Shown here: positions 1 through 64,000 of the stretch, piece by piece | How positions within the stretch are numbered: position 1 is the stretch's first letter | How the letters are laid out: every line of letters begins with the position of its first letter | Virus record (IMG/VR): IMGVR_UViG_3300032236_001159 | Span: 21,711 to 85,710 of that record | DNA length: 64,000 nt | DNA from: a virus | Direction: 5' to 3' (one strand) | Position numbers and translations under genes: made by a program | Notes under the pieces: model-generated | Databases searched by the model: none | What the model was told of the DNA's origin: nothing | The model's input: only the letters and a program-made list of their open reading frames with translations

Positions 1-326
1 CTCTTAGATGATGTAAATAAATCTCTTGCTAGTTCTGGAGTATTATGTTCGGTTTTTAATTCCGCCAATATGTTTTTCATTTCTTCACCAAATATCTGGA
101 GTTGTTGCCAGAAATTTACAAGAGGTTCATATAAATCATTTACCCAAATATTCAAATTTGGATACCTCTTTGTAATGTGAATGGCAACACTTCCACCACC
201 AAGAAATGGTTCCCGAAACTCATCATAATCTCGTAAGTCTGGAAAGTATGGATCCATCTTAACGCAAGCGCGTGACTTACCGCCAGCGTAGCGCAGCGGC
301 GTTTTGAATTGTTTCAAACTAACCAT
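1..326 (-). CDS. dam: DNA adenine methyltransferase (D12/Dam class), 5' part; runs off the window edge
   Basis: Manual translation from ATG at 326: MVSLKQFKTPLRYAGGKSRAC...EFREPFLGGGSVAI...IWVNDLYEPLVNFW. These are the Dam-class motifs (PLRYxGGK, EPFxGGGS, NDL). Confidence 0.92.
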   Translation of the reverse strand, partial: MVSLKQFKTPLRYAGGKSRACVKMDPYFPDLRDYDEFREPFLGGGSVAIHITKRYPNLNIWVNDLYEPLVNFWQQLQIFGEEMKNILAELKTEHNTPELARDLFTSSK

Positions 327-727
327 ATCAGTTCAGTATTAATGTTTTCATAAATCGTTTCAATTTTTTCCATTCTCCTTTTACCGAGATATGGTTTCAT
401 AAGATTAGTCCACAATACAGCAGCCTTACCTCCGATAGTAAAAGTATAAAGTGGTTTCCACCCTTTTTCTTTTTTGCTGGGGACGTGGGTATAAGTTACA
501 TTTCTATTATCCATAATTTTTGCGACCCTATACACAATATCTTCATCTGCCATTTGAATAGACATTCGCAATTCTGGACTTTGAGTATATGTTTTTCCAT
601 TAGAATAATTTCTTACTCTTGGTTTTTTATATTCCCAACATCCCTCCCCCTCCCATATTCCAGATATCCAAGCAAGTTCCATTTCAGTTGGAGGAGTATG
701 TTGGTATTGAGATCTTTTTAATTTCAT
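314..727 (-). CDS. Free-standing single-motif LAGLIDADG homing endonuclease-like protein
   Basis: LAWISGIWEGEGC matches the LAGLIDADG helix, followed by ..LRMSIQMAD.. and a typical C-terminal ..LMKPYL..R. ATG at 727 preferred over GTG at 748. Late promoter immediately upstream. Confidence 0.75.
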   Translation of the reverse strand: MKLKRSQYQHTPPTEMELAWISGIWEGEGCWEYKKPRVRNYSNGKTYTQSPELRMSIQMADEDIVYRVAKIMDNRNVTYTHVPSKKEKGWKPLYTFTIGGKAAVLWTNLMKPYLGKRRMEKIETIYENINTELIWLV

Positions 728-728
728 T

Positions 729-923
729 TTAAGTATTTCTATTACCACCTTTATTTATAGGAGGTAACTCTTTATTTTCATAAGTTTTAGGATGAAAATT
801 ACAATACTCGTTAAACACAATCTTACATTCTTTTTGTGTAAGATTGCAGTGCTCTGCTGCTTTTGGAAGATTCCATTTAGCAGAAAAAAGCATTTCCATT
901 GCTTCTCTTGTTTCAGGTCTCAT
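729..923 (-). CDS. Small hypothetical protein (possible HTH-like)
   Basis: 64-aa ORF coupled to the gp44 stop (ATGA overlap); WNLPKAAEHCNLT. Confidence 0.7.
   Translation of the reverse strand: MRPETREAMEMLFSAKWNLPKAAEHCNLTQKECKIVFNEYCNFHPKTYENKELPPINKGGNRNT
752..759 (-). promoter_or_regulatory. T4-type late promoter TATAAATA for the LAGLIDADG ORF, in the loop of a hairpin (742-767)
   Basis: tatttata on the + strand at 752-759; flanking ttacc(a)cct / agg(a)ggtaa arms. Confidence 0.75.
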
Positions 924-1873
924 AAGAACTCACACTCCACCATAATTTCAGTCAAACAAGCAAGAAGATTTATCTCCTGATCTGCCACAAATCCCCCCTG
1001 ATACAAATACTTCGCAATAACAAGAACAGCAGCAGGAATACTGGCAGGAACCAAAGATTCATAAAGTGAATCATACACCCTGCGGAGAATAACAGAAGAG
1101 TCATTATCAAGATTGGATACAACCCATTTACGAACTTCCGTAAAGTTCTTTTCCTTGAGACATTTAATGAGATCATTTACTTTTACGTCAGAGAACGATG
1201 CAAGAATACCAGAATCAATTTCACCACTCACAGAATATCTTTGACATTCATTAAGGACTCTACGCCAATCTGGAAAGTGCTTATTGATCAGTTCTGCAAG
1301 GACTTTCGGATCATATCGGATCCTCTCTTCATCCAAGATGTTTTGAAGACGCTTGAAAAAGGATCCTGCCAACTGGGATTTTTCTTTCCCTTTGATCGAG
1401 AATTCGACAACTGCACATCGGGAGTGAAGTGGTTCGATGATTTTGTTTTTGTAATTACAGGTGAAGATGAATCGACAATTCTTACTAAATTCCTCAGTAA
1501 ACGCCCGTAAGAGGAGTTGAACATCTTTACTTGAATTGTCTGCTTCATCAATGATGATGACTTTGTGTTTAGCATCCGAAGAAAGTGAGACGGTCGAAGC
1601 GAAGTTCTTCGCATTGTTTCGGACAGTATCGAGGAATCTACCTTCGTCGGATCCGTTAATGACATAAAAATCTACTCCTAACTCATTACATAATGCTTTT
1701 GCTACAGTTGTCTTGCCGCAACCAGCAGGACCTGCAAGTAGCATATTTGGAATTTCGCCCCTAGTTACAAAGTCACTAAAAGTTTTCTTAATACCTTCTG
1801 GGAGAATACAGTCCTCAATTTTACGAGGTCTGTATCGTTCCACCCACAAGAAGTCAGTTCTGTCTATGTTCAT
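920..1873 (-). CDS. gp44: Clamp loader large subunit (AAA+)
   Basis: LWVERYRP, Walker A GPAGCGKTT, Walker B IIIDEAD, PLHSRC. Confidence 0.97.
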   Translation of the reverse strand: MNIDRTDFLWVERYRPRKIEDCILPEGIKKTFSDFVTRGEIPNMLLAGPAGCGKTTVAKALCNELGVDFYVINGSDEGRFLDTVRNNAKNFASTVSLSSDAKHKVIIIDEADNSSKDVQLLLRAFTEEFSKNCRFIFTCNYKNKIIEPLHSRCAVVEFSIKGKEKSQLAGSFFKRLQNILDEERIRYDPKVLAELINKHFPDWRRVLNECQRYSVSGEIDSGILASFSDVKVNDLIKCLKEKNFTEVRKWVVSNLDNDSSVILRRVYDSLYESLVPASIPAAVLVIAKYLYQGGFVADQEINLLACLTEIMVECEFL

Positions 1874-1916
1874 AATTTAAATAAAGTTCAAAGGTAATAA
1901 TAATTTGTGAATAATC

Positions 1917-2156
1917 TCAACCTCTGGTTGCTCTTACTTTTTCGATAGAAAATGACTCATTTGGTACAAGAATTTTCATATAAAAAACAATAAGTTCTTC
2001 TTTTCCTTCTTCATTTATTTTAATCCGACTTTCGTCTGGTGTTTGAAGTTGTTTGTTTATTCCTTCCCAACAATCATAGTCATACTTTCCAGGTCGTTGA
2101 TTATCAAATACTTCTTGAATAGTATCGATTTGTTCTTGTGTTAATTTAAAAGTCAT
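1917..2156 (-). CDS. Hypothetical protein
   Basis: 79-aa ORF, co-oriented, fills the intergenic space. Confidence 0.6.
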   Translation of the reverse strand: MTFKLTQEQIDTIQEVFDNQRPGKYDYDCWEGINKQLQTPDESRIKINEEGKEELIVFYMKILVPNESFSIEKVRATRG

Positions 2157-2172
2157 AGTTAGTTAAATAAGT

Positions 2173-2604
2173 TTAATGGTCAAATCTATCATAACCTTCA
2201 TCAGGAAAGGTTGCAAATCGTACTTTATACTGTTGTGTTTCATCAATAATCTGTAAAGAGTATAAAAATAATTTTTCATAATATTCTTTATAACGATTTA
2301 TTCCTAGGAATAAATCTTCAATAGTGTCAAAATTGCGACTTTTTGACACTATTGGATATTCTCGTTGTCTTTTTTCACAAAAATATAAATTATTTGGAGA
2401 ACAAATGAAATGGTCAAATAATGAACAAATTTTAATTATTTCATCTTTTGGTGGATCAATAGTTTTGACTCCAGATCCACCAAATCGATCAAATTCCCAT
2501 CCATTTATAATTTCCCTTTTACGATTTTCAAAAAATAACCGATACCAAGTTTCAAAAGAAGTTAAATGCTTATCGTTGCTGTTTATTTTCATGGTTAAAT
2601 CCAT
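2173..2604 (-). CDS. Hypothetical protein
   Basis: 143-aa co-oriented ORF overlapping the upstream stop. Confidence 0.65.
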   Translation of the reverse strand: MDLTMKINSNDKHLTSFETWYRLFFENRKREIINGWEFDRFGGSGVKTIDPPKDEIIKICSLFDHFICSPNNLYFCEKRQREYPIVSKSRNFDTIEDLFLGINRYKEYYEKLFLYSLQIIDETQQYKVRFATFPDEGYDRFDH

Positions 2605-3122
2605 TCGGGTTTTCTTTCGGGAATACGAAGATAATTATCCTTCACCCAAGGTTTGGAGGCAATATACATTTTGTAGGCAGTGAATGTATCAATGCTTTCA
2701 TCAAGTTTGTATTCGTCAGGCATTGCCCTTGTGAATTCTACCACATTATTGTAGATGTGAAGACTTTTGCCAGAGTTATCAAGAAAGATAACTTCTGCTG
2801 CTTGAAGACCATCGAAGCAAGCATGAATTTTGCCATAACGATGCCGATACTCATTACACAGGGCATACCCGTGCCGAATCAACCAGGCAAGGTTCTCATG
2901 GGATTTTGCTGCCCATTGAGTACAGGGATGATTACGGAAGGCACCTTTCTCCGTATTATAAGGGGTGCCATCCTTCTTGGGAATGGTTCCCCAATTATAA
3001 TACCACTTGGAGTAGATGATAGAAATTAGTTGACATGTCTCCAAGGGCATTTTCACTATATGTTTGTCAGGAAGTGCCACAGCAGAAAGAACTGGGCACT
3101 GATCATTCACAAAGATGTTCAT
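2595..3122 (-). CDS. Pyrimidine-dimer DNA glycosylase (DenV-like) family protein
   Basis: MNIF...DKHIVKMPLETCQL...NHPCTQW...LCNEYRHRYGKIH pattern of the phage DenV-like family. Confidence 0.65.
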   Translation of the reverse strand: MNIFVNDQCPVLSAVALPDKHIVKMPLETCQLISIIYSKWYYNWGTIPKKDGTPYNTEKGAFRNHPCTQWAAKSHENLAWLIRHGYALCNEYRHRYGKIHACFDGLQAAEVIFLDNSGKSLHIYNNVVEFTRAMPDEYKLDESIDTFTAYKMYIASKPWVKDNYLRIPERKPEWI

Positions 3123-3138
3123 AATATAAAAAATAAAA

Positions 3139-3804
3139 TTATTTGAATTGAGAATCAGGTTCCATTGGAATCCAATAATTCAAATTATACTTCTCATTTG
3201 TGAATTGGGAAATAAGTTTAGATGAAATCACAACATCATAATTTGTTGGAATAATTTTAAGATTTTCAACTTTAAAATTAAAAACAAATTCTTTATCAGT
3301 TTCTCCCACGGTAATTGAATACTCATTGGAAGTATCAGTTCTCTTATCTCTTACAACCAAACGAATTACACCAGCATCACCAATTACAGATAGATCATTT
3401 AATTGATATACCGCAGATGCTTTTTTCAATTTATCTAAATGGGAATGATCAAGTTGAAAACAAACATCTTTGGAAGGAAGTTCAATTTCTTTTTCTGGCG
3501 CAGATACAATTACTTCTGGGTCAGCAAAGAAATATTTTACCTTACGTTTTCCTTCCCGAATCACAAGATAATTATCATTTGAGAAATCAAGTTCTGGATC
3601 TTGGTGAAGACTAAGACCATTTAGAAATTGATTCAAATCATAAATTGCAAAGTCTTTTGGGAATTCTTCTTCGACTTCTGCCTGAGCTAAAATAGTTTTT
3701 ATTACAGACATAGTGCGAATTTTTGATCCACTTTTCACAAGAATAGATTGATTAATTGACGCAAAGTTTTTAAGAATTGAAATCGTATTTTCGGATAGTT
3801 TCAT
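3139..3804 (-). CDS. gp45: Sliding clamp
   Basis: MKLSENTISILKNFASINQSI...FAIYDLNQFL...YWIPMEPDS; position upstream of gp44. Confidence 0.96.
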   Translation of the reverse strand: MKLSENTISILKNFASINQSILVKSGSKIRTMSVIKTILAQAEVEEEFPKDFAIYDLNQFLNGLSLHQDPELDFSNDNYLVIREGKRKVKYFFADPEVIVSAPEKEIELPSKDVCFQLDHSHLDKLKKASAVYQLNDLSVIGDAGVIRLVVRDKRTDTSNEYSITVGETDKEFVFNFKVENLKIIPTNYDVVISSKLISQFTNEKYNLNYWIPMEPDSQFK

Positions 3805-4109
3805 TTAAATTCACCCAATCCATTATCAACACGGCTATAATGCTTATCGAAGTGAAGAAGTAGCATAGCATAGTGAATGACCTTAAGTAAATCACGCTTG
3901 TTACGCCCGTTTTTCTGTCCATACCTAGACCCATATTTCAAGATGTTCACTTGACAGAAGTCTTGTGCAAGTCCTTTGGAAGCAGCCAAATCGATGGTTT
4001 GAATATCTTCATATCCTTCTTCACTACCAACATAATGGCTGCCATATGTACTCAGAACATATTCGGTTATATCTTTTAGAATTTGTTCTTCATTGTACTT
4101 CCATTTCAT
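3801..4109 (-). CDS. Conserved phage protein (DUF3310-like)
   Basis: TYGSHY...FCQVNILKYGSRYGQKNG..DLLKVIHYA motif. Confidence 0.6.
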   Translation of the reverse strand: MKWKYNEEQILKDITEYVLSTYGSHYVGSEEGYEDIQTIDLAASKGLAQDFCQVNILKYGSRYGQKNGRNKRDLLKVIHYAMLLLHFDKHYSRVDNGLGEFK

Positions 4110-4133
4110 AATCTATAATCAAACTACTTTAAA

Positions 4134-4162
4134 ATAGTAGCACAAAAAACAAGAAAAGTCAA
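4134..4162 (-). promoter_or_regulatory. sigma70-like promoter for the gp45/gp44 block
   Basis: TTGACT-17bp-TACTAT with extended TG on the minus strand. Confidence 0.65.
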
Positions 4163-6126
4163 GTTAGTATCTTAGAGAATCCTTTCACTTTTTCAAATGT
4201 GATGATTTTATCGAACTTATCAATCAATTCATCTGTCTTATGTGAAATCACAAACACATTAGTATCTTTAATAACATACTTAATAATTTTTGTGAAATAA
4301 TCAGTTCCAGTATTATCCAAAGAACTATCAAAAACTTCATCTAAAATTAAAAGATTTGTAGAAACACTATTTTTCATTCTAGCAATTTCTCTCCAAGTAA
4401 AAAGAATTGCTAAGTTAATTCTCATCTTTTCACCTTCACTAAAACTTTCATAACTAAAATCTTCGTGAATAGGAGATTTAATATGCTCCTTGAATTCATC
4501 ATCAAGAGTAAAGTTGATATAAAAATCCATCAATTGAAGGTACTTATTGATTTGTTGATTCATCAATGGAATATACTTTTGAATAATCTTAGATTTAACT
4601 CCACCATCCTTCATTAAAAGTTGAGCAAAGTCGAAATAATTTACACTTTCTTTATATTTTGATTTCTTTTTAAAATTATCAATTTGTTCTTTTTTTAATT
4701 TTTCTAATTTTTCGTGTTCGGTACTTCGATTTTTAAGTTGTTCTGTAATGGTTCGAATTTCATTTTCCAAATCCTTGATCTGTCTTCTAGTAGCATTAAT
4801 TTTAATATTATTTTGGGAAATATTATTTGTAAGTTTTGAAATTTCTTTCGTGAGGATATTAAATTTACTTTCTCTTTCCTCTTCTTCTTTAATTGCTTTC
4901 TCTAATTCTTCATATCCAGTTTGCATCTCCTTCACTTTATCTTGAGAATCTTTGAGTTTTTTTATTCTAAATTCTTCATCAATGGACTGGGTACAAGTAG
5001 GACATATCGTATTTTCATTAAAGAATTTATGTTCTTCGGCAATTGATGATATTTTTTGACTAATTTTTCCTTTTAAATTTCCAAGTTTACGAAGTTTTTC
5101 TGCATATCCTGTTATTTCATCTTGCTCTTGAATATATTTACTAAGTGGGTCTTCAAGGGAAGAGTTATATTCCATAAGATCATTGATTTCGACATCTAAA
5201 TCGGAAATTTTCCGATTATTAATATCAATCTTTTCATTTCCACGATTTTCCAATTCTTCAATAAATTCAGTCTGCATTAAAATCTTTTCATCAATTGATT
5301 TTTCGAGCAAAGTGAATTCTTTTATTTTTTCATTTGAATTTCTTATTTTTTCTTTTAAAATGGAATTCATTGTTGAAAATATTTTAATGTCCAATAAGTC
5401 TTCCACAACTTCACGACGATGTGCTGCCGAAAGTTGCATAAAAGGTACAAAGGACGCACTTCCAAGAATTACAATTTGAGTAAATGATTTATAATTTAAT
5501 TTGAGTATTGTATCTTCTAAGTATTTTTGCTGGTCGTTTGATGCTGCTACCTGATTTTGCAAAACACCATCGATCCAAATTTCAAAAATGTTTGGCTTAA
5601 TTCCCCTTATGACTTTATATTCTTTATCGGAAATATTAAATTCAACTTCAACTAAACATTCTTTTTCATTGGTCGAATTGATCATTTGATTTTTTACAAT
5701 CTTTCTAAATGCTTTATTGAATAGAACAAAACATAAAGCATCTAACATTGTTGAGTTATGAGACAATATTCCATTAGTATAAAATCTATGATTATTTGAA
5801 TTTACTGTAAAATCATACATATTTTCATAGACATCATACAATTTCACACATTTGACCATTTCTGGCCCATCTTTGGTCATAATATAAGATTCATCAGGTA
5901 TGAGATTTTTTACAAAAATCTCATTATAATTCTCTGTGAATAATATATGATCATCAGCGCATTCCAACACCAAACCATTATAAGTTTCTATTCTCCATTT
6001 TTGATATGGAATTGTTTTATGGATGTGCGTAACTTCTTCCCATCCGGTATCTGTTTCAATTTCCCAGTCGGTTAGATTTATACTATTGATAAATTTTCTA
6101 TTTACTGTTTCAGAAAGTTCAAACAT
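4159..6126 (-). CDS. gp46: Split intein C-part (124 aa) fused to the C-extein of recombination ATPase gp46
   Basis: LECADDH (block B), MYDFTV..NHRFYTNGILSHN/S (blocks F/G), then STMLDAL, CPTC zinc hook, FSEGE signature, LILDEVFD. Confidence 0.95.
   Translation of the reverse strand: MFELSETVNRKFINSINLTDWEIETDTGWEEVTHIHKTIPYQKWRIETYNGLVLECADDHILFTENYNEIFVKNLIPDESYIMTKDGPEMVKCVKLYDVYENMYDFTVNSNNHRFYTNGILSHNSTMLDALCFVLFNKAFRKIVKNQMINSTNEKECLVEVEFNISDKEYKVIRGIKPNIFEIWIDGVLQNQVAASNDQQKYLEDTILKLNYKSFTQIVILGSASFVPFMQLSAAHRREVVEDLLDIKIFSTMNSILKEKIRNSNEKIKEFTLLEKSIDEKILMQTEFIEELENRGNEKIDINNRKISDLDVEINDLMEYNSSLEDPLSKYIQEQDEITGYAEKLRKLGNLKGKISQKISSIAEEHKFFNENTICPTCTQSIDEEFRIKKLKDSQDKVKEMQTGYEELEKAIKEEEERESKFNILTKEISKLTNNISQNNIKINATRRQIKDLENEIRTITEQLKNRSTEHEKLEKLKKEQIDNFKKKSKYKESVNYFDFAQLLMKDGGVKSKIIQKYIPLMNQQINKYLQLMDFYINFTLDDEFKEHIKSPIHEDFSYESFSEGEKMRINLAILFTWREIARMKNSVSTNLLILDEVFDSSLDNTGTDYFTKIIKYVIKDTNVFVISHKTDELIDKFDKIITFEKVKGFSKILT
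5755..6126 (-). mobile_element. IntC of an atypically split intein
   Basis: 124 aa ending His-Asn, followed by Ser+1 (codon TCA at 5754-5752). Confidence 0.92.
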
Positions 6127-7166
6127 TCTTCAATTACCTTTTCTTTTTTAAATTTGTAATCATTTTCATTTACTCTATGAATTAAATATCCATACTTTTT
6201 ATAAATTTCATCTCTCTCTTCATCTCTATTTTTATTGCCCCTACCAACCAATCCGTGCCAATAAGTACCATCAAATTCAATTATTTTTTTGCTATTTGTA
6301 TCTATAAAATCTGGAAGTAACAATTTATCTAATTTTAATCTCAACTCATTATTTTTTCCAGATTTATCTGGTTTTTTATTTTCGTCAAGTTCTGCAAAAA
6401 ATATGCTATCCAAAGAGTTCAAATGTGAAGAAATTTCCCAAAATAACAATTGAGATATTTTTGAAAAATTTGATTTTCTATAAGATTTGTGCCACTTTTC
6501 TTGTCTATCTAGCCATTTCTTTTTTCCATCTTTTTCACCATATTTTTCAATACATTTTTTAAGAGTGAAAGTAGATTGTTCTTGTGATATTTTTTCTCTT
6601 GCTTCCACTTCATTAAATCCTCTAACAATCCAATATTCAATACATCTTTTTGATGATACTCTTTGGATTTTATTGTTATCTTTTGCTTTTTTAGATCCTT
6701 TGTTGTTGTTTTTTTCTTTCTGTTTTTTTGCCAATTCTATGGATTCTTCTTCATTATAACCTGCTTTTAACCAATATTCTTTTCTAATTGGTCTTCTTGA
6801 ATCTCTTTCATAATTTGCCTCACTTTCTGTATAATTTTTACCAGTATTTGGATTTATTTTAGAAGTCCAAAATTCTTTTGAATATGGACTTACATTTCCT
6901 TTCATAGAATTTTTCTTTGATTTAAAATGTGCCTCACCCTCTCCCCATCCACGAGAAATCCAATATTGTTTTGTGTGCTTTCCCATCTCTGGAAGTGAAA
7001 GAAGTTTAGACACATAAGATTTGCATTTTACGACATTTGATGCTTCTGGAACACTTTGAAGTTCTATAAAAAGTTTTTGTCTTAAATCAGGATGAAGATT
7101 TTGTATCTTTTCATCAAGACATTCTTCAATTTTTTCTTGAATGGTTCTACTTCTTTTGTGCGTCAT
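6102..7166 (-). CDS. Free-standing Vsr-like (DUF559/EDxHD-type) homing endonuclease
   Basis: C-terminal LPDF...IIEFDGTYWH...RDEERD...GYLIHRVNE; repeated N-terminal YW..xG...EA modules; lies between the two intein halves. Confidence 0.85.
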   Translation of the reverse strand: MTHKRSRTIQEKIEECLDEKIQNLHPDLRQKLFIELQSVPEASNVVKCKSYVSKLLSLPEMGKHTKQYWISRGWGEGEAHFKSKKNSMKGNVSPYSKEFWTSKINPNTGKNYTESEANYERDSRRPIRKEYWLKAGYNEEESIELAKKQKEKNNNKGSKKAKDNNKIQRVSSKRCIEYWIVRGFNEVEAREKISQEQSTFTLKKCIEKYGEKDGKKKWLDRQEKWHKSYRKSNFSKISQLLFWEISSHLNSLDSIFFAELDENKKPDKSGKNNELRLKLDKLLLPDFIDTNSKKIIEFDGTYWHGLVGRGNKNRDEERDEIYKKYGYLIHRVNENDYKFKKEKVIEECLNFLKQ

Positions 7167-7245
7167 AAAAGTCCCCTACTGTGGTTTCTAAAATTTCTCC
7201 GGTAATTTTATTTCTTACCTTTATTTTAGTATTTATACAAAAACA
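7147..7245 (-). mobile_element. IntN of an atypically split intein
   Basis: 32 aa starting with Cys immediately after GSGK. Confidence 0.88.
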
Positions 7246-7365
7246 CTTACCAGAACCATTAGTTCCAACAATCAATGTCGTAGGAACTTCGGTAAAATTA
7301 ATTTCTGTTGGTGTATTTCCAGAAGACAAAAAATTTTTAAATTTTATTCGCTTGAATAGTATCAT
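7147..7365 (-). CDS. gp46: gp46 N-extein (40 aa, ending at the Walker A Lys) plus split intein N-part (32 aa)
   Basis: FKNFLSSGN...LIVGTNGSGK followed directly by CFCINTKIKVRNK (intein block A, Cys1 codon at 7245). Confidence 0.93.
   Translation of the reverse strand: MILFKRIKFKNFLSSGNTPTEINFTEVPTTLIVGTNGSGKCFCINTKIKVRNKITGEILETTVGDFYDAQKK
7230..7237 (-). promoter_or_regulatory. Late promoter TATAAATA embedded in IntN codons, upstream of the endonuclease
   Basis: Codons TGT ATA AAT ACT (C-I-N-T) spell TATAAATA, about 64 nt before the ATG at 7166. Confidence 0.7.
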
Positions 7366-7621
7366 ATTCTCTTGGTGGTATTACAAAATCATTTGAATTA
7401 ATTATAACATAATTGTACCCATACATCTCACATGTTTTTATTACTAGATGATCATCAACTTCAACTACATCCATTTCTGGATAATCTTCCGCTTCTAATA
7501 GTCCAGAATAACGTTCAGCATCATCAATATCTTCGAAAAGATACAAAGCTCTTTCACCATCTTCGTCAATTACGGAATATGCTCCCTCATCTTCTTTTCC
7601 TTTAATCGTAAGTATATACAT
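7337..7621 (-). CDS. Conserved hypothetical protein between gp47 and gp46
   Basis: 94-aa acidic ORF (EGAYSV...LYLFED.DDAERY...LE), coupled to both neighbours. Confidence 0.8.
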   Translation of the reverse strand: MYILTIKGKEDEGAYSVIDEDGERALYLFEDIDDAERYSGLLEAEDYPEMDVVEVDDHLVIKTCEMYGYNYVIINSNDFVIPPREYDTIQANKI

Positions 7622-8664
7622 CAGGTTGCTTCCAATGCTTCTTTATATACATCTCGAAGTAGTTTTTTGATTATAGTTTTATCCAAACCAAATTCTGCCT
7701 CTTCTACATATTTATCTAAAATGGATAAAGTATCTTCGGCAGATATTTCTTCACAATCCACACTTTCATCATCAATATCAACAATTTCTACAACTTTCAA
7801 ATCCAAAGGTGAAGATTTTACAATTTCATCTAAAAATTTATCAAAATTTAATTGATTAGTTTTTTTTCTGACTATAATTTTTACAATTTTATCTTTTAAA
7901 ATTGAACAATCTATTTTTTTCGCATCACTATCTTCATAGTAGATTCTTTCAAATATATTGTATGGATTTTTAAAGTATTCTAATTCATAAGTATTGGTAT
8001 CAAAAATATGAAATCCTCTAGTATCATCCACATCACTCCAAAACATTTGATAAGGATTTCCGAGGTAAAATACTTTTCCATTATCAGATTTAGTATGATA
8101 ATGTCCGGTAAATACTCTATCAAATTTTTCAAATTTTTCAGTAGACAATCCATCAGTCATAATATGACCGGGATATGCAGAAAATCCATTCAACTCCAAA
8201 TGACCAAAAACAACTTTTGCTTTGGTTTCTTGAATTAAATTAAAAGTTTCTTCTTCATTATCAGAACAAATCCAAGGAAGAACCAAAGAATTCATTCCTC
8301 CAATACAAATTTCTGTTGGTCTTGAAATTGGTATTACATTATCATATTGTCTCAATAATCCATCAACTGCATTTACTTCATTAGAATTTTTATAATAAGA
8401 ATCGTGATTTCCTACTATATTATAAACCGTAATTCCTAATTTTTCAAATCGGTCATAAACATTCTTCTTTGCCCATTCTAATGCCCAATAATCAACACCT
8501 TTGCGATTATCAAAAGCATCTCCCAAATGAACTACTGTTTTGATTTTTCTTTTTTCTAATGTAGGAAAAAATACTTCATCATAAAATTTAGCAAAGTAGT
8601 CATGAAAAGATTTATTTGCTTTCTTGAATCCATAGTGAGTGTCTGTTACAAGTCCGAGTTTCAT
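7621..8664 (-). CDS. gp47: Recombination endonuclease subunit (Mre11/SbcD-like)
   Basis: Metallophosphoesterase motifs DTHYG, HLGDAFD, GNHD, GHLE, GHYH. Confidence 0.96.
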   Translation of the reverse strand: MKLGLVTDTHYGFKKANKSFHDYFAKFYDEVFFPTLEKRKIKTVVHLGDAFDNRKGVDYWALEWAKKNVYDRFEKLGITVYNIVGNHDSYYKNSNEVNAVDGLLRQYDNVIPISRPTEICIGGMNSLVLPWICSDNEEETFNLIQETKAKVVFGHLELNGFSAYPGHIMTDGLSTEKFEKFDRVFTGHYHTKSDNGKVFYLGNPYQMFWSDVDDTRGFHIFDTNTYELEYFKNPYNIFERIYYEDSDAKKIDCSILKDKIVKIIVRKKTNQLNFDKFLDEIVKSSPLDLKVVEIVDIDDESVDCEEISAEDTLSILDKYVEEAEFGLDKTIIKKLLRDVYKEALEAT

Positions 8665-9167
8665 TGATTCATCTTAATATGCACATTATCTTTAATTGTA
8701 TTGTAGTCAGAATTAAATCCGGTTTCATCTGATGTGAACACTTCTTCAAATCCACTACGTTCAATTAATTTATCTTTAATTTCCATTTGCCTCTTTTCTC
8801 TTTGAATTCTGCGAAGAAAGGCATAATAAACAATTTGAGTAAAATAAGCAAATGGATTGGTTCTTTCTACATCAAAATTATGAATATATTGAACTGCATT
8901 TTCTACTCCATCACTTATCATATCTTCACGAAACATATAATTTACAAAATTTGGTCTATATGATAAGTGAGTAGCAATTTTTAAAAAACAATCTCCAATA
9001 TAATTTGGTATTTTTGGTTTTCCTTCCCAAGGTCCATTATTTGGAGGATACTTATCATATTTTTCAAAATATTTTTCCTTTGCGATATCAATTTTCATTT
9101 TATATGCAATTAAAGCATCGTGAAAATCTTTATTATTTACATAATGTGGATTTTTTCTTTCTTTCAT
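8661..9167 (-). CDS. gp55: Late-transcription sigma factor
   Basis: HYVNNKDF...IATHLSYRPNFVNY...NPFAYFTQI.YYAFLRRI. Confidence 0.96.
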   Translation of the reverse strand: MKERKNPHYVNNKDFHDALIAYKMKIDIAKEKYFEKYDKYPPNNGPWEGKPKIPNYIGDCFLKIATHLSYRPNFVNYMFREDMISDGVENAVQYIHNFDVERTNPFAYFTQIVYYAFLRRIQREKRQMEIKDKLIERSGFEEVFTSDETGFNSDYNTIKDNVHIKMNQ

Positions 9168-9193
9168 TATTTTATGAATTTTAATTTATCTCC

Positions 9194-9222
9194 ATTATAT
9201 CACAATAATTGTTTATCCGCAA
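9194..9222 (-). promoter_or_regulatory. sigma70-like promoter of gp55
   Basis: TTGCGG-17bp-TATAAT with extended TG. Confidence 0.65.
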
Positions 9223-9226
9223 AGAC

Positions 9227-9255
9227 TTGACATTGGTTTGGATAACAGTTAGAAT
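9227..9255 (+). promoter_or_regulatory. Divergent (antisense) sigma70-like promoter
   Basis: TTGACA-17bp-TAGAAT on the + strand, with no plausible + gene downstream. Confidence 0.6.
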
Positions 9256-9288
9256 CACTCTGTTAGGGTTGATAGATAAGTTATATCT

Positions 9289-9684
9289 TTAAGTATTAGA
9301 AGATTTATAGATTTTTTCGAGGGATATTCTGGCTTCAGAAATTGAAGAAATATATCCCATATTCGGGCTTATTTTTGACTTATTGGTTTTTTTATTTAAA
9401 TCTTTGAGATATTTTTCATACATTTTAATAATAGATGATTCATTGATTTCTGTCATAGTAATAATTTTATCAATATCAACAATAAACATTGTATCATCTG
9501 TAAGTTTTATCCAAGGAACTATTTTAAGTGCTGTCATCCCAAGTTGTTTCATAGTAATGGTTTCCATTATAACTGGATTGTCCAAAATTAAAATAATTCT
9601 GTCTTCTTCTTCACAGGGACAAACTTTGGAGAAAACTTCTTCTCCGGATATCATTTTTATGGTTGCGTAAAATTCTTCGTACAT
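9289..9684 (-). CDS. Conserved T4-like protein downstream of uvsW (possible Sm-like fold)
   Basis: FYATIKMISGEEV...L.NPV...PW pattern; syntenic position. Confidence 0.7.
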   Translation of the reverse strand: MYEEFYATIKMISGEEVFSKVCPCEEEDRIILILDNPVIMETITMKQLGMTALKIVPWIKLTDDTMFIVDIDKIITMTEINESSIIKMYEKYLKDLNKKTNKSKISPNMGYISSISEARISLEKIYKSSNT

Positions 9685-11148
9685 TTATTTTTTAAAATCT
9701 ATTTGTATAATTTCATAATTAAATTTTTCTTCATTATAAATTTGAATTCTTTCTACAAGATGATTCAATGTATAATTTTTCTTTGATTTATAAGTAGTAT
9801 CATCTGCTATATCGTATAATATTGCTTTTGTTTTACTTTCACTTGTTCTTAGAACTCTACCAATTGATTGTAGATTTCTAACTCTGGATTTTGAAGGAGA
9901 AGCAAAGATAACATTGTGTAGGTTTTTAATGTTAATTCCAGTAGAGAATGTACCATAAGATGCAACAATGATTGCATTATCTTCTTTTTCAGTAATTGCT
10001 CTTACTTGCTCTCTTTCCTCAGCATCCACTCCACCATGAACAAAAAATATTTTTCTTTCATCTGATGCTGAACTATTTATGAGTTCATAGAGAGGTTGTC
10101 CGTGAGTTTCCACACGATTAAAAAGAACTAAACTATTTCCTTTTAAATCTAAAGTCAGATTTTTGATAAATTTATTTCTTTTTTCGTGAGTAATTAAATA
10201 TTGAATTTCATCCTCATATTCATCAAATCTTTGTGGATTATGCTTCAATAAAAGAACTTTAATATCTAATTTTGATAGATGTCCCTTTTCTATGAGTTCT
10301 TTTGTTTGTGTGACTTTGTAAGAAGGACCAAACAATCCTTCAAGAACCCATTTATGCGTCTGAGACCCATCCAGAGTGCCCGTGAACCCGTATCTGTATT
10401 TGGTGCCATCCATCTTTGTCATAATGCCCGTAATGGACTTGCTACGGGCAAGATGGCACTCATCTATGATGACAGTATCAAAAGTATTAAAGAACTTTCT
10501 ATCCATCTTATACAGACTTTGCCAAGTTGAAATAGTTACATTTTTATCTGTTTGCTTTTCTTTTCCCGAATAAATCTGATGACAATGTTCATCTACATTC
10601 CATCCATAATCTTCAAAATCTTTATAGATTTGACTTACAAGAGAAGTAGTTGGAACAATAATCAAAGTGTTCAAATCTTTGTCAGTATAATAACGAACCA
10701 AAGAATAAATCATCAAACTTTTTCCACTTCCAGTTGGAGAGATTAAAAGTTTACGATTATATTTTAAAGCATCATAAACTCCATCAATTTGGTACTCTCT
10801 TGGTGAATATTTACAAATTGAATTAATGTAATCTTTTACACCCTCTCTGGATATATTTTCATTTTCTTCAAATGGATCACCGTAAAATTTATTATGTTTG
10901 AACTCTACTTTGTAATCTGATTTTTTTGCCCAAGATACAACTTTATCAAGCAATCCCGCATAAATTTCCCCAGTGTGATTGCTGTATAAATGAATTTTTC
11001 CATCCCAGTATTTGTTTCTATACTGTGGCATAAACTTTGCACCAGGAACTTCAAAAGTAAAATAATCAAATAACTCTTGATGTATATGTGGTTCTGCTTC
11101 TATTTTGATATAAATTTCATTCTTTTTTTGTATAATTAAATCAACCAT
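9685..11148 (-). CDS. uvsW: SF2 DNA helicase UvsW
   Basis: YWDGKI, SPTGSGKS, DECH, GFTGT, QSIGRVLR. Confidence 0.96.
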   Translation of the reverse strand: MVDLIIQKKNEIYIKIEAEPHIHQELFDYFTFEVPGAKFMPQYRNKYWDGKIHLYSNHTGEIYAGLLDKVVSWAKKSDYKVEFKHNKFYGDPFEENENISREGVKDYINSICKYSPREYQIDGVYDALKYNRKLLISPTGSGKSLMIYSLVRYYTDKDLNTLIIVPTTSLVSQIYKDFEDYGWNVDEHCHQIYSGKEKQTDKNVTISTWQSLYKMDRKFFNTFDTVIIDECHLARSKSITGIMTKMDGTKYRYGFTGTLDGSQTHKWVLEGLFGPSYKVTQTKELIEKGHLSKLDIKVLLLKHNPQRFDEYEDEIQYLITHEKRNKFIKNLTLDLKGNSLVLFNRVETHGQPLYELINSSASDERKIFFVHGGVDAEEREQVRAITEKEDNAIIVASYGTFSTGINIKNLHNVIFASPSKSRVRNLQSIGRVLRTSESKTKAILYDIADDTTYKSKKNYTLNHLVERIQIYNEEKFNYEIIQIDFKK

Positions 11149-11569
11149 AACCTGCGGTAAACCTCATATATTCAATACTATTTTTTATTTGATAAGTTCT
11201 ATTCATTATTGCTTTCAGAATACTATCCAAATAATTCAACATTGTTTGGTAATATTCTATTTTTGATATGGATTTTAAAATGTCCTCATCGGCATCCATA
11301 TACTTATCTATATCCTGTCGTAATACCTTATAATCAAATGGATTTTTTACATAAACTTCAGGATTTGATTTTCCAGAAAAATACATCCATTTTTCTTTTT
11401 TTAATATTTTAAATTTGTTTTCTTCTAATTTTTTAAGAAGAAGAATATTATTATAAATTTTATAATATTTTGCGTGAAGTGAAGGTATTTTGATTGATTC
11501 TTCGTGTAAATTATCTGGATCTATTTTTGCGTCTTCTTCCCATAACGATTGAATTTCATCAAGATTCAT
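11141..11569 (-). CDS. uvsY: Recombination mediator UvsY
   Basis: WEEDAKID...IPSLHAKY...RTYQIKNSIEYMRF. Confidence 0.93.
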   Translation of the reverse strand: MNLDEIQSLWEEDAKIDPDNLHEESIKIPSLHAKYYKIYNNILLLKKLEENKFKILKKEKWMYFSGKSNPEVYVKNPFDYKVLRQDIDKYMDADEDILKSISKIEYYQTMLNYLDSILKAIMNRTYQIKNSIEYMRFTAGYG

Positions 11570-11572
11570 AAA

Positions 11573-12121
11573 TCATAAAACAACTATATCATATATAGAA
11601 TACTTAAATTGGACCCTTGCTGTCACGTAATTAATATCAGATTCCTTTGAATCAAATTGAACTGTGGATAAACTTATTGGAAATAAGTCTTTAAAATGAA
11701 CTTGCGATATAATATTAAAATTGCTGTTGTATATGAACAAAGTAGCATCTGAATATTCATTATATGAATTTTTTCCCGCATTATCCGGCAAATATTCATT
11801 ATTATTTTTTAAATCTATAAATTCTTGAATGCTATATGGATAACCAAGTCCCCTTAACCACTTATGAACTTCAAGATAATTTTCTAAGTTTTCATCTATA
11901 AAAAATTCTAAAGAAAAGTCATCATAAGTTATTTTATCACCTGGAACTGGAATATCTTTGAGATATGTTGGTTGCATTGCAACACCAAGATTAATTCCTG
12001 GAATTTCTGCTGAATTTGAAAAGAAATCTACTTTTGGTAATTTTGTAACAGAAAATTTGAATCCAACTGGAGACAAAAAGTTTCTATTTGATAATTGCTT
12101 AGACCAAGGAGTTTGAGACAT
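11573..12121 (-). CDS. gp3: Tail tube terminator / completion protein
   Basis: NRNFLSPVGFKF...IPGI.LG...FFIDENLENY; position after gp23. Confidence 0.9.
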   Translation of the reverse strand: MSQTPWSKQLSNRNFLSPVGFKFSVTKLPKVDFFSNSAEIPGINLGVAMQPTYLKDIPVPGDKITYDDFSLEFFIDENLENYLEVHKWLRGLGYPYSIQEFIDLKNNNEYLPDNAGKNSYNEYSDATLFIYNSNFNIISQVHFKDLFPISLSTVQFDSKESDINYVTARVQFKYSIYDIVVL

Positions 12122-12143
12122 TTTTATTTCTATTTATTTTCAT

Positions 12144-12169
12144 AAAAAAAGGACCCCATATTGGGGTCC
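12144..12169 (-). terminator. Rho-independent terminator after gp23
   Basis: GGACCCCA-ATA-TGGGGTCC stem followed by T7 on the minus strand. Confidence 0.9.
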
Positions 12170-12193
12170 CTTGTAAAAGAAACGTGAGAAGAC

Positions 12194-13591
12194 TCACATT
12201 AAATTGTCAACACGTACACGACGGTAGTAACGGTTAGCATTAGCAAGAAGACGACCAGATCCTTGGTTGGTGCCTTCAGCAAATGGGTTAGCAACGATTC
12301 CGTAACGAGTCTTGAATCCAATTTTTGGTTGGAAGCTGTTCTCACCAACGGCACGAACCATTTGGAGAGGAACATAAGGACAATAGAATAGACCAGCGTC
12401 ATAAGGGGAAGAACCCTTATAACCTACAACGTAATACTGGTTAGCAGATACGTTTGCAGAATATGGATCAATATATACACGATACTTACCCTGAAGAATA
12501 CCAGCGAAGGTATTGCCAGTATCATCAACGTTAAGGTTAGCGTTAAGAGCAGGGGTGTAATCAAGAACACCTGCCATGGTGAGTGCAGAAGCAACGTCAG
12601 CAGAGCAGAGAATCATATTACCCTTTCCTCTACGAGTTCTTTGTGCGATTGCGTTAGCATCACGCTCGATTTGGAAAAGAAGACCTTTGAACTTCTCAAC
12701 AGACCAACGACCGTTAGAATCAACATCAAGGTCAAAGATACCAGCGGTTGCAGTATTAACAGCAGCGCCTTGCTCAGCAATCTTGTAGATTGTACGAATA
12801 ACTTCTCTGTTGATTTCTGCAAGGATTTCAGTTGAGAGAATGTTAGCAAGTTCTGCTTCTGCGTTTAGACCGTGGATAGCCTTGAGGTCTTGTGCGAGTT
12901 CTAGTGAATACTCAGCTTTCAGAGCGCGTGACTTTGCAGTAACAGTGACTTTCTCGATTGAGAATGCCATCTGGTTAAACGCAGCAGCACCACTACCATC
13001 AAGGTTTTCTGCGTCTCCAGTATTCATACCTTGACCAGTAGCATAGGTGTTGGTTGCCGCAACTCCTACTGGGTTAAGAAGACCTGGATTTGTACCTGCT
13101 GGGTTTGAAGTAGTACCAAAACCAGCAACACCATCAGTAAAGGAACCTGTAAGATTCTGACCTGCATTTTCACCAGAGAATGAAGTATCTACTTCGTTGA
13201 AGAAGGCTTCAGTTCCAGTTTGGTTGGTGTAACGTGAACGCATCGCAAAGATAAGTCCAGTAGGACCATTCATTGGCTGTACGCCAGCAAGGTCATAAGC
13301 GACCAAGTTGGGCATAGAACGACGAATCAAGCTGATTAGAACAGGGTCGAAACCTGCAACAGGACCAGTAGCAACAGCTCCAGTACCAGTATTTGAGAAA
13401 CCACCAGTACCAGCTGAGTTGGTTGGGGATTCATAAAGGAACTCACGCTCCTCTCTTTGGAATTTTTCTTGGTTTTCGAGCAGGACTGCGGTTACCATTC
13501 TACGATGTGAGTCCTTGATTTTATCAAGACCCTCATAATTAAGGAGTGGTGCCCACTTCTCCTGCAATTGTTCTGCATTGAACATTTGCAT
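12194..13591 (-). CDS. gp23: Major capsid protein
   Basis: KWAPLL, LLENQ, GVQPMNGPTGLIFAMRSRY, KSRALKAEYSLELAQDLKAIHG, FQPKIGFKTRYG. Confidence 0.99.
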   Translation of the reverse strand: MQMFNAEQLQEKWAPLLNYEGLDKIKDSHRRMVTAVLLENQEKFQREEREFLYESPTNSAGTGGFSNTGTGAVATGPVAGFDPVLISLIRRSMPNLVAYDLAGVQPMNGPTGLIFAMRSRYTNQTGTEAFFNEVDTSFSGENAGQNLTGSFTDGVAGFGTTSNPAGTNPGLLNPVGVAATNTYATGQGMNTGDAENLDGSGAAAFNQMAFSIEKVTVTAKSRALKAEYSLELAQDLKAIHGLNAEAELANILSTEILAEINREVIRTIYKIAEQGAAVNTATAGIFDLDVDSNGRWSVEKFKGLLFQIERDANAIAQRTRRGKGNMILCSADVASALTMAGVLDYTPALNANLNVDDTGNTFAGILQGKYRVYIDPYSANVSANQYYVVGYKGSSPYDAGLFYCPYVPLQMVRAVGENSFQPKIGFKTRYGIVANPFAEGTNQGSGRLLANANRYYRRVRVDNLM

Positions 13592-13639
13592 TTGTTTTAC
13601 CTCTTTTGGAAATTGTTAGTTTGATTTATAATCTAAAAA

Positions 13640-14863
13640 TCACTTTTTAGAAACTCTGGAAAGTGTCTGAAGATAAGATTCCATCGCACCAGAAACTGGT
13701 TGACTGTAATTTGCTTCTTCAGAAATTACTTCCGAATACCCTTTTTGAGTGCCAGCATTTCTTGGGAAATATGCTTCCCTCAATGTTACTAGCTTCTCAC
13801 GATAGTCTGCCTCACTTTCAAACTCAACACTTTCAGATAGGGAAGCGAGTTTATCTTTCTGAGAGGTCGCAAGACCTTCGGAAACGTCACTTAAAATTAC
13901 ATCGGCAACCGATTCTGCTAGTCTTTGGTTTAGAGCAATATTTCTTTCGATTTGCTCATTGAGTTTGGTCTCCATTTCATCAAGTTTATCTACCATACTC
14001 TCGATTACATCATATTTATCTTCAGGGATTGATACATAATGATCTTCAAAAAGACCCTTCATTCCTTGAAGGAATGATTCGGTCATTTCAGTCTTAAGTC
14101 CTTGCTCTACGACAAGAGCATTTTCCTGTAACCACTCATCGGCTACATACTCAAGATAAGAATCAACTCTTTCGGTCAATTCTGATTTAATTTCTTCAAC
14201 TTGCTCGACAAGTTGAGTTTCATAACGAGCTTCTAGAGATTCATAAATTTCAGAAATCTTTGAATTAATTGCTGCTTCAAAGATTAACTTTGCTTTATCT
14301 CTAAATTCTTCAGATAGTTCTTCACCGGCAAGAAGAGCATCGACATCCTCTTCAATACTAATGGATTCTTCCATTTTCTTCTTGCCATCTTCTTCCTCTT
14401 CGTCGTCATCTTCTTCATCATCATCGTCATCATCTTCTTTTGAAGATTTTGATTTTTTGGAAGATTTTTTCTTATTCATTTTTCCGTCTTCTTCTTCATC
14501 ATCTTCTTCTTCATCATCTTCTTCTTTGGCAGCTTCTAAGAGTTCTTCATCTTCATCATCATATTCAGAATCTTCTTTTACAGCACCAGTTTTCATTGCA
14601 TCTGCTGCTTTTGCTCCCTTATTTACGACATCCTTAACTTGCTTAAGGGTTGCGCCAGGAGTCTTAAGTTTAGCAGAATCGTCGTCTGGTCTATAATTTG
14701 AAGGATCTGGTCCTCCAAGATCTTCCCAACTACCAGTTTGACCATCAGGAATTCCTGTGCTCAACTTTTGCATTGGTTCTGCCGCCTTTGCATTAGCATT
14801 TACAGCAGTACGAGATTGTGTAGTGCCTATTTCCATTTCTTGTAAGTTTTTACCACGGGACAT
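13640..14863 (-). CDS. gp22: Prohead core scaffold protein
   Basis: LSEEFRDKAKLIFEAA, YLEYVADEW; long acidic tract; position between gp21 and gp23. Confidence 0.94.
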   Translation of the reverse strand: MSRGKNLQEMEIGTTQSRTAVNANAKAAEPMQKLSTGIPDGQTGSWEDLGGPDPSNYRPDDDSAKLKTPGATLKQVKDVVNKGAKAADAMKTGAVKEDSEYDDEDEELLEAAKEEDDEEEDDEEEDGKMNKKKSSKKSKSSKEDDDDDDEEDDDEEEEDGKKKMEESISIEEDVDALLAGEELSEEFRDKAKLIFEAAINSKISEIYESLEARYETQLVEQVEEIKSELTERVDSYLEYVADEWLQENALVVEQGLKTEMTESFLQGMKGLFEDHYVSIPEDKYDVIESMVDKLDEMETKLNEQIERNIALNQRLAESVADVILSDVSEGLATSQKDKLASLSESVEFESEADYREKLVTLREAYFPRNAGTQKGYSEVISEEANYSQPVSGAMESYLQTLSRVSKK

Positions 14864-14899
14864 TTGAACTCTCCGATTTACCTTTGTTAAATCTATATT

Positions 14900-14907
14900 T
14901 ATTTATA
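14900..14907 (-). promoter_or_regulatory. Late promoter TATAAATA (gp22/gp23)
   Basis: Exact T4 late consensus ~37 nt upstream of gp22. Confidence 0.85.
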
Positions 14908-14909
14908 AT

Positions 14910-15560
14910 TTAAAGATTTGAAAGAAAATTATTAAATAATTTTACTTTGTGCTCATTAAGTATTTTTTTATCAACTAATGTATTTATTGTTTTATATGTT
15001 TTTTCTACAAATTGTTCTCTTAAAATTCCACCATCCCACACCCATTCTTTGCCTTCCATAATTCCCTGAACAAAAGCATCAGGAGCAGATGGATCTGCAA
15101 CAATATCAGCAGCGGTTGCTAACATGAAATCTTCACCAACAACTTTATGTCCTTCATTCGTTTGAATTAATGAACCAACACCACGAGAAGAAACACCAAG
15201 AGTTACACCTTCACCAATAAGTGATTGTGCAATTTTGCCCATAGGAGTAGAAAGTAATTGAGATCTTCCCTTAAAATTGTTTCCTTCACGAACGAGTGAA
15301 GTAATTTTATGAGAAACACGATCCAAATTAATTGTTGGTCCATCTGGATGACCAAGTTCACCAAGAGCACGACCTTTTTGGATAAAAGATTCATTATATC
15401 TTTTTACTTCACGATCAAGAATATCAACTGGATATTCTCTCCCATTACGATTTTTCATATTTCCTTGAAGGTATATACCTTCAATAAACATTTTTTTGGA
15501 AGATCCTGTTCCCTCAACAATAAATTCTACTTTTTGGACTTCTTCTGTGATTAGTTTCAT
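14910..15560 (-). CDS. gp21: Prohead protease
   Basis: MKLITE, NRNGREYP, ALGELGHP, GVSSRGVGS, DIVADPSAPDAFV. Confidence 0.97.
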   Translation of the reverse strand: MKLITEEVQKVEFIVEGTGSSKKMFIEGIYLQGNMKNRNGREYPVDILDREVKRYNESFIQKGRALGELGHPDGPTINLDRVSHKITSLVREGNNFKGRSQLLSTPMGKIAQSLIGEGVTLGVSSRGVGSLIQTNEGHKVVGEDFMLATAADIVADPSAPDAFVQGIMEGKEWVWDGGILREQFVEKTYKTINTLVDKKILNEHKVKLFNNFLSNL

Positions 15561-15561
15561 T

Positions 15562-16083
15562 TTAGGTTACTGATGCGGTTTGAATTTCTGCAATACTTAC
15601 AGTTGTTGCTGCTGGGGCAAATACAGAAACTTTCACACTTCTAGAAACGGAAGCATTTGTTAATGCAACCCCAACAACTGAAGTACTATTATAATTCAAA
15701 GTAATATTTGATGTATTTGATGCAATCACTTGGCTATGGACTGTATTAATCCCTGCGGGATATGCATTTTGAATTGTTACATAATCACCAACAATAAATG
15801 GATTACCATTATTTTCCCCAAAATCAAGAATTGTTGTTGTTCCTGTAGTAATTCCAGAAATTCTTTGTTTAGCAACTCTTTGCTTTAAAACTTCTGAACT
15901 ATTTGGAACAATCATAAAATCATTTGCGGTTGCCACTGGATTTTCAGAAATCTGAATGTAGGCAGCAGTTGATCCACAAGAAATACGAATATATCCAGAT
16001 TGAAGAGCAATAGGATTAGATGTCGCAGTAGTTCCAGCGGCAGCATTTACTGCACTAACTGTTTGTACAATTCTAAAACTCAT
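15562..16083 (-). CDS. Probable virion structural protein
   Basis: 173-aa T/S/A-rich ORF between gp20 and gp21. Confidence 0.7.
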   Translation of the reverse strand: MSFRIVQTVSAVNAAAGTTATSNPIALQSGYIRISCGSTAAYIQISENPVATANDFMIVPNSSEVLKQRVAKQRISGITTGTTTILDFGENNGNPFIVGDYVTIQNAYPAGINTVHSQVIASNTSNITLNYNSTSVVGVALTNASVSRSVKVSVFAPAATTVSIAEIQTASVT

Positions 16084-16295
16084 TAGTCTTCCTCATCTTC
16101 GTATTCATCTTCATCCTCATCAGACTCGTCATCTTCATATGTTTCTGAATCTTCTTCACCAAAAAGACTAGCAGCAGCATACGGTCTTACTGCATCTATT
16201 CTTTCTGCACTTTTGGCAAAAAGAATATCTTTAATCCGATCAGAAACTTGTGATTGTGAATCACCAGAAGCAATCATATCTATTAAATCGTCCAT
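16083..16295 (-). CDS. Small acidic prohead-core-like protein (gp67 position)
   Basis: IKDILFAKSAERID..RP and an acidic tail; directly after portal. Confidence 0.65.
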   Translation of the reverse strand: MDDLIDMIASGDSQSQVSDRIKDILFAKSAERIDAVRPYAAASLFGEEDSETYEDDESDEDEDEYEDEED

Positions 16296-16324
16296 ACTGT
16301 TATAATATATTAATAACTAAAAAC

Positions 16325-16332
16325 TATTTATA
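16325..16332 (-). promoter_or_regulatory. Late promoter TATAAATA
   Basis: Exact consensus overlapping the gp20 stop codon. Confidence 0.8.
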
Positions 16333-18007
16333 TTTCTCCGCCTTTGGGCATCTTGATTTCCGTGGATTTTCCTTGCTTTTCTAAGTCTGGTTCCATCATT
16401 GGCTGCCCCAAATCCATTCCACCGGTATTATCTTGGAAAGGCATACCAGTGGATGGATCAATAGTTGCTGGATCTGGTATAATACCATCTTTAATTTCTT
16501 TTTTGATCTGCTCATCAATTTCTTTCATAATAGTGTCTGACTGTCTGAGAACTTTTTGTCTTACATATTGTGCTGAAAAATAAGTTCCGACATATGGTTG
16601 CATCGCAGCAACCACACCCAATTGATCATTTAGAAGCTCATTATTTTTTAAATCCGAAAAATGATTATCATAAACAAAATCATATTGAATATGTTCAGAT
16701 AGTGATTCCCAATCTTCTGGGGTAATAATATTTTTTAAAATCAGTTGTGTTTTTAAGAAATCATTAAACATCTGAGAAAATCTCTTTCTCAGTCTTCCTA
16801 CAAACTTTGTAAATTTGAGTTCGTCTCTTAAAATTTCAGAAGATCTTCCAAGATTGAATCCACCACCACCAACGTCAATTCTACTTGATGGGACATTTAG
16901 AGATTTATAAAGTTTCTTTTGAAAGTATTCAATATCAGCAAGTTCTCCAAGATTTTGCCCACCTGGAAGTGTAGTGATTTCTGTTCCACGACCACCTTCT
17001 CTACGTGGTAACCAAAAATCTTCAAGCATCGCCATATACTTACGGTCATCACGAATTTCTCCGGTATCGGCATTATAGACAAGTTTATTTCTATAACGAT
17101 TCATCACATCACGAAGATATTGCTCAGCTTTGATTTTTGGTAGATTGCCCACATCAATGTAGAAAATTCTACGTTCTGGGGCACGAGATAATCTATAAAT
17201 TACAAGACTATCCTCAATCATTCTTAATTGATTAAGTGCTTTAATTGCTTTATGAAGATAAGAAAGAACCGTTTGTTTATTGCGGTCTACAAGTCCAGAT
17301 GTGATAAATGTAATCGCATCCTTTGCAATTTTTACACTTTTTGATTCATTTCTAAATGAAATTGATCCGCCGCTACCCATAGCGGCATTTGGATCATATA
17401 GATAATACTCTTCTATTTTTGGTGCTTGATAGATATCAATGGGATCTTTACTTGCACTTAGAGGAGTGGGAAAGTTTGCATTTGGTCCAGATTGCTCTGC
17501 TCTACGAATGAATCTAATTTTAAGTGGATCGATATATCTTATTTCTTTGATTCCTTCTTCTGGTTTTTTTAGATCGATAACTTTATGATAAAAAATTCTC
17601 CCATCAATATACCAATTTCTAAAAATTTCGTGTGATTTCCTATCAAAATCTAAAATATCTTTAATTGTTTTAAATTCATCTCTAATGATTTGTTTTAGTT
17701 TATCTGAAGCTGGAAGATTTGAAAGTTCAATCTCTACTGGAGAATCATTCAAATCTGATACAATTGCTTCATTTACCACATCTTCAATGGCACTATCACA
17801 TTCTGGATGAAGTGCCATCTCACGATATCTTCTTACTAAATCTTGCTCACTTTTATAAACACCTTCAATGTCTACATATTGACCATAAAATCCACTTTGA
17901 AGATAAAAATCTGACTTATCTTCTTCATTGGGTGGTACTGGAGAGATAATACTTTTTGATTTATCTACTCCAGTATCTTGTATTTTAAATCCAAATAGTT
18001 TAGCCAT
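16328..18007 (-). CDS. gp20: Portal protein
   Basis: YLHKAIKALNQLRMIEDSLVIYRLSRAPERRIFYIDVGNLPK, EDFWLPRREGGRGTEI. Confidence 0.99.
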   Translation of the reverse strand: MAKLFGFKIQDTGVDKSKSIISPVPPNEEDKSDFYLQSGFYGQYVDIEGVYKSEQDLVRRYREMALHPECDSAIEDVVNEAIVSDLNDSPVEIELSNLPASDKLKQIIRDEFKTIKDILDFDRKSHEIFRNWYIDGRIFYHKVIDLKKPEEGIKEIRYIDPLKIRFIRRAEQSGPNANFPTPLSASKDPIDIYQAPKIEEYYLYDPNAAMGSGGSISFRNESKSVKIAKDAITFITSGLVDRNKQTVLSYLHKAIKALNQLRMIEDSLVIYRLSRAPERRIFYIDVGNLPKIKAEQYLRDVMNRYRNKLVYNADTGEIRDDRKYMAMLEDFWLPRREGGRGTEITTLPGGQNLGELADIEYFQKKLYKSLNVPSSRIDVGGGGFNLGRSSEILRDELKFTKFVGRLRKRFSQMFNDFLKTQLILKNIITPEDWESLSEHIQYDFVYDNHFSDLKNNELLNDQLGVVAAMQPYVGTYFSAQYVRQKVLRQSDTIMKEIDEQIKKEIKDGIIPDPATIDPSTGMPFQDNTGGMDLGQPMMEPDLEKQGKSTEIKMPKGGEI

Positions 18008-18032
18008 CAATAATTAAATCAGTTTTTATTAT

Positions 18033-18668
18033 TTATGCTCCAGTTCCAAGCTGAGTTGCGCCAACAGGATCAAGAGCATCCCACCATTGAACTTGGAGAT
18101 CAACAGTAAATTCTTCAATTGTATCTGAAGAATCATATGAAAGTGCAATATCACTTACTGAAGTTGGGAAAACTCCATAAAATTTATATTGCTTCAATAC
18201 TGGAATTTGAGTTGCACTTGTTGGAGTTGATCCATTAGTTAAAGCTCTTCCAAATTGCTTTACAAAAACCTCTTTCTGATAATCCACTGGATTATTTTTT
18301 CCAGCATTATCTTCGTGTTTGTTGATAAGGTTCATCCATCTTTCGAAGGCAGTTCTGATTGTAAAATCAGAATCATTAATTACAGTAATAGTCCAAGGAT
18401 CAAATGTTCTATCTCCAGCAATTTTGAGATTTCTTCCTCTAAATGGAACATCAATAACTCCAAGAGTGGAAGCAGGAAGACTTGCGGCTTTGACAAGAAA
18501 TCTAGTCTTATCTGAAAGTGCGTCTTCGGTGGTTCCTACTGGAATTGAATCGGAAGGAAAAAACAATTCACATTCAAATAAATTAGGTCTCGCTCCACCC
18601 CCAATCATTCTTCCCTTGAATTGATCAAGGGTTCTATCTTTTGTATTTGGAATGTTTAAATTAGCCAT
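18033..18668 (-). CDS. gp19: Tail tube protein
   Basis: GGARPNLF, VPFRGRNLKIAGDRTFDPWTITVIND, IEEFTV. Confidence 0.96.
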   Translation of the reverse strand: MANLNIPNTKDRTLDQFKGRMIGGGARPNLFECELFFPSDSIPVGTTEDALSDKTRFLVKAASLPASTLGVIDVPFRGRNLKIAGDRTFDPWTITVINDSDFTIRTAFERWMNLINKHEDNAGKNNPVDYQKEVFVKQFGRALTNGSTPTSATQIPVLKQYKFYGVFPTSVSDIALSYDSSDTIEEFTVDLQVQWWDALDPVGATQLGTGA

Positions 18669-18688
18669 TGTGGGTTTCCTCTATTGAA

Positions 18689-21091
18689 TTAAACGTTTCC
18701 AACAACTTCTTCAAAACTTACACCTGTGCGTGTAGCAACAAAGGTAAGTCCGATGAAGTTAATTGATCTTGCAGGCTTAACAAAGATATCAGCTCTAAAC
18801 TGATTTCCATCAATTACGTCGGGAGTGTTATTTGTTTCGTCACAAACAACCAAGAAGTCAATAATACCTCTCTTTGATTTTACATCACGAAGATATGGTT
18901 CAACAATATTTACAAAGTTTGATCTTGTGATTATATCATTAAATTCAAACAACTGCGCTCTTGCTGCTCTTTCGATTGTGGATTCAATTGTAAGGAATAA
19001 ACGACGAACGTTAATTCTATCAAAAGCGGACGTGTATGAAAGTGCAGTTTTATCGCCATAAAGAATAATACCAGCACCAGGAGAGAAAATAATGGGATTA
19101 ATTCTCTTTGGATACAATAGATCCCTTTGTGCCTTTGAAGGATTGTAAGCAAGCTTTACAGCACCATTAATTGCACCCCTAGAGGCGCCGGCAGGAGAGA
19201 ACCAAGAATATTGGTTGATTGATGTTCTAGCCATTAGACCGGCAACATCGGCATTGCAGGGAATGTATCTGAAAGTATTGTTGAATCTATCAAACATATA
19301 CTTATAACCACTATCAAATACAGCATAAGAACTGGATGTGATGGGATCAAAGAAATTAATAATATTAGTAGTTTGAGTATCGGAATTTGTAATATTTACA
19401 ATTCCAGATTTGTGGGGAGAAATTACAGCAACGCAATCCTTTCTTGCTTCGGCAATTGCAATTAAAGCATTTGCTTTTGCTTGAGATTCATAGATTGTTG
19501 CACCACCAGAAGGACCATTAATTAGGAAATTAACTTGGTATTCTGCTGGATTCAATAAAACATTATAAGAAGAAATGATATTAGCAAGAGTGGCACTCAT
19601 CCCACCAGAAGAAGAATAATCAACACCACCAGTTAAATTATAAGAAACATTTCCTACTCCAGAAAAAGTCGTACCTTGAGCATTTTGTGCCCAGTTACCA
19701 ACATTAGTATTTGTATATCCGGTAGTACTTGTAAAACCAGTAGCAGAACCAGTAGGAGCAGCACCTGCGAAAATATAATTAGAATTTGCAGAAATAAAAT
19801 CCTTATAATATACAGATTGAGTTGGTGAAATTTTACCATCAAATGCCTTTGATAGATATGTAAATTTCTCTACAATGTTGCCAGCAATTCCAGTAACAGA
19901 ACCACTATCATCTACAACTACTATGTGAATCTCATCATTTTTTCCACTTCTATCATTTACATATTGCGAAGTTGCAGGCTTTTCTGCAATTGTCTTCCAA
20001 TAAACTGTTGAATTTGTAAGACCAAGAGTTTGGAGATTATACCAATCAGATACAACAGTTGGAGTTGATGGGTCGGTTGTAAAATTGATTCCAGATGCTG
20101 ATGGAGTTTTTATTACAAATTGGACATTTGTGCCAACACCTACAGCAGTATTGGAAGTTACAATAGTTGTCTGTAAAGAACCATTCACAAGAGTTGTACT
20201 TAGACCTACAATAGTAGATTCATTTAAAATTCCATTACTTACTGTTTGAACTAAATTGCCAATAGAAACGGTAGGGAGCGATACTGAAATTGATGGTGGT
20301 AAAATGATTGAAGAACCAGTACTTACAGACCCATAAAATCTATTTACTTCAACTGAGGTTGAAACTCCAGAAGATGTTTTGATATAGGCTACACCAACAC
20401 CAGATTGGAAAGAATTAATACTATTTTGCGAATATGAAACTAAACTTGATGTTCCAGTAGCATTATCGTATCTATCAGTTATTTTTACATCAACATATTG
20501 ATTTCCGATATTGGTAATAATCCCCCTCAAATAACCAATAGATGAACCAACAGTACCATCTGTATTGGCATATGAAGTATTCAATCCAACGGTCATTCCA
20601 TATCCAACCGATAATCCAAAAGTTCCAATTGCAACTCTTTGGTCAGAGGCAGCATCAATTACACAAACTTTTAAATTATTTGCCCAACTTCCTGGATTTC
20701 TTGATGCATAAGACCAAGAAGATGCTGTTGAATAATTATTAATATAATCTTCATATGAAGAAATTTTCAAAGTGGTTGATCCATTACCAACCGCTGAAGC
20801 ATTTGAATTATTTAATGTATTTCCATCTGTTCTGAGAACTCTGAGAATACCACCATATGATAAGTATGAAGAAGCACTCAACCAATACTCATATTGAGAA
20901 TCAGTAGAAAGTGGTCTTCCGAATGTATTAAGAAGATCCTGCTCGTTCTGAATTAAAATAGGTACATTGACTGGTCCTTTTGAAAATGGACCTGCTATTG
21001 CGCCAACCTGCTCACTTGATGCAGTAATTCCCCCAATAGTTAAGTCAACTTCTCTTATATTGACCCCTGGAGATACTAAGTTTAGCGACAT
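18689..21091 (-). CDS. gp18: Tail sheath protein (800 aa)
   Basis: SPGVNIREVDLT, WFSPAG..RG, GDKT, FDRINVRRLF, FEFND. Confidence 0.97.
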   Translation of the reverse strand: MSLNLVSPGVNIREVDLTIGGITASSEQVGAIAGPFSKGPVNVPILIQNEQDLLNTFGRPLSTDSQYEYWLSASSYLSYGGILRVLRTDGNTLNNSNASAVGNGSTTLKISSYEDYINNYSTASSWSYASRNPGSWANNLKVCVIDAASDQRVAIGTFGLSVGYGMTVGLNTSYANTDGTVGSSIGYLRGIITNIGNQYVDVKITDRYDNATGTSSLVSYSQNSINSFQSGVGVAYIKTSSGVSTSVEVNRFYGSVSTGSSIILPPSISVSLPTVSIGNLVQTVSNGILNESTIVGLSTTLVNGSLQTTIVTSNTAVGVGTNVQFVIKTPSASGINFTTDPSTPTVVSDWYNLQTLGLTNSTVYWKTIAEKPATSQYVNDRSGKNDEIHIVVVDDSGSVTGIAGNIVEKFTYLSKAFDGKISPTQSVYYKDFISANSNYIFAGAAPTGSATGFTSTTGYTNTNVGNWAQNAQGTTFSGVGNVSYNLTGGVDYSSSGGMSATLANIISSYNVLLNPAEYQVNFLINGPSGGATIYESQAKANALIAIAEARKDCVAVISPHKSGIVNITNSDTQTTNIINFFDPITSSSYAVFDSGYKYMFDRFNNTFRYIPCNADVAGLMARTSINQYSWFSPAGASRGAINGAVKLAYNPSKAQRDLLYPKRINPIIFSPGAGIILYGDKTALSYTSAFDRINVRRLFLTIESTIERAARAQLFEFNDIITRSNFVNIVEPYLRDVKSKRGIIDFLVVCDETNNTPDVIDGNQFRADIFVKPARSINFIGLTFVATRTGVSFEEVVGNV

Positions 21092-21128
21092 GTCTTTCCC
21101 TCTAAAGAAGTTTCATTTTGTCTAGAAG

Positions 21129-21136
21129 TATTTATA
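21129..21136 (-). promoter_or_regulatory. Late promoter TATAAATA (gp18)
   Basis: Exact consensus ~38 nt upstream of gp18. Confidence 0.85.
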
Positions 21137-21147
21137 AATTGCTAAAC

Positions 21148-22845
21148 TTACCTATACTCCCACATATATGATCTATCCCCATATTCATCAAGATGCCATC
21201 CATTTTCATCACCTTGAAGTTGATTTCCACCAATAACTTTCCAAGTATCTCCTTCGGTGTCAACAAAGGTGTTTTCATTATTTAGACCGTCAGTAATAAA
21301 CCCAAAAGGAGACATATCCTGCTCTATTTGTTCCTTTTGATCCTCATATATTCTTTTGCGGACATCATTTTCTGTCATCTCCTTGAAGTAGTCTTGAACT
21401 ACCAACCAAGCAAAGATAACTAAACACATTACCAAGTCATCATTTGATCCTTCTTCTGCTTCAAATGATTGATTTTTTTGAATGAAAGTTGTTAATTCGC
21501 TAATAATATCATAATCATTGAATATTAATTTGTCATCTTCTATAATTGTCTTCAAGTTGGAGCAACCCACTCTCTTTACTGTCTTGGACATTTTCACACC
21601 CAATTGAGTTTTCTTTCCAGAAAATCCTTGTCCAACTAATTGCCCTGCTCTACCTCTCATCGCACACATTAGAATATTATCGTATTCCAAATCAAAATGC
21701 AAAATACTTGTTACTTGTTCGCCAATATCATTAACTTCAGCTAAAACAAAAGCTTTATTGTATGCTCTTGCTACATCCAAAATAATATTTGGAAAAAGCA
21801 TAGGTTTGATTTCATTGTTTTTGTATTTTGCAACTATTCTATACGGAAATGTAGTTATATCAAAAACTACAAATGCTGAATAATCATTATCTACTCCTCT
21901 AGAAACATCCACCGTCATTATATAAGTGTGGTCTTCTTTTGGCTCTTCATATACATCCAATCCTCCACTTTTTTCTATTGGATCGTCATATACTAAATTT
22001 CTTAGTTTTGTTGCATTAATTAAAGTTCCAACAGAACCAAGAAATTCACACTCAAATTCAACTGCAAATTGTTGATCGCTTGTGTTGGCTATTGTTTGGC
22101 GTTTCCATTCTTCATCCCTACCCGGAACATCACTCCAATGAACTTCTGTTGAGATATATTCATTCTTTTTCCTTTCGGCATCATGCCAAATTTTATAAAA
22201 ATGATTCATCCCGTGAGGTGTAGAAACAATAATCATCTTGGTAGATTTACCAGATGATATTACGGGATAAACCGAACTAAAAAATTCATCTGCAACATTA
22301 TTTGGAACAAACGCAAATTCGTCCAAAAATACAATATTATAAGATCCACCACGAACCGCAGATGCGCTAGTAGAGGCGGCAACAATCTTAGAACCATTCT
22401 CAAGCTCTAAGGATCCTTTGTTCCATATCAGGACGCCTTGCTGCATCCATTTGGGGAGATTTTCGTATGCTAGTTGAAGTCTTCCGAGAAGGTCTCTAGC
22501 AGTAGACGCTTTATTAGCAAGAATCGCAATATTGACGTTATCATTAAATATTGCGTAATGAAGTAAATAAGAAACGACAGTGGTAGATTTTCCAGACTGC
22601 CTTGGCATTTTGCAGATATTGAATCTATGATCATGGAAATTCTTAATAAGTTTTTCTTGAAACTTGTACATATTAAAAGGCACAAGACCATGATCAAGAG
22701 AAACAATTTTTATATAATTTTTTGCAAAATATACTGGATCCTTTTTGCATTTTATATACTGTTCAATATCATTCTTAGTGAATTCTATTGGTGTATTTGC
22801 TTTTTTTAGTAAAGGATTGCCTAGATACTGATCACCACTACTCAT
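21148..22845 (-). CDS. gp17: Terminase large subunit (uninterrupted)
   Basis: YLGNPLLK, PRQSGKST, FLDEFAF, STPHG, DVSRG..DYS, DDLVM. Confidence 0.98.
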   Translation of the reverse strand: MSSGDQYLGNPLLKKANTPIEFTKNDIEQYIKCKKDPVYFAKNYIKIVSLDHGLVPFNMYKFQEKLIKNFHDHRFNICKMPRQSGKSTTVVSYLLHYAIFNDNVNIAILANKASTARDLLGRLQLAYENLPKWMQQGVLIWNKGSLELENGSKIVAASTSASAVRGGSYNIVFLDEFAFVPNNVADEFFSSVYPVISSGKSTKMIIVSTPHGMNHFYKIWHDAERKKNEYISTEVHWSDVPGRDEEWKRQTIANTSDQQFAVEFECEFLGSVGTLINATKLRNLVYDDPIEKSGGLDVYEEPKEDHTYIMTVDVSRGVDNDYSAFVVFDITTFPYRIVAKYKNNEIKPMLFPNIILDVARAYNKAFVLAEVNDIGEQVTSILHFDLEYDNILMCAMRGRAGQLVGQGFSGKKTQLGVKMSKTVKRVGCSNLKTIIEDDKLIFNDYDIISELTTFIQKNQSFEAEEGSNDDLVMCLVIFAWLVVQDYFKEMTENDVRKRIYEDQKEQIEQDMSPFGFITDGLNNENTFVDTEGDTWKVIGGNQLQGDENGWHLDEYGDRSYMWEYR

Positions 22846-22847
22846 AT

Positions 22848-23036
22848 TTATTTTACCTCAAATTCTTTTATGTCTAGTAATGTTAGTGTTTCCTGTTGCT
22901 TGAAATAAAGCTTCACATAACATCTACAAATATTTTTCAATAAATCAATGTTAGTGCAAGATTCCAGTTCTCTTGATATTTTTTCATATTCAAAAATTTT
23001 ACTCAAATTATCAAGTTCAATATTATCTGGGTTCAT
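22848..23036 (-). CDS. Small helical protein, NblA-like candidate
   Basis: 62 aa; LSxxFEYEKxxRELxxCxNIxxLKxxC...Q helix-loop-helix pattern resembles NblA (recalled pattern only). Confidence 0.5.
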   Translation of the reverse strand: MNPDNIELDNLSKIFEYEKISRELESCTNIDLLKNICRCYVKLYFKQQETLTLLDIKEFEVK

Positions 23037-24210
23037 TAGTTTGACCTGTAAATAGTAATGGTTTTGTTGGATCCTTTAATGATGGATTGAATGCTAAAAC
23101 AATAGCATTTGGGTAAACTTTATTGACTTCTCTTGTTACTTCTGCTTTTGTTGGTCTAGTAAATTGTTGGAAGAACATTTGAGTTGTAATATACTTACCT
23201 CTCCAATTAAGAATTATACTATAAGTTGTTCCGCGAGTCTGTATCCTTAGATAGTTTTCGGATACATTGCTTTTTTCTTTTTTATTTCCCCAATTTGCTG
23301 CACCAACTTTACGGCACTTTACTAACGCACCAGATGCATAAGCAGAAGGCCATATTTTATATCTAGATTTCACTTTTTCTTTACAAGCATCTTCATTTAC
23401 AAATTCTTCGGTTGCAACATTTTTTGCCTTTCCACTTCTTTCTGGATTTGGGTCTTCTTTTCTTTTTCTTCTTGCTGCTGCTTCTTCTTCCTTATCGGAC
23501 ATATTTGCAGCCATTTTTGATGAACCACATTTTGGTTTTGTGGTTTGTCCTGGTTGTTTAGCACAAGGTTTGCCTGCGTATCTTCCTCCTAACTGAACCC
23601 ATCCTGGTTTTCCATCACTTGATTTGCTTTTTGAAAACCAATCGTGGAGAGATGAATCACCGGATTTTGTTTCTTCACTAACACCCTTCATTTTTTCTGG
23701 TTTAATCAAATCAATAATTTCCAAAAAGGTATTGCCATTCGCATCTTCAATAGTCACTGATTCATTTTTATATTGCTTTTCTTCTGGAAAATTTCCAGGA
23801 TGAGTAGTTGCTATTGAATAATTTTTTTGCACTTTCACATCTTTAAATTTATTATGATCTTTTTTTGCGGAAGATTCCATTTTTTTCAAACGTGTATAAT
23901 AATCTGGTATTTCATTCAAATGTTGCAAAGCAATATCAATTGCTAAATCTTTATCTTTTGTGTGTTCGTGCTCAATTTTAATTCCCATTTCAAGTTGATT
24001 TTTTATAAAAGAAACATCAAGCCTATGTTTTTTTGCAATTTCTTTTACTGTACTGTGTGATTTTATTTTTAAATTTTCTTCTACGTGGTTTTCATTATTA
24101 TTAGAATGACCTGAACAATCGTTCATTCCATGAACTGGGCATTTTATTTTTGCTTTCGTTTTATTGCAAATAGGATTTGCTTCTTTTATAAATTCCTTAA
24201 AACTTTTCAT
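23023..24210 (-). CDS. Modular protein with a capsid-targeting-like N-terminus; probable internal head protein
   Basis: Starts MKSFKEFIKE; contains a C/H module, an EHEHT...IALQHLxE.PDYYTRL module and a KVKSRYKIWPSAYASGALVKCRK module. Confidence 0.7.
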   Translation of the reverse strand: MKSFKEFIKEANPICNKTKAKIKCPVHGMNDCSGHSNNNENHVEENLKIKSHSTVKEIAKKHRLDVSFIKNQLEMGIKIEHEHTKDKDLAIDIALQHLNEIPDYYTRLKKMESSAKKDHNKFKDVKVQKNYSIATTHPGNFPEEKQYKNESVTIEDANGNTFLEIIDLIKPEKMKGVSEETKSGDSSLHDWFSKSKSSDGKPGWVQLGGRYAGKPCAKQPGQTTKPKCGSSKMAANMSDKEEEAAARRKRKEDPNPERSGKAKNVATEEFVNEDACKEKVKSRYKIWPSAYASGALVKCRKVGAANWGNKKEKSNVSENYLRIQTRGTTYSIILNWRGKYITTQMFFQQFTRPTKAEVTREVNKVYPNAIVLAFNPSLKDPTKPLLFTGQTNEPR

Positions 24211-24225
24211 GTGAAAATTTTTTAA

Positions 24226-24648
24226 CTATTTAGAATCTATAACACCCTGTTTAAGTAATTTTTGTAATTCTGCGGTAGATCCAACAAAAAGAGCATTTGT
24301 AACATTTTTTGGATTGGATTTATCTTCCTTTTTAAGATCCTTCATTTTTTGGTGAATGTCCATAAGTTTATCCGTAGAATCAGCAACATTTTTAATTAAT
24401 TGCCCAAAAACTTCATATGCTCTTGGTTGTTGTCCATCTTGTGCTATTTCCAAAAGACTAGTCGCCGCTTCTTGTCCTTTTTCAATTAAACTATAAAGTG
24501 TTCCTCTAATGTATTCAAAATCTAATTCCGATTCATCTTTATTCTGTATATTTTTTAAATCTTTTTTTGATTGTTTTATAATTTCCTTTGCAGTAACTGT
24601 TGCTTCAATATCCAAAGACTCGTTGATTTTATCAAAATTATTTTTCAT
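24226..24648 (-). CDS. gp16: Terminase small subunit
   Basis: DFEY.RG.LY.LIEKGQEA...PRAYEV...NALFVGSTAELQKLL. Confidence 0.93.
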   Translation of the reverse strand: MKNNFDKINESLDIEATVTAKEIIKQSKKDLKNIQNKDESELDFEYIRGTLYSLIEKGQEAATSLLEIAQDGQQPRAYEVFGQLIKNVADSTDKLMDIHQKMKDLKKEDKSNPKNVTNALFVGSTAELQKLLKQGVIDSK

Positions 24649-25697
24649 ATATCAATACCTTTAGATGGACTATAAATTTTACCATCACCATAGTCAAAAC
24701 GATATTCATCGAATCCAAAATCATCTGTTTGTTCAATCAAATTATTATCCTCAATATTAATAAGATTTATATATGATCCATTTAAATGTGAAACTACGGA
24801 AGAGTTATCTTCACCTCTCAAAACAGTAATAGTATTTCCAGATATTGATTTAATATACATCTCTTCATCATCAATTTCTATGTAGGTATTTTCTGAAAGA
24901 GAAGTTGCATCATTTACTATAAATTTGGTAATTTTATCATCTATATCTTGTGCAAGAGAAGTTGTATTATCTGTATTATAATCTTTAATTGCTCTTGGTT
25001 CTGCAACATAACGAAGCTGTCTAGATGAATTTTTAGTGTCCGTATCGGAATAATAATCCACCTGAACTTTTTTGATAAATCCTTCCGTATTGTCTGGAAT
25101 AGGTCCAAACAAATAAGTTTTAGCAGTAAAATTCAAATCATAAATTATAATTCTTTTTTCTTCATAACCACTATCATAATTATCTTTAAAATTTATATTT
25201 TCGAGTATCATCGGAACATCTCTTTTTTCTCCTATAGAAGAAACCAAATCTAAAGTTAAATTAAAAGATGGCTGAAAATACGGAAGGATTTGCTCAACAA
25301 TTTGCAAAGCATCGTCATTATATTGCGTCATAATAGAAAGTTGAATTCCAATATTATATGGGGCAGGCATAAAAACTTTCTTAACTGTCTGATTATCTGT
25401 GGAACTCAATGCTTTGAAAGTTTGCATAGTAGAAACTTTTCTAGTATTATCATATTGAATACTAGTCATTTCAAATGCCAATCTTGGCAAAACAATAGAA
25501 ACTCTCTTTCTTAAATCTGGTTTCTGTTCTAATCTTGCTATAAATTTCTCTACTGGACCATATGCAATAGGAACTTTTATTATACTATGATCACTACCAT
25601 CTTGGTTTTTATGTTTAATGTTGATGTTATTAAACAAAGTTCCAAATGCAATTATGGTTTTTTTAATTATTTCGTGATAATAATATTCTCCTAGCAT
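24645..25697 (-). CDS. gp15: Tail sheath stabilizer / completion protein
   Basis: YYYHEIIKKTIIAFGTLFN, VPIAYGP, LPRLAFE, QILPYFQP; extra C-terminal domain. Confidence 0.95.
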   Translation of the reverse strand: MLGEYYYHEIIKKTIIAFGTLFNNINIKHKNQDGSDHSIIKVPIAYGPVEKFIARLEQKPDLRKRVSIVLPRLAFEMTSIQYDNTRKVSTMQTFKALSSTDNQTVKKVFMPAPYNIGIQLSIMTQYNDDALQIVEQILPYFQPSFNLTLDLVSSIGEKRDVPMILENINFKDNYDSGYEEKRIIIYDLNFTAKTYLFGPIPDNTEGFIKKVQVDYYSDTDTKNSSRQLRYVAEPRAIKDYNTDNTTSLAQDIDDKITKFIVNDATSLSENTYIEIDDEEMYIKSISGNTITVLRGEDNSSVVSHLNGSYINLINIEDNNLIEQTDDFGFDEYRFDYGDGKIYSPSKGIDI

Positions 25698-25726
25698 AAT
25701 AATAACCTTTTATTAATTATTTAGAT

Positions 25727-27142
25727 TTAAAAATCCCCAAAAGGATTATGCTCACTAAAATCCAAAAATACATCTGCTTCGGATTCGATAGGAATATTTT
25801 CCGCATATGGATCATATTCATCTTGAACGTCAATCGAAAAAAGTCTATAATTGGCCTCAGATCCACCATAATTTGTGCCCATACCAATTATAGATTCGCC
25901 CAAAGAAAAAGATCCATTTGATATTTTGACTTTAAGTATTCTTGTATCATAATCCCAATCCGAAACGTGTGCAGTTGTTCCTGTAGAAACTCCCTTAACC
26001 ACCTCATTAAATACATAATTTCCCGTAGATATTCCAATAGGAGATGAGAAAGAAACTGAAGGTGCTATTGTATAACCAGATCCGGCATTGCTATATCTAA
26101 TAGCAGTTACTATCCCGAGAGAATTGATTACGCATTCTGCTTTTGCATCTATTCCCCCATAAGGTGCTGCCGATATTGTTACTGTAGGACTAGTGGAATA
26201 TCCTACACCACGATTAATAATTTCAAATGTACCCAAAGAACCAGAAGATAAAATCGCCGTTGCTATTGCGCCAGATCCACTTGAACTTAAAATCGTAACC
26301 GATGGCGTAACCGTATATCCAATTCCTGGATTTGTAATTAATATTCTATCAATTGAACTTCCGGTTTGGTTGGAACGATGAGTCATAATTGCAACTGCAG
26401 TTGCATTTACTCCTCCTGAAATCGCACGAGAAATAGAAATAGTTGGAGTTGTTAAATAACCAGTTCCATCATTAATTAAATCAATTTTAGAAACTGAACC
26501 ACCAACTACTGACGCAAGATTGGAAGCAAGATTGACAATTGCAGATGTTGGAGTTGCTTCAGATTTAACCATATTTAAAGTTGTAATATATCCAAAATCT
26601 TTTACAGATTCATCAACTTCACTGATGCTTGTATTAATATTTTCATCTGCTTCATAATCAAACACTTCACATCTCAATTCGTAGACATAAAGATTATTTA
26701 ATTGATAAAATGGAGATTTAGCCTCTACGTATTTAATTTCAAATATTGTATTGTCTAAAGGCAAATAAATTATATCACCTTCTTCTGGTCTTGTAGATAC
26801 TTCTATTTCTGCACTATTTGCAAGAAAATTAGAAACAAAATCTTCATATCTTTCTCTTGATATAATTAAAGTTAATTCATCAGTAGTCTGAACTCCAAAT
26901 TTTGATAATATATCTCCTCTTCCCCCAAATCCTTGGTAATTCATTATATAAGCTTCTAATCTATATGCATCATCAAATTTTGATACAAGTATTTCTTTTA
27001 ATATATTACTTTTATTGACTATTTTTCTTGGCATATAAACAACATCTTGCCCAAACATCTTTAATTGTTCATTGATTAGATCCTGTACCAATCTTTGCTC
27101 ACTAACAGAACCATTTAAAAAATAAGGATTAAGTGGAGACAT
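25727..27142 (-). CDS. gp14: Neck protein
   Basis: LNPYF, EQRLVQDLINEQLK.FG, RPEEGD, DFSEHNPFG; internal GxGY..P repeats. Confidence 0.94.
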   Translation of the reverse strand: MSPLNPYFLNGSVSEQRLVQDLINEQLKMFGQDVVYMPRKIVNKSNILKEILVSKFDDAYRLEAYIMNYQGFGGRGDILSKFGVQTTDELTLIISRERYEDFVSNFLANSAEIEVSTRPEEGDIIYLPLDNTIFEIKYVEAKSPFYQLNNLYVYELRCEVFDYEADENINTSISEVDESVKDFGYITTLNMVKSEATPTSAIVNLASNLASVVGGSVSKIDLINDGTGYLTTPTISISRAISGGVNATAVAIMTHRSNQTGSSIDRILITNPGIGYTVTPSVTILSSSGSGAIATAILSSGSLGTFEIINRGVGYSTSPTVTISAAPYGGIDAKAECVINSLGIVTAIRYSNAGSGYTIAPSVSFSSPIGISTGNYVFNEVVKGVSTGTTAHVSDWDYDTRILKVKISNGSFSLGESIIGMGTNYGGSEANYRLFSIDVQDEYDPYAENIPIESEADVFLDFSEHNPFGDF

Positions 27143-27146
27143 ATTA

Positions 27147-27962
27147 TTATCCTATCATATCCATTGGGGGAGTTTCATATTCATCTTTAAGTTGTTTTTC
27201 GGCTTCTTCAACTTCTCTTATTCCGTCATTTAAAATTCTTTCTCCATTAAATTGAATACCACCAGGAAGAGATACATTATTGAATTTAGTTAAATTAATT
27301 CCCCATTGTCTCTTCATTAAAGCGGTTAAGTATTTTTTTAACCACCAATCATTATAAATGTTTGGTGCATCTGAAGGATCTACCAGTCTATAGCAATCAA
27401 AAATTAAATAATTATTTGGGCTCATTTGGCTCCAATCAATATCTAAGTACAATCTATGATTTTTTTTATTAAATCTAATTTGAATATCTGGAGTAATAAT
27501 TCTACTTAAATCTTCAAGATATGTTTTTACCATTGCATAATTTAATAGATCAAGTGCTCCATAATAATACAAATCATTTAAAAATAGTTGATATTTAATA
27601 TTGAAAAGACCACTTGATATTGTACTAGAATCCACTTTAAATACATTATTAACACCAATTACGTGATCTGGTAACTGTAAAAAGTTGTTTGTTTCTGTGT
27701 AATTTACAGTCGTTATTCCAACAGAAGATGATGCAGTTGAAGTTGTAACTCCTGTCTTTATCGCATCTAATTGGGATTGGCTTAATTGATGTTTTAAAAA
27801 TACTTTTTCAATACCATCATAATGTCTTTCATTAAAATATTGAATGGCATCATCTACCAAATCATCAATTTGGTCATCTTCAATATTAATTTCCAAAACG
27901 GGATAACCGAGTCTTCTCAGACAATAATCAATTAGTCCTTGGCGAGATGATGGTTGTGCCAT
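27147..27962 (-). CDS. gp13: Neck protein
   Basis: YCLRRLGYPVLEIN, WLKKYLTAL.KRQWG.NL.KF, LPGG. Confidence 0.95.
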   Translation of the reverse strand: MAQPSSRQGLIDYCLRRLGYPVLEINIEDDQIDDLVDDAIQYFNERHYDGIEKVFLKHQLSQSQLDAIKTGVTTSTASSSVGITTVNYTETNNFLQLPDHVIGVNNVFKVDSSTISSGLFNIKYQLFLNDLYYYGALDLLNYAMVKTYLEDLSRIITPDIQIRFNKKNHRLYLDIDWSQMSPNNYLIFDCYRLVDPSDAPNIYNDWWLKKYLTALMKRQWGINLTKFNNVSLPGGIQFNGERILNDGIREVEEAEKQLKDEYETPPMDMIG

Positions 27963-27980
27963 TACTTAAATACCTCTCTT

Positions 27981-28172
27981 TTAATATTTATTAATAGAAT
28001 CTGTTTGTAATTCTTTTATTTGTTCCAATAAATCATATTTTTCTTTTTCGAAATCTTTAATTAAAGATTGAATTTTTGATTCTAATACAATATTTTCAAT
28101 TGAAAGTGAAGATATTTTTTGAGAATATGTATTAATTAAAATCGTTACGTCGATATCATTTTCATTATTCAT
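27981..28172 (-). CDS. Small coiled-coil hypothetical protein
   Basis: ATG at 28172; heptad-rich (ENIVLESKIQSL). Confidence 0.65.
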   Translation of the reverse strand: MNNENDIDVTILINTYSQKISSLSIENIVLESKIQSLIKDFEKEKYDLLEQIKELQTDSINKY

Positions 28173-28173
28173 T

Positions 28174-29292
28174 TTAATATTGACCTCCATCTATGGCATT
28201 TGTCCACACAGGAACATTTGAATTGTCCGTCGTTAAAATATAATTTGAAGTGGATGCATATCCAACTTCTGGGGAATTAGTACTAATCAATTTACCAGAA
28301 GAATCAAAATATGCAGATCCTCTGGTACTAATTCCGGAAGTAGTGAAATTAAGTAAAATTGAACCTATATCAAGAGTTCCTTTTGTTCCAGATACTACAT
28401 TTCCTGTAATTGTGGCATCTGGTATATATGTGAGATAACGAGTACTGTCTTTATAACCAAAAAATCCTTTTCTATAATTTTGAACACCAGAACCTACATT
28501 ATATTCAAATGAAATACCTTTATCTGTATTAGTGTCATAATAATGTCTAATTGTTAATTGTGATGTGGTTGAAATTGATCCACTAGTATTCCCTTGAATG
28601 AAAACAACATTAGTGTATGGATTATATGAATTTATTGTTGTGATTCCACTTGATGGGAGATTTGCATTTCCGCTAATTAAATCACCAGTATTAATTCCAA
28701 CAACAGAATCTAAAGTAATAGTTGAACTTCCAGTCAATACCGGAGACATCACTGTTCTAATACTTGTTATATCACCAAGATTTAATATATCTGCATCTGC
28801 ATTTACACTTGTTGAATTAATTGAAGTAGTAGTACCATCAACTTGTAGATTACCTTTAACAACAACTGTGCCTTGATTGCTTAATCCATCGGGATATGGA
28901 TCAATATATAAAGTATCTCCAGTTCCAGGTAAAGATGAAATTATATTTGAATTAATTCTAACGTTATCAAATGTTGCACCGCCAGTATTTGTAATATTTC
29001 CACTTATATTTACCTTTCCCGAAAATGACGAGATACCAATAAAAGTATTTAAATTTGTACTTACTTGCCCAAGTGTAGTATTTCCATTTACAGTTAATGA
29101 TCCAACTAAAACTGGATTGCTAGTTGCTTCCCATTTTAATGTGGTGGAATTAAATACCAAAATCATTCCACCAACTTGGCCATTACTTACATCAACATCG
29201 GAAAGTTGATATAATTTCCCCCCTGCCACAATAGATGTGGCAGGAACTCTAATTGCATTTTCTGTTCCTAGTCTTACTCTTATATCTGCCAT
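28174..29292 (-). CDS. Virion structural / short fibre-like protein
   Basis: LSDVDVS, GNLQVDGTTTSINST, C-terminal IDGGQY typical of phage fibre proteins. Confidence 0.75.
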   Translation of the reverse strand: MADIRVRLGTENAIRVPATSIVAGGKLYQLSDVDVSNGQVGGMILVFNSTTLKWEATSNPVLVGSLTVNGNTTLGQVSTNLNTFIGISSFSGKVNISGNITNTGGATFDNVRINSNIISSLPGTGDTLYIDPYPDGLSNQGTVVVKGNLQVDGTTTSINSTSVNADADILNLGDITSIRTVMSPVLTGSSTITLDSVVGINTGDLISGNANLPSSGITTINSYNPYTNVVFIQGNTSGSISTTSQLTIRHYYDTNTDKGISFEYNVGSGVQNYRKGFFGYKDSTRYLTYIPDATITGNVVSGTKGTLDIGSILLNFTTSGISTRGSAYFDSSGKLISTNSPEVGYASTSNYILTTDNSNVPVWTNAIDGGQY

Positions 29293-29297
29293 TTTTT

Positions 29298-29642
29298 TTA
29301 TGCAGTGGTAACGCCGGCAGTTACAATCGCACTTCCTTCCACAACTCTGGTTTTAATGGAAGCCGCATCTATTAATAAAATATCATAAGAATATCTTCCT
29401 GGTTTTATTCCAGAAGTAATTGAAGATCCTAAAGAGATTGTCAATTTACCAAAAGATCTATTATTAAATGAAACATCAAAGCTTGCAGTGATTTTTGATG
29501 ATGCTGGACTTTTTTTAATAGAAGAATATGCAGTATATCCAGTCAAATCCAATGGAGTATTTGCAGTAGTTTCAAAATCAAATGTTTGGGTGAAATCAGT
29601 TCCCGAATTGATTATGATGTTACTAACATAGGAAGCTGCCAT
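29298..29642 (-). CDS. Virion structural protein (Ig/BppU-like)
   Basis: I.SGTDF...LDLTGYT...GRYSYDI...RVVEG..V..GVT. Confidence 0.7.
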   Translation of the reverse strand: MAASYVSNIIINSGTDFTQTFDFETTANTPLDLTGYTAYSSIKKSPASSKITASFDVSFNNRSFGKLTISLGSSITSGIKPGRYSYDILLIDAASIKTRVVEGSAIVTAGVTTA

Positions 29643-29671
29643 TATTTAAAATTTAATACATTCTAATATAT

Positions 29672-29893
29672 TTAGGATTTACTAGAAACCAATTGAATTA
29701 ATAAATCTTTTATCACATCAATATCTTTTTTAATATTTTCAACATCAATTTCCAATTGCTTTGATTTTTCTATCTCCTTTAATTTATTTTCCTTTGCTTT
29801 TATATAATTTTGATAGTCACTGTCGGAGCAATTTATAATTGCTCCGCTTTTTTCGTCACGAAATAGCGATTTATTATTTTCAACAGGAATCAT
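29672..29893 (-). CDS. Conserved small hypothetical protein
   Basis: LFRDEKSGAIIN followed by a coiled coil. Confidence 0.7.
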   Translation of the reverse strand: MIPVENNKSLFRDEKSGAIINCSDSDYQNYIKAKENKLKEIEKSKQLEIDVENIKKDIDVIKDLLIQLVSSKS

Positions 29894-32800
29894 GATTTTG
29901 TTGCGATTGCTCTCAGGTCTTTAATTTTTGGATAAAGTGCCTGATTTGTTCCAGACATTAAGATTTTGATTTGGAATCCATTAAATGGTGCCAAATTATG
30001 AGCAGTAAATTCATAACTACCTAAATCATTAAAATTAACAGAAGGTATAACTAATTTATCTGGAAGTCCATTATTGTCTTTTGGATCAATTACATCTCCA
30101 TTATTGTTTAGATTTGAATACCCAGGGAATAGTTCGAAACCTTGTTGTTGAGACGATGTATCATCTCTCAATAATCTATACATTACTCTAATATCACTAG
30201 AAGCATCTCTATATGCATCAAATAATACCATCAAACTATCTGCAGACTGTTTCAATTTGATGATTTTTGAAACATAAATTGCCGCATGTGGATCATCAGT
30301 CAAACTGTTTACGCTGGAATTCGTAGCATAGTTTGATACTGGAGAATTTAATCTGGACATAATGGTGATAATATTCACTCTATCCAGATCAATCATTGGA
30401 GATACTTTGGGGTCTCCTGTAGAAAGTACCATCTCTAATGTAAATGATTTTGCTCCTGGATAATTTCCGAGATTATTAGATTCATTTATTTTAGAAGCAA
30501 TAATTCTAGTGGAATTTAAAATATTATTTGAATTTAATGAAATATCTTCAAATCCTTGATCTACAAATGAGGTTTCCGTTCCATCAGCACTTGTTCCGGA
30601 GAAAGTTCTAATTCTTGCACTAATATTGGTAGTCTGTGGCAATAATGTTTGGATATTTGGTCTTATAATACTAAATGGAATATTTTGTGTTGCTTTTGGA
30701 CCTTTTTCGAATCCAACTATCGGATTTGTCGATTCATACGTTCCTCCGGATTTTCTTTGTGAGAAGAATAATTCTGGATATCCATTTACATTCGAAGTAG
30801 TTCTGTCTGCACCATCAATAGATGTATCTAATATTAAATTATATTCATCCAAATCTATAGGATAAGAATCTGTGATTGTATGAGTTTTATTAATTCTCTT
30901 CAAAGATACACCATTAAGTTCATATTTAAATACTAAATCATTTGCAGAATATGATCCTGCAATTGGACCTCTCGCAATTCCAGTTAAACTATTAGTGGAA
31001 GTATTTACTCCAGTATAACCTATGATTTCATTTTTAATAATAACATAACCAGTATTTGCTGAACCAACTGGAATATTTTCAAAACTTGTGAATATTCCAA
31101 CAGAGGATGATAATGGGATATCCGAGGTTGAAGAGGAACTATACGATGCAGATAATTTTAATGGAGATAAATCTGGCTCAATTCCACTTAAAGTAACTTT
31201 GTTCTGTGAAGAATACATTCCATGATTATTATGATTTACTTTAATTCTCAGACCAGTAGTAATGTCAATAAGTGAGGTTACGCTCGCATTCGCCATTGTG
31301 ACAATACCAGTTTGTCCATTATAGGTGATATATTTTGTCGAATCTGTGGAATCAATTTTTCCTTGAATATTATCAACAATTAAAGAATTTATTGAAGTAA
31401 TAATACCAGCAGTATTTGGAATTGTAATGAGAAGATTTTTTCCAAGATTTCCAGTATCCGTAGAAGCAATACTTAAAACATCGCCAATTGCATATCCAGT
31501 GCCACCAACAGAAACTGTTGCAGCTACTGCGACACCACCAATTACAGTGAGATTTGCCTTAGCACCTTGACCGTATCCACTGACGGCAACTAAATTTTTA
31601 TTTTGGAATGTGACGGATCCACTAGTATATCCACTTCCGGGATTTGTTATAGTTAGTGTTCCTGTTGCCCCAGTACTAATACCACCTAAGACTGATCTCA
31701 ATTTTCCAGAAAAATTAGAATTATTTTTCTGGAAAATTTGAACTCCATTAATTAGATTTGCTTGATCAGCAGCAGAAATGCTAGTTCCAATTCCAACCAA
31801 ACTCGATTTTGAATACATTTGAATTGGATTTGGTCTCAGTGCTGCAATTTGATTATTTCCAATATCTAAATTTGGATTATAAAATCTTACGGACGCAGAA
31901 CTTGTTACAAAATTTGCACGATAAAGTGTCATCTTCAAATCTTCAAGTTGACTTGCATCCCAAGTAGAACCATTTTGTGATTTGAATAAAGAACCTAGAA
32001 GTGGTTGTTGTGCCACAACAATTCTTTCTGCTTCTGGTCTGGTCAAAGTTGAAACATCAGTTTCGGTCATTCTTGAAATCCAAACATTATACTCATCTGA
32101 AGCCGACAAAAGAACAACAGCATATGAATTTGCGGTTTCTAGATAAACAGGAGATGGGAATGTAAAAGTAGTTGGAACGGAAGCATCATCTGAAATGCGA
32201 ACTTTATCTGGATCTAAAATAACTTCCGCAAATGGTAGAATGGTTTGTGTTGGCAAACCAGTACTCATTGTTCTTATTTGTAAAGTAATTGGAAGATTAT
32301 TTGTAGATTTTGATTTGAAGAAAATATCACATTTTGTTACATATACCCCATTTGGATCCGATACTTCAAATGATTCTGCAAGTGGATCTACCCATCTAGT
32401 TTGGGTTACAGTTCTGTTTATAAATGATGTACTTGCCACAAGTCTTGTATCTGTTTCCGATGTTTTTCTATCATCGGTTTTTACATCTCTAGATATGTTT
32501 GCATTACGAATACGAAGAGTAGTTGATTCTACATTATCCAATGTTCCACTTGATGAGAAATTAGTTTCTGCAGAACTTTGAGCAAATCCAGAAATTGTGG
32601 AATTTGTTGAACTTGTAGTAAGTGTGAATGTTTTATTTCCTGTGGTAAATACTGGAGTTGATGGTGAAGTTGGGTCCGGAATAAATAGTGATCCAATAAA
32701 AGTTCCAGAATTATCACTAATCAATCTAAGATTTTTTATATCTGCAATTGCTCCACTAGTTTGTCCAATTAAACGCATTCCATTAGAAACACATCCATAA

Positions 32801-35800
32801 AAACTAGAATTTGATTGCAATTCTAAACTTGCAGTATCAACATTCAATAAACCAGTAGTTGAAGAATAACTTGATGAAATTGTGCTCGATGAATCATATG
32901 GATTAATTGAATAGTATTCAGATGGTGAATTGTATGGTCCATATTTGTGATTTTGAGATGCTAATCTGAATTTGATTGATTTTGATCCCAAAATACCTAT
33001 GACAGTTTCTCCAGTAGAAAATGTACCACTTATCATTGAAACTTCTAAAAGTTTAGGGATAATATAATTTGACATATCAATATTATCAAAGAATGCATAA
33101 AATTGACTATTTGGTTTAAGTCTTTTTGCGATAACTTCAATATTTCTTGATCTCATATGAGTTATAATGTCTCTAGAAATTACTCTATCACCAAGATTTG
33201 TTGTATCAAATCTTGATGTGACACCATATTGAATTCCTTGTCTAGTTTGATTTCTTGATGTGATTGTAGTTTGATTTGAAAAATTAATAAAACTATCTTT
33301 GTAAGTATTAGTTCTATCCTGACTTTGCATCATCGCACCATTTGCAGGATTGCGAGATTGATGTAAACCTGAGGTAGCAATCCAATCAGTTGAAGATGTT
33401 AAAGTTGATCCAGTTTGTTGTGTGAATAGTGCTGGCCCATTTGTTGTTTGTGAACCAGTCCAAGTTGTTTCCCAAGATCCCCAATCTATGGGCGAAAGAC
33501 CAGTGTTGGTATCAACTCCCAACTGTTGAATAGCAGAATTATAAGATCCTTCAATATCAGATATTTTTTCAGTTTTTCTCGTTTCTATCCAAGTATCTGA
33601 AGAAGGACTTAGATGTATTGTCCCTATCCAATTTACAACATTGAATGGATTTACATTTTCTGTTCTTGTCGCATATGGATTTTTTACATATTCAACATCG
33701 GAATATTTTAAACACACTACATCACCAACTCTTGTCAGATTTGGTGATCCCAAATCATTCACGAATCTTAAATCTGCGTTAACATTTGATGTTGTTCCTA
33801 TTCCAAGTACTGATTCTGAACCAATAAGAAGATCAATACTTGTCGAATATGGTTGTGGATTTAATGTTCCGGCATTTTTATCGACACTAGATTTATATAA
33901 GCGATTTGAAATATCTCCACCATCGGAAGATTTGAAATTATCCACAAAGAAACCACATTTAAATCTATCAAGTTGAGTAGTGGAATCTCTTATTGTTAGA
34001 TTTTGAGTGTCAGTTTCAAGTAAAGATAGCGAAGTGTAATACTCTATATTACTAATTCTTTTATCTAAACTAGAAATATCCTGCATTCTATATCTTTTAT
34101 GTGTTGTTAAAGATATTTTGACACTAGACGTATCAAACAAATATGCAGGCAAATAGACAGTTCCGATTTCTAAGGATGAATCCAAACTATTAGGAACTTT
34201 TGGGGAAAGGGAAGGAACTCCTTTATTGATGATAAATGCGCCATCTTTATCCAAGAAGATTCTATCTATTCTTGGTAAATAATAATCATAAGAAAGATTA
34301 ATATTTTTATTTTTAGCAAAAATATCAGTTGCAGAACCATTTGTATTTTGAAAAATTCTCGATTTAAATTCAAATGGTGATGTTGTTGTGCTATTAAATT
34401 GGGAAACTCTTGGTCTGCAATCTAAAAGATCTGTAACTCTCAATCCATCAACTGATGGGATATAATCATCATAACGATCTTTATCATATGAATTTACTCC
34501 AACGAAATCTCCATTATCGGAAGAACTAATTGTGTAATTATTAAAAATTATTCTAATTTTTCTAGTAGGAGAAGAATTATTTGGTTTTCTTATGATTCTT
34601 GAATAATCTAGATATTCCGATCTTTGTCCATCATCAAAGATAAAATTATTCTTAATATTTTTATCTCCAGGAAATACTGTTGCTATTGTTGCTTGTATTT
34701 TTGATTCTTGGAATGTGACGAGTTCTCCAATTGTAAATACGTTCTCATTCAAATAAACAATATCAATTTGATTTGTTCCAGTGGATGAAACTAATGTTGC
34801 TACAGCTTTACTATTTTCCCCAACTACCAATTCTCCTTTTGTGGAGTTTAAAATATTAGAAGATAAATTAATAAGTTGCAAATAAGAAAGAGATGGATCT
34901 CCAGATGTGGAAGATTCGATAATTGCAACAATGTTTGATACATCGGGAATATTTAAAGAAATTTCTTTATCTTGTACTCTAGTCCCATATATTTGACTAT
35001 ATGTCAATCCATCATTGAAAGTAGTAGACCCAATACCGGATCCTTGTGATGATGATTTATCTATAATTAATGATGTGCATCTATTAAAAATTTTCTTTTT
35101 GGTGGATGTATTAATTTTATTGAAACTCACAGTTAAAACTGCGGATCCATTTTGACTAATATTTTGTAAACTGACGGTTCTTCCAGAAACAATTAGTTTT
35201 TGATCACTTAATGATTCTATAACTCCATTCACAAATGATAGATTATAATCTTGTTCATTGAATGGCAACAGCGTTAAACTGGTATCAGTTTCAAGCACTT
35301 GAGTTGCAGCACCATTAGAAATAGTTACATTATAACTTCTCTTAATTGTAATATTAGAATCAGTTAGAGATAAATTTGAAATATTTGATTTATTTAATTT
35401 GGAATACAATGAAACATCTGCTGTATTTAAAACATCAAGGGTTGCTTTTTTAATATCGGTATTTGTGGATGCGGATGTTGGTAATGTTCCAACACAAACA
35501 CCAGAAATAGAAGGCAATGGAATAATTTGAATACTTTTTGATGATGTACTAACTTGATATACTTGATTGTATGTTGGAAGTGTGTCCCCTTGCTTAGTAT
35601 ATGAAATAATATCTCCAGTGTTTATGCCAACATAAAAATTCTGATCGGTGGTGGTGATTGTACTGATTCCAGCAGAAGCAGTTGAAATTGTAAATACTGT
35701 TCCTGGTTGTGAAATATATAATTGATTTGAAAGTACTGGATCAGCAGTAAAGCTTACGCCATTTCCAACTATTTGGTGAATATCGGAGAAATTATAATCT

Positions 35801-37407
35801 CTAACTCCAATTATTGCCCTTACATTAGTGTTTCCGTTTATATTAATAGTTTCATTATTTACAAATGAACCAGAAACTTGATATAAAGTTAAAGCATTAG
35901 ATGACGAAATGCTATTTACAAGATATCCACTTGCTCCACTACTATTACCCTGAATAAATGCAGGAATAGATTGCGTCAATGATGTATTCAAAGTAAGATT
36001 TGTGTAAGTCTGGATATCATATAAAGATACTTCAAATTGTGTCGTATTATCAACATAAACACTATTTTTTAATTTTAAATCATATACCCTAGCAATACCA
36101 ATTTGTGTCCCAGAAGAAATCCCAGCAATTCCAGTTCTTCCATTATATAAGTTAACGTATGAAGAAGATCCAAAACCAACTGGAATTATTCCAGATACAT
36201 TATTTAAATTAACTTGTCTTCCAAGATTGAATGGAATTGCTTGATTGTAATCATTATCAGTAGTTCTTGGCTTATTTAAATCAATAATAGTATTATTGAT
36301 AGTTTCAACTTCATATCCTCTAACATATGCTTTTCCTGGACTTACTGATAAACAAAGCAAATCTTTTGATGTCGGATTTCCTTGCTTTGTTACTTGATTT
36401 TCAAAATATATACCATTATTTCCTATTCTATCATTTAAACATTCTTTTGCTGTAATATCGAATGGGGTTACATAATAATCCCCTGCCTCATCATAAGTTC
36501 TTCTTGCAAGTTCATCACGAATTAAATTATAATTTGTTTCTTTTACGAATTTTTGTAACGAACCATCTTCTAATCTTAATAATTCAATAAAATTTTCATC
36601 ATTGAAATCGTTAATACTTTTTTTAATCAAGGATGTGGATATTTTTAATCTATCTGCTCCCGGAGCAGCATAATTAGAAAAACCTTGAGCGTTATCAAAT
36701 AAATCGGTATATTCATTTGATGCAACAACAATTTCTTCATTGACTAATAAACCAACTCTATAACTTGGTGAATTAGTATATTGATCCAATATAACTGTTT
36801 CTGAATTTACAGTTATAAAAAAACCACGAATAAAATATACTCCAGATACAATTTTAGCGGCAGATCCAATAGAAGTTGAATTCGAAAGAATAGATGTTGC
36901 AAATGTAGATCCTGATCTTATTGTAGATAAAGAGTATGAAATATCTTCTAACGCAATTAAATTCTCACCATCAACAAATGTTTTTGTTGAAAAATCACTA
37001 TTACCAGAACTCTGATATTTAATATAAAGAGTATAAGTATTTCTTTCTGATTCTGAACTAGTAATATAATTTTCTACTTTTGCCTTAACGCCACTTGTTT
37101 CACCTTGAATTAATTTACCCAAAAGACTCTCAATATAAAGAGAAATTGGAATACCTAAATGGACCTCATCAATTTGAACACAGGTATATTCTGGATCATA
37201 TGCAATTTGGCCAGGAATAACCATTGAACCTTCTTTAAAAAGGTTTTTTCCAAATTTTTCAATTTGATTTTGTAAAATAGATTGCAGAGTTGTTAATTCT
37301 CTGGCCTGTATTGGAGTTCCAGGTTTAAATAAAACTCTTTGATAATTTTTCGAATCAGAAAAATCATCAAAATATGGAGATACATTTAAATTAGTGTTTT
37401 GTGGCAT
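29890..37407 (-). CDS. Large baseplate-associated structural protein (VrlC/DUF4815-like, 2505 aa)
   Basis: NVSPYFDDF, VLFKPG.PIQARELT.LQSILQNQIE, APGADRLK, LARRTYDEAGDY, GFFVDNF, DPLAESF, GSLFKSQNGSTW. Confidence 0.88.
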   Translation of the reverse strand: MPQNTNLNVSPYFDDFSDSKNYQRVLFKPGTPIQARELTTLQSILQNQIEKFGKNLFKEGSMVIPGQIAYDPEYTCVQIDEVHLGIPISLYIESLLGKLIQGETSGVKAKVENYITSSESERNTYTLYIKYQSSGNSDFSTKTFVDGENLIALEDISYSLSTIRSGSTFATSILSNSTSIGSAAKIVSGVYFIRGFFITVNSETVILDQYTNSPSYRVGLLVNEEIVVASNEYTDLFDNAQGFSNYAAPGADRLKISTSLIKKSINDFNDENFIELLRLEDGSLQKFVKETNYNLIRDELARRTYDEAGDYYVTPFDITAKECLNDRIGNNGIYFENQVTKQGNPTSKDLLCLSVSPGKAYVRGYEVETINNTIIDLNKPRTTDNDYNQAIPFNLGRQVNLNNVSGIIPVGFGSSSYVNLYNGRTGIAGISSGTQIGIARVYDLKLKNSVYVDNTTQFEVSLYDIQTYTNLTLNTSLTQSIPAFIQGNSSGASGYLVNSISSSNALTLYQVSGSFVNNETININGNTNVRAIIGVRDYNFSDIHQIVGNGVSFTADPVLSNQLYISQPGTVFTISTASAGISTITTTDQNFYVGINTGDIISYTKQGDTLPTYNQVYQVSTSSKSIQIIPLPSISGVCVGTLPTSASTNTDIKKATLDVLNTADVSLYSKLNKSNISNLSLTDSNITIKRSYNVTISNGAATQVLETDTSLTLLPFNEQDYNLSFVNGVIESLSDQKLIVSGRTVSLQNISQNGSAVLTVSFNKINTSTKKKIFNRCTSLIIDKSSSQGSGIGSTTFNDGLTYSQIYGTRVQDKEISLNIPDVSNIVAIIESSTSGDPSLSYLQLINLSSNILNSTKGELVVGENSKAVATLVSSTGTNQIDIVYLNENVFTIGELVTFQESKIQATIATVFPGDKNIKNNFIFDDGQRSEYLDYSRIIRKPNNSSPTRKIRIIFNNYTISSSDNGDFVGVNSYDKDRYDDYIPSVDGLRVTDLLDCRPRVSQFNSTTTSPFEFKSRIFQNTNGSATDIFAKNKNINLSYDYYLPRIDRIFLDKDGAFIINKGVPSLSPKVPNSLDSSLEIGTVYLPAYLFDTSSVKISLTTHKRYRMQDISSLDKRISNIEYYTSLSLLETDTQNLTIRDSTTQLDRFKCGFFVDNFKSSDGGDISNRLYKSSVDKNAGTLNPQPYSTSIDLLIGSESVLGIGTTSNVNADLRFVNDLGSPNLTRVGDVVCLKYSDVEYVKNPYATRTENVNPFNVVNWIGTIHLSPSSDTWIETRKTEKISDIEGSYNSAIQQLGVDTNTGLSPIDWGSWETTWTGSQTTNGPALFTQQTGSTLTSSTDWIATSGLHQSRNPANGAMMQSQDRTNTYKDSFINFSNQTTITSRNQTRQGIQYGVTSRFDTTNLGDRVISRDIITHMRSRNIEVIAKRLKPNSQFYAFFDNIDMSNYIIPKLLEVSMISGTFSTGETVIGILGSKSIKFRLASQNHKYGPYNSPSEYYSINPYDSSSTISSSYSSTTGLLNVDTASLELQSNSSFYGCVSNGMRLIGQTSGAIADIKNLRLISDNSGTFIGSLFIPDPTSPSTPVFTTGNKTFTLTTSSTNSTISGFAQSSAETNFSSSGTLDNVESTTLRIRNANISRDVKTDDRKTSETDTRLVASTSFINRTVTQTRWVDPLAESFEVSDPNGVYVTKCDIFFKSKSTNNLPITLQIRTMSTGLPTQTILPFAEVILDPDKVRISDDASVPTTFTFPSPVYLETANSYAVVLLSASDEYNVWISRMTETDVSTLTRPEAERIVVAQQPLLGSLFKSQNGSTWDASQLEDLKMTLYRANFVTSSASVRFYNPNLDIGNNQIAALRPNPIQMYSKSSLVGIGTSISAADQANLINGVQIFQKNNSNFSGKLRSVLGGISTGATGTLTITNPGSGYTSGSVTFQNKNLVAVSGYGQGAKANLTVIGGVAVAATVSVGGTGYAIGDVLSIASTDTGNLGKNLLITIPNTAGIITSINSLIVDNIQGKIDSTDSTKYITYNGQTGIVTMANASVTSLIDITTGLRIKVNHNNHGMYSSQNKVTLSGIEPDLSPLKLSASYSSSSTSDIPLSSSVGIFTSFENIPVGSANTGYVIIKNEIIGYTGVNTSTNSLTGIARGPIAGSYSANDLVFKYELNGVSLKRINKTHTITDSYPIDLDEYNLILDTSIDGADRTTSNVNGYPELFFSQRKSGGTYESTNPIVGFEKGPKATQNIPFSIIRPNIQTLLPQTTNISARIRTFSGTSADGTETSFVDQGFEDISLNSNNILNSTRIIASKINESNNLGNYPGAKSFTLEMVLSTGDPKVSPMIDLDRVNIITIMSRLNSPVSNYATNSSVNSLTDDPHAAIYVSKIIKLKQSADSLMVLFDAYRDASSDIRVMYRLLRDDTSSQQQGFELFPGYSNLNNNGDVIDPKDNNGLPDKLVIPSVNFNDLGSYEFTAHNLAPFNGFQIKILMSGTNQALYPKIKDLRAIATKS

Positions 37408-37413
37408 TTTCTT

Positions 37414-38997
37414 TTAGAATTCCAATACAATTTTAATATCTTCTTTTTGGCTAGAAGATCTGGGGATTGCTGATCTATTATCTATGTATATGATCTCACC
37501 AGACCTTTTATTGTATTCTGCAGATGCAATACCTGCATTAAAGGTCATTCCTAATTGGTATGTTCTATTGTATATTGTTGTAGATACACCACTAAATCCA
37601 CTATCAATTGATAGTGGTGTTGTACCGTTCATTGAAGAACCATTTATTAGCAAACTTCCGCCAGAAGAAGGAGATGAAGTGAATTGATTTATTTTATATC
37701 CAACACCAATTGTAGATAATCCTACTGGTTGGTAATATTTTAAAACTCCAGTAACATTATCCCAAGATGCAACAAAACCAATTGCCGTAGAACCAACACC
37801 AACAGTTTGAGTAATGACTGAATCTACAGCATAAGTAGTAGCAGTAGTTGCAGAACCAGTAAATTTGATTGCACTAAGACCACTTATTAAAGATGTATTT
37901 AAAAGTTGTGTATTGCTCCCAAGTGTCAAAGGATTTTTTATAATTCCAACTCTTGAAAAATCATTTCCCGTAATTATATCTGGATTTGATTCTAAAGTTT
38001 CATATCTAGAATACACAAGAACACGATATGCACCAAGTTCTCTGTAAATATCATATCCATGACCACCTTTTGGCGGAATGATCACATCAAATGTGGCAAA
38101 TGAAGTCACTCCAACCCCAACATTAGTCAATGATGATGTTATTCCTGGTGCTCCTGGGTAAAATTGGATAGTTCCATATGTATATCCTTGACCGCCATTA
38201 GTAACATAAACTTCAGAAACTTTTCCGAAAGAATCTGTTGTTACTGTAACTTTACCGCCACTACCGTCACCTAAAATGGGAATATCCGTAAATGTAGATG
38301 CAGTTGGATTATATCCAACTCCTCTTTGTGTAATTATTACTGAATTGATTTTTCCATCTATAGCATTTGATTGAGTTGATATACTTTCTCCAGAAGTTCC
38401 CCAATTCTCAGGAACTGGAATAAATTCAATAGAATCAAATTTTACAATTTCCGATGGTTTAATTGTATAAAGATATTTCCAAATATAACCATCACCACTA
38501 GTTCCTGCAGCTCTTGGTTCTAAATCAATAAATGTCGGTTGGTCATATGATGGTCTTCCTGCTGGATTTTCTGGATTTGATCCATTTTGAATACAAATAT
38601 AAACTCTCAGATCTTCATTTATTACATAATAATTTGATTCATATAAACTTGATTGTTTAGTTACCGGAGTTAAATTGTAAATACTATAATTATTCTTATA
38701 CATTTCATAAGTAGTCCCTGCAGTCCAAGTGACTTTCCTAATCATTCTACGAACATCGTCCGTAGTAATTTGCTTCATTGCAATTATAGTATCTTTAATA
38801 TCATTTTCTTCTTTAAATCCATCTAATGGAGATGGTCCTGTCCCCCAAGAAGAAGAACCACCAGCTAATGGATTTGTTGAATTTGGTTGACCTATAAAAG
38901 TATAATATCTATTTAAAGTTTGACCTATACCAATAAAACTTTTAACAAAAGTTTCAGCATTTAATATTCTAAATTGGTCAGATATAATAGCAGGCAT
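37414..38997 (-). CDS. gp8: Baseplate wedge subunit
   Basis: MPAIISDQFRILNA, VYICIQNG, DGYIWKYLYTI, PKGGHG, QKEDIKIVLEF. Confidence 0.93.
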   Translation of the reverse strand: MPAIISDQFRILNAETFVKSFIGIGQTLNRYYTFIGQPNSTNPLAGGSSSWGTGPSPLDGFKEENDIKDTIIAMKQITTDDVRRMIRKVTWTAGTTYEMYKNNYSIYNLTPVTKQSSLYESNYYVINEDLRVYICIQNGSNPENPAGRPSYDQPTFIDLEPRAAGTSGDGYIWKYLYTIKPSEIVKFDSIEFIPVPENWGTSGESISTQSNAIDGKINSVIITQRGVGYNPTASTFTDIPILGDGSGGKVTVTTDSFGKVSEVYVTNGGQGYTYGTIQFYPGAPGITSSLTNVGVGVTSFATFDVIIPPKGGHGYDIYRELGAYRVLVYSRYETLESNPDIITGNDFSRVGIIKNPLTLGSNTQLLNTSLISGLSAIKFTGSATTATTYAVDSVITQTVGVGSTAIGFVASWDNVTGVLKYYQPVGLSTIGVGYKINQFTSSPSSGGSLLINGSSMNGTTPLSIDSGFSGVSTTIYNRTYQLGMTFNAGIASAEYNKRSGEIIYIDNRSAIPRSSSQKEDIKIVLEF

Positions 38998-39020
38998 TTT
39001 TACTGAATGTTTATGTTTAT

Positions 39021-42000
39021 TTATTTACTTTTAAATAATCCTCTAGTTCTTGTGACTTCAGGTGCAGTAGAAAGACCAATTAAACCATTATTTACATTCA
39101 ATGTAAATTGTTTTGGTGAACCGATTGCTCTATTTTGGTAATCGTATATTTTACCCCAACTATAATTTCCATAGAATCCATTTGTTATTGATTGTGTATT
39201 TGTCACAAAATTAATTGAATTAGTCAGTCCGGGTCCAGGACTAAAACTGCAAGTTACTGTAACAATCCCAACACCAGATGATTCTACATTTTCTGCACGA
39301 TAAACACCATCAATAAATGTATTAGCAGTTCCTACAACTACCCAAGGGGTAGAACTTGTAGTAATTCCAGTCAAAGCATGTCCACATTGAACATTACTAT
39401 TATAAATTACAAAATAATCTCCAACTGAAATTCCACTGGATATTACCCCATATGTATTAAGAGAAGAATACCCAATACCTAGAGTGCTATTATCGTAATT
39501 TTCAGATTTTAATTTAAATTTAATTTTGGGAATAGTAGATCCTGTTCCAACACTGGTATCAATTCCTACAATAATTCCAAAATCACCCTTTGCTTTGATT
39601 GAAATTATTTCTTCAATTTTTGTTTTTTCTGGTTCAATTAATACTTTTGGTGCATTATTTAAATCGTAACCAAAACCGGGATTTGTTATTGTAATTGAAG
39701 TTATTATTCCAGATGTTGTATTTGAAGTTGCTGTGGCAAAATTATAAACCGAATCACAATAAATCATTGTAGCGCCAATTCCGACAGAAATGTACCTATC
39801 TAAATCCGAAGAATAATTAATAAATTTCAATATATTTAATTGATTTGATGATCTTTGAGTCCAATTTTGAAGATCTTTGGAATAATATAAAATTCCACTG
39901 GAATCTAATAATGCATATAAATTATATAAACTATTATAATGAATATCTACGAAAGTTCTTAGAATATTTGGTGTTATAGTAGTCCAAATATTGCCATCAT
40001 AAGAAACAAATATTGTGCCATTGTTTCCAACCACTACAAATTTTGTTCCAGTCCAAATTATTTTATTTAAATTTTGCGATGTAACATTATTGGAACTCCA
40101 GAAAGTTCCAATTCCAGAAGTAACAATTGTTCCATTATTTCCAACAGCAACAATAATATTACCAAATGCAATTGAATTTAAATTTTCTGAAGTATTTGAA
40201 GAAATTTTGACAAATGAAGTACTACCTACACCAATGGCAGAGAAAATTGCGCCAGAATAACCAACAGAAAACCATTTATCCAAAGTTTGAGAATATTTAA
40301 TATCAGATAAAGATGATATATATGTACTCGCAGATCTAGTTATAATTCCAAATACAGAAGTTTCTTCGTACTTATCAATTTCACTCCAAGAAGATATTGT
40401 AGTCCCAAATCCAACTGCAGATACAATTTTTCCATATTGTCCAACAGCGATATACTTATTTGTGGAACCAATACCAATAGAATTAAATGTTATTGTTTTT
40501 GCATATCCAATATTAGTTAATGATTGTAATGATTTAGCATCAGTCGTAATAGCAACAACTCCAAAACTTCCAACTGCCACAATTGGATTTGAAACAACTA
40601 CTGATAACAATGATGCAGTAGTAGATAATCCACTAGATATAGTCCAATTTAAAATTGGATCTTTATTTTGAACTGAAACCGTAGATATTGAAACTTTAGG
40701 TGAAACAGTATAAGCATATCCTATACCACCATCTGATATAATAATAGAAGAAATTGTACTGGATACTGAAACAACTGCTTTTGATATTGATGTTGTTGTG
40801 TCTTTATTTTCAATTATCAATATATTTCTATCTGATTCCGAAAGATTATCCACATCAGTAAATAAAGGATAAGCATTATTTACATATATTGAAGTATCAG
40901 TGGAATTTACTTGATTAATAATTCTAGTTGTTGGTCTAATTGTTGATATTAAACTTGGTCTTGCCTTTGATACTAAAGAACCTTTGATAATTCTATCTTG
41001 AGTTTGCTTTGACCACTTTAAAGGTCTAAACTTACTGGGATCTGTATTGATACCGATACTATCATAATTGTAAGTATCAAGTTGATCAGAAGATACTATT
41101 TGCTTAACTACTCTTTCAAATTGCTCTCTATCCAAATTATCGTAAATATTCTCTCCAATTGTAATCGTATCTCCCTCTTTGATAGTTTTTGGTGGAGTAA
41201 TTGTTTGTACATCAAGTGAAGAACCCCTATAGAATATGACAGAACATTTTGAATTTGCTTTTGGTGCTTCATTAAATACAATTCTAGTTCCTGTAAATGT
41301 ATATGAATAATTTGGAGATTGAAGTATATCGTTCAAATAAACAAATAAATTATTTTTAAGATCCAAATCGGAACCGGGCAGTTTCTTTAAATCCACTATC
41401 TCTATAGTTCCGTCAAGTTTGGTTTGAGTTAAAGTAAATTTCTTACGAGAATTATTAAAATATTGAGAAAAATCATCAAAGAAAATAAATTGACCTGGAT
41501 AAAATCCACTAAATTTATCATTTAAAACTTCTGTTACTGTAATTTTAAACTCATTAAATGATGATCCAGCATTTGGATTTGTTGTTAAACCTACTACTTT
41601 AAGTATGTCTCCAACTTTATATCCAGTTCCAGGACTATCTAAATTGAATTGGATGACACTAGAACCAGATCCAACTTGAACAGAAACCTTTGCATTAATT
41701 CCAGATCCAGTTGAACCATTAGTATAAGCAATTCCAAGATTACTATAACCAAGAGGAAGATCAATATTTACATAAATTGGGGATGATGACGTGTATCCAA
41801 TGCCACCATTAACAATAGTAAAATTGGATATAGTTCCACCAACACCAATAGTTGGAATTATAGAAGCACCAAAACCTACAGTAGATGCAATACTGACACT
41901 TGGGGGGGTTCTATAACCGCTTCCAGCACCTTTTATGGCAATTGCGTTTATAGTTCCCCCAACAGAAACAGATGCTGTTGCAGATGCACCTAGAAGTGGC

Positions 42001-45000
42001 TGATACCCATATCCAGTAGTGATTGCAACATTAACGATTTTTCCAGCATTTGGAACTCCAGATAAAAATTTAATTGTATTAGTTCCGGGAGTGTCGATTG
42101 AATAGTCTACTCCTGGGACTTGAAATACATTGTTTATAAGAATAATTGGATTGTTATTAATATCAGTACTGTCATTCGTATTTGTGTAAAGACCAACAAC
42201 AGAATTTCCATTAGATTTTAATGCAAATTGAGTTGCAGCAATTCCAGTGAAATCTGTTGAGATATCATCTAAAATTAAATTAACATCATTTGGTTGCGAT
42301 GAATCATATGCCCTTGAGAATACTCTGCCATTAAATGACGAAGAAGTTGCAAATTGTGGATCAGTTGATGTTATTGCTGGTCCATATGGTGGAGTAGAGA
42401 AATAGATTGTATCTTTTATGATATTAAAATCGCCAGTATATACTGTAACTGCTGCGCCTATAGTGTGTGCGGATGCAACTGAACCCATAAACGAACGACT
42501 GACATTGATAATATTAGTAGATCCAATCCCAATAGAATTAATTTTTAAATATTCATTATCAATTTTTAATATATCATTTGCTGTTATTGAATTAATTCCA
42601 GAAGAAACATATATTGAAGTTGAAGTAATTCCAATAGATGAAGAAAGTCCTATTATAATATTTTTTCTATGGATTGCACTTTGAATAATATTATCTATAG
42701 AAATAATAACATTTTGATTTGATTCTTGTAGACTGAATGATTGTATTTCAGAACCAAGAGATGATAAATTGAATGGAGATGAAATTGTTGTAGATAGTCC
42801 AGAAATCTGAAAACTATTTTCATCTATTTTGCGAACAAAAATATTTGATGGTAATTTCTTTGTCCCTAATATTGTTGGAGACAAGTAAAGATTATCTGCA
42901 GGAGCAGATCCACCAATATCTCCTCCGGAAATGATAATTTGATCAGTAGAAGCATAACCAGATCCACCATTAACTACATTCACCAAACTAATATCTTTAT
43001 TTGAATCTCTATAGATATTAAAAATTGCTCCAGTTCCAATTCCAGAAGAAGATGATGCTACACTCACATAAGAAGCATTAGCAGTTCCAGTTCTAGTTGA
43101 AGAAACTTTAGAAATTGTAAAATATAAGTTATTAGTGGGAGTAGATCCGCCAATATATGTACCTGCAATGGAAATTTGCTGCCCTACAGAATATCCACTT
43201 CCGCCATCAATTAATTGAATTGATGTTCCAATTGGAATTCCAGTTCCCGCATTATAATTGATTAATACTTGGAATAATGCACCAGTTCCAATTCCAGTAT
43301 TTACTGTTGATGGAATAGGAGTACCAAAACCAAAATACTGAATGGATGGACCAGCAGGAACTAATGTAGTGCTAATTCCAGTAACAATTCCACTATATGG
43401 AACATATTTGTTATACCCATTTTCAAATATTGCACTTCCAATTCCTGCACCAACTGCCATTATCACATCTAATGGACCTTGGGCATATGATGTTGTAGCA
43501 ATTCCAATTGCTGTACCAACTCCAGAATTATAAACAATTTGCTGTCCAGATTGGAATCCGTGATTTGGAATAATGATTTTATCATTTAGTAAATCTATTA
43601 CTGTGGATGCGGAACCAACAAATTCTTTATAGAATAGTGGATAACCAGAAGATGTAAGTTTGAATGAAGAAAGACCTACAACCGAACCTCCAATTGTACT
43701 TGTAATTCCAGTGAACTGTGAACTAATATCATCAATTTGCAATACTTTATTCGTTTTGTTTAAAATATATGTTTTTAGCGCAGTTCCTTCTGGAAAATAT
43801 ACTCTCTCTACTGATCCATCATCTAACATATCATCTTCATATACCATAGAAAAATTATTTTTGGTATAAAGAGAACTTATATTATCAATTTCTACAAGTA
43901 ATGATGGTTCCGATGATGAAATATTTACTTTCATATTGGTAGATTTTGCAATACCAAGATTCACAGATTCAGTAGTAGCTACCCCAATTATATTCAAATC
44001 CGAAAATTCTTTAAATCCAGAAGGATGAATAATGGATTTAACAGATTCTTTCCAAGTTGAATATGGAACTTCTCCCTTAATTGAATATGAAAATTTCTGA
44101 TAATAATTATTATCGGATAATCTTTGTTGATAATCATTCAAGTATCCAATATTATCATTAAGATTGTGAATCTTTTCTCTTGTGACCCCAAGTGAAGCAG
44201 GAAGATTAAATTGACTTACGAATTTTACTACTCCATTTAATTTCGAAATTTCGCCATAAAGTTTATCGCCAGGATTTAATGAACCTTTTGCATCTATCAT
44301 TCTCAATTGATTAATGTCATTATCCCAACCATTTTCCATCACTTTAGCAGAAAAATTAGTAGATGTAACTTTTTCTCCAGAAAAATATTTGGCATCATCA
44401 ATTAGATTCATTTCAAATTCTGGCATATCTTTTCTGTTTACAACATAACCAAGTGTTAAATCTTGATTGTAAGTTCCAAATTTTCCAGTTTGTAAACCAA
44501 CCATACTATAATCTAAAGTTTTATTTGTAGTATTGATTCCAGTTACTGTGAAGAAATTATATCCATAATTTCTTGAGTTGTAATTTGCAGAACTTGCAGT
44601 TCCAACGGATAACCTACATTTTTCTATGAATATTTGATCACCAACTTCAAATGGGAAAATAGAAATAGATGATCCATAACCAGTTGAAATATATGGAAAT
44701 TGTGTTGGGTCATTAACCAATTCAATTGTACCAAAACCAGTTAATTCATTTGCGTATATATTATCAATTTCATATCCATTTGAATTATTATAAGGAACAA
44801 TTCTGAGAGGATCTTTTAAATTGAATGAATTTGTATCTATAGATACACTATTCACAGATCCGCCTTGGATTCCTGCGATTAATTTTATTTGATCATTTCC
44901 GATTACTTTTAATCTTGGTGGAGTATTGTATTTTTTCCCGCCAGTTAAAATACCAACATAATCTACTCTGGATATCTCTTTAATAATACAAACAGCAGGA

Positions 45001-48000
45001 ACGCTTAATTGCGGTAACATTGTTGGATCTGTTGGATAATCAAATCCATCTTTCACTCTATCAAATGATAAAACTTTTCCTATTTCTTTTGAGATAGGGT
45101 ATAAAATGGCATTACTTCCAGAAGTGCTTCCAATAGAACTTATTGATGGTAGAACACTATATGATTTTCCGTATGAATTTAATCTTATTTGTGATATTGG
45201 CCCAGATGTATTTTTAGAATTAGTATCATAAAATACAGAAGAAATCCCCAACACTTGGGTGTATGCTGTATATTCTGGTTTTTGATCTAAATTAAATTTA
45301 AATGAAGACACACCAATCGCAATAATAGATTGCTCAGAAGAAAAAATACTAGAACGAATATCAATTTTATTATGTCCAATAACCTCATCATCCGAAGATA
45401 ATTGAAGTTTGTCAATATCATTAATTGATGTTGCGGTAAAATTATAATATAAAACTGGAGGAATATTTCTATTATTAGTTTCTAAAATTACAGAATCATC
45501 TGATCTTGTAATTGCAAGTTTATTAATTTCTTTTTTGTCAATTTCAAATTTCTTTTTAAATGTAGGATCTGTATAGAATTCTAATTTAGTATTTACTAAT
45601 GATGGATCTGAAACATCAAATACTACTTGATTTCCTTTTGAGAATGATAAAGGTGGATTTATGAGTGCAATATTATGAGTGCCAATTCCAGAATTTGTAA
45701 ATGGCAATGCAGCACCAACTTTTACATCATATGCATATTGACAAAGTTGAATTTTATCTGGATTTTGTTTTAGGACATAATATATCGAATTATCTATCAA
45801 CCCACCAATAGGCGAAGTTCCAGAATAATAAATGACTTTATCACCACTTTTGAGATTATTTGTTCCCAAATTAATTGTAGAGGTACTACCAAAAGATACC
45901 GAGTTTGGGGAAAAACCTATTAAATTTGTTGTAATTTTTCTATTCTTTATATCAAATCTAAATGATATATTTTCTGTTCTTGAAGGTACAATTGTGAATT
46001 TAATTTTATCTCCATCAAGAAGATTATGATTTTGCGAAGTTGTTACAATTCCTGAATAATTTTCAACTCTTGCAGTTACAGTTTGATATGTAGATCTTAT
46101 TGAATGCGAATAACCAACATTTGAATTATACGCAAATAACAATGAATTTAAAGTTGTTCCAATCCCAACCGAAGATGTGAATCCTATAGTTGAAATTCCA
46201 AGATAATCATTTCCATAATTTACAGCATAAATTGTTTGATTTTGCGACAAACTGAATACATTAGATGGAGAATCATAAACACTTAATCCTATACCTGCAG
46301 AATAATTATAAATCAACTGCTGTCCGGTATAAAACTTGTGATTTGGAATATAAATTGATTTTGTTGGGACAAATCTATTGACTATTGTACTAGTCCCAAT
46401 TCCAACAACGGAATAGTTGGTTCCAGATAATCCAAATCCAATCGTATTAGTTGGATCAAAATAGATCATTTTATTTTCAGGCAGTGCTACTGGAATTGAA
46501 TCCGTTTCTGTAAACTGAAATTTATTTGGCAATAATACAACATTTTCAATTCCTGCAGTATGAATTCCCCCGAAAGCAGATCTATTAACTAATAATTGTG
46601 AAGTTTCTGGAATAATTCCAGTAATAGTCATTGTTTCAGTTCCAATCGCAATAGAATCATTAATTTCAAATCCAAATGTGTCAGTTACTTTTATACTAGT
46701 AGATAAACCAGTAACAGAAGAATTTTGAATACTAGTTGTCAATCCAGTTGTCTTTTGGTTTACGAATATGGTTTTTGTGCCTTCTAGTTTCGATAAAGAA
46801 ACTGTTGATACGCCAGAAATAATAATTTTATCGCCATTTAGTAATGTATGAGGATAAGAAGTAATGCCAACAATGATATTACCTCTAGATGCAAAAATAA
46901 CATCAGAAAATGTAGTTACGCCGACTACCATATTTGATATTGTTTTTCCTTTTAATCTACTAATTTCGGCACTAATACCTGTTCCTTCTTGTGCCTTATT
47001 AAAATTAACAAGATCCCCAACATTATACCCATCTCCGAAAGAATCTATAAAAATTGAAGAAATTCCAGATTTTTTAATTTGATTTACATAGAATTCTTGC
47101 TTTAGAGATGGAGAAATTTTTTCTAAAATTTGATATCCAGAATTTATTGAATCTAGAAAATAATTACTAATATTTCTAGTTAAATTGTATTTTGAAATAT
47201 CAGTATCTTGAGTGAAACTTGGGTCAAAATTTTCGAAAATTGGAGTATCTTTAAAATAATCAGAAACAATATATGGATATTTTGGATATAATTTTCCACT
47301 AATCAAATCATATGTTGCAAAATAAGCATATGTTCCATATGGATAATCTGGAGTTATACAAAATCTCCCATTATATTCATCCAAATCTTCAGAAGCATTA
47401 TATTGATAGTCCTGTACAAAAAAACCATTCACAAAAGATGATGGTCTAAGTAAAGGTGATGATATTGACTTTTTGTTGTAACTTGAAGAAATAATCTTTA
47501 TAGTTTTATCGGAAAAACTTGTATAACCGTAAGGTCCGTATATTGGATTTCCATCATATGCCCATCCAATAATTGGTGAGTGTACAAAATCAGATAATAA
47601 TTCTTGATTATTATCTTGAATATTATCATTAATATTTTTTCTCAATTGTCTTGGCAGATAAAAATTAATTACTCCCAATTCAAGATTTTGATCTATATTT
47701 GGATAAGTTATTGTTTCGTCATCCCCTCCATAATATGAAATCAGGTTTTTATTTTTTTCAATTTGATTTATTTTCCATTCAAATACATTTGCAATAAATT
47801 GTAAACCTGTTCCTCTTCTTATCGCATTTAGAGATGTATTTGAAGGCGAATAACCAACACCACCATCAACGACATTAAAAGAAGTTATACTTCCATTTGT
47901 GATAATTGGCTGTAAATCCGCGTATTTGCCATCTCCATATATTTGTACCTTAGTGCCATTATCATACCCAGAACCACCATAGATGATTTGGACATCAGTA

Positions 48001-51000
48001 ATAGTACCATTTATTATTACTGGTTTTAATAATGCAGAAGAAATTGAAGATAATCCAACATAAGGTCTTCTATGATAATTGATAATATCGGAACATCCAT
48101 AAGAAACTCCGCCATCTTCAATATAAACACTTTCGGCTACCCCAAGAACTACTGGTGTTAAAATTGGTACTACAATAGAGCTAGATCCTATAGCAGATGT
48201 TGTTTCAATTTGAATTTGAATAGGAGGGTACGCAAAAGTATGAGTTCCAACTCCCAATGATTCTATATTAACATATTTTTTATTGACATAATTTAAATTT
48301 GATGAGGTTGTTCCAATACCAACATCAGACAATTTAAATTTATTTTCGTCAATAGTTGTAATACGATATTGAATACCAGTTGAAAGACCAGAAATTGAAG
48401 TATTTGTGTTTGAATATAAAACTATATCACCATCTTTAAAACCGTGTTGTTTTGCGTAAATATAATTATCAAAAGTACTAATTCCTGAAGTTTGATATTC
48501 TAATGATGGATATAAAGTTGATGATACATTTACAAATCTATTAGAATAATTAGATCCTTCATTTTTGACATATATTTTTGTAATCGTATTTTTACTATTC
48601 AATGTTCTAAATTCATGAAAACCAGAACTGATTCCAGTAATATTAACGGTATTAATACCAGATAAAACATCAACTCTATTTTTATAAAGTTTAATTGTTT
48701 TTGAATTTATTACATTTATAAAATAATTTGCATTATCAATCAAACCAGGAACATTTGAATTTCCATTTGAATAATAAGTTACTTCTTCATAATTATCAAA
48801 ATTATGATTATCAATAAAAGTTATAGTTTCAAGAGAAGTATTGATGGCTGTCAGATCTGCTCTAAATTTTGCAATAATTCTTGATTTAACTAAATTTGAT
48901 TCCAGTATTGCGCCATTTCCATTACCACCAACTAAAGTAATTTTTGGTTTTCTGTCATACCCAATACCAGCAGAATTTATTTTTACTTCTTTTAATGATC
49001 CAGAAAGAATTAATCTTGCTTTAGCACCATTTCCGTTTGTATCTTTAATGACAATTTCTGGGGAATTTATTACGTCATAATTTGAACCACTATTTGTAAT
49101 CAAAATAGAGTCCAATCGTCCATAATAGATATTTTCATCAAATAACGTTGGTGAATATAAATCTACTCCATTAATTAATAATCCAATTCTTCTATTAAAT
49201 GTAGTTCTATCTTCCTTTTTATCGAAATAATTAATATTCTCTTGAAGATTGAATTTTCTTAAGAATTTTTGATCCTTAATAGTTTTATTTTCATATCCAA
49301 ATTTGTAGATATAATCAGAAGTTATTCCAGAATTCAAAGTAATAGATTTATTTGCAAATAAATCGGTATTGCTGTACGATAACGATATAGAATTTTCATC
49401 TATTTTTCTTACAAAATAGTATCCAGTTGCAATTCCAGAAAAAGAAGATGAGTTGTAATAAATTTTATCACCGGTCAATAAATTGTGATTTGGAGCATAT
49501 GCAATAGATGTTTGTCCAGTTCCTACTGTAGAAACTATAATTTTTGTATCTGTAGAAGTAAATTTATAATTTGGAAATCCTGATGATGCAACGTAAGAAT
49601 ATTTTTTGTCTTTATCAATATATGTATTTTGAATGGAGCCATTTATTGATGATGCAAAATCGAAATAATCAGAACTTGTTTTTGAAACTTGTTTTTTGAT
49701 TCTAATTACATTTGAAGTATTTACAGAAAATTCTGAATTTACAATAATTTGATTTTCTGATTCAACTGTAGTTACAGTAGATGGTATATCAATACTATCT
49801 GTAATATAAATTTTATCATTTTTATAAAATTGAACATTGTCCTTCAGCACTATACGATAAGTATTTGGACTTACAGTCGAAATGCCAACTATGTCGTGAT
49901 ACGTTGGAATATTATAAATCCATTTGTTAAAATTTATATTCTCAGATAAATTCGCACCAAAAGAACTGAGAGAAATTTTATCTCCTTTTTTCAATCCCGA
50001 TGAATTTCCAAAATCAATATTATCAATAACATTAATAACTCTAAATTGAACTAAAGATGACGATTCAGTGCTAATATATGAATAAGCTAATTTATCTTCA
50101 TATATTAAATTCCCAAAATCTAATTCTGCTGATAGACCACTAATATTTAATAATTGATTATTTGTTTTATCTGTATATCTTAGATTTAATTTTGTTGAAT
50201 CTGTTGTTTTTGCAATTAAAGTACCAGAATATGCAAATCCAACAGTAGAATCAACTGTAATTGAAGACGCAGACGATTTAATTGGTTCTATTACTTTAGT
50301 TGTTCCTGTAGTTTCAAAATTGCCAGTAAATGATGTAGAATCTAATGATATTTCATATAAATCTTTATTTTCTACTGGTCTATATTCTACGTTATAAATT
50401 GAGGCAGAAACAGTACCAATTCCACTTATGTATTGATTTAACGTAGATCCTTTAAGAAGAATTGGATCGCCACCAGAAACTTTTTCAACTAAAATATTTT
50501 TAGTTGTAAGATAATTATTATCAGATGGCCTCAACATATAATTTTGAGGCTTTAATACTTCTACTTCTTTTCCATATAAAACAGAAAAAAGAAGTTTAAA
50601 TGACTGATCTGTTCCTTTTGCTTTATAAAAGTCTTTTGCCCTTGATAAAATATTAGTTAAAGAGATTCCGGAAGTAAAATTTCTCTCTTCAAATCCAGGC
50701 AAAAATTGATATTTAAATTTTTTAAAGAATTCAAAAAAGAAAATATAACTTAAATTATTTAAAGTAGATCCTTGAGTGTGATCAGATGCTTCAGTTATTG
50801 AAAAATTTAAAAATTCTGGATTATTATCTTTTTCTAAACTATCAATACCACTAAAACCACGAATGCACCCTAAAAATGAATTTGAAGTTTTTGAAGTATA
50901 TGTAATGATTTCATTATCAATTTTTATAAGTCCATAAGCATCTGGATATCCAATTGTATGTGATACGGAAATTACATCATCAAATGATAAAACGTCGGAA

Positions 51001-51227
51001 AGTAAAATTGATGGAAGTTGAATATCAATAAGTGTTTCTTGATTAAAATTTTCTATACTCTTATATTTTTGTAAATTCGTTGATAAATCTACAACACCAG
51101 TTTGGTGTTCTTGTGAAATATAATACTGAGTTAAAAATTCTTGAAAAAGAGGAGATTCTTCATTCAAAAATTCAGGAATTTGTGAATCAAGAATGTGATT
51201 AATTTTTATTCTTTTAATTTCTGACAT
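39021..51227 (-). CDS. gp7: Baseplate wedge initiator (4068 aa)
   Basis: SQIPEF...FLTQYY, FYKAKGT..SFK.LF, HSPIIGWAYDGNPIYGPYG, LDEYNGRFC.TPDYP.GTYAYF, DNNYYQKFSY, HPSGFK; between gp6 and gp8. Confidence 0.88.
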   Translation of the reverse strand: MSEIKRIKINHILDSQIPEFLNEESPLFQEFLTQYYISQEHQTGVVDLSTNLQKYKSIENFNQETLIDIQLPSILLSDVLSFDDVISVSHTIGYPDAYGLIKIDNEIITYTSKTSNSFLGCIRGFSGIDSLEKDNNPEFLNFSITEASDHTQGSTLNNLSYIFFFEFFKKFKYQFLPGFEERNFTSGISLTNILSRAKDFYKAKGTDQSFKLLFSVLYGKEVEVLKPQNYMLRPSDNNYLTTKNILVEKVSGGDPILLKGSTLNQYISGIGTVSASIYNVEYRPVENKDLYEISLDSTSFTGNFETTGTTKVIEPIKSSASSITVDSTVGFAYSGTLIAKTTDSTKLNLRYTDKTNNQLLNISGLSAELDFGNLIYEDKLAYSYISTESSSLVQFRVINVIDNIDFGNSSGLKKGDKISLSSFGANLSENINFNKWIYNIPTYHDIVGISTVSPNTYRIVLKDNVQFYKNDKIYITDSIDIPSTVTTVESENQIIVNSEFSVNTSNVIRIKKQVSKTSSDYFDFASSINGSIQNTYIDKDKKYSYVASSGFPNYKFTSTDTKIIVSTVGTGQTSIAYAPNHNLLTGDKIYYNSSSFSGIATGYYFVRKIDENSISLSYSNTDLFANKSITLNSGITSDYIYKFGYENKTIKDQKFLRKFNLQENINYFDKKEDRTTFNRRIGLLINGVDLYSPTLFDENIYYGRLDSILITNSGSNYDVINSPEIVIKDTNGNGAKARLILSGSLKEVKINSAGIGYDRKPKITLVGGNGNGAILESNLVKSRIIAKFRADLTAINTSLETITFIDNHNFDNYEEVTYYSNGNSNVPGLIDNANYFINVINSKTIKLYKNRVDVLSGINTVNITGISSGFHEFRTLNSKNTITKIYVKNEGSNYSNRFVNVSSTLYPSLEYQTSGISTFDNYIYAKQHGFKDGDIVLYSNTNTSISGLSTGIQYRITTIDENKFKLSDVGIGTTSSNLNYVNKKYVNIESLGVGTHTFAYPPIQIQIETTSAIGSSSIVVPILTPVVLGVAESVYIEDGGVSYGCSDIINYHRRPYVGLSSISSALLKPVIINGTITDVQIIYGGSGYDNGTKVQIYGDGKYADLQPIITNGSITSFNVVDGGVGYSPSNTSLNAIRRGTGLQFIANVFEWKINQIEKNKNLISYYGGDDETITYPNIDQNLELGVINFYLPRQLRKNINDNIQDNNQELLSDFVHSPIIGWAYDGNPIYGPYGYTSFSDKTIKIISSSYNKKSISSPLLRPSSFVNGFFVQDYQYNASEDLDEYNGRFCITPDYPYGTYAYFATYDLISGKLYPKYPYIVSDYFKDTPIFENFDPSFTQDTDISKYNLTRNISNYFLDSINSGYQILEKISPSLKQEFYVNQIKKSGISSIFIDSFGDGYNVGDLVNFNKAQEGTGISAEISRLKGKTISNMVVGVTTFSDVIFASRGNIIVGITSYPHTLLNGDKIIISGVSTVSLSKLEGTKTIFVNQKTTGLTTSIQNSSVTGLSTSIKVTDTFGFEINDSIAIGTETMTITGIIPETSQLLVNRSAFGGIHTAGIENVVLLPNKFQFTETDSIPVALPENKMIYFDPTNTIGFGLSGTNYSVVGIGTSTIVNRFVPTKSIYIPNHKFYTGQQLIYNYSAGIGLSVYDSPSNVFSLSQNQTIYAVNYGNDYLGISTIGFTSSVGIGTTLNSLLFAYNSNVGYSHSIRSTYQTVTARVENYSGIVTTSQNHNLLDGDKIKFTIVPSRTENISFRFDIKNRKITTNLIGFSPNSVSFGSTSTINLGTNNLKSGDKVIYYSGTSPIGGLIDNSIYYVLKQNPDKIQLCQYAYDVKVGAALPFTNSGIGTHNIALINPPLSFSKGNQVVFDVSDPSLVNTKLEFYTDPTFKKKFEIDKKEINKLAITRSDDSVILETNNRNIPPVLYYNFTATSINDIDKLQLSSDDEVIGHNKIDIRSSIFSSEQSIIAIGVSSFKFNLDQKPEYTAYTQVLGISSVFYDTNSKNTSGPISQIRLNSYGKSYSVLPSISSIGSTSGSNAILYPISKEIGKVLSFDRVKDGFDYPTDPTMLPQLSVPAVCIIKEISRVDYVGILTGGKKYNTPPRLKVIGNDQIKLIAGIQGGSVNSVSIDTNSFNLKDPLRIVPYNNSNGYEIDNIYANELTGFGTIELVNDPTQFPYISTGYGSSISIFPFEVGDQIFIEKCRLSVGTASSANYNSRNYGYNFFTVTGINTTNKTLDYSMVGLQTGKFGTYNQDLTLGYVVNRKDMPEFEMNLIDDAKYFSGEKVTSTNFSAKVMENGWDNDINQLRMIDAKGSLNPGDKLYGEISKLNGVVKFVSQFNLPASLGVTREKIHNLNDNIGYLNDYQQRLSDNNYYQKFSYSIKGEVPYSTWKESVKSIIHPSGFKEFSDLNIIGVATTESVNLGIAKSTNMKVNISSSEPSLLVEIDNISSLYTKNNFSMVYEDDMLDDGSVERVYFPEGTALKTYILNKTNKVLQIDDISSQFTGITSTIGGSVVGLSSFKLTSSGYPLFYKEFVGSASTVIDLLNDKIIIPNHGFQSGQQIVYNSGVGTAIGIATTSYAQGPLDVIMAVGAGIGSAIFENGYNKYVPYSGIVTGISTTLVPAGPSIQYFGFGTPIPSTVNTGIGTGALFQVLINYNAGTGIPIGTSIQLIDGGSGYSVGQQISIAGTYIGGSTPTNNLYFTISKVSSTRTGTANASYVSVASSSSGIGTGAIFNIYRDSNKDISLVNVVNGGSGYASTDQIIISGGDIGGSAPADNLYLSPTILGTKKLPSNIFVRKIDENSFQISGLSTTISSPFNLSSLGSEIQSFSLQESNQNVIISIDNIIQSAIHRKNIIIGLSSSIGITSTSIYVSSGINSITANDILKIDNEYLKINSIGIGSTNIINVSRSFMGSVASAHTIGAAVTVYTGDFNIIKDTIYFSTPPYGPAITSTDPQFATSSSFNGRVFSRAYDSSQPNDVNLILDDISTDFTGIAATQFALKSNGNSVVGLYTNTNDSTDINNNPIILINNVFQVPGVDYSIDTPGTNTIKFLSGVPNAGKIVNVAITTGYGYQPLLGASATASVSVGGTINAIAIKGAGSGYRTPPSVSIASTVGFGASIIPTIGVGGTISNFTIVNGGIGYTSSSPIYVNIDLPLGYSNLGIAYTNGSTGSGINAKVSVQVGSGSSVIQFNLDSPGTGYKVGDILKVVGLTTNPNAGSSFNEFKITVTEVLNDKFSGFYPGQFIFFDDFSQYFNNSRKKFTLTQTKLDGTIEIVDLKKLPGSDLDLKNNLFVYLNDILQSPNYSYTFTGTRIVFNEAPKANSKCSVIFYRGSSLDVQTITPPKTIKEGDTITIGENIYDNLDREQFERVVKQIVSSDQLDTYNYDSIGINTDPSKFRPLKWSKQTQDRIIKGSLVSKARPSLISTIRPTTRIINQVNSTDTSIYVNNAYPLFTDVDNLSESDRNILIIENKDTTTSISKAVVSVSSTISSIIISDGGIGYAYTVSPKVSISTVSVQNKDPILNWTISSGLSTTASLLSVVVSNPIVAVGSFGVVAITTDAKSLQSLTNIGYAKTITFNSIGIGSTNKYIAVGQYGKIVSAVGFGTTISSWSEIDKYEETSVFGIITRSASTYISSLSDIKYSQTLDKWFSVGYSGAIFSAIGVGSTSFVKISSNTSENLNSIAFGNIIVAVGNNGTIVTSGIGTFWSSNNVTSQNLNKIIWTGTKFVVVGNNGTIFVSYDGNIWTTITPNILRTFVDIHYNSLYNLYALLDSSGILYYSKDLQNWTQRSSNQLNILKFINYSSDLDRYISVGIGATMIYCDSVYNFATATSNTTSGIITSITITNPGFGYDLNNAPKVLIEPEKTKIEEIISIKAKGDFGIIVGIDTSVGTGSTIPKIKFKLKSENYDNSTLGIGYSSLNTYGVISSGISVGDYFVIYNSNVQCGHALTGITTSSTPWVVVGTANTFIDGVYRAENVESSGVGIVTVTCSFSPGPGLTNSINFVTNTQSITNGFYGNYSWGKIYDYQNRAIGSPKQFTLNVNNGLIGLSTAPEVTRTRGLFKSK

Positions 51228-51228
51228 T

Positions 51229-53097
51229 TTATCTTGTATAATTTCCGTTGATGTAACTTGAGGTTGTTATGTACGAAGTAGCAGAAGTATTTTCACCAGA
51301 AGTAATAATATCTTCTATAGTATTTACTATAGTATTTGAAGTGTCTATTTGCAAATATGATTCTTTCAGAGCAATTACATCATTTGATTCCGGCATTGCT
51401 TGAATTTGTATGGTATTATTTGGCAAAGAAGTTGAGGTAATATTTACTATATTTAATAAAATTTCCCCATCGGTATAATTAACCGTACCTGCGTTGCTGC
51501 TGACAACAACAGGAACATTATTTACAAGTTTGAAGAATAAAATCTTTCCTTTTGAACTGTCTATGGGAGAATCAGTCAAGTATAATACATCAGATATTCC
51601 TTTAATATTGAATCCGGAAGATTTTATGTTATAATTTCCTGCTTTTTGGTGAAATTTATTTCCAAAACATAACTCATAAGTAGCAAATTTGTTTATTTGT
51701 GCTTGCAAATCTCTTCTCATTTTTACTTTTGTTATATTCGAAGTAATTGCCTTATTTGTATTATCAATTAATGCATTTATTTTACTATATTTGAATCTTC
51801 CACCAAAACTATTCACATCAGAGGAGGCGGAATATGATTTTATTGTATTAATAACTTGATTTTTCAATAAAATTACATCAGAAGTGAATGAAGTATTATA
51901 ATAAATTGTTGTATCAAGCTCAACGTATAAGTATTTTAAATCTATAATTTCTGGTTTAATTCCAGCAATTGAATATTGTCTTAATTTCTTTAAAATATCA
52001 TCTTTTGTGATTTGAGATAGATAATTTCCATTTCTTGGCTTAATCGATATGAATACTTTTCCATATTCTGGGGGATTTAATTCATCTCCACCATATGCAC
52101 TTACAGAATCTACATTTGAGTAAATATAAGGAATCAATCCTTTATAATCATTTGCAGTAACTGCTCTATATTGTGAAGCATATACTCTTGGTGCAAGATA
52201 CTTAACTGAATCTATCGTTTCAATATCATCACCATTTTGCGATGAAGAAATAGTTGTTAGTAATGAAATTCCACTCGTAATACTTACTGAATTATTATCT
52301 TTTAAATTTCCGGAAAAGGTAAAGTTTGCAGATCCATCTGCCGATTTGCCATTTGTTACGATATATGAAATAGTAATCACACTTCCGTGGGTTGGTTTTT
52401 TCCCTAAAATATCATCTCCAAATAATATTTCATATTTTTCATCTTCAATTTCTTGAAGTAAAAATAATCTTGATGTATTATCGACATTTAAAATATTTTC
52501 ATACAATGTATATGTTTCCGTAGTAGAATTTGTAACACTTACGCGAATTGTTGTGGTGTCTACTCCAGAATTAGGAATAATAAATCTTTGATTTGCTTGA
52601 CTATAATCGACTGTGAATGTTTTTGTTAAATATGTTCCTTCGTAAATATCAATATTATCAAAATATGCAATATTTGAATCATCTACTGCAACTGTAATAT
52701 TTGATGGTATTGAAAATATATAATTTCCACCTTGAACCGCACCTAATGCAATTACTCCTGCATTCAAAGTAATCGTTTTGGAGTTAAATCCTGTACTATC
52801 TACGGAAAAACTAATTTTTGCCTTAGATGCTCTCTTTGAACGGGGAACATATCCAATATTTCGTGCATGTGAGATTACATTTTCTCTGAGCGTTGCACTA
52901 TCAAGGAATGCTTCATTTGCCTGCATATTGGTGTTATATGCAGTAATATAACTATTATACGCAAGAATATCAATCAGGACCGAAAAATTAGATCCTTCAA
53001 AATCGAAATCAGTAAAATTAGAATTTGTTCTCAGATAATCTTTAATCTGAGTTCGTAGATCGCCAAAATCTAAATTGGTAAACTGATTAAATGCCAT
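51229..53097 (-). CDS. gp6: Baseplate wedge subunit
   Basis: LDF...FTDFDFEGSNFSVLIDILAYNSY, FLDSATLRENV, QYRAVTANDY. Confidence 0.96.
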   Translation of the reverse strand: MAFNQFTNLDFGDLRTQIKDYLRTNSNFTDFDFEGSNFSVLIDILAYNSYITAYNTNMQANEAFLDSATLRENVISHARNIGYVPRSKRASKAKISFSVDSTGFNSKTITLNAGVIALGAVQGGNYIFSIPSNITVAVDDSNIAYFDNIDIYEGTYLTKTFTVDYSQANQRFIIPNSGVDTTTIRVSVTNSTTETYTLYENILNVDNTSRLFLLQEIEDEKYEILFGDDILGKKPTHGSVITISYIVTNGKSADGSANFTFSGNLKDNNSVSITSGISLLTTISSSQNGDDIETIDSVKYLAPRVYASQYRAVTANDYKGLIPYIYSNVDSVSAYGGDELNPPEYGKVFISIKPRNGNYLSQITKDDILKKLRQYSIAGIKPEIIDLKYLYVELDTTIYYNTSFTSDVILLKNQVINTIKSYSASSDVNSFGGRFKYSKINALIDNTNKAITSNITKVKMRRDLQAQINKFATYELCFGNKFHQKAGNYNIKSSGFNIKGISDVLYLTDSPIDSSKGKILFFKLVNNVPVVVSSNAGTVNYTDGEILLNIVNITSTSLPNNTIQIQAMPESNDVIALKESYLQIDTSNTIVNTIEDIITSGENTSATSYITTSSYINGNYTR

Positions 53098-53498
53098 TAT
53101 ACTCTAGTTGGTTGTAAAATGAATTCTATATTTTGAGTTGGAAATGGTAAACCAACAATATCATAAGAAATACGAATATCTAAATCGTTAGAATCTTCTG
53201 GAATATCAATCACAACACTTCTTAATCTAATTCTAGGTTCAAAATTTTTGAGAAGTGTTGTGATCTCTTCTTGTAAAAATGAAGATATTCCAGAAGATTG
53301 GAGTTCAAATAATGAATTATCTACAGAAGAACCCAATAAAGAATTAAAAAATCTTTCATTGATACGAGTTCTAACCAAATTTATGACAGATCTTTTGATT
53401 GCATCCTCATTTTTAAGAATACTTATATCATTTGTAACTGGATGCCTCGCAAAAGACAAACTAATATCTTTAAAACTGCGAGAAATTGTTACTGCCAT
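53097..53498 (-). CDS. gp25: Baseplate wedge subunit
   Basis: FKDISLSF.RHPVTND, AIKRSV.NLV.T...ER.F, FEPR. Confidence 0.95.
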   Translation of the reverse strand: MAVTISRSFKDISLSFARHPVTNDISILKNEDAIKRSVINLVRTRINERFFNSLLGSSVDNSLFELQSSGISSFLQEEITTLLKNFEPRIRLRSVVIDIPEDSNDLDIRISYDIVGLPFPTQNIEFILQPTRV

Positions 53499-53534
53499 TC
53501 AAATTTTTGCACTTTTATATATCTATAATAGTTT

Positions 53535-53774
53535 TTACCAACTTTTTCCGTAAGTAGGCTCAGTTCCATAACACCAATCATCATAATCTTCATCATTGCG
53601 AATTTTTTCGTGAAGATCAGTCTGTTTTTTTAAATCATGTTTTGGTGCAATATCATACATAAACTCTTGAATGACTCTTTTTGCTGGATCTATTTGATAA
53701 TCTGTAATTAATTTAGTGGTTCCCCACATTTTTCTCATGTATTCTTGGTCTCTATCGACTTTTTGATTTGTCAT
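53535..53774 (-). CDS. Conserved hypothetical protein
   Basis: 79-aa co-oriented ORF upstream of gp25. Confidence 0.7.
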   Translation of the reverse strand: MTNQKVDRDQEYMRKMWGTTKLITDYQIDPAKRVIQEFMYDIAPKHDLKKQTDLHEKIRNDEDYDDWCYGTEPTYGKSW

Positions 53775-53840
53775 TTTGTCTCCTGATTGAAAATCAGAAC
53801 TTTTTTTGGGGTTTCTATCCCATATTTTATCTATATTATT

Positions 53841-54062
53841 TTATTTTTTGATTTTTTCGTTAAAATTTAAAATAGAATCTCGATTAAATGTTAAATTTTT
53901 CTGAATTCGAATGTCTGAATTTCGAAAAGTCCAACAAAATCCACCATCATCCAAGAAAACTACCCATTCGAGGTCGTGTTCCTGAGAACGATCAATCAAA
54001 AAGAAAGCCCAGCCATTACCTTTTGGAGTAATAACTGGGATTTGTGGATTCAATTGAATCAA
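53841..54062 (-). CDS. Hypothetical protein
   Basis: 73 aa (QLNPQIPVITPKG.GWA...W..F...G.CW); starts at a TTG overlapping the upstream stop. Confidence 0.7.
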   Translation of the reverse strand: MIQLNPQIPVITPKGNGWAFFLIDRSQEHDLEWVVFLDDGGFCWTFRNSDIRIQKNLTFNRDSILNFNEKIKK

Positions 54063-54193
54063 CGACCTTGACCTCTATACTTTTTACGAGCACCATTACG
54101 ACTTGATTTCGCGTATTTGGTATTTTTTCCTTCACCTTGACGAGTATTCTTTGGAGTACTCTCAATTTTCATCTCTTTTCTTGAAGCAGCCAT
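54059..54193 (-). CDS. Small basic protein (44 aa), below the ORF-track cutoff
   Basis: Manual translation MAASRKEMKIESTPKNTRQGEGKNTKYAKSSRNGARKKYRGQGR; GGAG RBS upstream. Confidence 0.8.
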   Translation of the reverse strand: MAASRKEMKIESTPKNTRQGEGKNTKYAKSSRNGARKKYRGQGR

Positions 54194-54368
54194 TTAATTT
54201 TCTCCCAGTTTGATTATAAAACGGTTTTTGTACGGTTTTTAAGAAGACTTATAATCATTAAGGTCTTCTGAGAACATTGAAAATGCCTCTGTGAAACGTT
54301 TTAAATCTCACAAAGGCATTCTATCATTATTCAGTTGAAAAAGTCAAGAAGCGCCTGAGAGAAGTACC

Positions 54369-55124
54369 TCAGATGATTCTAGTCTTTTCATGCCCAACAC
54401 GAATTTTTGGATCACACCAAATCTCAAATCCTGCTTCTTTTGCATCTAGACAGAACGAGACATCCTCGCCGCACATATCCTGAACCTCACCAGATTCAAA
54501 TACTTGCATTTTTGGTGCAAACCAAGGATATTCTAGATTCTCAAACACTCCATTCTTAATGAGTACCCAACCAAAACCTGTGTAATCAACTGTAAATGGC
54601 TTGCGACGCTTGCTCATCGTTTCTAAGGTTTCGTGATTCATCACTCCACCATTACCTCTGAAATCATCTTCATCCAACCAATGAGCAACTGAGGTGGTCA
54701 TTCCGTCCTCAGTACAATACCATCCAGCAGCAATATCCTTATTCATTGAAACAAGACGATAAAACTTTTCAGTATCAAATACAATATCACTATCAATCCA
54801 TAGTTGATAATCATACTTCAAACGCCCATCCCAAGGAACTTGTTTTGGTCCTCTGAGAACATTTGCCCCAAGAACTTTGCAACGGGCAAAATTTACCATT
54901 GAACTATAATCTTGTGAAATCTGAATACTTGCCCCAGACTGAACCAAATCAAAACACAATTGAACAAAGTTCTTTAAGAAAGTATATGATACTCCTCTAC
55001 CAGGAAGACAAAATACAATTGATTTTCCTTGTATTGTTTGTTTTGCTAATGCTAAATCAAAATCGTCTTCATTATTAATTGAAGATTTAGGCGCTGCTGC
55101 TTTTACCGTAAAACCTTTTGCCAT
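54369..55124 (-). CDS. Conserved cyanophage protein with a GT-A glycosyltransferase-like fold
   Basis: LWIDSDIVF (DxD), TGFGWVLIK, GEDVSFC, VGHEK. Confidence 0.75.
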   Translation of the reverse strand: MAKGFTVKAAAPKSSINNEDDFDLALAKQTIQGKSIVFCLPGRGVSYTFLKNFVQLCFDLVQSGASIQISQDYSSMVNFARCKVLGANVLRGPKQVPWDGRLKYDYQLWIDSDIVFDTEKFYRLVSMNKDIAAGWYCTEDGMTTSVAHWLDEDDFRGNGGVMNHETLETMSKRRKPFTVDYTGFGWVLIKNGVFENLEYPWFAPKMQVFESGEVQDMCGEDVSFCLDAKEAGFEIWCDPKIRVGHEKTRII

Positions 55125-55156
55125 AAGTATAAAATTTTAAAAATAGTACCTTTATT

Positions 55157-55185
55157 ATTCTACCACCACAATTCATTTATTGCAA
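55157..55185 (-). promoter_or_regulatory. sigma70-like promoter
   Basis: TTGCAA-17bp-TAGAAT with extended TG. Confidence 0.6.
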
Positions 55186-55343
55186 GGTGGTTCTGCTTTA
55201 TTTAGAGTGATCTCGATATCATCATCATTGCCCCCAGAAGTCCATACAAGTCCTCTGATGAGTTTCAGATTTTCCTGTAAATCACTCTGAGATAATTGAC
55301 TTACAATATTCGTTCCTTTGACCAAAATATTATAAGTATTCAT
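55173..55343 (-). CDS. Small hypothetical protein (56 aa)
   Basis: Manual translation MNTYNILVKGTNIVSQLSQSDLQENLKLIRGLVWTSGG... Confidence 0.6.
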   Translation of the reverse strand: MNTYNILVKGTNIVSQLSQSDLQENLKLIRGLVWTSGGNDDDIEITLNKAEPPCNK

Positions 55344-55482
55344 CTTCTTCTACTTTTCTGAGAAGATCTTCAATTTCTTCTCTAAGAGTATTATTAATCA
55401 CTAATATTTTATCTGTGTATAATCTATGTTGAATTGTTTCCAGTAGCAAATCTTTCTCATAGTCATCAAATTCTAGTTTCAT
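55330..55482 (-). CDS. Small hypothetical protein (50 aa)
   Basis: Manual translation MKLEFDDYEKDLLLETIQHRLYTDK...; overlaps the next start. Confidence 0.6.
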   Translation of the reverse strand: MKLEFDDYEKDLLLETIQHRLYTDKILVINNTLREEIEDLLRKVEEDEYL

Positions 55483-55719
55483 ATTTGAAATGTGTGTGCG
55501 TTTCTTTTTATATAGTGTTTTTTGTCCTTTTGTGAGTGTTTTTTCCTGGGGAAATTTTTTGTTGCTTTTGTAAACCTGTGCGGGAATTTTAAATCCTGGA
55601 AATTTTTTTTAATTGACGTGTATATATTCGAGCGTTTTCAAAGTTTTGTAGGTTACAGGGACCCTTTAAATTAGCTTTTAGGGTTAGGACGCTTTATAAA
55701 CCTTATGAGGCGAGCAACG

Positions 55720-55738
55720 GGGGGTATAAATAACCCCC
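55720..55738 (+). promoter_or_regulatory. Hairpin GGGGGT-ATAAATA-ACCCCC containing a plus-strand late promoter TATAAATA (55725-55732)
   Basis: Read directly from the sequence. Confidence 0.6.
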
Positions 55739-55745
55739 ACGACCC

Positions 55746-56177
55746 CGATATAACTGTCCATTTAGCACATTTTTATTCTAATACACGAAACATACCCCCA
55801 GGTACGCTATAACGAAGGCGACGATATAACTGTCCATTTAGTGCAATTTGATTCTAATACACGAAACATATCCCCAGGTATAATATAATTTAAGAACATT
55901 ATCCTCCCTGTATAAACGAATGAGTAAGCTATAATATAACACGAAACACTGTCTAATACTTTATAGTATTGACGAAGTTGCAAAGTATAATAGAATAGAC
56001 GAAATGCAATCTAGTATATTTTGTCAGTGTGTTAAGTATCAAACAGTGGTGCTTATTAAGAACCATTTAGTACTGCTTGATTCTAATACACGAAACATAT
56101 CCCCAGGTATGTAAAAGACGAAGATCTATAAGAATAACTGATAGTATAGGATTACACGAAGTATCTGATAGCACGAA
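55746..56177 (+). repeat. Dispersed direct repeats (~59-bp unit x2 plus a partial third copy) and 11 co-oriented ACGAA pentamers
   Basis: Units at 55746-55804, 55822-55880 and 56063-56109 share CCATTTAG-N8-9-ATTCTAATACACGAAACATAYCCCCAGGTA. Confidence 0.92.
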
Positions 56178-56195
56178 TTAGATGTTCTTATGATG

Positions 56196-56570
56196 TCAAT
56201 TTGAAGTGGGAACTTTCTCATACTTAGTACAAAATCTTGGTTTGATTTGTTCCTGTAACTGTGCCTCACAATCATTATTAGCAACTATTGAGAATTCAAA
56301 GTTTTCCAATCCAAACTCTGCCATATGATAATGTATATTCTGAACTACAAATCTTTCATTTGATTTTCCTATACACTTTACACAGGATTTGTGAACCCTC
56401 CATCTATTTTTTGGGTTCATACTTTTACCGACATAAACTATTTCATTAGTAATAGTGTTTGTTATGATATAAGTATAAACAGTTTTTAGTGCTTTCTCCA
56501 CAGTTTCTCCACAGTTTCTCCACAGTTTTATAATAGTTCTCCACAGGATGATTTTTATAAACCATTGCAA
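56196..56570 (-). CDS. GIY-YIG endonuclease-like protein (start uncertain; short)
   Basis: YTYIITNTITNEIVYVGKS.NPKNRW..H...GLENFEF...E. Confidence 0.75.
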   Translation of the reverse strand: MQWFIKIILWRTIIKLWRNCGETVEKALKTVYTYIITNTITNEIVYVGKSMNPKNRWRVHKSCVKCIGKSNERFVVQNIHYHMAEFGLENFEFSIVANNDCEAQLQEQIKPRFCTKYEKVPTSN

Positions 56571-56605
56571 ATACTAGGTATTGCTTATAACCTGTGGAGA
56601 ACTAT
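56494..56605. repeat. Cluster of five TTCTCCACA 9-mers: three tandem at 11-bp period, plus one pair forming a 15-bp inverted repeat
   Basis: Copies at 56494, 56505, 56516, 56537 (+) and 56593-56601 (-). IR is 56533-56547 / 56591-56605. Confidence 0.9.
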
Positions 56606-56659
56606 CAATTCATCCCCCCCTTATAGCATAACATAACTCAAAATATTATGTTGATGCCT

Positions 56660-56718
56660 TGTGCCAGTTGTGTAAGTGTCTGGAAATACTTGACTTTTGG
56701 GGCGGTGTGTGTTATAAT
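56660..56718 (+). promoter_or_regulatory. Plus-strand early-type promoter (motif + TTGACT-17-TGnTATAAT)
   Basis: TGTGCCAGTTGTGTAAGTGTCTGG at 56660-56683, -35 at 56690-56695, -10 at 56713-56718; same 26-nt spacing as the minus-strand cassettes. Confidence 0.8.
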
Positions 56719-56738
56719 TAGCGGGCTTAGACCCATAA

Positions 56739-56842
56739 AAAGTAGAAGGTTTAATCAAGCATTAACACATAAAAGAATTCATTCACACATAAAGTAGAAG
56801 GTTTAATCAAGCATTAACACATAAAAGAATTCATTCACACAT
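56739..56842 (+). repeat. Perfect tandem duplication of a 52-bp unit
   Basis: AAAGTAGAAGGTTTAATCAAGCATTAACACATAAAAGAATTCATTCACACAT x2. Confidence 0.95.
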
Positions 56843-56903
56843 AACAATCAACAATATAACATTATCATCATATCAACACATAATGTTTTTTAATACATTT
56901 ATT

Positions 56904-57092
56904 TCATTCTTTTAATACACCATATTCATTCAAAATACCACCAAACCATTGATGATTATATACTCCAACATACAATTTACCAATAGAAAAACCAAATTGT
57001 TCTTCATGTTCTGACTGACCATGACTCCAACCAAGATAGAATAACTTGGTATGAATGAATCCATAATCAGAAGTGACACGCATATCAATCAT
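56904..57092 (-). CDS. Hypothetical early protein
   Basis: 62-aa ORF, last of the early cluster. Confidence 0.6.
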   Translation of the reverse strand: MIDMRVTSDYGFIHTKLFYLGWSHGQSEHEEQFGFSIGKLYVGVYNHQWFGGILNEYGVLKE

Positions 57093-57300
57093 TTTGTTGC
57101 GTAAGAGATACAGAGGACATAGAAATCAGTTCATTTTGAATATCCAGCAGTTCATATTCATCATCACATTGATCAATATCTACAACATCAAACTCATTCA
57201 GATTGATTGAACCATCAGTGTAGATAGGAGCAACTAATAACTCATTGAACTCATCAAGAGTGTAAATAGCACCTTGATCTTCTTTGTAGAATAAAATCAT
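57085..57300 (-). CDS. Hypothetical early protein
   Basis: 71-aa acidic ORF. Confidence 0.65.
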   Translation of the reverse strand: MILFYKEDQGAIYTLDEFNELLVAPIYTDGSINLNEFDVVDIDQCDDEYELLDIQNELISMSSVSLTQQND

Positions 57301-57364
57301 TTTAGTTTAGTAAGTGAGTTATGTTTATGTGTTGTATTTTGAAGTAAAATACTCTTTGAGACTA

Positions 57365-57673
57365 TCAGTCATTTCCAAACTCCTCTTTTAGTTTCAGATA
57401 CTGTTTGAATCGTTCCTCTTTATCTTTATCAATCACCCTTGCTTTTAGTTGTCTATCTAAATCGTCCATCAATTCATCAAAATCAGCATACTCATAATTA
57501 AAAGAATATCTATTAGAATCTTTATTAATACGAAGTTTTACATTCTCTCCCCATTTGCCATAGTTAATTACAATTTCATAACCACCATATACATCTTCAT
57601 TCGTACTCCATGTATAACCAAGTTTTTCAACTTTGAAGATGAGTTGAAGAAATTCGTTTGCGGTAACAGTCAT
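57365..57673 (-). CDS. Hypothetical early protein
   Basis: Likely start MTVTANEF; C-terminal QYLKLKEEFG motif common in phage early proteins. Confidence 0.7.
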   Translation of the reverse strand: MTVTANEFLQLIFKVEKLGYTWSTNEDVYGGYEIVINYGKWGENVKLRINKDSNRYSFNYEYADFDELMDDLDRQLKARVIDKDKEERFKQYLKLKEEFGND

Positions 57674-57674
57674 T

Positions 57675-57803
57675 TCAGTTTTGTTGGGTGAGTTTAATAG
57701 CATCAAGAATGGAAGTAGTCAGATACTTACAAACACCATCTTTATCAACAAGAGCATAAACAAGTTGTTGAGTTTTGATGTCGTAGGTGAAACGAGTAGT
57801 CAT
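57675..57803 (-). CDS. Small hypothetical protein (42 aa)
   Basis: Manual translation MTTRFTYDIKTQQLVYALVDKDGVCKYLTTSILDAIKLTQQN. Confidence 0.55.
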   Translation of the reverse strand: MTTRFTYDIKTQQLVYALVDKDGVCKYLTTSILDAIKLTQQN

Positions 57804-57847
57804 TTGGTGTTTTGAGTGAGTAAGAGTGAGTTAGTTACTGATGATTT

Positions 57848-57997
57848 CTAGTAGTTCTCATCAACATGGTTTTTTGCCTCATCTTCTACACCTTCATCGT
57901 AGATTGCTTGGGCAAACTTCAAGAGTTGTTCTTCTTTACCTGCGAAGTCACCAAATCCACAGATTTTAGCAAGTTCAAGTATCTGTTCGTTAGTCAT
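57848..57997 (-). CDS. Small hypothetical protein (49 aa)
   Basis: Manual translation MTNEQILELAKICGFGDFAGKEEQLLKFAQAIYDEG... Confidence 0.65.
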   Translation of the reverse strand: MTNEQILELAKICGFGDFAGKEEQLLKFAQAIYDEGVEDEAKNHVDENY

Positions 57998-58029
57998 TTG
58001 GTTTTTTGAATGAATGAGTGAGAGTGAGA

Positions 58030-58203
58030 TTAATTATCTTTATCAGGAAATATAGCTTCTACCACACCATCTACAAATCCAATCAAACAAGATTCAATCA
58101 TCAATGAACAGAACTCTTTATCTTTCAAAAGTTCTTGAATAAATTGGTTCTTTGATTTTGATTGAGAGTTTGCTTCTTGAATGATTTTTTGAAACTCACT
58201 CAT
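58030..58203 (-). CDS. Small hypothetical protein (57 aa)
   Basis: AAGGA RBS and promoter directly upstream; MSEFQKIIQEANSQ... Confidence 0.6.
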   Translation of the reverse strand: MSEFQKIIQEANSQSKSKNQFIQELLKDKEFCSLMIESCLIGFVDGVVEAIFPDKDN

Positions 58204-58227
58204 TTTCCTTTGTTTGACTGTCCCCTT

Positions 58228-58256
58228 ATCATAGCACGGATTGAGGGGTTTGTCAA
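58228..58256 (-). promoter_or_regulatory. sigma70 early promoter with a canonical -35 and no palindrome
   Basis: TTGACA-17bp-TATGAT with extended TG. Confidence 0.85.
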
Positions 58257-58309
58257 GGGGTCTACGGTTCTTCTACCTATCAGCATCCCTGATGGGTATA
58301 GAAACTGTT

Positions 58310-58735
58310 TCAGGGTGATTGAATGATCCACTTCTGAATGAGAATCACATCACCAAGAAAAAGATTGGTTCTACCTTCGTAAATATCTCTCCAATACTTA
58401 TCTCCTTGTGGAGTGTCGGCAAAATTAAATGAACTTTCAAGAGCAGAAACATCTCCTTTTAGAACTTTCTTGGCATATGTAGGATTAAATCCCATTGGAA
58501 CTGGAATCTCCGCAGGAAAGACTTTCACTACATCATAAGCATCACCACCACTAATAACATAAAAACCTGCCCCATCTTTAAATTCGTAATACTCAAAATC
58601 ACCATTGCGAAGTTGAACTAATTGTCCAATAACACAAGTGCTGAGATCAACTTGTTCTGCCTCTTCTTGTTTCAGTCTTTCAACTTCTTTTTGAAGTTCT
58701 TCAATTTGAGATTCGAGTTGTTCGTACTTTTTCAT
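58310..58735 (-). CDS. Paralog family member A (coiled-coil leader + insert + TPQG..YW domain)
   Basis: Shares KYEQLESQIEELQKEVERLKQEEA and F..TPQG..YW..IY...IQKWI with its neighbours. Confidence 0.8.
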   Translation of the reverse strand: MKKYEQLESQIEELQKEVERLKQEEAEQVDLSTCVIGQLVQLRNGDFEYYEFKDGAGFYVISGGDAYDVVKVFPAEIPVPMGFNPTYAKKVLKGDVSALESSFNFADTPQGDKYWRDIYEGRTNLFLGDVILIQKWIIQSP

Positions 58736-59058
58736 TTTGTTGGTTGTTGAGTGTAGTAGGTTGTACTTTTAATTAGTTCCAGATATGTGATCACCCATTT
58801 TTGAAGTTGAATCATGGCCTTATCAGTTAGTGGTTCATTCGCACAATAGATGTTATACCAATATCTATAACCTTGTGGAGTATATTCCCAATCAAAGGCA
58901 CATCCAAGGATATTAATATGACCAGTATCAATTATTTTTTTGACAATATCAATCTTAAATCCACGAGGAAGTTTATTGCTTGCTTCTTCTTGTTTCAGTC
59001 TTTCAACTTCCTTTTGAAGTTCTTGAATTTTTGATTCAAGTTGTTCGTACTTTGCCAT
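58732..59058 (-). CDS. Paralog family member B
   Basis: Same leader and C-terminal domain. Confidence 0.8.
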   Translation of the reverse strand: MAKYEQLESKIQELQKEVERLKQEEASNKLPRGFKIDIVKKIIDTGHINILGCAFDWEYTPQGYRYWYNIYCANEPLTDKAMIQLQKWVITYLELIKSTTYYTQQPTK

Positions 59059-59085
59059 TTTGTTGTTTGTTGATTGAGAAATGAA

Positions 59086-59265
59086 CTAAACTAATTCCCA
59101 GTGATAACCAATGCCCCAACCCTCAGGACCATAAATCACTGTGCGTTTGATAATGTTGGAATCAAGCATAGGTTGAATTGCTCGCATCCGTTGTGAATGA
59201 TTTAGAACACAATTTGTATTTCCGATTTCTTCAAGAATCACAGATTGTGCCTTAGTGAACTTCAC
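59086..59265 (-). CDS. Small hypothetical protein (59 aa, GTG start)
   Basis: First ORF after the cassette RBS; MKFTKAQSVILEEIG... Confidence 0.55.
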   Translation of the reverse strand: MKFTKAQSVILEEIGNTNCVLNHSQRMRAIQPMLDSNIIKRTVIYGPEGWGIGYHWELV

Positions 59266-59291
59266 TTGGTTTCCTTTGCTTGTGTCCCCTT

Positions 59292-59350
59292 ATTATAGCA
59301 GGTCTCAGGGTCGTTTGGGAGTATAATGTGCCAGAAGAATTACTGGCACA
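59292..59350 (-). promoter_or_regulatory. Early promoter cassette (palindrome + extended -10)
   Basis: TGTGCCAG-N8-CTGGCACA at 59327-59350, then 26 nt, then TGCTATAAT. Confidence 0.85.
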
Positions 59351-59364
59351 TCGCATCATTGGAC

Positions 59365-59565
59365 TCAGTAAGACCCTGCTAGATTCTTCATCCAAATGAC
59401 TGTAACTGAATCATCACCATCCTCGTGTGTCATCAATTCTTCCCATTCCATCAAAATTGCTTTCGCATTTTCTGCTTGATTATTGTTGATAAGATGAAGA
59501 ACTTGATCGTTCATATAATCAACCGAAACTTCAATTTGAGAATTGCGTTGCTTGTCAGAGTTCAT
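59365..59565 (-). CDS. Hypothetical early protein
   Basis: 66-aa ORF. Confidence 0.6.
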   Translation of the reverse strand: MNSDKQRNSQIEVSVDYMNDQVLHLINNNQAENAKAILMEWEELMTHEDGDDSVTVIWMKNLAGSY

Positions 59566-59608
59566 AAAGTTGTTTGTAATGTGTGTTTGAATGAGTAAGA
59601 ATTATGAT

Positions 59609-59914
59609 TTACTTTTGATTTTGTTCGAGATACATAATCACCCATTTTTGAAGTTGAATAATATCTTTCTTGCGAAGTATTCCAAGGTCACTATAGATGT
59701 CATTCCAATAAGTAAATCCTTGTTTCGTATCGGCCCATTCAAAGGCATCATCAAGGTAATTGGTATCACCATCATCAAGGATTTTTTTGACAACATCAAT
59801 CTTAAATCCACGAGGAAGTTTATTACTTGCTTCTTCTTGTTTCAGACGTTCAACTTCCTTTTGAAGTTCTTCAATTTGGGATTCGAGTTGCTGGTACTTT
59901 TCAGAATAAGTCAT
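59609..59914 (-). CDS. Paralog family member C (likely start MTYSEKY)
   Basis: Near-identical N-terminal half to member B. Confidence 0.8.
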   Translation of the reverse strand: MTYSEKYQQLESQIEELQKEVERLKQEEASNKLPRGFKIDVVKKILDDGDTNYLDDAFEWADTKQGFTYWNDIYSDLGILRKKDIIQLQKWVIMYLEQNQK

Positions 59915-59939
59915 TTGTTTGTAATGTGAGATTGTAGGA

Positions 59940-60149
59940 CTAGGAAAGAATGATGCGATAATCAATAGATTTAATACACCAACCAGTAGCACTGGTTATT
60001 TCTTCTACTAAATCATCAGCATCATCAGCATCCCAGATTTGACCGATAGTTTCATCAGTTATTTCCAATTCTTCTTGGACTGATAGTTCCAGATCCTCAC
60101 CAGAATCATCAGTGAAATCAAATTCAATTTCAGTAACTTGAAACTTCAT
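59940..60149 (-). CDS. Hypothetical early protein
   Basis: MKFQVTEIEFDF...WDADDADDLVEEITSATGWCIKSIDY. Confidence 0.7.
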   Translation of the reverse strand: MKFQVTEIEFDFTDDSGEDLELSVQEELEITDETIGQIWDADDADDLVEEITSATGWCIKSIDYRIILS

Positions 60150-60172
60150 CGTTTTGTCTTGATTACTCCGCA

Positions 60173-60231
60173 ATCATAGCACGGATTGGAGGGGTTTGGG
60201 GATATAGTGTGCCAGAAGAATTACTGGCACA
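60173..60231 (-). promoter_or_regulatory. Early promoter cassette
   Basis: Palindrome at 60208-60231, then 26 nt, then TGCTATGAT. Confidence 0.85.
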
Positions 60232-60327
60232 CCGTATCATTGGACTCGTGTAAGACAGGTTAAACTATACACCACACAGAGCACGTTGAGTAGAACCTGA
60301 TGCTTGACGATTCAAACTGGCTCAAAT

Positions 60328-60525
60328 TTATAGTGAAGATATGAAACTTAGGAAATTTGGAGTTTTATTATTATCATAAAAGCAATCTGCTTCATCAGGA
60401 ACAACAATATCTGGATGATTTTCAGTGAGATAATTCATCAGAAACTGACCATAACGTAGATTCTCCGAATGAAGTAGATATGCACTATTTGCACGGTGCA
60501 TAAAATAATCATAGTCAAAAGTCAT
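60328..60525 (-). CDS. Hypothetical early protein
   Basis: LRYGQFLMN.L...D.FY motif seen in small phage proteins. Confidence 0.65.
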   Translation of the reverse strand: MTFDYDYFMHRANSAYLLHSENLRYGQFLMNYLTENHPDIVVPDEADCFYDNNKTPNFLSFISSL

Positions 60526-60710
60526 TTTACACCTTCGATTGCCGATTCCATATTAACTTCTCTGATGTCCATTCTAAAATAATCACATCCATCTTCTTCT
60601 ACCAATTTATGGGCATATGCTTCCGAAGTTGATTTACAATCAAAGAGTTCCAGTGTTTCAAAATCTTCCCCACCAAAATAATAACCACCAATCACAGCAT
60701 AGACTTCCAT
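60522..60710 (-). CDS. Hypothetical early protein
   Basis: 62 aa, VYAVIGG...GE...LFDC.S. Confidence 0.65.
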   Translation of the reverse strand: MEVYAVIGGYYFGGEDFETLELFDCKSTSEAYAHKLVEEDGCDYFRMDIREVNMESAIEGVK

Positions 60711-60716
60711 AATGAT

Positions 60717-60980
60717 TCAGGCAGAAAATGGTTCAGCAAAATGATCTTCCACAAATTGAGGAATTGTATTGAAATCTACAACTTCAAAGGGGATTGAATC
60801 ATTATTCAAATAAACTTGAACTTCAAGATACATTTCAATTCGGTTGAGCATCACCTTGGATAATGTCTTTCCTTGAAATGTGATAATTTTAAGAAACCAC
60901 TCTTTGGATACATTACCAGTGAAAGATTTGATGGGATAAAAATCAACCACCGAAGTATTGTCTTGCGATTGAAGTTTCAT
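60717..60980 (-). CDS. Hypothetical early protein
   Basis: Likely start MKLQSQDN. Confidence 0.6.
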   Translation of the reverse strand: MKLQSQDNTSVVDFYPIKSFTGNVSKEWFLKIITFQGKTLSKVMLNRIEMYLEVQVYLNNDSIPFEVVDFNTIPQFVEDHFAEPFSA

Positions 60981-60984
60981 AGTC

Positions 60985-61272
60985 TCAGGAATTACAAAGA
61001 GAATTATACTTAATGAGTTTGCTGATAATATCAGCATCACTCTTTACCTTACACTTTCGGAACTTTGGCATATTGAAATGCTTGGATATAAGTTCGATCT
61101 TTTCATCACGAATACAAAATATAGCATATCGAGAATTGTGATATATTCCGTTGCTCCAATCTTTTCTAGAATCCAATGAGATTTTGATGAACTTAGAGGT
61201 ACTTCCACCCAAAGAACTTTCATCAATATAAACATAAGGAAAAGCAATCAATAGCAAATCACTCATACTCAT
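60985..61272 (-). CDS. Hypothetical early protein
   Basis: 95 aa with an AAGGAG RBS; SLD....WSNGIYHNSRY. Confidence 0.7.
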   Translation of the reverse strand: MSMSDLLLIAFPYVYIDESSLGGSTSKFIKISLDSRKDWSNGIYHNSRYAIFCIRDEKIELISKHFNMPKFRKCKVKSDADIISKLIKYNSLCNS

Positions 61273-61310
61273 AATCAGAACTCCTTAGTTTCCTTTGCTT
61301 GTGTCCTCTT

Positions 61311-61368
61311 ATTATAGCAGGTCCTAGGACCTGTGCCCGTTTAGTGTGCCACTCCTACAACTGGCACA
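61311..61368 (-). promoter_or_regulatory. Early promoter cassette
   Basis: Palindrome at 61345-61368, then 25 nt, then TGCTATAAT. Confidence 0.85.
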
Positions 61369-61372
61369 TTGA

Positions 61373-61531
61373 CTATGTGGGACGCATAAGACTAACACTA
61401 GATTCTACACCTTGCCAATCTTCTTCATTAGTTTCATAAATTGATTCCCAATGAATAGCATACTCCAAATCTTCAAAGATTTGATTGATTGTGTTTTCTT
61501 CAATTTGAATTTCATCGAGAAAAGGATTCAT
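61373..61531 (-). CDS. Small acidic hypothetical protein (52 aa)
   Basis: Manual translation MNPFLDEIQIEENTINQIFEDLEY... Confidence 0.5.
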   Translation of the reverse strand: MNPFLDEIQIEENTINQIFEDLEYAIHWESIYETNEEDWQGVESSVSLMRPT

Positions 61532-61798
61532 TCAGAGATTCTCAATTTCGTATAATAGAACTTCAACTTCTTCTTCGGTTTGATAACCTAGAACATCATC
61601 AGCAATTACAGTATCATAGCAGATGTGCCAATCTTCTTCGGTTCCTTTGAGAATGGCACTCTCATAGAGACCTTCTTCATAACCATAAGAATACTTAAAC
61701 CTTACAACACTGATGCCATAACCATTATCAAAGAAGTGTTTTGCCTGAACACCATTACCAATAGGATGGGGTTGAAATTGTAAATCAGAGAAGTTCAT
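61532..61798 (-). CDS. Conserved phage hypothetical protein
   Basis: FDNGYGISVV...SYGYEEGLYE.A...DVLGY motif. Confidence 0.75.
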   Translation of the reverse strand: MNFSDLQFQPHPIGNGVQAKHFFDNGYGISVVRFKYSYGYEEGLYESAILKGTEEDWHICYDTVIADDVLGYQTEEEVEVLLYEIENL

Positions 61799-61995
61799 TT
61801 GAAGAGACCAGCAATAATAGCAGCAATGAGAAGAATGGTAAGGATAACAATCACAATCAGAGCACTAATCCAGATGGGAGACAATACCCATATCCAAGGC
61901 CAAGTAATTTGACCAGTGAGTTTTAGACCGATAAACAATACAGTCAGAGCACCAGTGAAACTAATGCCGGAAGAAGAAGAGGAAGAAGAAGACAT
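61795..61995 (-). CDS. Small membrane protein
   Basis: Poly-Ser start, then GISFTGALTVLFIGLKLTG.I.W.W.WVLSPIWI; two TM helices. Confidence 0.8.
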   Translation of the reverse strand: MSSSSSSSSGISFTGALTVLFIGLKLTGQITWPWIWVLSPIWISALIVIVILTILLIAAIIAGLFK

Positions 61996-62023
61996 AATAG
62001 AAGAAGAAATGAGTTAGTTAAGT

Positions 62024-62197
62024 TCAAACACGAGAAAGAGCATCTTTCTTTTGCTTGGGATTGTGATTTTGCTTCACCCAAACAGAACGTTGCTTAGAAT
62101 GAATCTGCGAAGGAAGTTTGTGCTTACCTTGAACTTCATTCACCAAAGCAAAAACATTCAAAAGAAATGCTTTTTCCAACTTTTGTGCGGTCGTCAT
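62024..62197 (-). CDS. Small basic hypothetical protein (57 aa)
   Basis: First ORF after the cassette RBS; MTTAQKLEKAFLLNV... Confidence 0.55.
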   Translation of the reverse strand: MTTAQKLEKAFLLNVFALVNEVQGKHKLPSQIHSKQRSVWVKQNHNPKQKKDALSRV

Positions 62198-62226
62198 CAA
62201 GTCCGTTCCTTTGCTTGTGTTCTCTT

Positions 62227-62284
62227 ATTATAGCAGGTCCTAGGACCTGTGCCCGTTTACTGTGCCAGTGCTACAACTGGCACA
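62227..62284 (-). promoter_or_regulatory. Early promoter cassette
   Basis: Palindrome at 62261-62284, then 25 nt, then TGCTATAAT. Confidence 0.85.
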
Positions 62285-62289
62285 TAGGG

Positions 62290-62493
62290 TCAAGCAGCAA
62301 GCACCAAGTTTGCTACTCTATCTTCCCCAGGACGTTCTTTCAACTTATCACAAATAAGTTCAAATTGTTGAATGATATTGAGATAATAAGCAGAGGTTTG
62401 ATAGTTTCCATCCTTATGTAATTCTTCTTCGTGAATACTAAGAACTTCAATAATATCAAACAACTCCCCAGATGTCAAAGAGATTTGAGTCAT
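62290..62493 (-). CDS. Hypothetical early protein
   Basis: 67-aa ORF, ATGA-coupled. Confidence 0.65.
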   Translation of the reverse strand: MTQISLTSGELFDIIEVLSIHEEELHKDGNYQTSAYYLNIIQQFELICDKLKERPGEDRVANLVLAA

Positions 62494-62738
62494 TTTGTGT
62501 GCTCCTGGATGTAATCGTTAATACAGTCAAATGCTCTATTCAAAATGTAATCACTTTCATCCAAATCGTTGAGAACTTCGTTAGTGATTTCCTCACTAAA
62601 ATAGAGATTATTACCATCATCATCCATATCATATACATCTTCCTTGGTGAAGATGAAAGCAGCACAAGGTGCGTCTGCTCCTTGTTGCTCAATTAGACGT
62701 TCTACTGATTCTTTCAGTTGTTGAAGTGTGCGGTTCAT
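62490..62738 (-). CDS. Hypothetical early protein
   Basis: RTLQQLKESVERLIEQQG.DAPCAAFIFTKEDV. Confidence 0.7.
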   Translation of the reverse strand: MNRTLQQLKESVERLIEQQGADAPCAAFIFTKEDVYDMDDDGNNLYFSEEITNEVLNDLDESDYILNRAFDCINDYIQEHTK

Positions 62739-62917
62739 AGTGCCTCCCGTTCTTGTTTGATTTGTTTGAGTTCTTTGAGTGTGTTCACATTCCAGTTTTC
62801 ATTATCACCATAGGGAGGATATAATTTGCTATACCATTCCCCATACAATTCTGGATTAATGAGTTGCACCTGTTCTAAAGTTTCTGAAATCTCAACAAGG
62901 ATGTTAGTTTGTGTCAT
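62735..62917 (-). CDS. Hypothetical early protein
   Basis: 60-aa coupled ORF. Confidence 0.6.
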   Translation of the reverse strand: MTQTNILVEISETLEQVQLINPELYGEWYSKLYPPYGDNENWNVNTLKELKQIKQEREAL

Positions 62918-63096
62918 ACAATGTCAAAAATGGTGAAGAGTTCTCGTTGTGTTTCCGTGAACAAAGTATCAGGATCAGGATACCGATAATGTTCTTCCCA
63001 AAACTCTTTGTATTGGGACAACATATCCCGCAAGGAAGACATTTGCTTTTCAGTCAAGATTTCTTCCAGCAATAGAACTTTTTCCAAATCAGTCAT
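62914..63096 (-). CDS. Hypothetical early protein
   Basis: 60-aa coupled ORF. Confidence 0.6.
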   Translation of the reverse strand: MTDLEKVLLLEEILTEKQMSSLRDMLSQYKEFWEEHYRYPDPDTLFTETQRELFTIFDIV

Positions 63097-63098
63097 TT

Positions 63099-63284
63099 TT
63101 AATCTCCAAGATAACTAACATAATTCTCATAACCTTCTTGATATCTTCCTTCTTCAAGACCATCACTAAATCCTTCACTATAAGATCTCTCCATAAGTTT
63201 GAGAATCATACTCTCAACATCAGAAGTAAGATTAGAAGATTGAGTAAGGTCTTGAAGTTGATTTTGAAGTCCGTTAGAAATCAT
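63099..63284 (-). CDS. Hypothetical early protein
   Basis: 61-aa coupled ORF. Confidence 0.6.
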   Translation of the reverse strand: MISNGLQNQLQDLTQSSNLTSDVESMILKLMERSYSEGFSDGLEEGRYQEGYENYVSYLGD

Positions 63285-63487
63285 CAGTTTGCCTCCATAT
63301 TTTGACGCATTTCCCTATTCAATTTATTCGCAACTCGTTCAAACTGTTCTGCTCGCATCATCCAATGATCTTTGTTATCGGTAGATTGTTCGGCATAGAG
63401 TTTCATATAACCAACGGCAGTGTATGCCATCGCAAGCAAATCAGTTTCTTCATCAAAAGTAAGAGTTTTGGTGATGGTGGAAGTCAT
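63284..63487 (-). CDS. Hypothetical early protein
   Basis: First ORF after the promoter cassette. Confidence 0.65.
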   Translation of the reverse strand: MTSTITKTLTFDEETDLLAMAYTAVGYMKLYAEQSTDNKDHWMMRAEQFERVANKLNREMRQNMEAN

Positions 63488-63511
63488 TTGTCTTTGTTTG
63501 TTTGCCTTCTT

Positions 63512-63570
63512 ATTATAGCAGGTCCTAGGGTCGTTTGGGAGTGTAGTATGCCACCCCTACAACTGGCACA
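63512..63570 (-). promoter_or_regulatory. Early promoter cassette
   Basis: Palindrome at 63547-63570 (degenerate arm), then 26 nt, then TGCTATAAT. Confidence 0.8.
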
Positions 63571-63573
63571 TCA

Positions 63574-63786
63574 CTATACTGTCTCATTCACTTCTACGTT
63601 ATGGTCTTCAAACCATTCTTCACCATAACTTTCAACAATCTCTGTTGCCAGTTCTTCGTTAGTATAGTCGGTGAGATTTCCCACAAGAGTATCATAAGCA
63701 ATGTTCAATACTGCGTCCATATCTAGACTATCCAGAATGTATTGAGCATAAGAATCAATGACGGAATCACGGTCTTTGAAGTTCAT
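63574..63786 (-). CDS. Hypothetical early protein
   Basis: Likely start MNFKDRDS; Y...I.D..D...L...AYD...Y..EEL..EI...Y. Confidence 0.65.
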   Translation of the reverse strand: MNFKDRDSVIDSYAQYILDSLDMDAVLNIAYDTLVGNLTDYTNEELATEIVESYGEEWFEDHNVEVNETV

Positions 63787-63820
63787 TTGAGTTTCAGTTA
63801 GTTGGGTTGGTAGAAATTGT

Positions 63821-63985
63821 TCAGGATTCAACAGAAAACAACTTGTAAATCTTATTGGTTATATTATCATAATCAGAAAGAGGGTCAAACTCTGTATCTT
63901 CACAGAACTCTCGGTTATTATGAACCAAAGATTGAATCAAGTCCCATTCTTCCAAAGTGAAAAACTCTTTGATTGTTTCAGACAT
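63821..63985 (-). CDS. Small hypothetical protein (54 aa)
   Basis: Manual translation MSETIKEFFTLEEWDLIQSLV...; preceded by the cassette-type RBS at the window edge. Confidence 0.55.
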   Translation of the reverse strand: MSETIKEFFTLEEWDLIQSLVHNNREFCEDTEFDPLSDYDNITNKIYKLFSVES

Positions 63986-64000
63986 TCACCTTTCCTTTGC

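Follow-up and report, generated by a model that had tools for sequence, protein, structure and literature searches.

In one uncultured lineage of T4-like viruses of cyanobacteria (cyanomyoviruses), a hub without genes lies between the early-gene region and the gp25/gp6 baseplate module, and this hub contains a field of ACGAA motifs that all point in the same direction, with all genes of the locus on the opposite strand. The field lies in an 85,710-base contig of such a virus, of which a stretch of 64,000 nucleotides was analysed (the window; positions are counted in it). Related contigs have kept the motif but not the sequence of the field, so that selection acts on the density and polarity of the motif rather than on the sequence around it. 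The interpretation that we favour, tentatively and with less than even confidence, is that the field serves as an array of many docking sites on double-stranded DNA, conserved, oriented and non-coding, for a factor that is probably lineage-specific. The hub, a candidate start of replication, is situated ~2.2 kb before gp25/gp6, in a position like that of T4 oriE.

The ACGAA field and its conservation

The 11 plus-strand ACGAA pentamers of the original prediction are all present (55785, 55812, 55861, 55916, 55941, 55972, 55999, 56090, 56118, 56156 and 56173), and the absence of the pentamer from the minus strand at the array was borne out from 55309 to 57600. In the complete contig ACGAA occurs 76 times on the plus strand and 75 times on the minus strand. 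The field is the densest cluster in these 85.7 kb, the best 400-nt window containing 10 motifs on the plus strand and none on the minus strand, with 4 motifs in the runner-up anywhere. About 0.3 ACGAA per strand would be expected in 393 nt, and the Poisson probability of 11 is ~1e-13; nine motifs are counted if the three duplicated repeat units (Table 1) are taken as one. There is no strand bias elsewhere in the contig (65 plus versus 75 minus outside the field). Furthermore, the extended motif has no other occurrence outside coding sequence in the rest of the contig; its function would therefore be local, and a dispersed regulon in the contig was rejected.

Table 1. Features of the hub and its surroundings (positions in the window)
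Feature	Position	Strand	Remarks
o56	55173..55343	-	56-aa protein (MNTYNI...RGLVWTSGG)
o50	55330..55482	-	first gene downstream of the hub; acidic 50-aa protein
Degenerate reverse box-like motifs	55545..55610	+	three motifs, CCTGGGGAAA, CCTGTGCGGGAA and CCTGGAAA, with a T-run after each
Left-boundary element	55648..55660	+	GTAGGTTA(CA)GGG, conserved
GGGGGT/ACCCCC hairpin	55720..55738	+	stem 55720-55725/55733-55738; TATAAATA at 55725-55732; corresponds to the "G-run, CAWCGG, TATAAT" element at the boundary in other lineages
Long repeat unit 1	55746..55812	+	ACTGT ... ATTCTAAT ... ACGAA ... CCCCAGGTA ... TATAACGAA
ACGAA field	55785..56177	+	11 oriented pentamers; extended motif W-W-N-V-ACGAA-B
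Long repeat unit 2	55822..55888	+	88% identical to unit 1; 76 nt after unit 1
Long repeat unit 3	56051..56117	+	72% identical to unit 1; 229 nt after unit 2
GIY-YIG homing-endonuclease-like ORF	56196..56570	-	insertion separating the field from the DnaA-type boxes
DnaA-box-like 9-mers	56494..56601		TTCTCCACA at 56494, 56505, 56516 and 56537; inverted TGTGGAGAA at 56593
Strong backward-facing sigma-70-type promoter	56690..56718	+	TTGACT-17-TATAAT with TG

A loss of the strand bias in relatives, which the original prediction had named as grounds for its refutation, clearly does not occur. Uncultured cyanomyovirus contigs related to the window supplied 21 dissimilar arrays, which share less than 30% of their 16-mers and have 6-17 copies each; in these, 259 ACGAA stand against 6 TTCGT (15.9 expected). 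As doubtful arrays, L034 (GC 0.59, 7 motifs) and L045 (7 motifs over 578 nt) did not enter this set; L012 (6 motifs in the cluster) was retained. The motif matrix has A/T at -4 and -3 and non-T at -1, so that the informative site comprises 10 nt with a core of 5 nt. Spacings are irregular (peaks at 13, 17, 19 and 28 nt; range 10 to ~100 nt), and helical phasing was rejected. Turnover is about equally fast in single copies and in spacers, with variation in 161 of 560 motif columns and in 1078 of 3336 other columns, and purifying selection at the level of single copies is not significant (Fisher p = 0.10). The motif itself is the sole consistent strand asymmetry of the field. Once it is masked, AT and GC skews change sign between lineages, and a skew in strand composition was therefore rejected.

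A search of viral contigs for a four-motif pattern revealed 55 new loci. Nine of them are irregular fields, eight with GT251/o50/o56 and one with only o71; the remaining 46 are without a cyanophage marker, most being short-period tandem repeats, mainly of 13 nt. Irregular fields were seen only in contigs of the one lineage. In bacterial genomes the same pattern found at least 120 stretches of unrelated tandem repeats, with no Synechococcus or Prochlorococcus among the matches listed. The hub had no BLAST match in 50,697 phage records, and the phage collection searched contains no isolate of the field-bearing lineage. The isolates S-SSM7, P-SSM2, S-CAM9, S-RIM8, P-SSM7 and S-CAM22, which were checked directly, have no field of at least 7 motifs; P-SSM2 is borderline, with 6 TTCGT in ~300 nt of an unannotated 960-bp gap. 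The array of lineage L023 matches isolates over its first 54 nt only, and these correspond to the boundary element.

Repeats, boundary elements and DnaA boxes

Three long repeats with embedded ACGAA had been noted in the field, and they are found as copies of 67 nt each (Table 1). Their 28-nt core ending in CCCCAGGTA occurs three times, versus 0 in 100 shuffles. The long units alone keep a roughly 76-bp register in the window (0, 76 and 305 nt), and the flanks of the other motif copies are unrelated to one another. A CRISPR-like or type III antitoxin repeat array was rejected, as there are only three long copies with 76 and 229 nt spacing and 72-88% identity.

The hairpin before the array is present as originally described. 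The octamer TATAAATA within it had been taken for a late promoter; it is there in the window and in L001, L003 and L004 (L002 has TATAATTA), but the other 18 lineages read TATAAT, TATAAG, TACAAT or TAATAA at this site. A T4-type late promoter is thus confined to the window's own subgroup and was rejected as a conserved feature. What recurs upstream of the field at a fixed place is a -10-like box on the plus strand, TATAAT in 11 of 20 lineages and 1-2 mismatches off in the others, for which no convincing -35 box was found.

The field has a constant location, with the conserved GTAGGTTAGGG boundary on one side and the DnaA boxes on the other; the left boundary always precedes it. The left-boundary element GTAGGTTA(CA)GGG is also present in the isolates P-SSM7, S-RIM8, S-CAM22 and P-SSM2, and P-SSM7 and S-CAM22 have an exact CCTGTGGAAAA at the place that corresponds to the degenerate box-like motifs of the window. 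Within the field there are other DNA-type elements, namely quasi-palindromic ATTnnAAT and palindromes around ACTGT. In most lineages the field leads into cyanobacterial DnaA boxes (TTTTCCACA), to which the 9-mers of the window have one mismatch each. Field and boxes are interleaved in L013, L015 and L023, with ACGAA 2-3 nt ahead of the boxes. No DnaA box was detected within the 2.5 kb scanned in the field-bearing L007, L012, L025, L031 and L051, and boxes without a field occur in L008, L020, S-RIM8, P-SSM7 and S-CAM22. L001-L003 lack the GIY-YIG ORF, and there the field lies directly against the boxes.

DNA stability within the hub is lowest at 56850-56940, behind the backward-facing promoter. 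Stacking energies over 60 bp in the field (-68 to -75 kcal/mol) can be compared with the window mean of -71.4 +/- 4.7 kcal/mol. The field is not easily melted, and it was rejected as an unwinding element, in which it differs from R-loop origins of the T4 oriF/oriG type.

Coding potential, RNA structure and neighbouring genes

The array had been described as free of ORFs. Mechanically, ORFs of 34-58 aa can be called on both strands; their only counterparts are in the near-identical contigs L001-L004, where several frames match, and the other array groups have none. The stretch is therefore non-coding, and coding potential was rejected. The field is not a structured RNA: the fold z-score is -0.42 for the plus strand, no more stable than shuffles, and +1.19 for the minus strand, weaker than shuffles. 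Loop closure tests with 317 unique motifs gave z = 1.25, -4.26 and 1.28 for the first three pairs, with no excess of closing pairs, and pentaloop hairpins were rejected because the motif is not closed into loops. A search of Rfam with positions 54000-58000 (E <= 1) returned only a chance miR-135 match outside the field, and no Rfam family fits; no tRNA genes were found.

Two small genes lie on the minus strand next to the hub. The first, o50, is present in lineages with and without the field. The second, o56, was found only in field-bearing lineages and codes for a protein that is acidic by residue count on its translation. It accompanies the field at 16 of 19 field-bearing loci over two surveys. 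Descent confounds this link, as the tree offers too few independent contrasts, only 2 on supported branches. The first survey found o56 at 8 of 10 loci with the field versus 0 of 39 without it (loci with less than 1800 nt of flank being left out of the co-occurrence table), and the second, the pattern search of viral contigs, at 8 of 9 irregular fields. The field-bearing loci without o56 are L034, L051 and the short-flanked L310. The o56 protein belongs to no known family: Pfam yielded nothing below E = 0.008 for any of 21 members, PDB at best a hit with E = 0.36, and the Atlas only unnamed clusters. No Rep-like gene was found.

A proposed role of the field as an oriented docking array

According to the reading that we prefer, many copies of one sequence-specific factor, probably encoded by the phage lineage, would bind head-to-tail to the 10-nt sites. 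Together with the ACTGT, ATTnnAAT and G-run modules and with the neighbouring host DnaA boxes, the bound factor would build up a large nucleoprotein complex, which may set the activity of the hub, i.e., the start of phage replication or the insulation of late genes from early transcription. The analysis establishes the existence of the field, its strand polarity, conservation, grammar and position, whereas binding of the sites, the nature of the binder and its effect are inferences. Several observations point to a docking array. Density and polarity are conserved while single copies turn over, a site of 10 nt has the footprint size of one DNA-binding domain, and the motif alone gives a consistent strand asymmetry. 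There is no sign of RNA structure, DNA-type elements (ATTnnAAT, ACTGT palindromes and DnaA boxes) surround the motif, and the field has its fixed place between boundary and boxes. Furthermore, irregular fields are limited to one lineage, mostly with o56 alongside. On the other side, irregular spacing without helical phasing is unusual for cooperative DNA binders, the upstream -10-like box would permit a plus-strand transcript, and perfect strand polarity would also be expected of an RNA or single-strand signal. As for o56 as the binder, its acidity, its lack of a Pfam, PDB or Atlas relative and the confounding by descent count against it.

Alternative interpretations

It is possible, if unlikely, that the field represents the iteron-like half of a hybrid phage origin, where the lineage factor on the motifs would contact host DnaA at adjoining or interleaved TTTTCCACA boxes and recruit or redirect the initiator. 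An origin-linked iteron array was also the first choice of the original prediction, and that proposal gains circumstantial support from the neighbourhood of the DnaA boxes (interleaved in three lineages) and from a hub upstream of gp25/gp6 like T4 oriE. Its specifics are not supported: the field is no unwinding element, regular iteron spacing is missing, the supposed late promoter is a feature of the subgroup only, five array lineages are without DnaA boxes in the scanned region, and several box-bearing relatives are without the field. T4 is not known to have DnaA boxes. If the hybrid origin were true, a T4-like virus would start or time its replication by plasmid-like Rep-plus-DnaA logic, which to our knowledge has never been described for T4-type phages.

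For a packaging-initiation or decoy-DNA site, the third choice of the original prediction, evidence was found neither in favour nor against. Rightward transcription of the field into a non-coding RNA is unlikely; such an RNA would be a sponge or decoy, with many unpaired ACGAA that sequester an RNA-binding protein or nuclease. Perfect strand polarity, the location of all genes on the opposite strand and a density that is kept while single copies turn over, as in multivalent sponges, are consistent with such an RNA; so is the -10-like box at its fixed upstream place, which is followed by an A/C-rich leader, and a plus-strand fold no more stable than shuffles suits an unstructured RNA. However, no convincing -35 box was found, the 317 sites of the closure tests are not displayed in loops, and masking of the motif leaves no consistent A/C-rich or other strand composition. 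Moreover, the interleaved palindromic DNA-type elements and the DnaA boxes would be left unexplained, and no Rfam family matches.

Distinctly less promising is the idea that the motifs, on single-stranded origin DNA, are preferred start sites of the phage primase, with pppACGAA-type primers made on the minus template that would start either rightward synthesis or the lagging strand of a leftward fork coming from the DnaA-box/AT-rich side. Primase recognition sites are of the GTT type in T4 and of the GTC type in T7, and known primases require a fixed cryptic base, whereas the base before AC is not fixed (A 61, C 41, G 32 and T 5 of 139 sites); the cyanophage primase may, however, follow a recognition rule of its own. 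Neither the conserved GAA nor the A/T at -3 and -4 would be explained. The missing strand bias outside the field, its resistance to melting and the five field-bearing lineages without boxes in the scanned region also argue against priming. For it speak the orientation, as a primer of plus polarity points to the DnaA boxes and the promoter/AT-rich cassette, and the placement of the hub like T4 oriE. In addition, primers of T4 gp61 begin with AC and are five nucleotides long, as is the motif, and AACGAA, which would match a GTT template site, makes up 140 of the 259 copies.

The field precedes o50 and o56 directly in gene direction, and o56 co-occurs with it. The minus strand might carry a long RNA leader with UUCGU that controls the glycosyltransferase-like gene together with o50 and o56, or the motifs might be operators inside minus-strand promoters, with TTCGT just upstream of TAnAAT and ACAGT at the start. 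Indeed, the units read TTCGT-N2-TA(G/T/C)AAT-N3-4-ACAGT on this strand. Both variants appear improbable. A scan for minus-strand promoters in the field revealed none that is strong (best, 10 of 12 matches without TG), the yield being no better than that of shuffles (16 versus 12.4 +/- 3.9), and ATTnnAAT provides a good -10 hexamer consistently in neither orientation. A conserved boundary of ~240 nt separates the field from o50, and the minus-strand fold is weaker than that of shuffles.

Quite improbable, too, is a cluster of tandem plus-strand promoters with ACGAA as start-site/discriminator region or with TATAACGAA as a phage-specific promoter. The latter can be read at 60 of 248 unique sites, but it is unlike the T4 late consensus at the last three positions. 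The long units offer a -35-like CTGTC(A/C), a 16-17 nt spacer and TnTAAT two bases before ACGAA, and there is one sigma-70-like match in the field (TTGACG-16-TAGAAT); against this, the distance from the TAnnnT hexamer to ACGAA is not fixed, the position-specific matrix is without a T/A/T pattern where a -10 box is needed, and TCTAAT, the most frequent hexamer, does not have the critical A at its second position. Functionless repeat debris, spread by unit duplication or left by the neighbouring mobile endonuclease gene, is already very unlikely: 3 of the 11 copies lie in recent duplicates, the GIY-YIG gene is at the edge of the field and the conservation of single copies does not measurably exceed that of spacers, but the 21 dissimilar arrays each keep their copy number at the strand ratio given above and the endonuclease gene is missing from all related loci searched (0 hits).

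Significance

T4-like cyanophages are among the most abundant viruses on Earth, and we know of no replication origin or hub-binding factor mapped for them. No published description of the ACGAA field was found in the literature searched for cyanophage ACGAA, nor was a phage paper on ACGAA, TTCGT or UUCGU motifs; the nearest among the papers listed is the PIP box of Xanthomonas, TTCGB-N15-TTCGB. Judged by titles and abstracts, none of the papers listed for cyanophage replication origins or DnaA boxes concerns a cyanophage origin; those on DnaA boxes deal with cyanobacterial genomes, and a broader search listed only papers on DnaA/oriC in general. The field provides a sharply defined handle, i.e., a 10-nt oriented site repeated 6-17 times, in most lineages beside host DnaA boxes. 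It could be used as bait for the protein that organizes the hub and for testing whether these phages use host DnaA. It also illustrates that selection can act on the count and polarity of a motif and not on sequence, a form of conservation which alignment-based searches miss.

Comparison with known systems

CsrB/RsmZ sponge RNAs present their motifs in hairpin loops of a proven transcript and have a known partner protein. The field resembles them in its many copies of a short motif, the number of which is conserved while the sequence drifts. Unlike them, it shows no loop presentation of its motifs, and a transcript of it would be putative.

The closest parallel in position is T4 oriE. As a review (PMC3016281) describes it, oriE is likewise a replication-linked control region just upstream of baseplate wedge genes, depends on a backward-facing early-type promoter, comparable to the one of the hub, and contains clustered direct repeats to which no definite role has yet been assigned. 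In the T4 genome (NC_000866) oriE is at 79355, 1.7 kb before gene 6. Direct repeats are clustered in both regions, and both have tiny genes and a GIY-YIG endonuclease gene nearby. However, the oriE repeats are evenly spaced 12/24-nt units (24-nt period) inside the coding sequence of gene 5, and the oriE region of NC_000866 displays neither enrichment nor bias of ACGAA. The field is non-coding and irregular with a 5-nt core, and as a motif array it has in common with oriE only the location upstream of gene 6.

The plasmids P1, F, RK2 and R6K, named in the same review (PMC3016281), have iteron origins together with host DnaA boxes. The field shares with them head-to-tail repeats beside host DnaA boxes, a gene-free region and a conserved copy number. 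Iterons are 17-22 bp long, are regularly spaced in helical phase and have a cognate Rep gene, whereas the field has a site of ~10 nt, spacing from 10 to ~100 nt, no Rep-like gene that we could find and DnaA boxes that are optional.

A further likeness is offered by the GATC clusters of E. coli oriC and P1 oriR/pac, where a very short motif, strongly over-represented and irregularly spaced next to DnaA boxes, is recognized by proteins that respond to the number of sites and not to their positions. The field likewise consists of a very short over-represented motif, irregularly spaced beside DnaA boxes. However, GATC is palindromic and read through methylation, whereas ACGAA is asymmetric and strictly one-stranded.

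Genome setting of the hub

The 85.7-kb contig that includes the window belongs to a T4-like cyanomyovirus. Most ORFs of at least 90 aa and every gene identified lie on the - strand, and the product of the conserved glycosyltransferase-like gene has 80-85% identity to proteins of Synechococcus and Prochlorococcus myoviruses (Kyanoviridae). Small genes with repeated palindrome and TGCTATAAT promoter cassettes are present upstream of 57000. The early-type cassettes on the - strand contain a TGTGCCAG-N8-CTGGCACA palindrome ~25 nt upstream of TGCTAT(A/G)AT and share a common CAAGCAAAGGA leader. Within 56690-56940, the TGTGCCAG half-palindrome also precedes the backward-facing promoter of the hub, downstream of which there are two copies of a 52-nt repeat and the stretch with the lowest duplex stability in the hub (56850-56940).

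Features of the hub (the gene-free control stretch around the ACGAA field) and its surroundings; coordinates refer to the window unless a related locus is named
Feature	Coordinates	Strand
gp6	51229-53097	-
gp25	53097-53498	-
Conserved glycosyltransferase-like gene	54369-55124	-
Hub, gene-free except one 124-aa GIY-YIG ORF (56196-56570)	55483-56900	
Boundary element: CTTTGTAGGTTAGGGTAGT, then TTTTATATA, then G-run	window 55640-55740; L140-L142 3440-3560; L086 (isolate P-SSM2) 3140-3200	
GIY-YIG ORF, 124 aa, catalytic domain only	56196-56570	-
Strong backward-facing promoter, TTGACT-17-TGTTATAAT	56690-56718	
Early-type promoter cassettes	59327, 60208, 61345, 62261	-

The ACGAA field and its conservation

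The oriented cluster of ACGAA pentamers (the field) is confirmed and goes far beyond chance. All 11 copies lie on the + strand where the original prediction had placed them, and the - strand has none from 55309 to 57600; the whole contig has 76 and 75 copies on its two strands. The best 400-nt window contains 10 pentamers in the field vs 4 at best elsewhere in the contig; beyond the field, the extended motif occurs only within coding sequence. The three long repeats (28-nt core, 3 matches vs 0 in shuffles) and the hairpin described along with the pentamers were likewise present. The field is overlapped by mechanical ORFs, none longer than 58 aa. Their matches are confined to the near-identical relatives L001-L004 and fall in several frames of both strands, and they are therefore not genes; the field is non-coding.

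A scan with the repeat core retrieved the same four close relatives. With the neighbouring glycosyltransferase-like protein as query, 80 syntenic loci were obtained. Upstream flanks of 1800 nt or more were available for 49 of them, and 10 of these 49 carry six or more pentamers in the same relative orientation inside a 500-nt stretch. A search for the junction (a pentamer, then three bases and a DnaA box) gave 53 loci, 49 of them with full flanks; in 32 of the 49, the 700 nt ahead of the junction contain 8-16 ACGAA and 0-1 TTCGT. In all, 48 loci with at least seven motifs formed 22 groups sharing <30% of 16-mers. Without two doubtful groups and with one six-copy array added, 21 representative arrays (10.8 kb) contained 259 ACGAA vs 6 TTCGT (expected 15.9). 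The bias, which had been set as a check beforehand and whose loss in related genomes the original prediction would have counted against itself, is therefore kept. Within lineages, 29% of the columns were variable in motif copies vs 32% in spacers, which is not significant (p = 0.10), and selection seems to act on motif number and polarity. In L034, 7 ACGAA in chance-like spacing lie on an insert of high GC content (0.59) upstream of the gene for the glycosyltransferase-like protein; they were dropped as a false positive. Literature searches yielded no published account of the field.

Motif grammar and DnaA boxes

Alignment of 139 sites on the pentamer revealed information only at -4 and -3 (A/T), at -1 (any base but T) and at +5 (seldom A); further out, no position at a fixed distance is conserved. 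The most frequent form is TATAACGAA, which accounts for 60 of the 248 unique sites. The spacings have their peaks at 13, 17, 19 and 28 nt and show no helical period. A second strand-biased word, ACTGT (104 vs 26), is present in 21/21 arrays. In the left part of the field, long units run in the order ACTGT, quasi-palindromic ATTnnAAT, ~ten bases, G-run or C-run and TATAACGAA, and the three 67-nt repeats of the window are long units of this ACTGT...TATAACGAA type. In the right part, many lineages have alternating 13- and 17-nt units that merge into DnaA boxes, ACGAA standing 2-3 nt ahead of a box in three loci (L013, L015, L023; 7 of 52 boxes across eight loci). The window carries four copies and one inverted copy of TTCTCCACA, a one-mismatch form of the reported cyanobacterial consensus TTTTCCACA (PMC4674748). 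Field and boxes each occur without the other in some lineages; within the one hub they are separable modules. In several lineages (L116, L090, L015, L138), one ACGAA (ACGAATAGTATAGCAC) is immediately preceded by a conserved near-palindrome, GTACACAGTACTGTGTAC or a variant of it, which is possibly a dimer site that differs from the pentamer.

In the window, the GIY-YIG gene is inserted precisely where the field would otherwise meet the DnaA-type boxes. It is absent from every related locus fetched, and in L001-L003 the field abuts the boxes. The true start of this ORF is probably further in, because the listed TTG overlaps the box array.

Left boundary

The order at the left boundary is common to all lineages: T-run, GTAGGTTAGGGTAG, TTTTATATA, G-run, CAWCGG, a -10-like hexamer (TATAAATA in the window), an A/C-rich 20-mer and the first ACTGT...ACGAA unit. 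Among 20 lineages the hexamer is TATAAT in 11, TATAAG in 5, TAATAA in 2, TACAAT in 1 and TATAAA in 1 (the window), and the hairpin around it is restricted to the window's subgroup. There is thus no support for the idea that a conserved late promoter drives the field. On the + strand before the field, a -10 box of sigma-70 type is possible.

The boundary element of this uncultured lineage is also found in isolates P-SSM7, S-RIM8, S-CAM22 and P-SSM2, all without the field. It adjoins CCTGTGGAAAA boxes just ahead of the first downstream gene. In the P-SSM2 record, this element lies in a 960-bp gap without annotation (L086 2345-3304), together with a few ACGAA and an apparent - strand ORF that had been left uncalled.

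A candidate partner protein

Two genes downstream of the field lies o56 (55173-55343, - strand), encoding a protein of 56 aa that is acidic by residue count on the translation. The gene was found in 8 of the 10 field-bearing loci, in 0 of the 39 loci without a field and in 8 of 9 further fields retrieved with an independent pattern. The protein family (MNTYNISV.G...LK.IRGLVWTSGG..DI.V.LN) was seen only in field-bearing contigs; none of the 50,697 phage records contains it, it belongs to no recognisable family and it has no match in Pfam or PDB. The gene o50, located between o56 and the field, splits into the same two clades, and the glycosyltransferase-like protein tree gives only 2 independent contrasts on supported branches; therefore, the association may be simple co-inheritance.

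Possible functions of the field

We tentatively favour the reading that the field is a multi-site array of oriented docking positions on DNA for a putative, probably lineage-specific factor. The field folds no better than shuffles on either strand (z = -0.42 and +1.19), its pentamers are not closed into loops, and masking of the motif leaves no consistent strand skew. A + strand sponge RNA is unlikely. Lower still we rate single-strand priming signals and, equally doubtful, leader or operator roles on the - strand. Tandem promoters are improbable, and debris is very unlikely.

The original prediction is supported in part: an origin-linked, iteron-like role of the field is plausible, while the late promoter and an unwinding role find no support and a primase role would be hypothetical. 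The duplex stability of the field is average, and the easily melted DNA (56850-56940) lies elsewhere in the hub, behind the promoter at 56690-56718. In position and logic, the nearest analogue of the hub is T4 oriE, which is described as needing a backward early promoter and having repeats of unknown role (PMC3016281); its location upstream of gene 6, reported there, is also seen in the T4 record. Unlike the non-coding field, the oriE repeats are coding 24-nt units without ACGAA. Iteron origins differ from the field in repeat size, spacing and Rep gene, but share with it head-to-tail repeats beside DnaA boxes.
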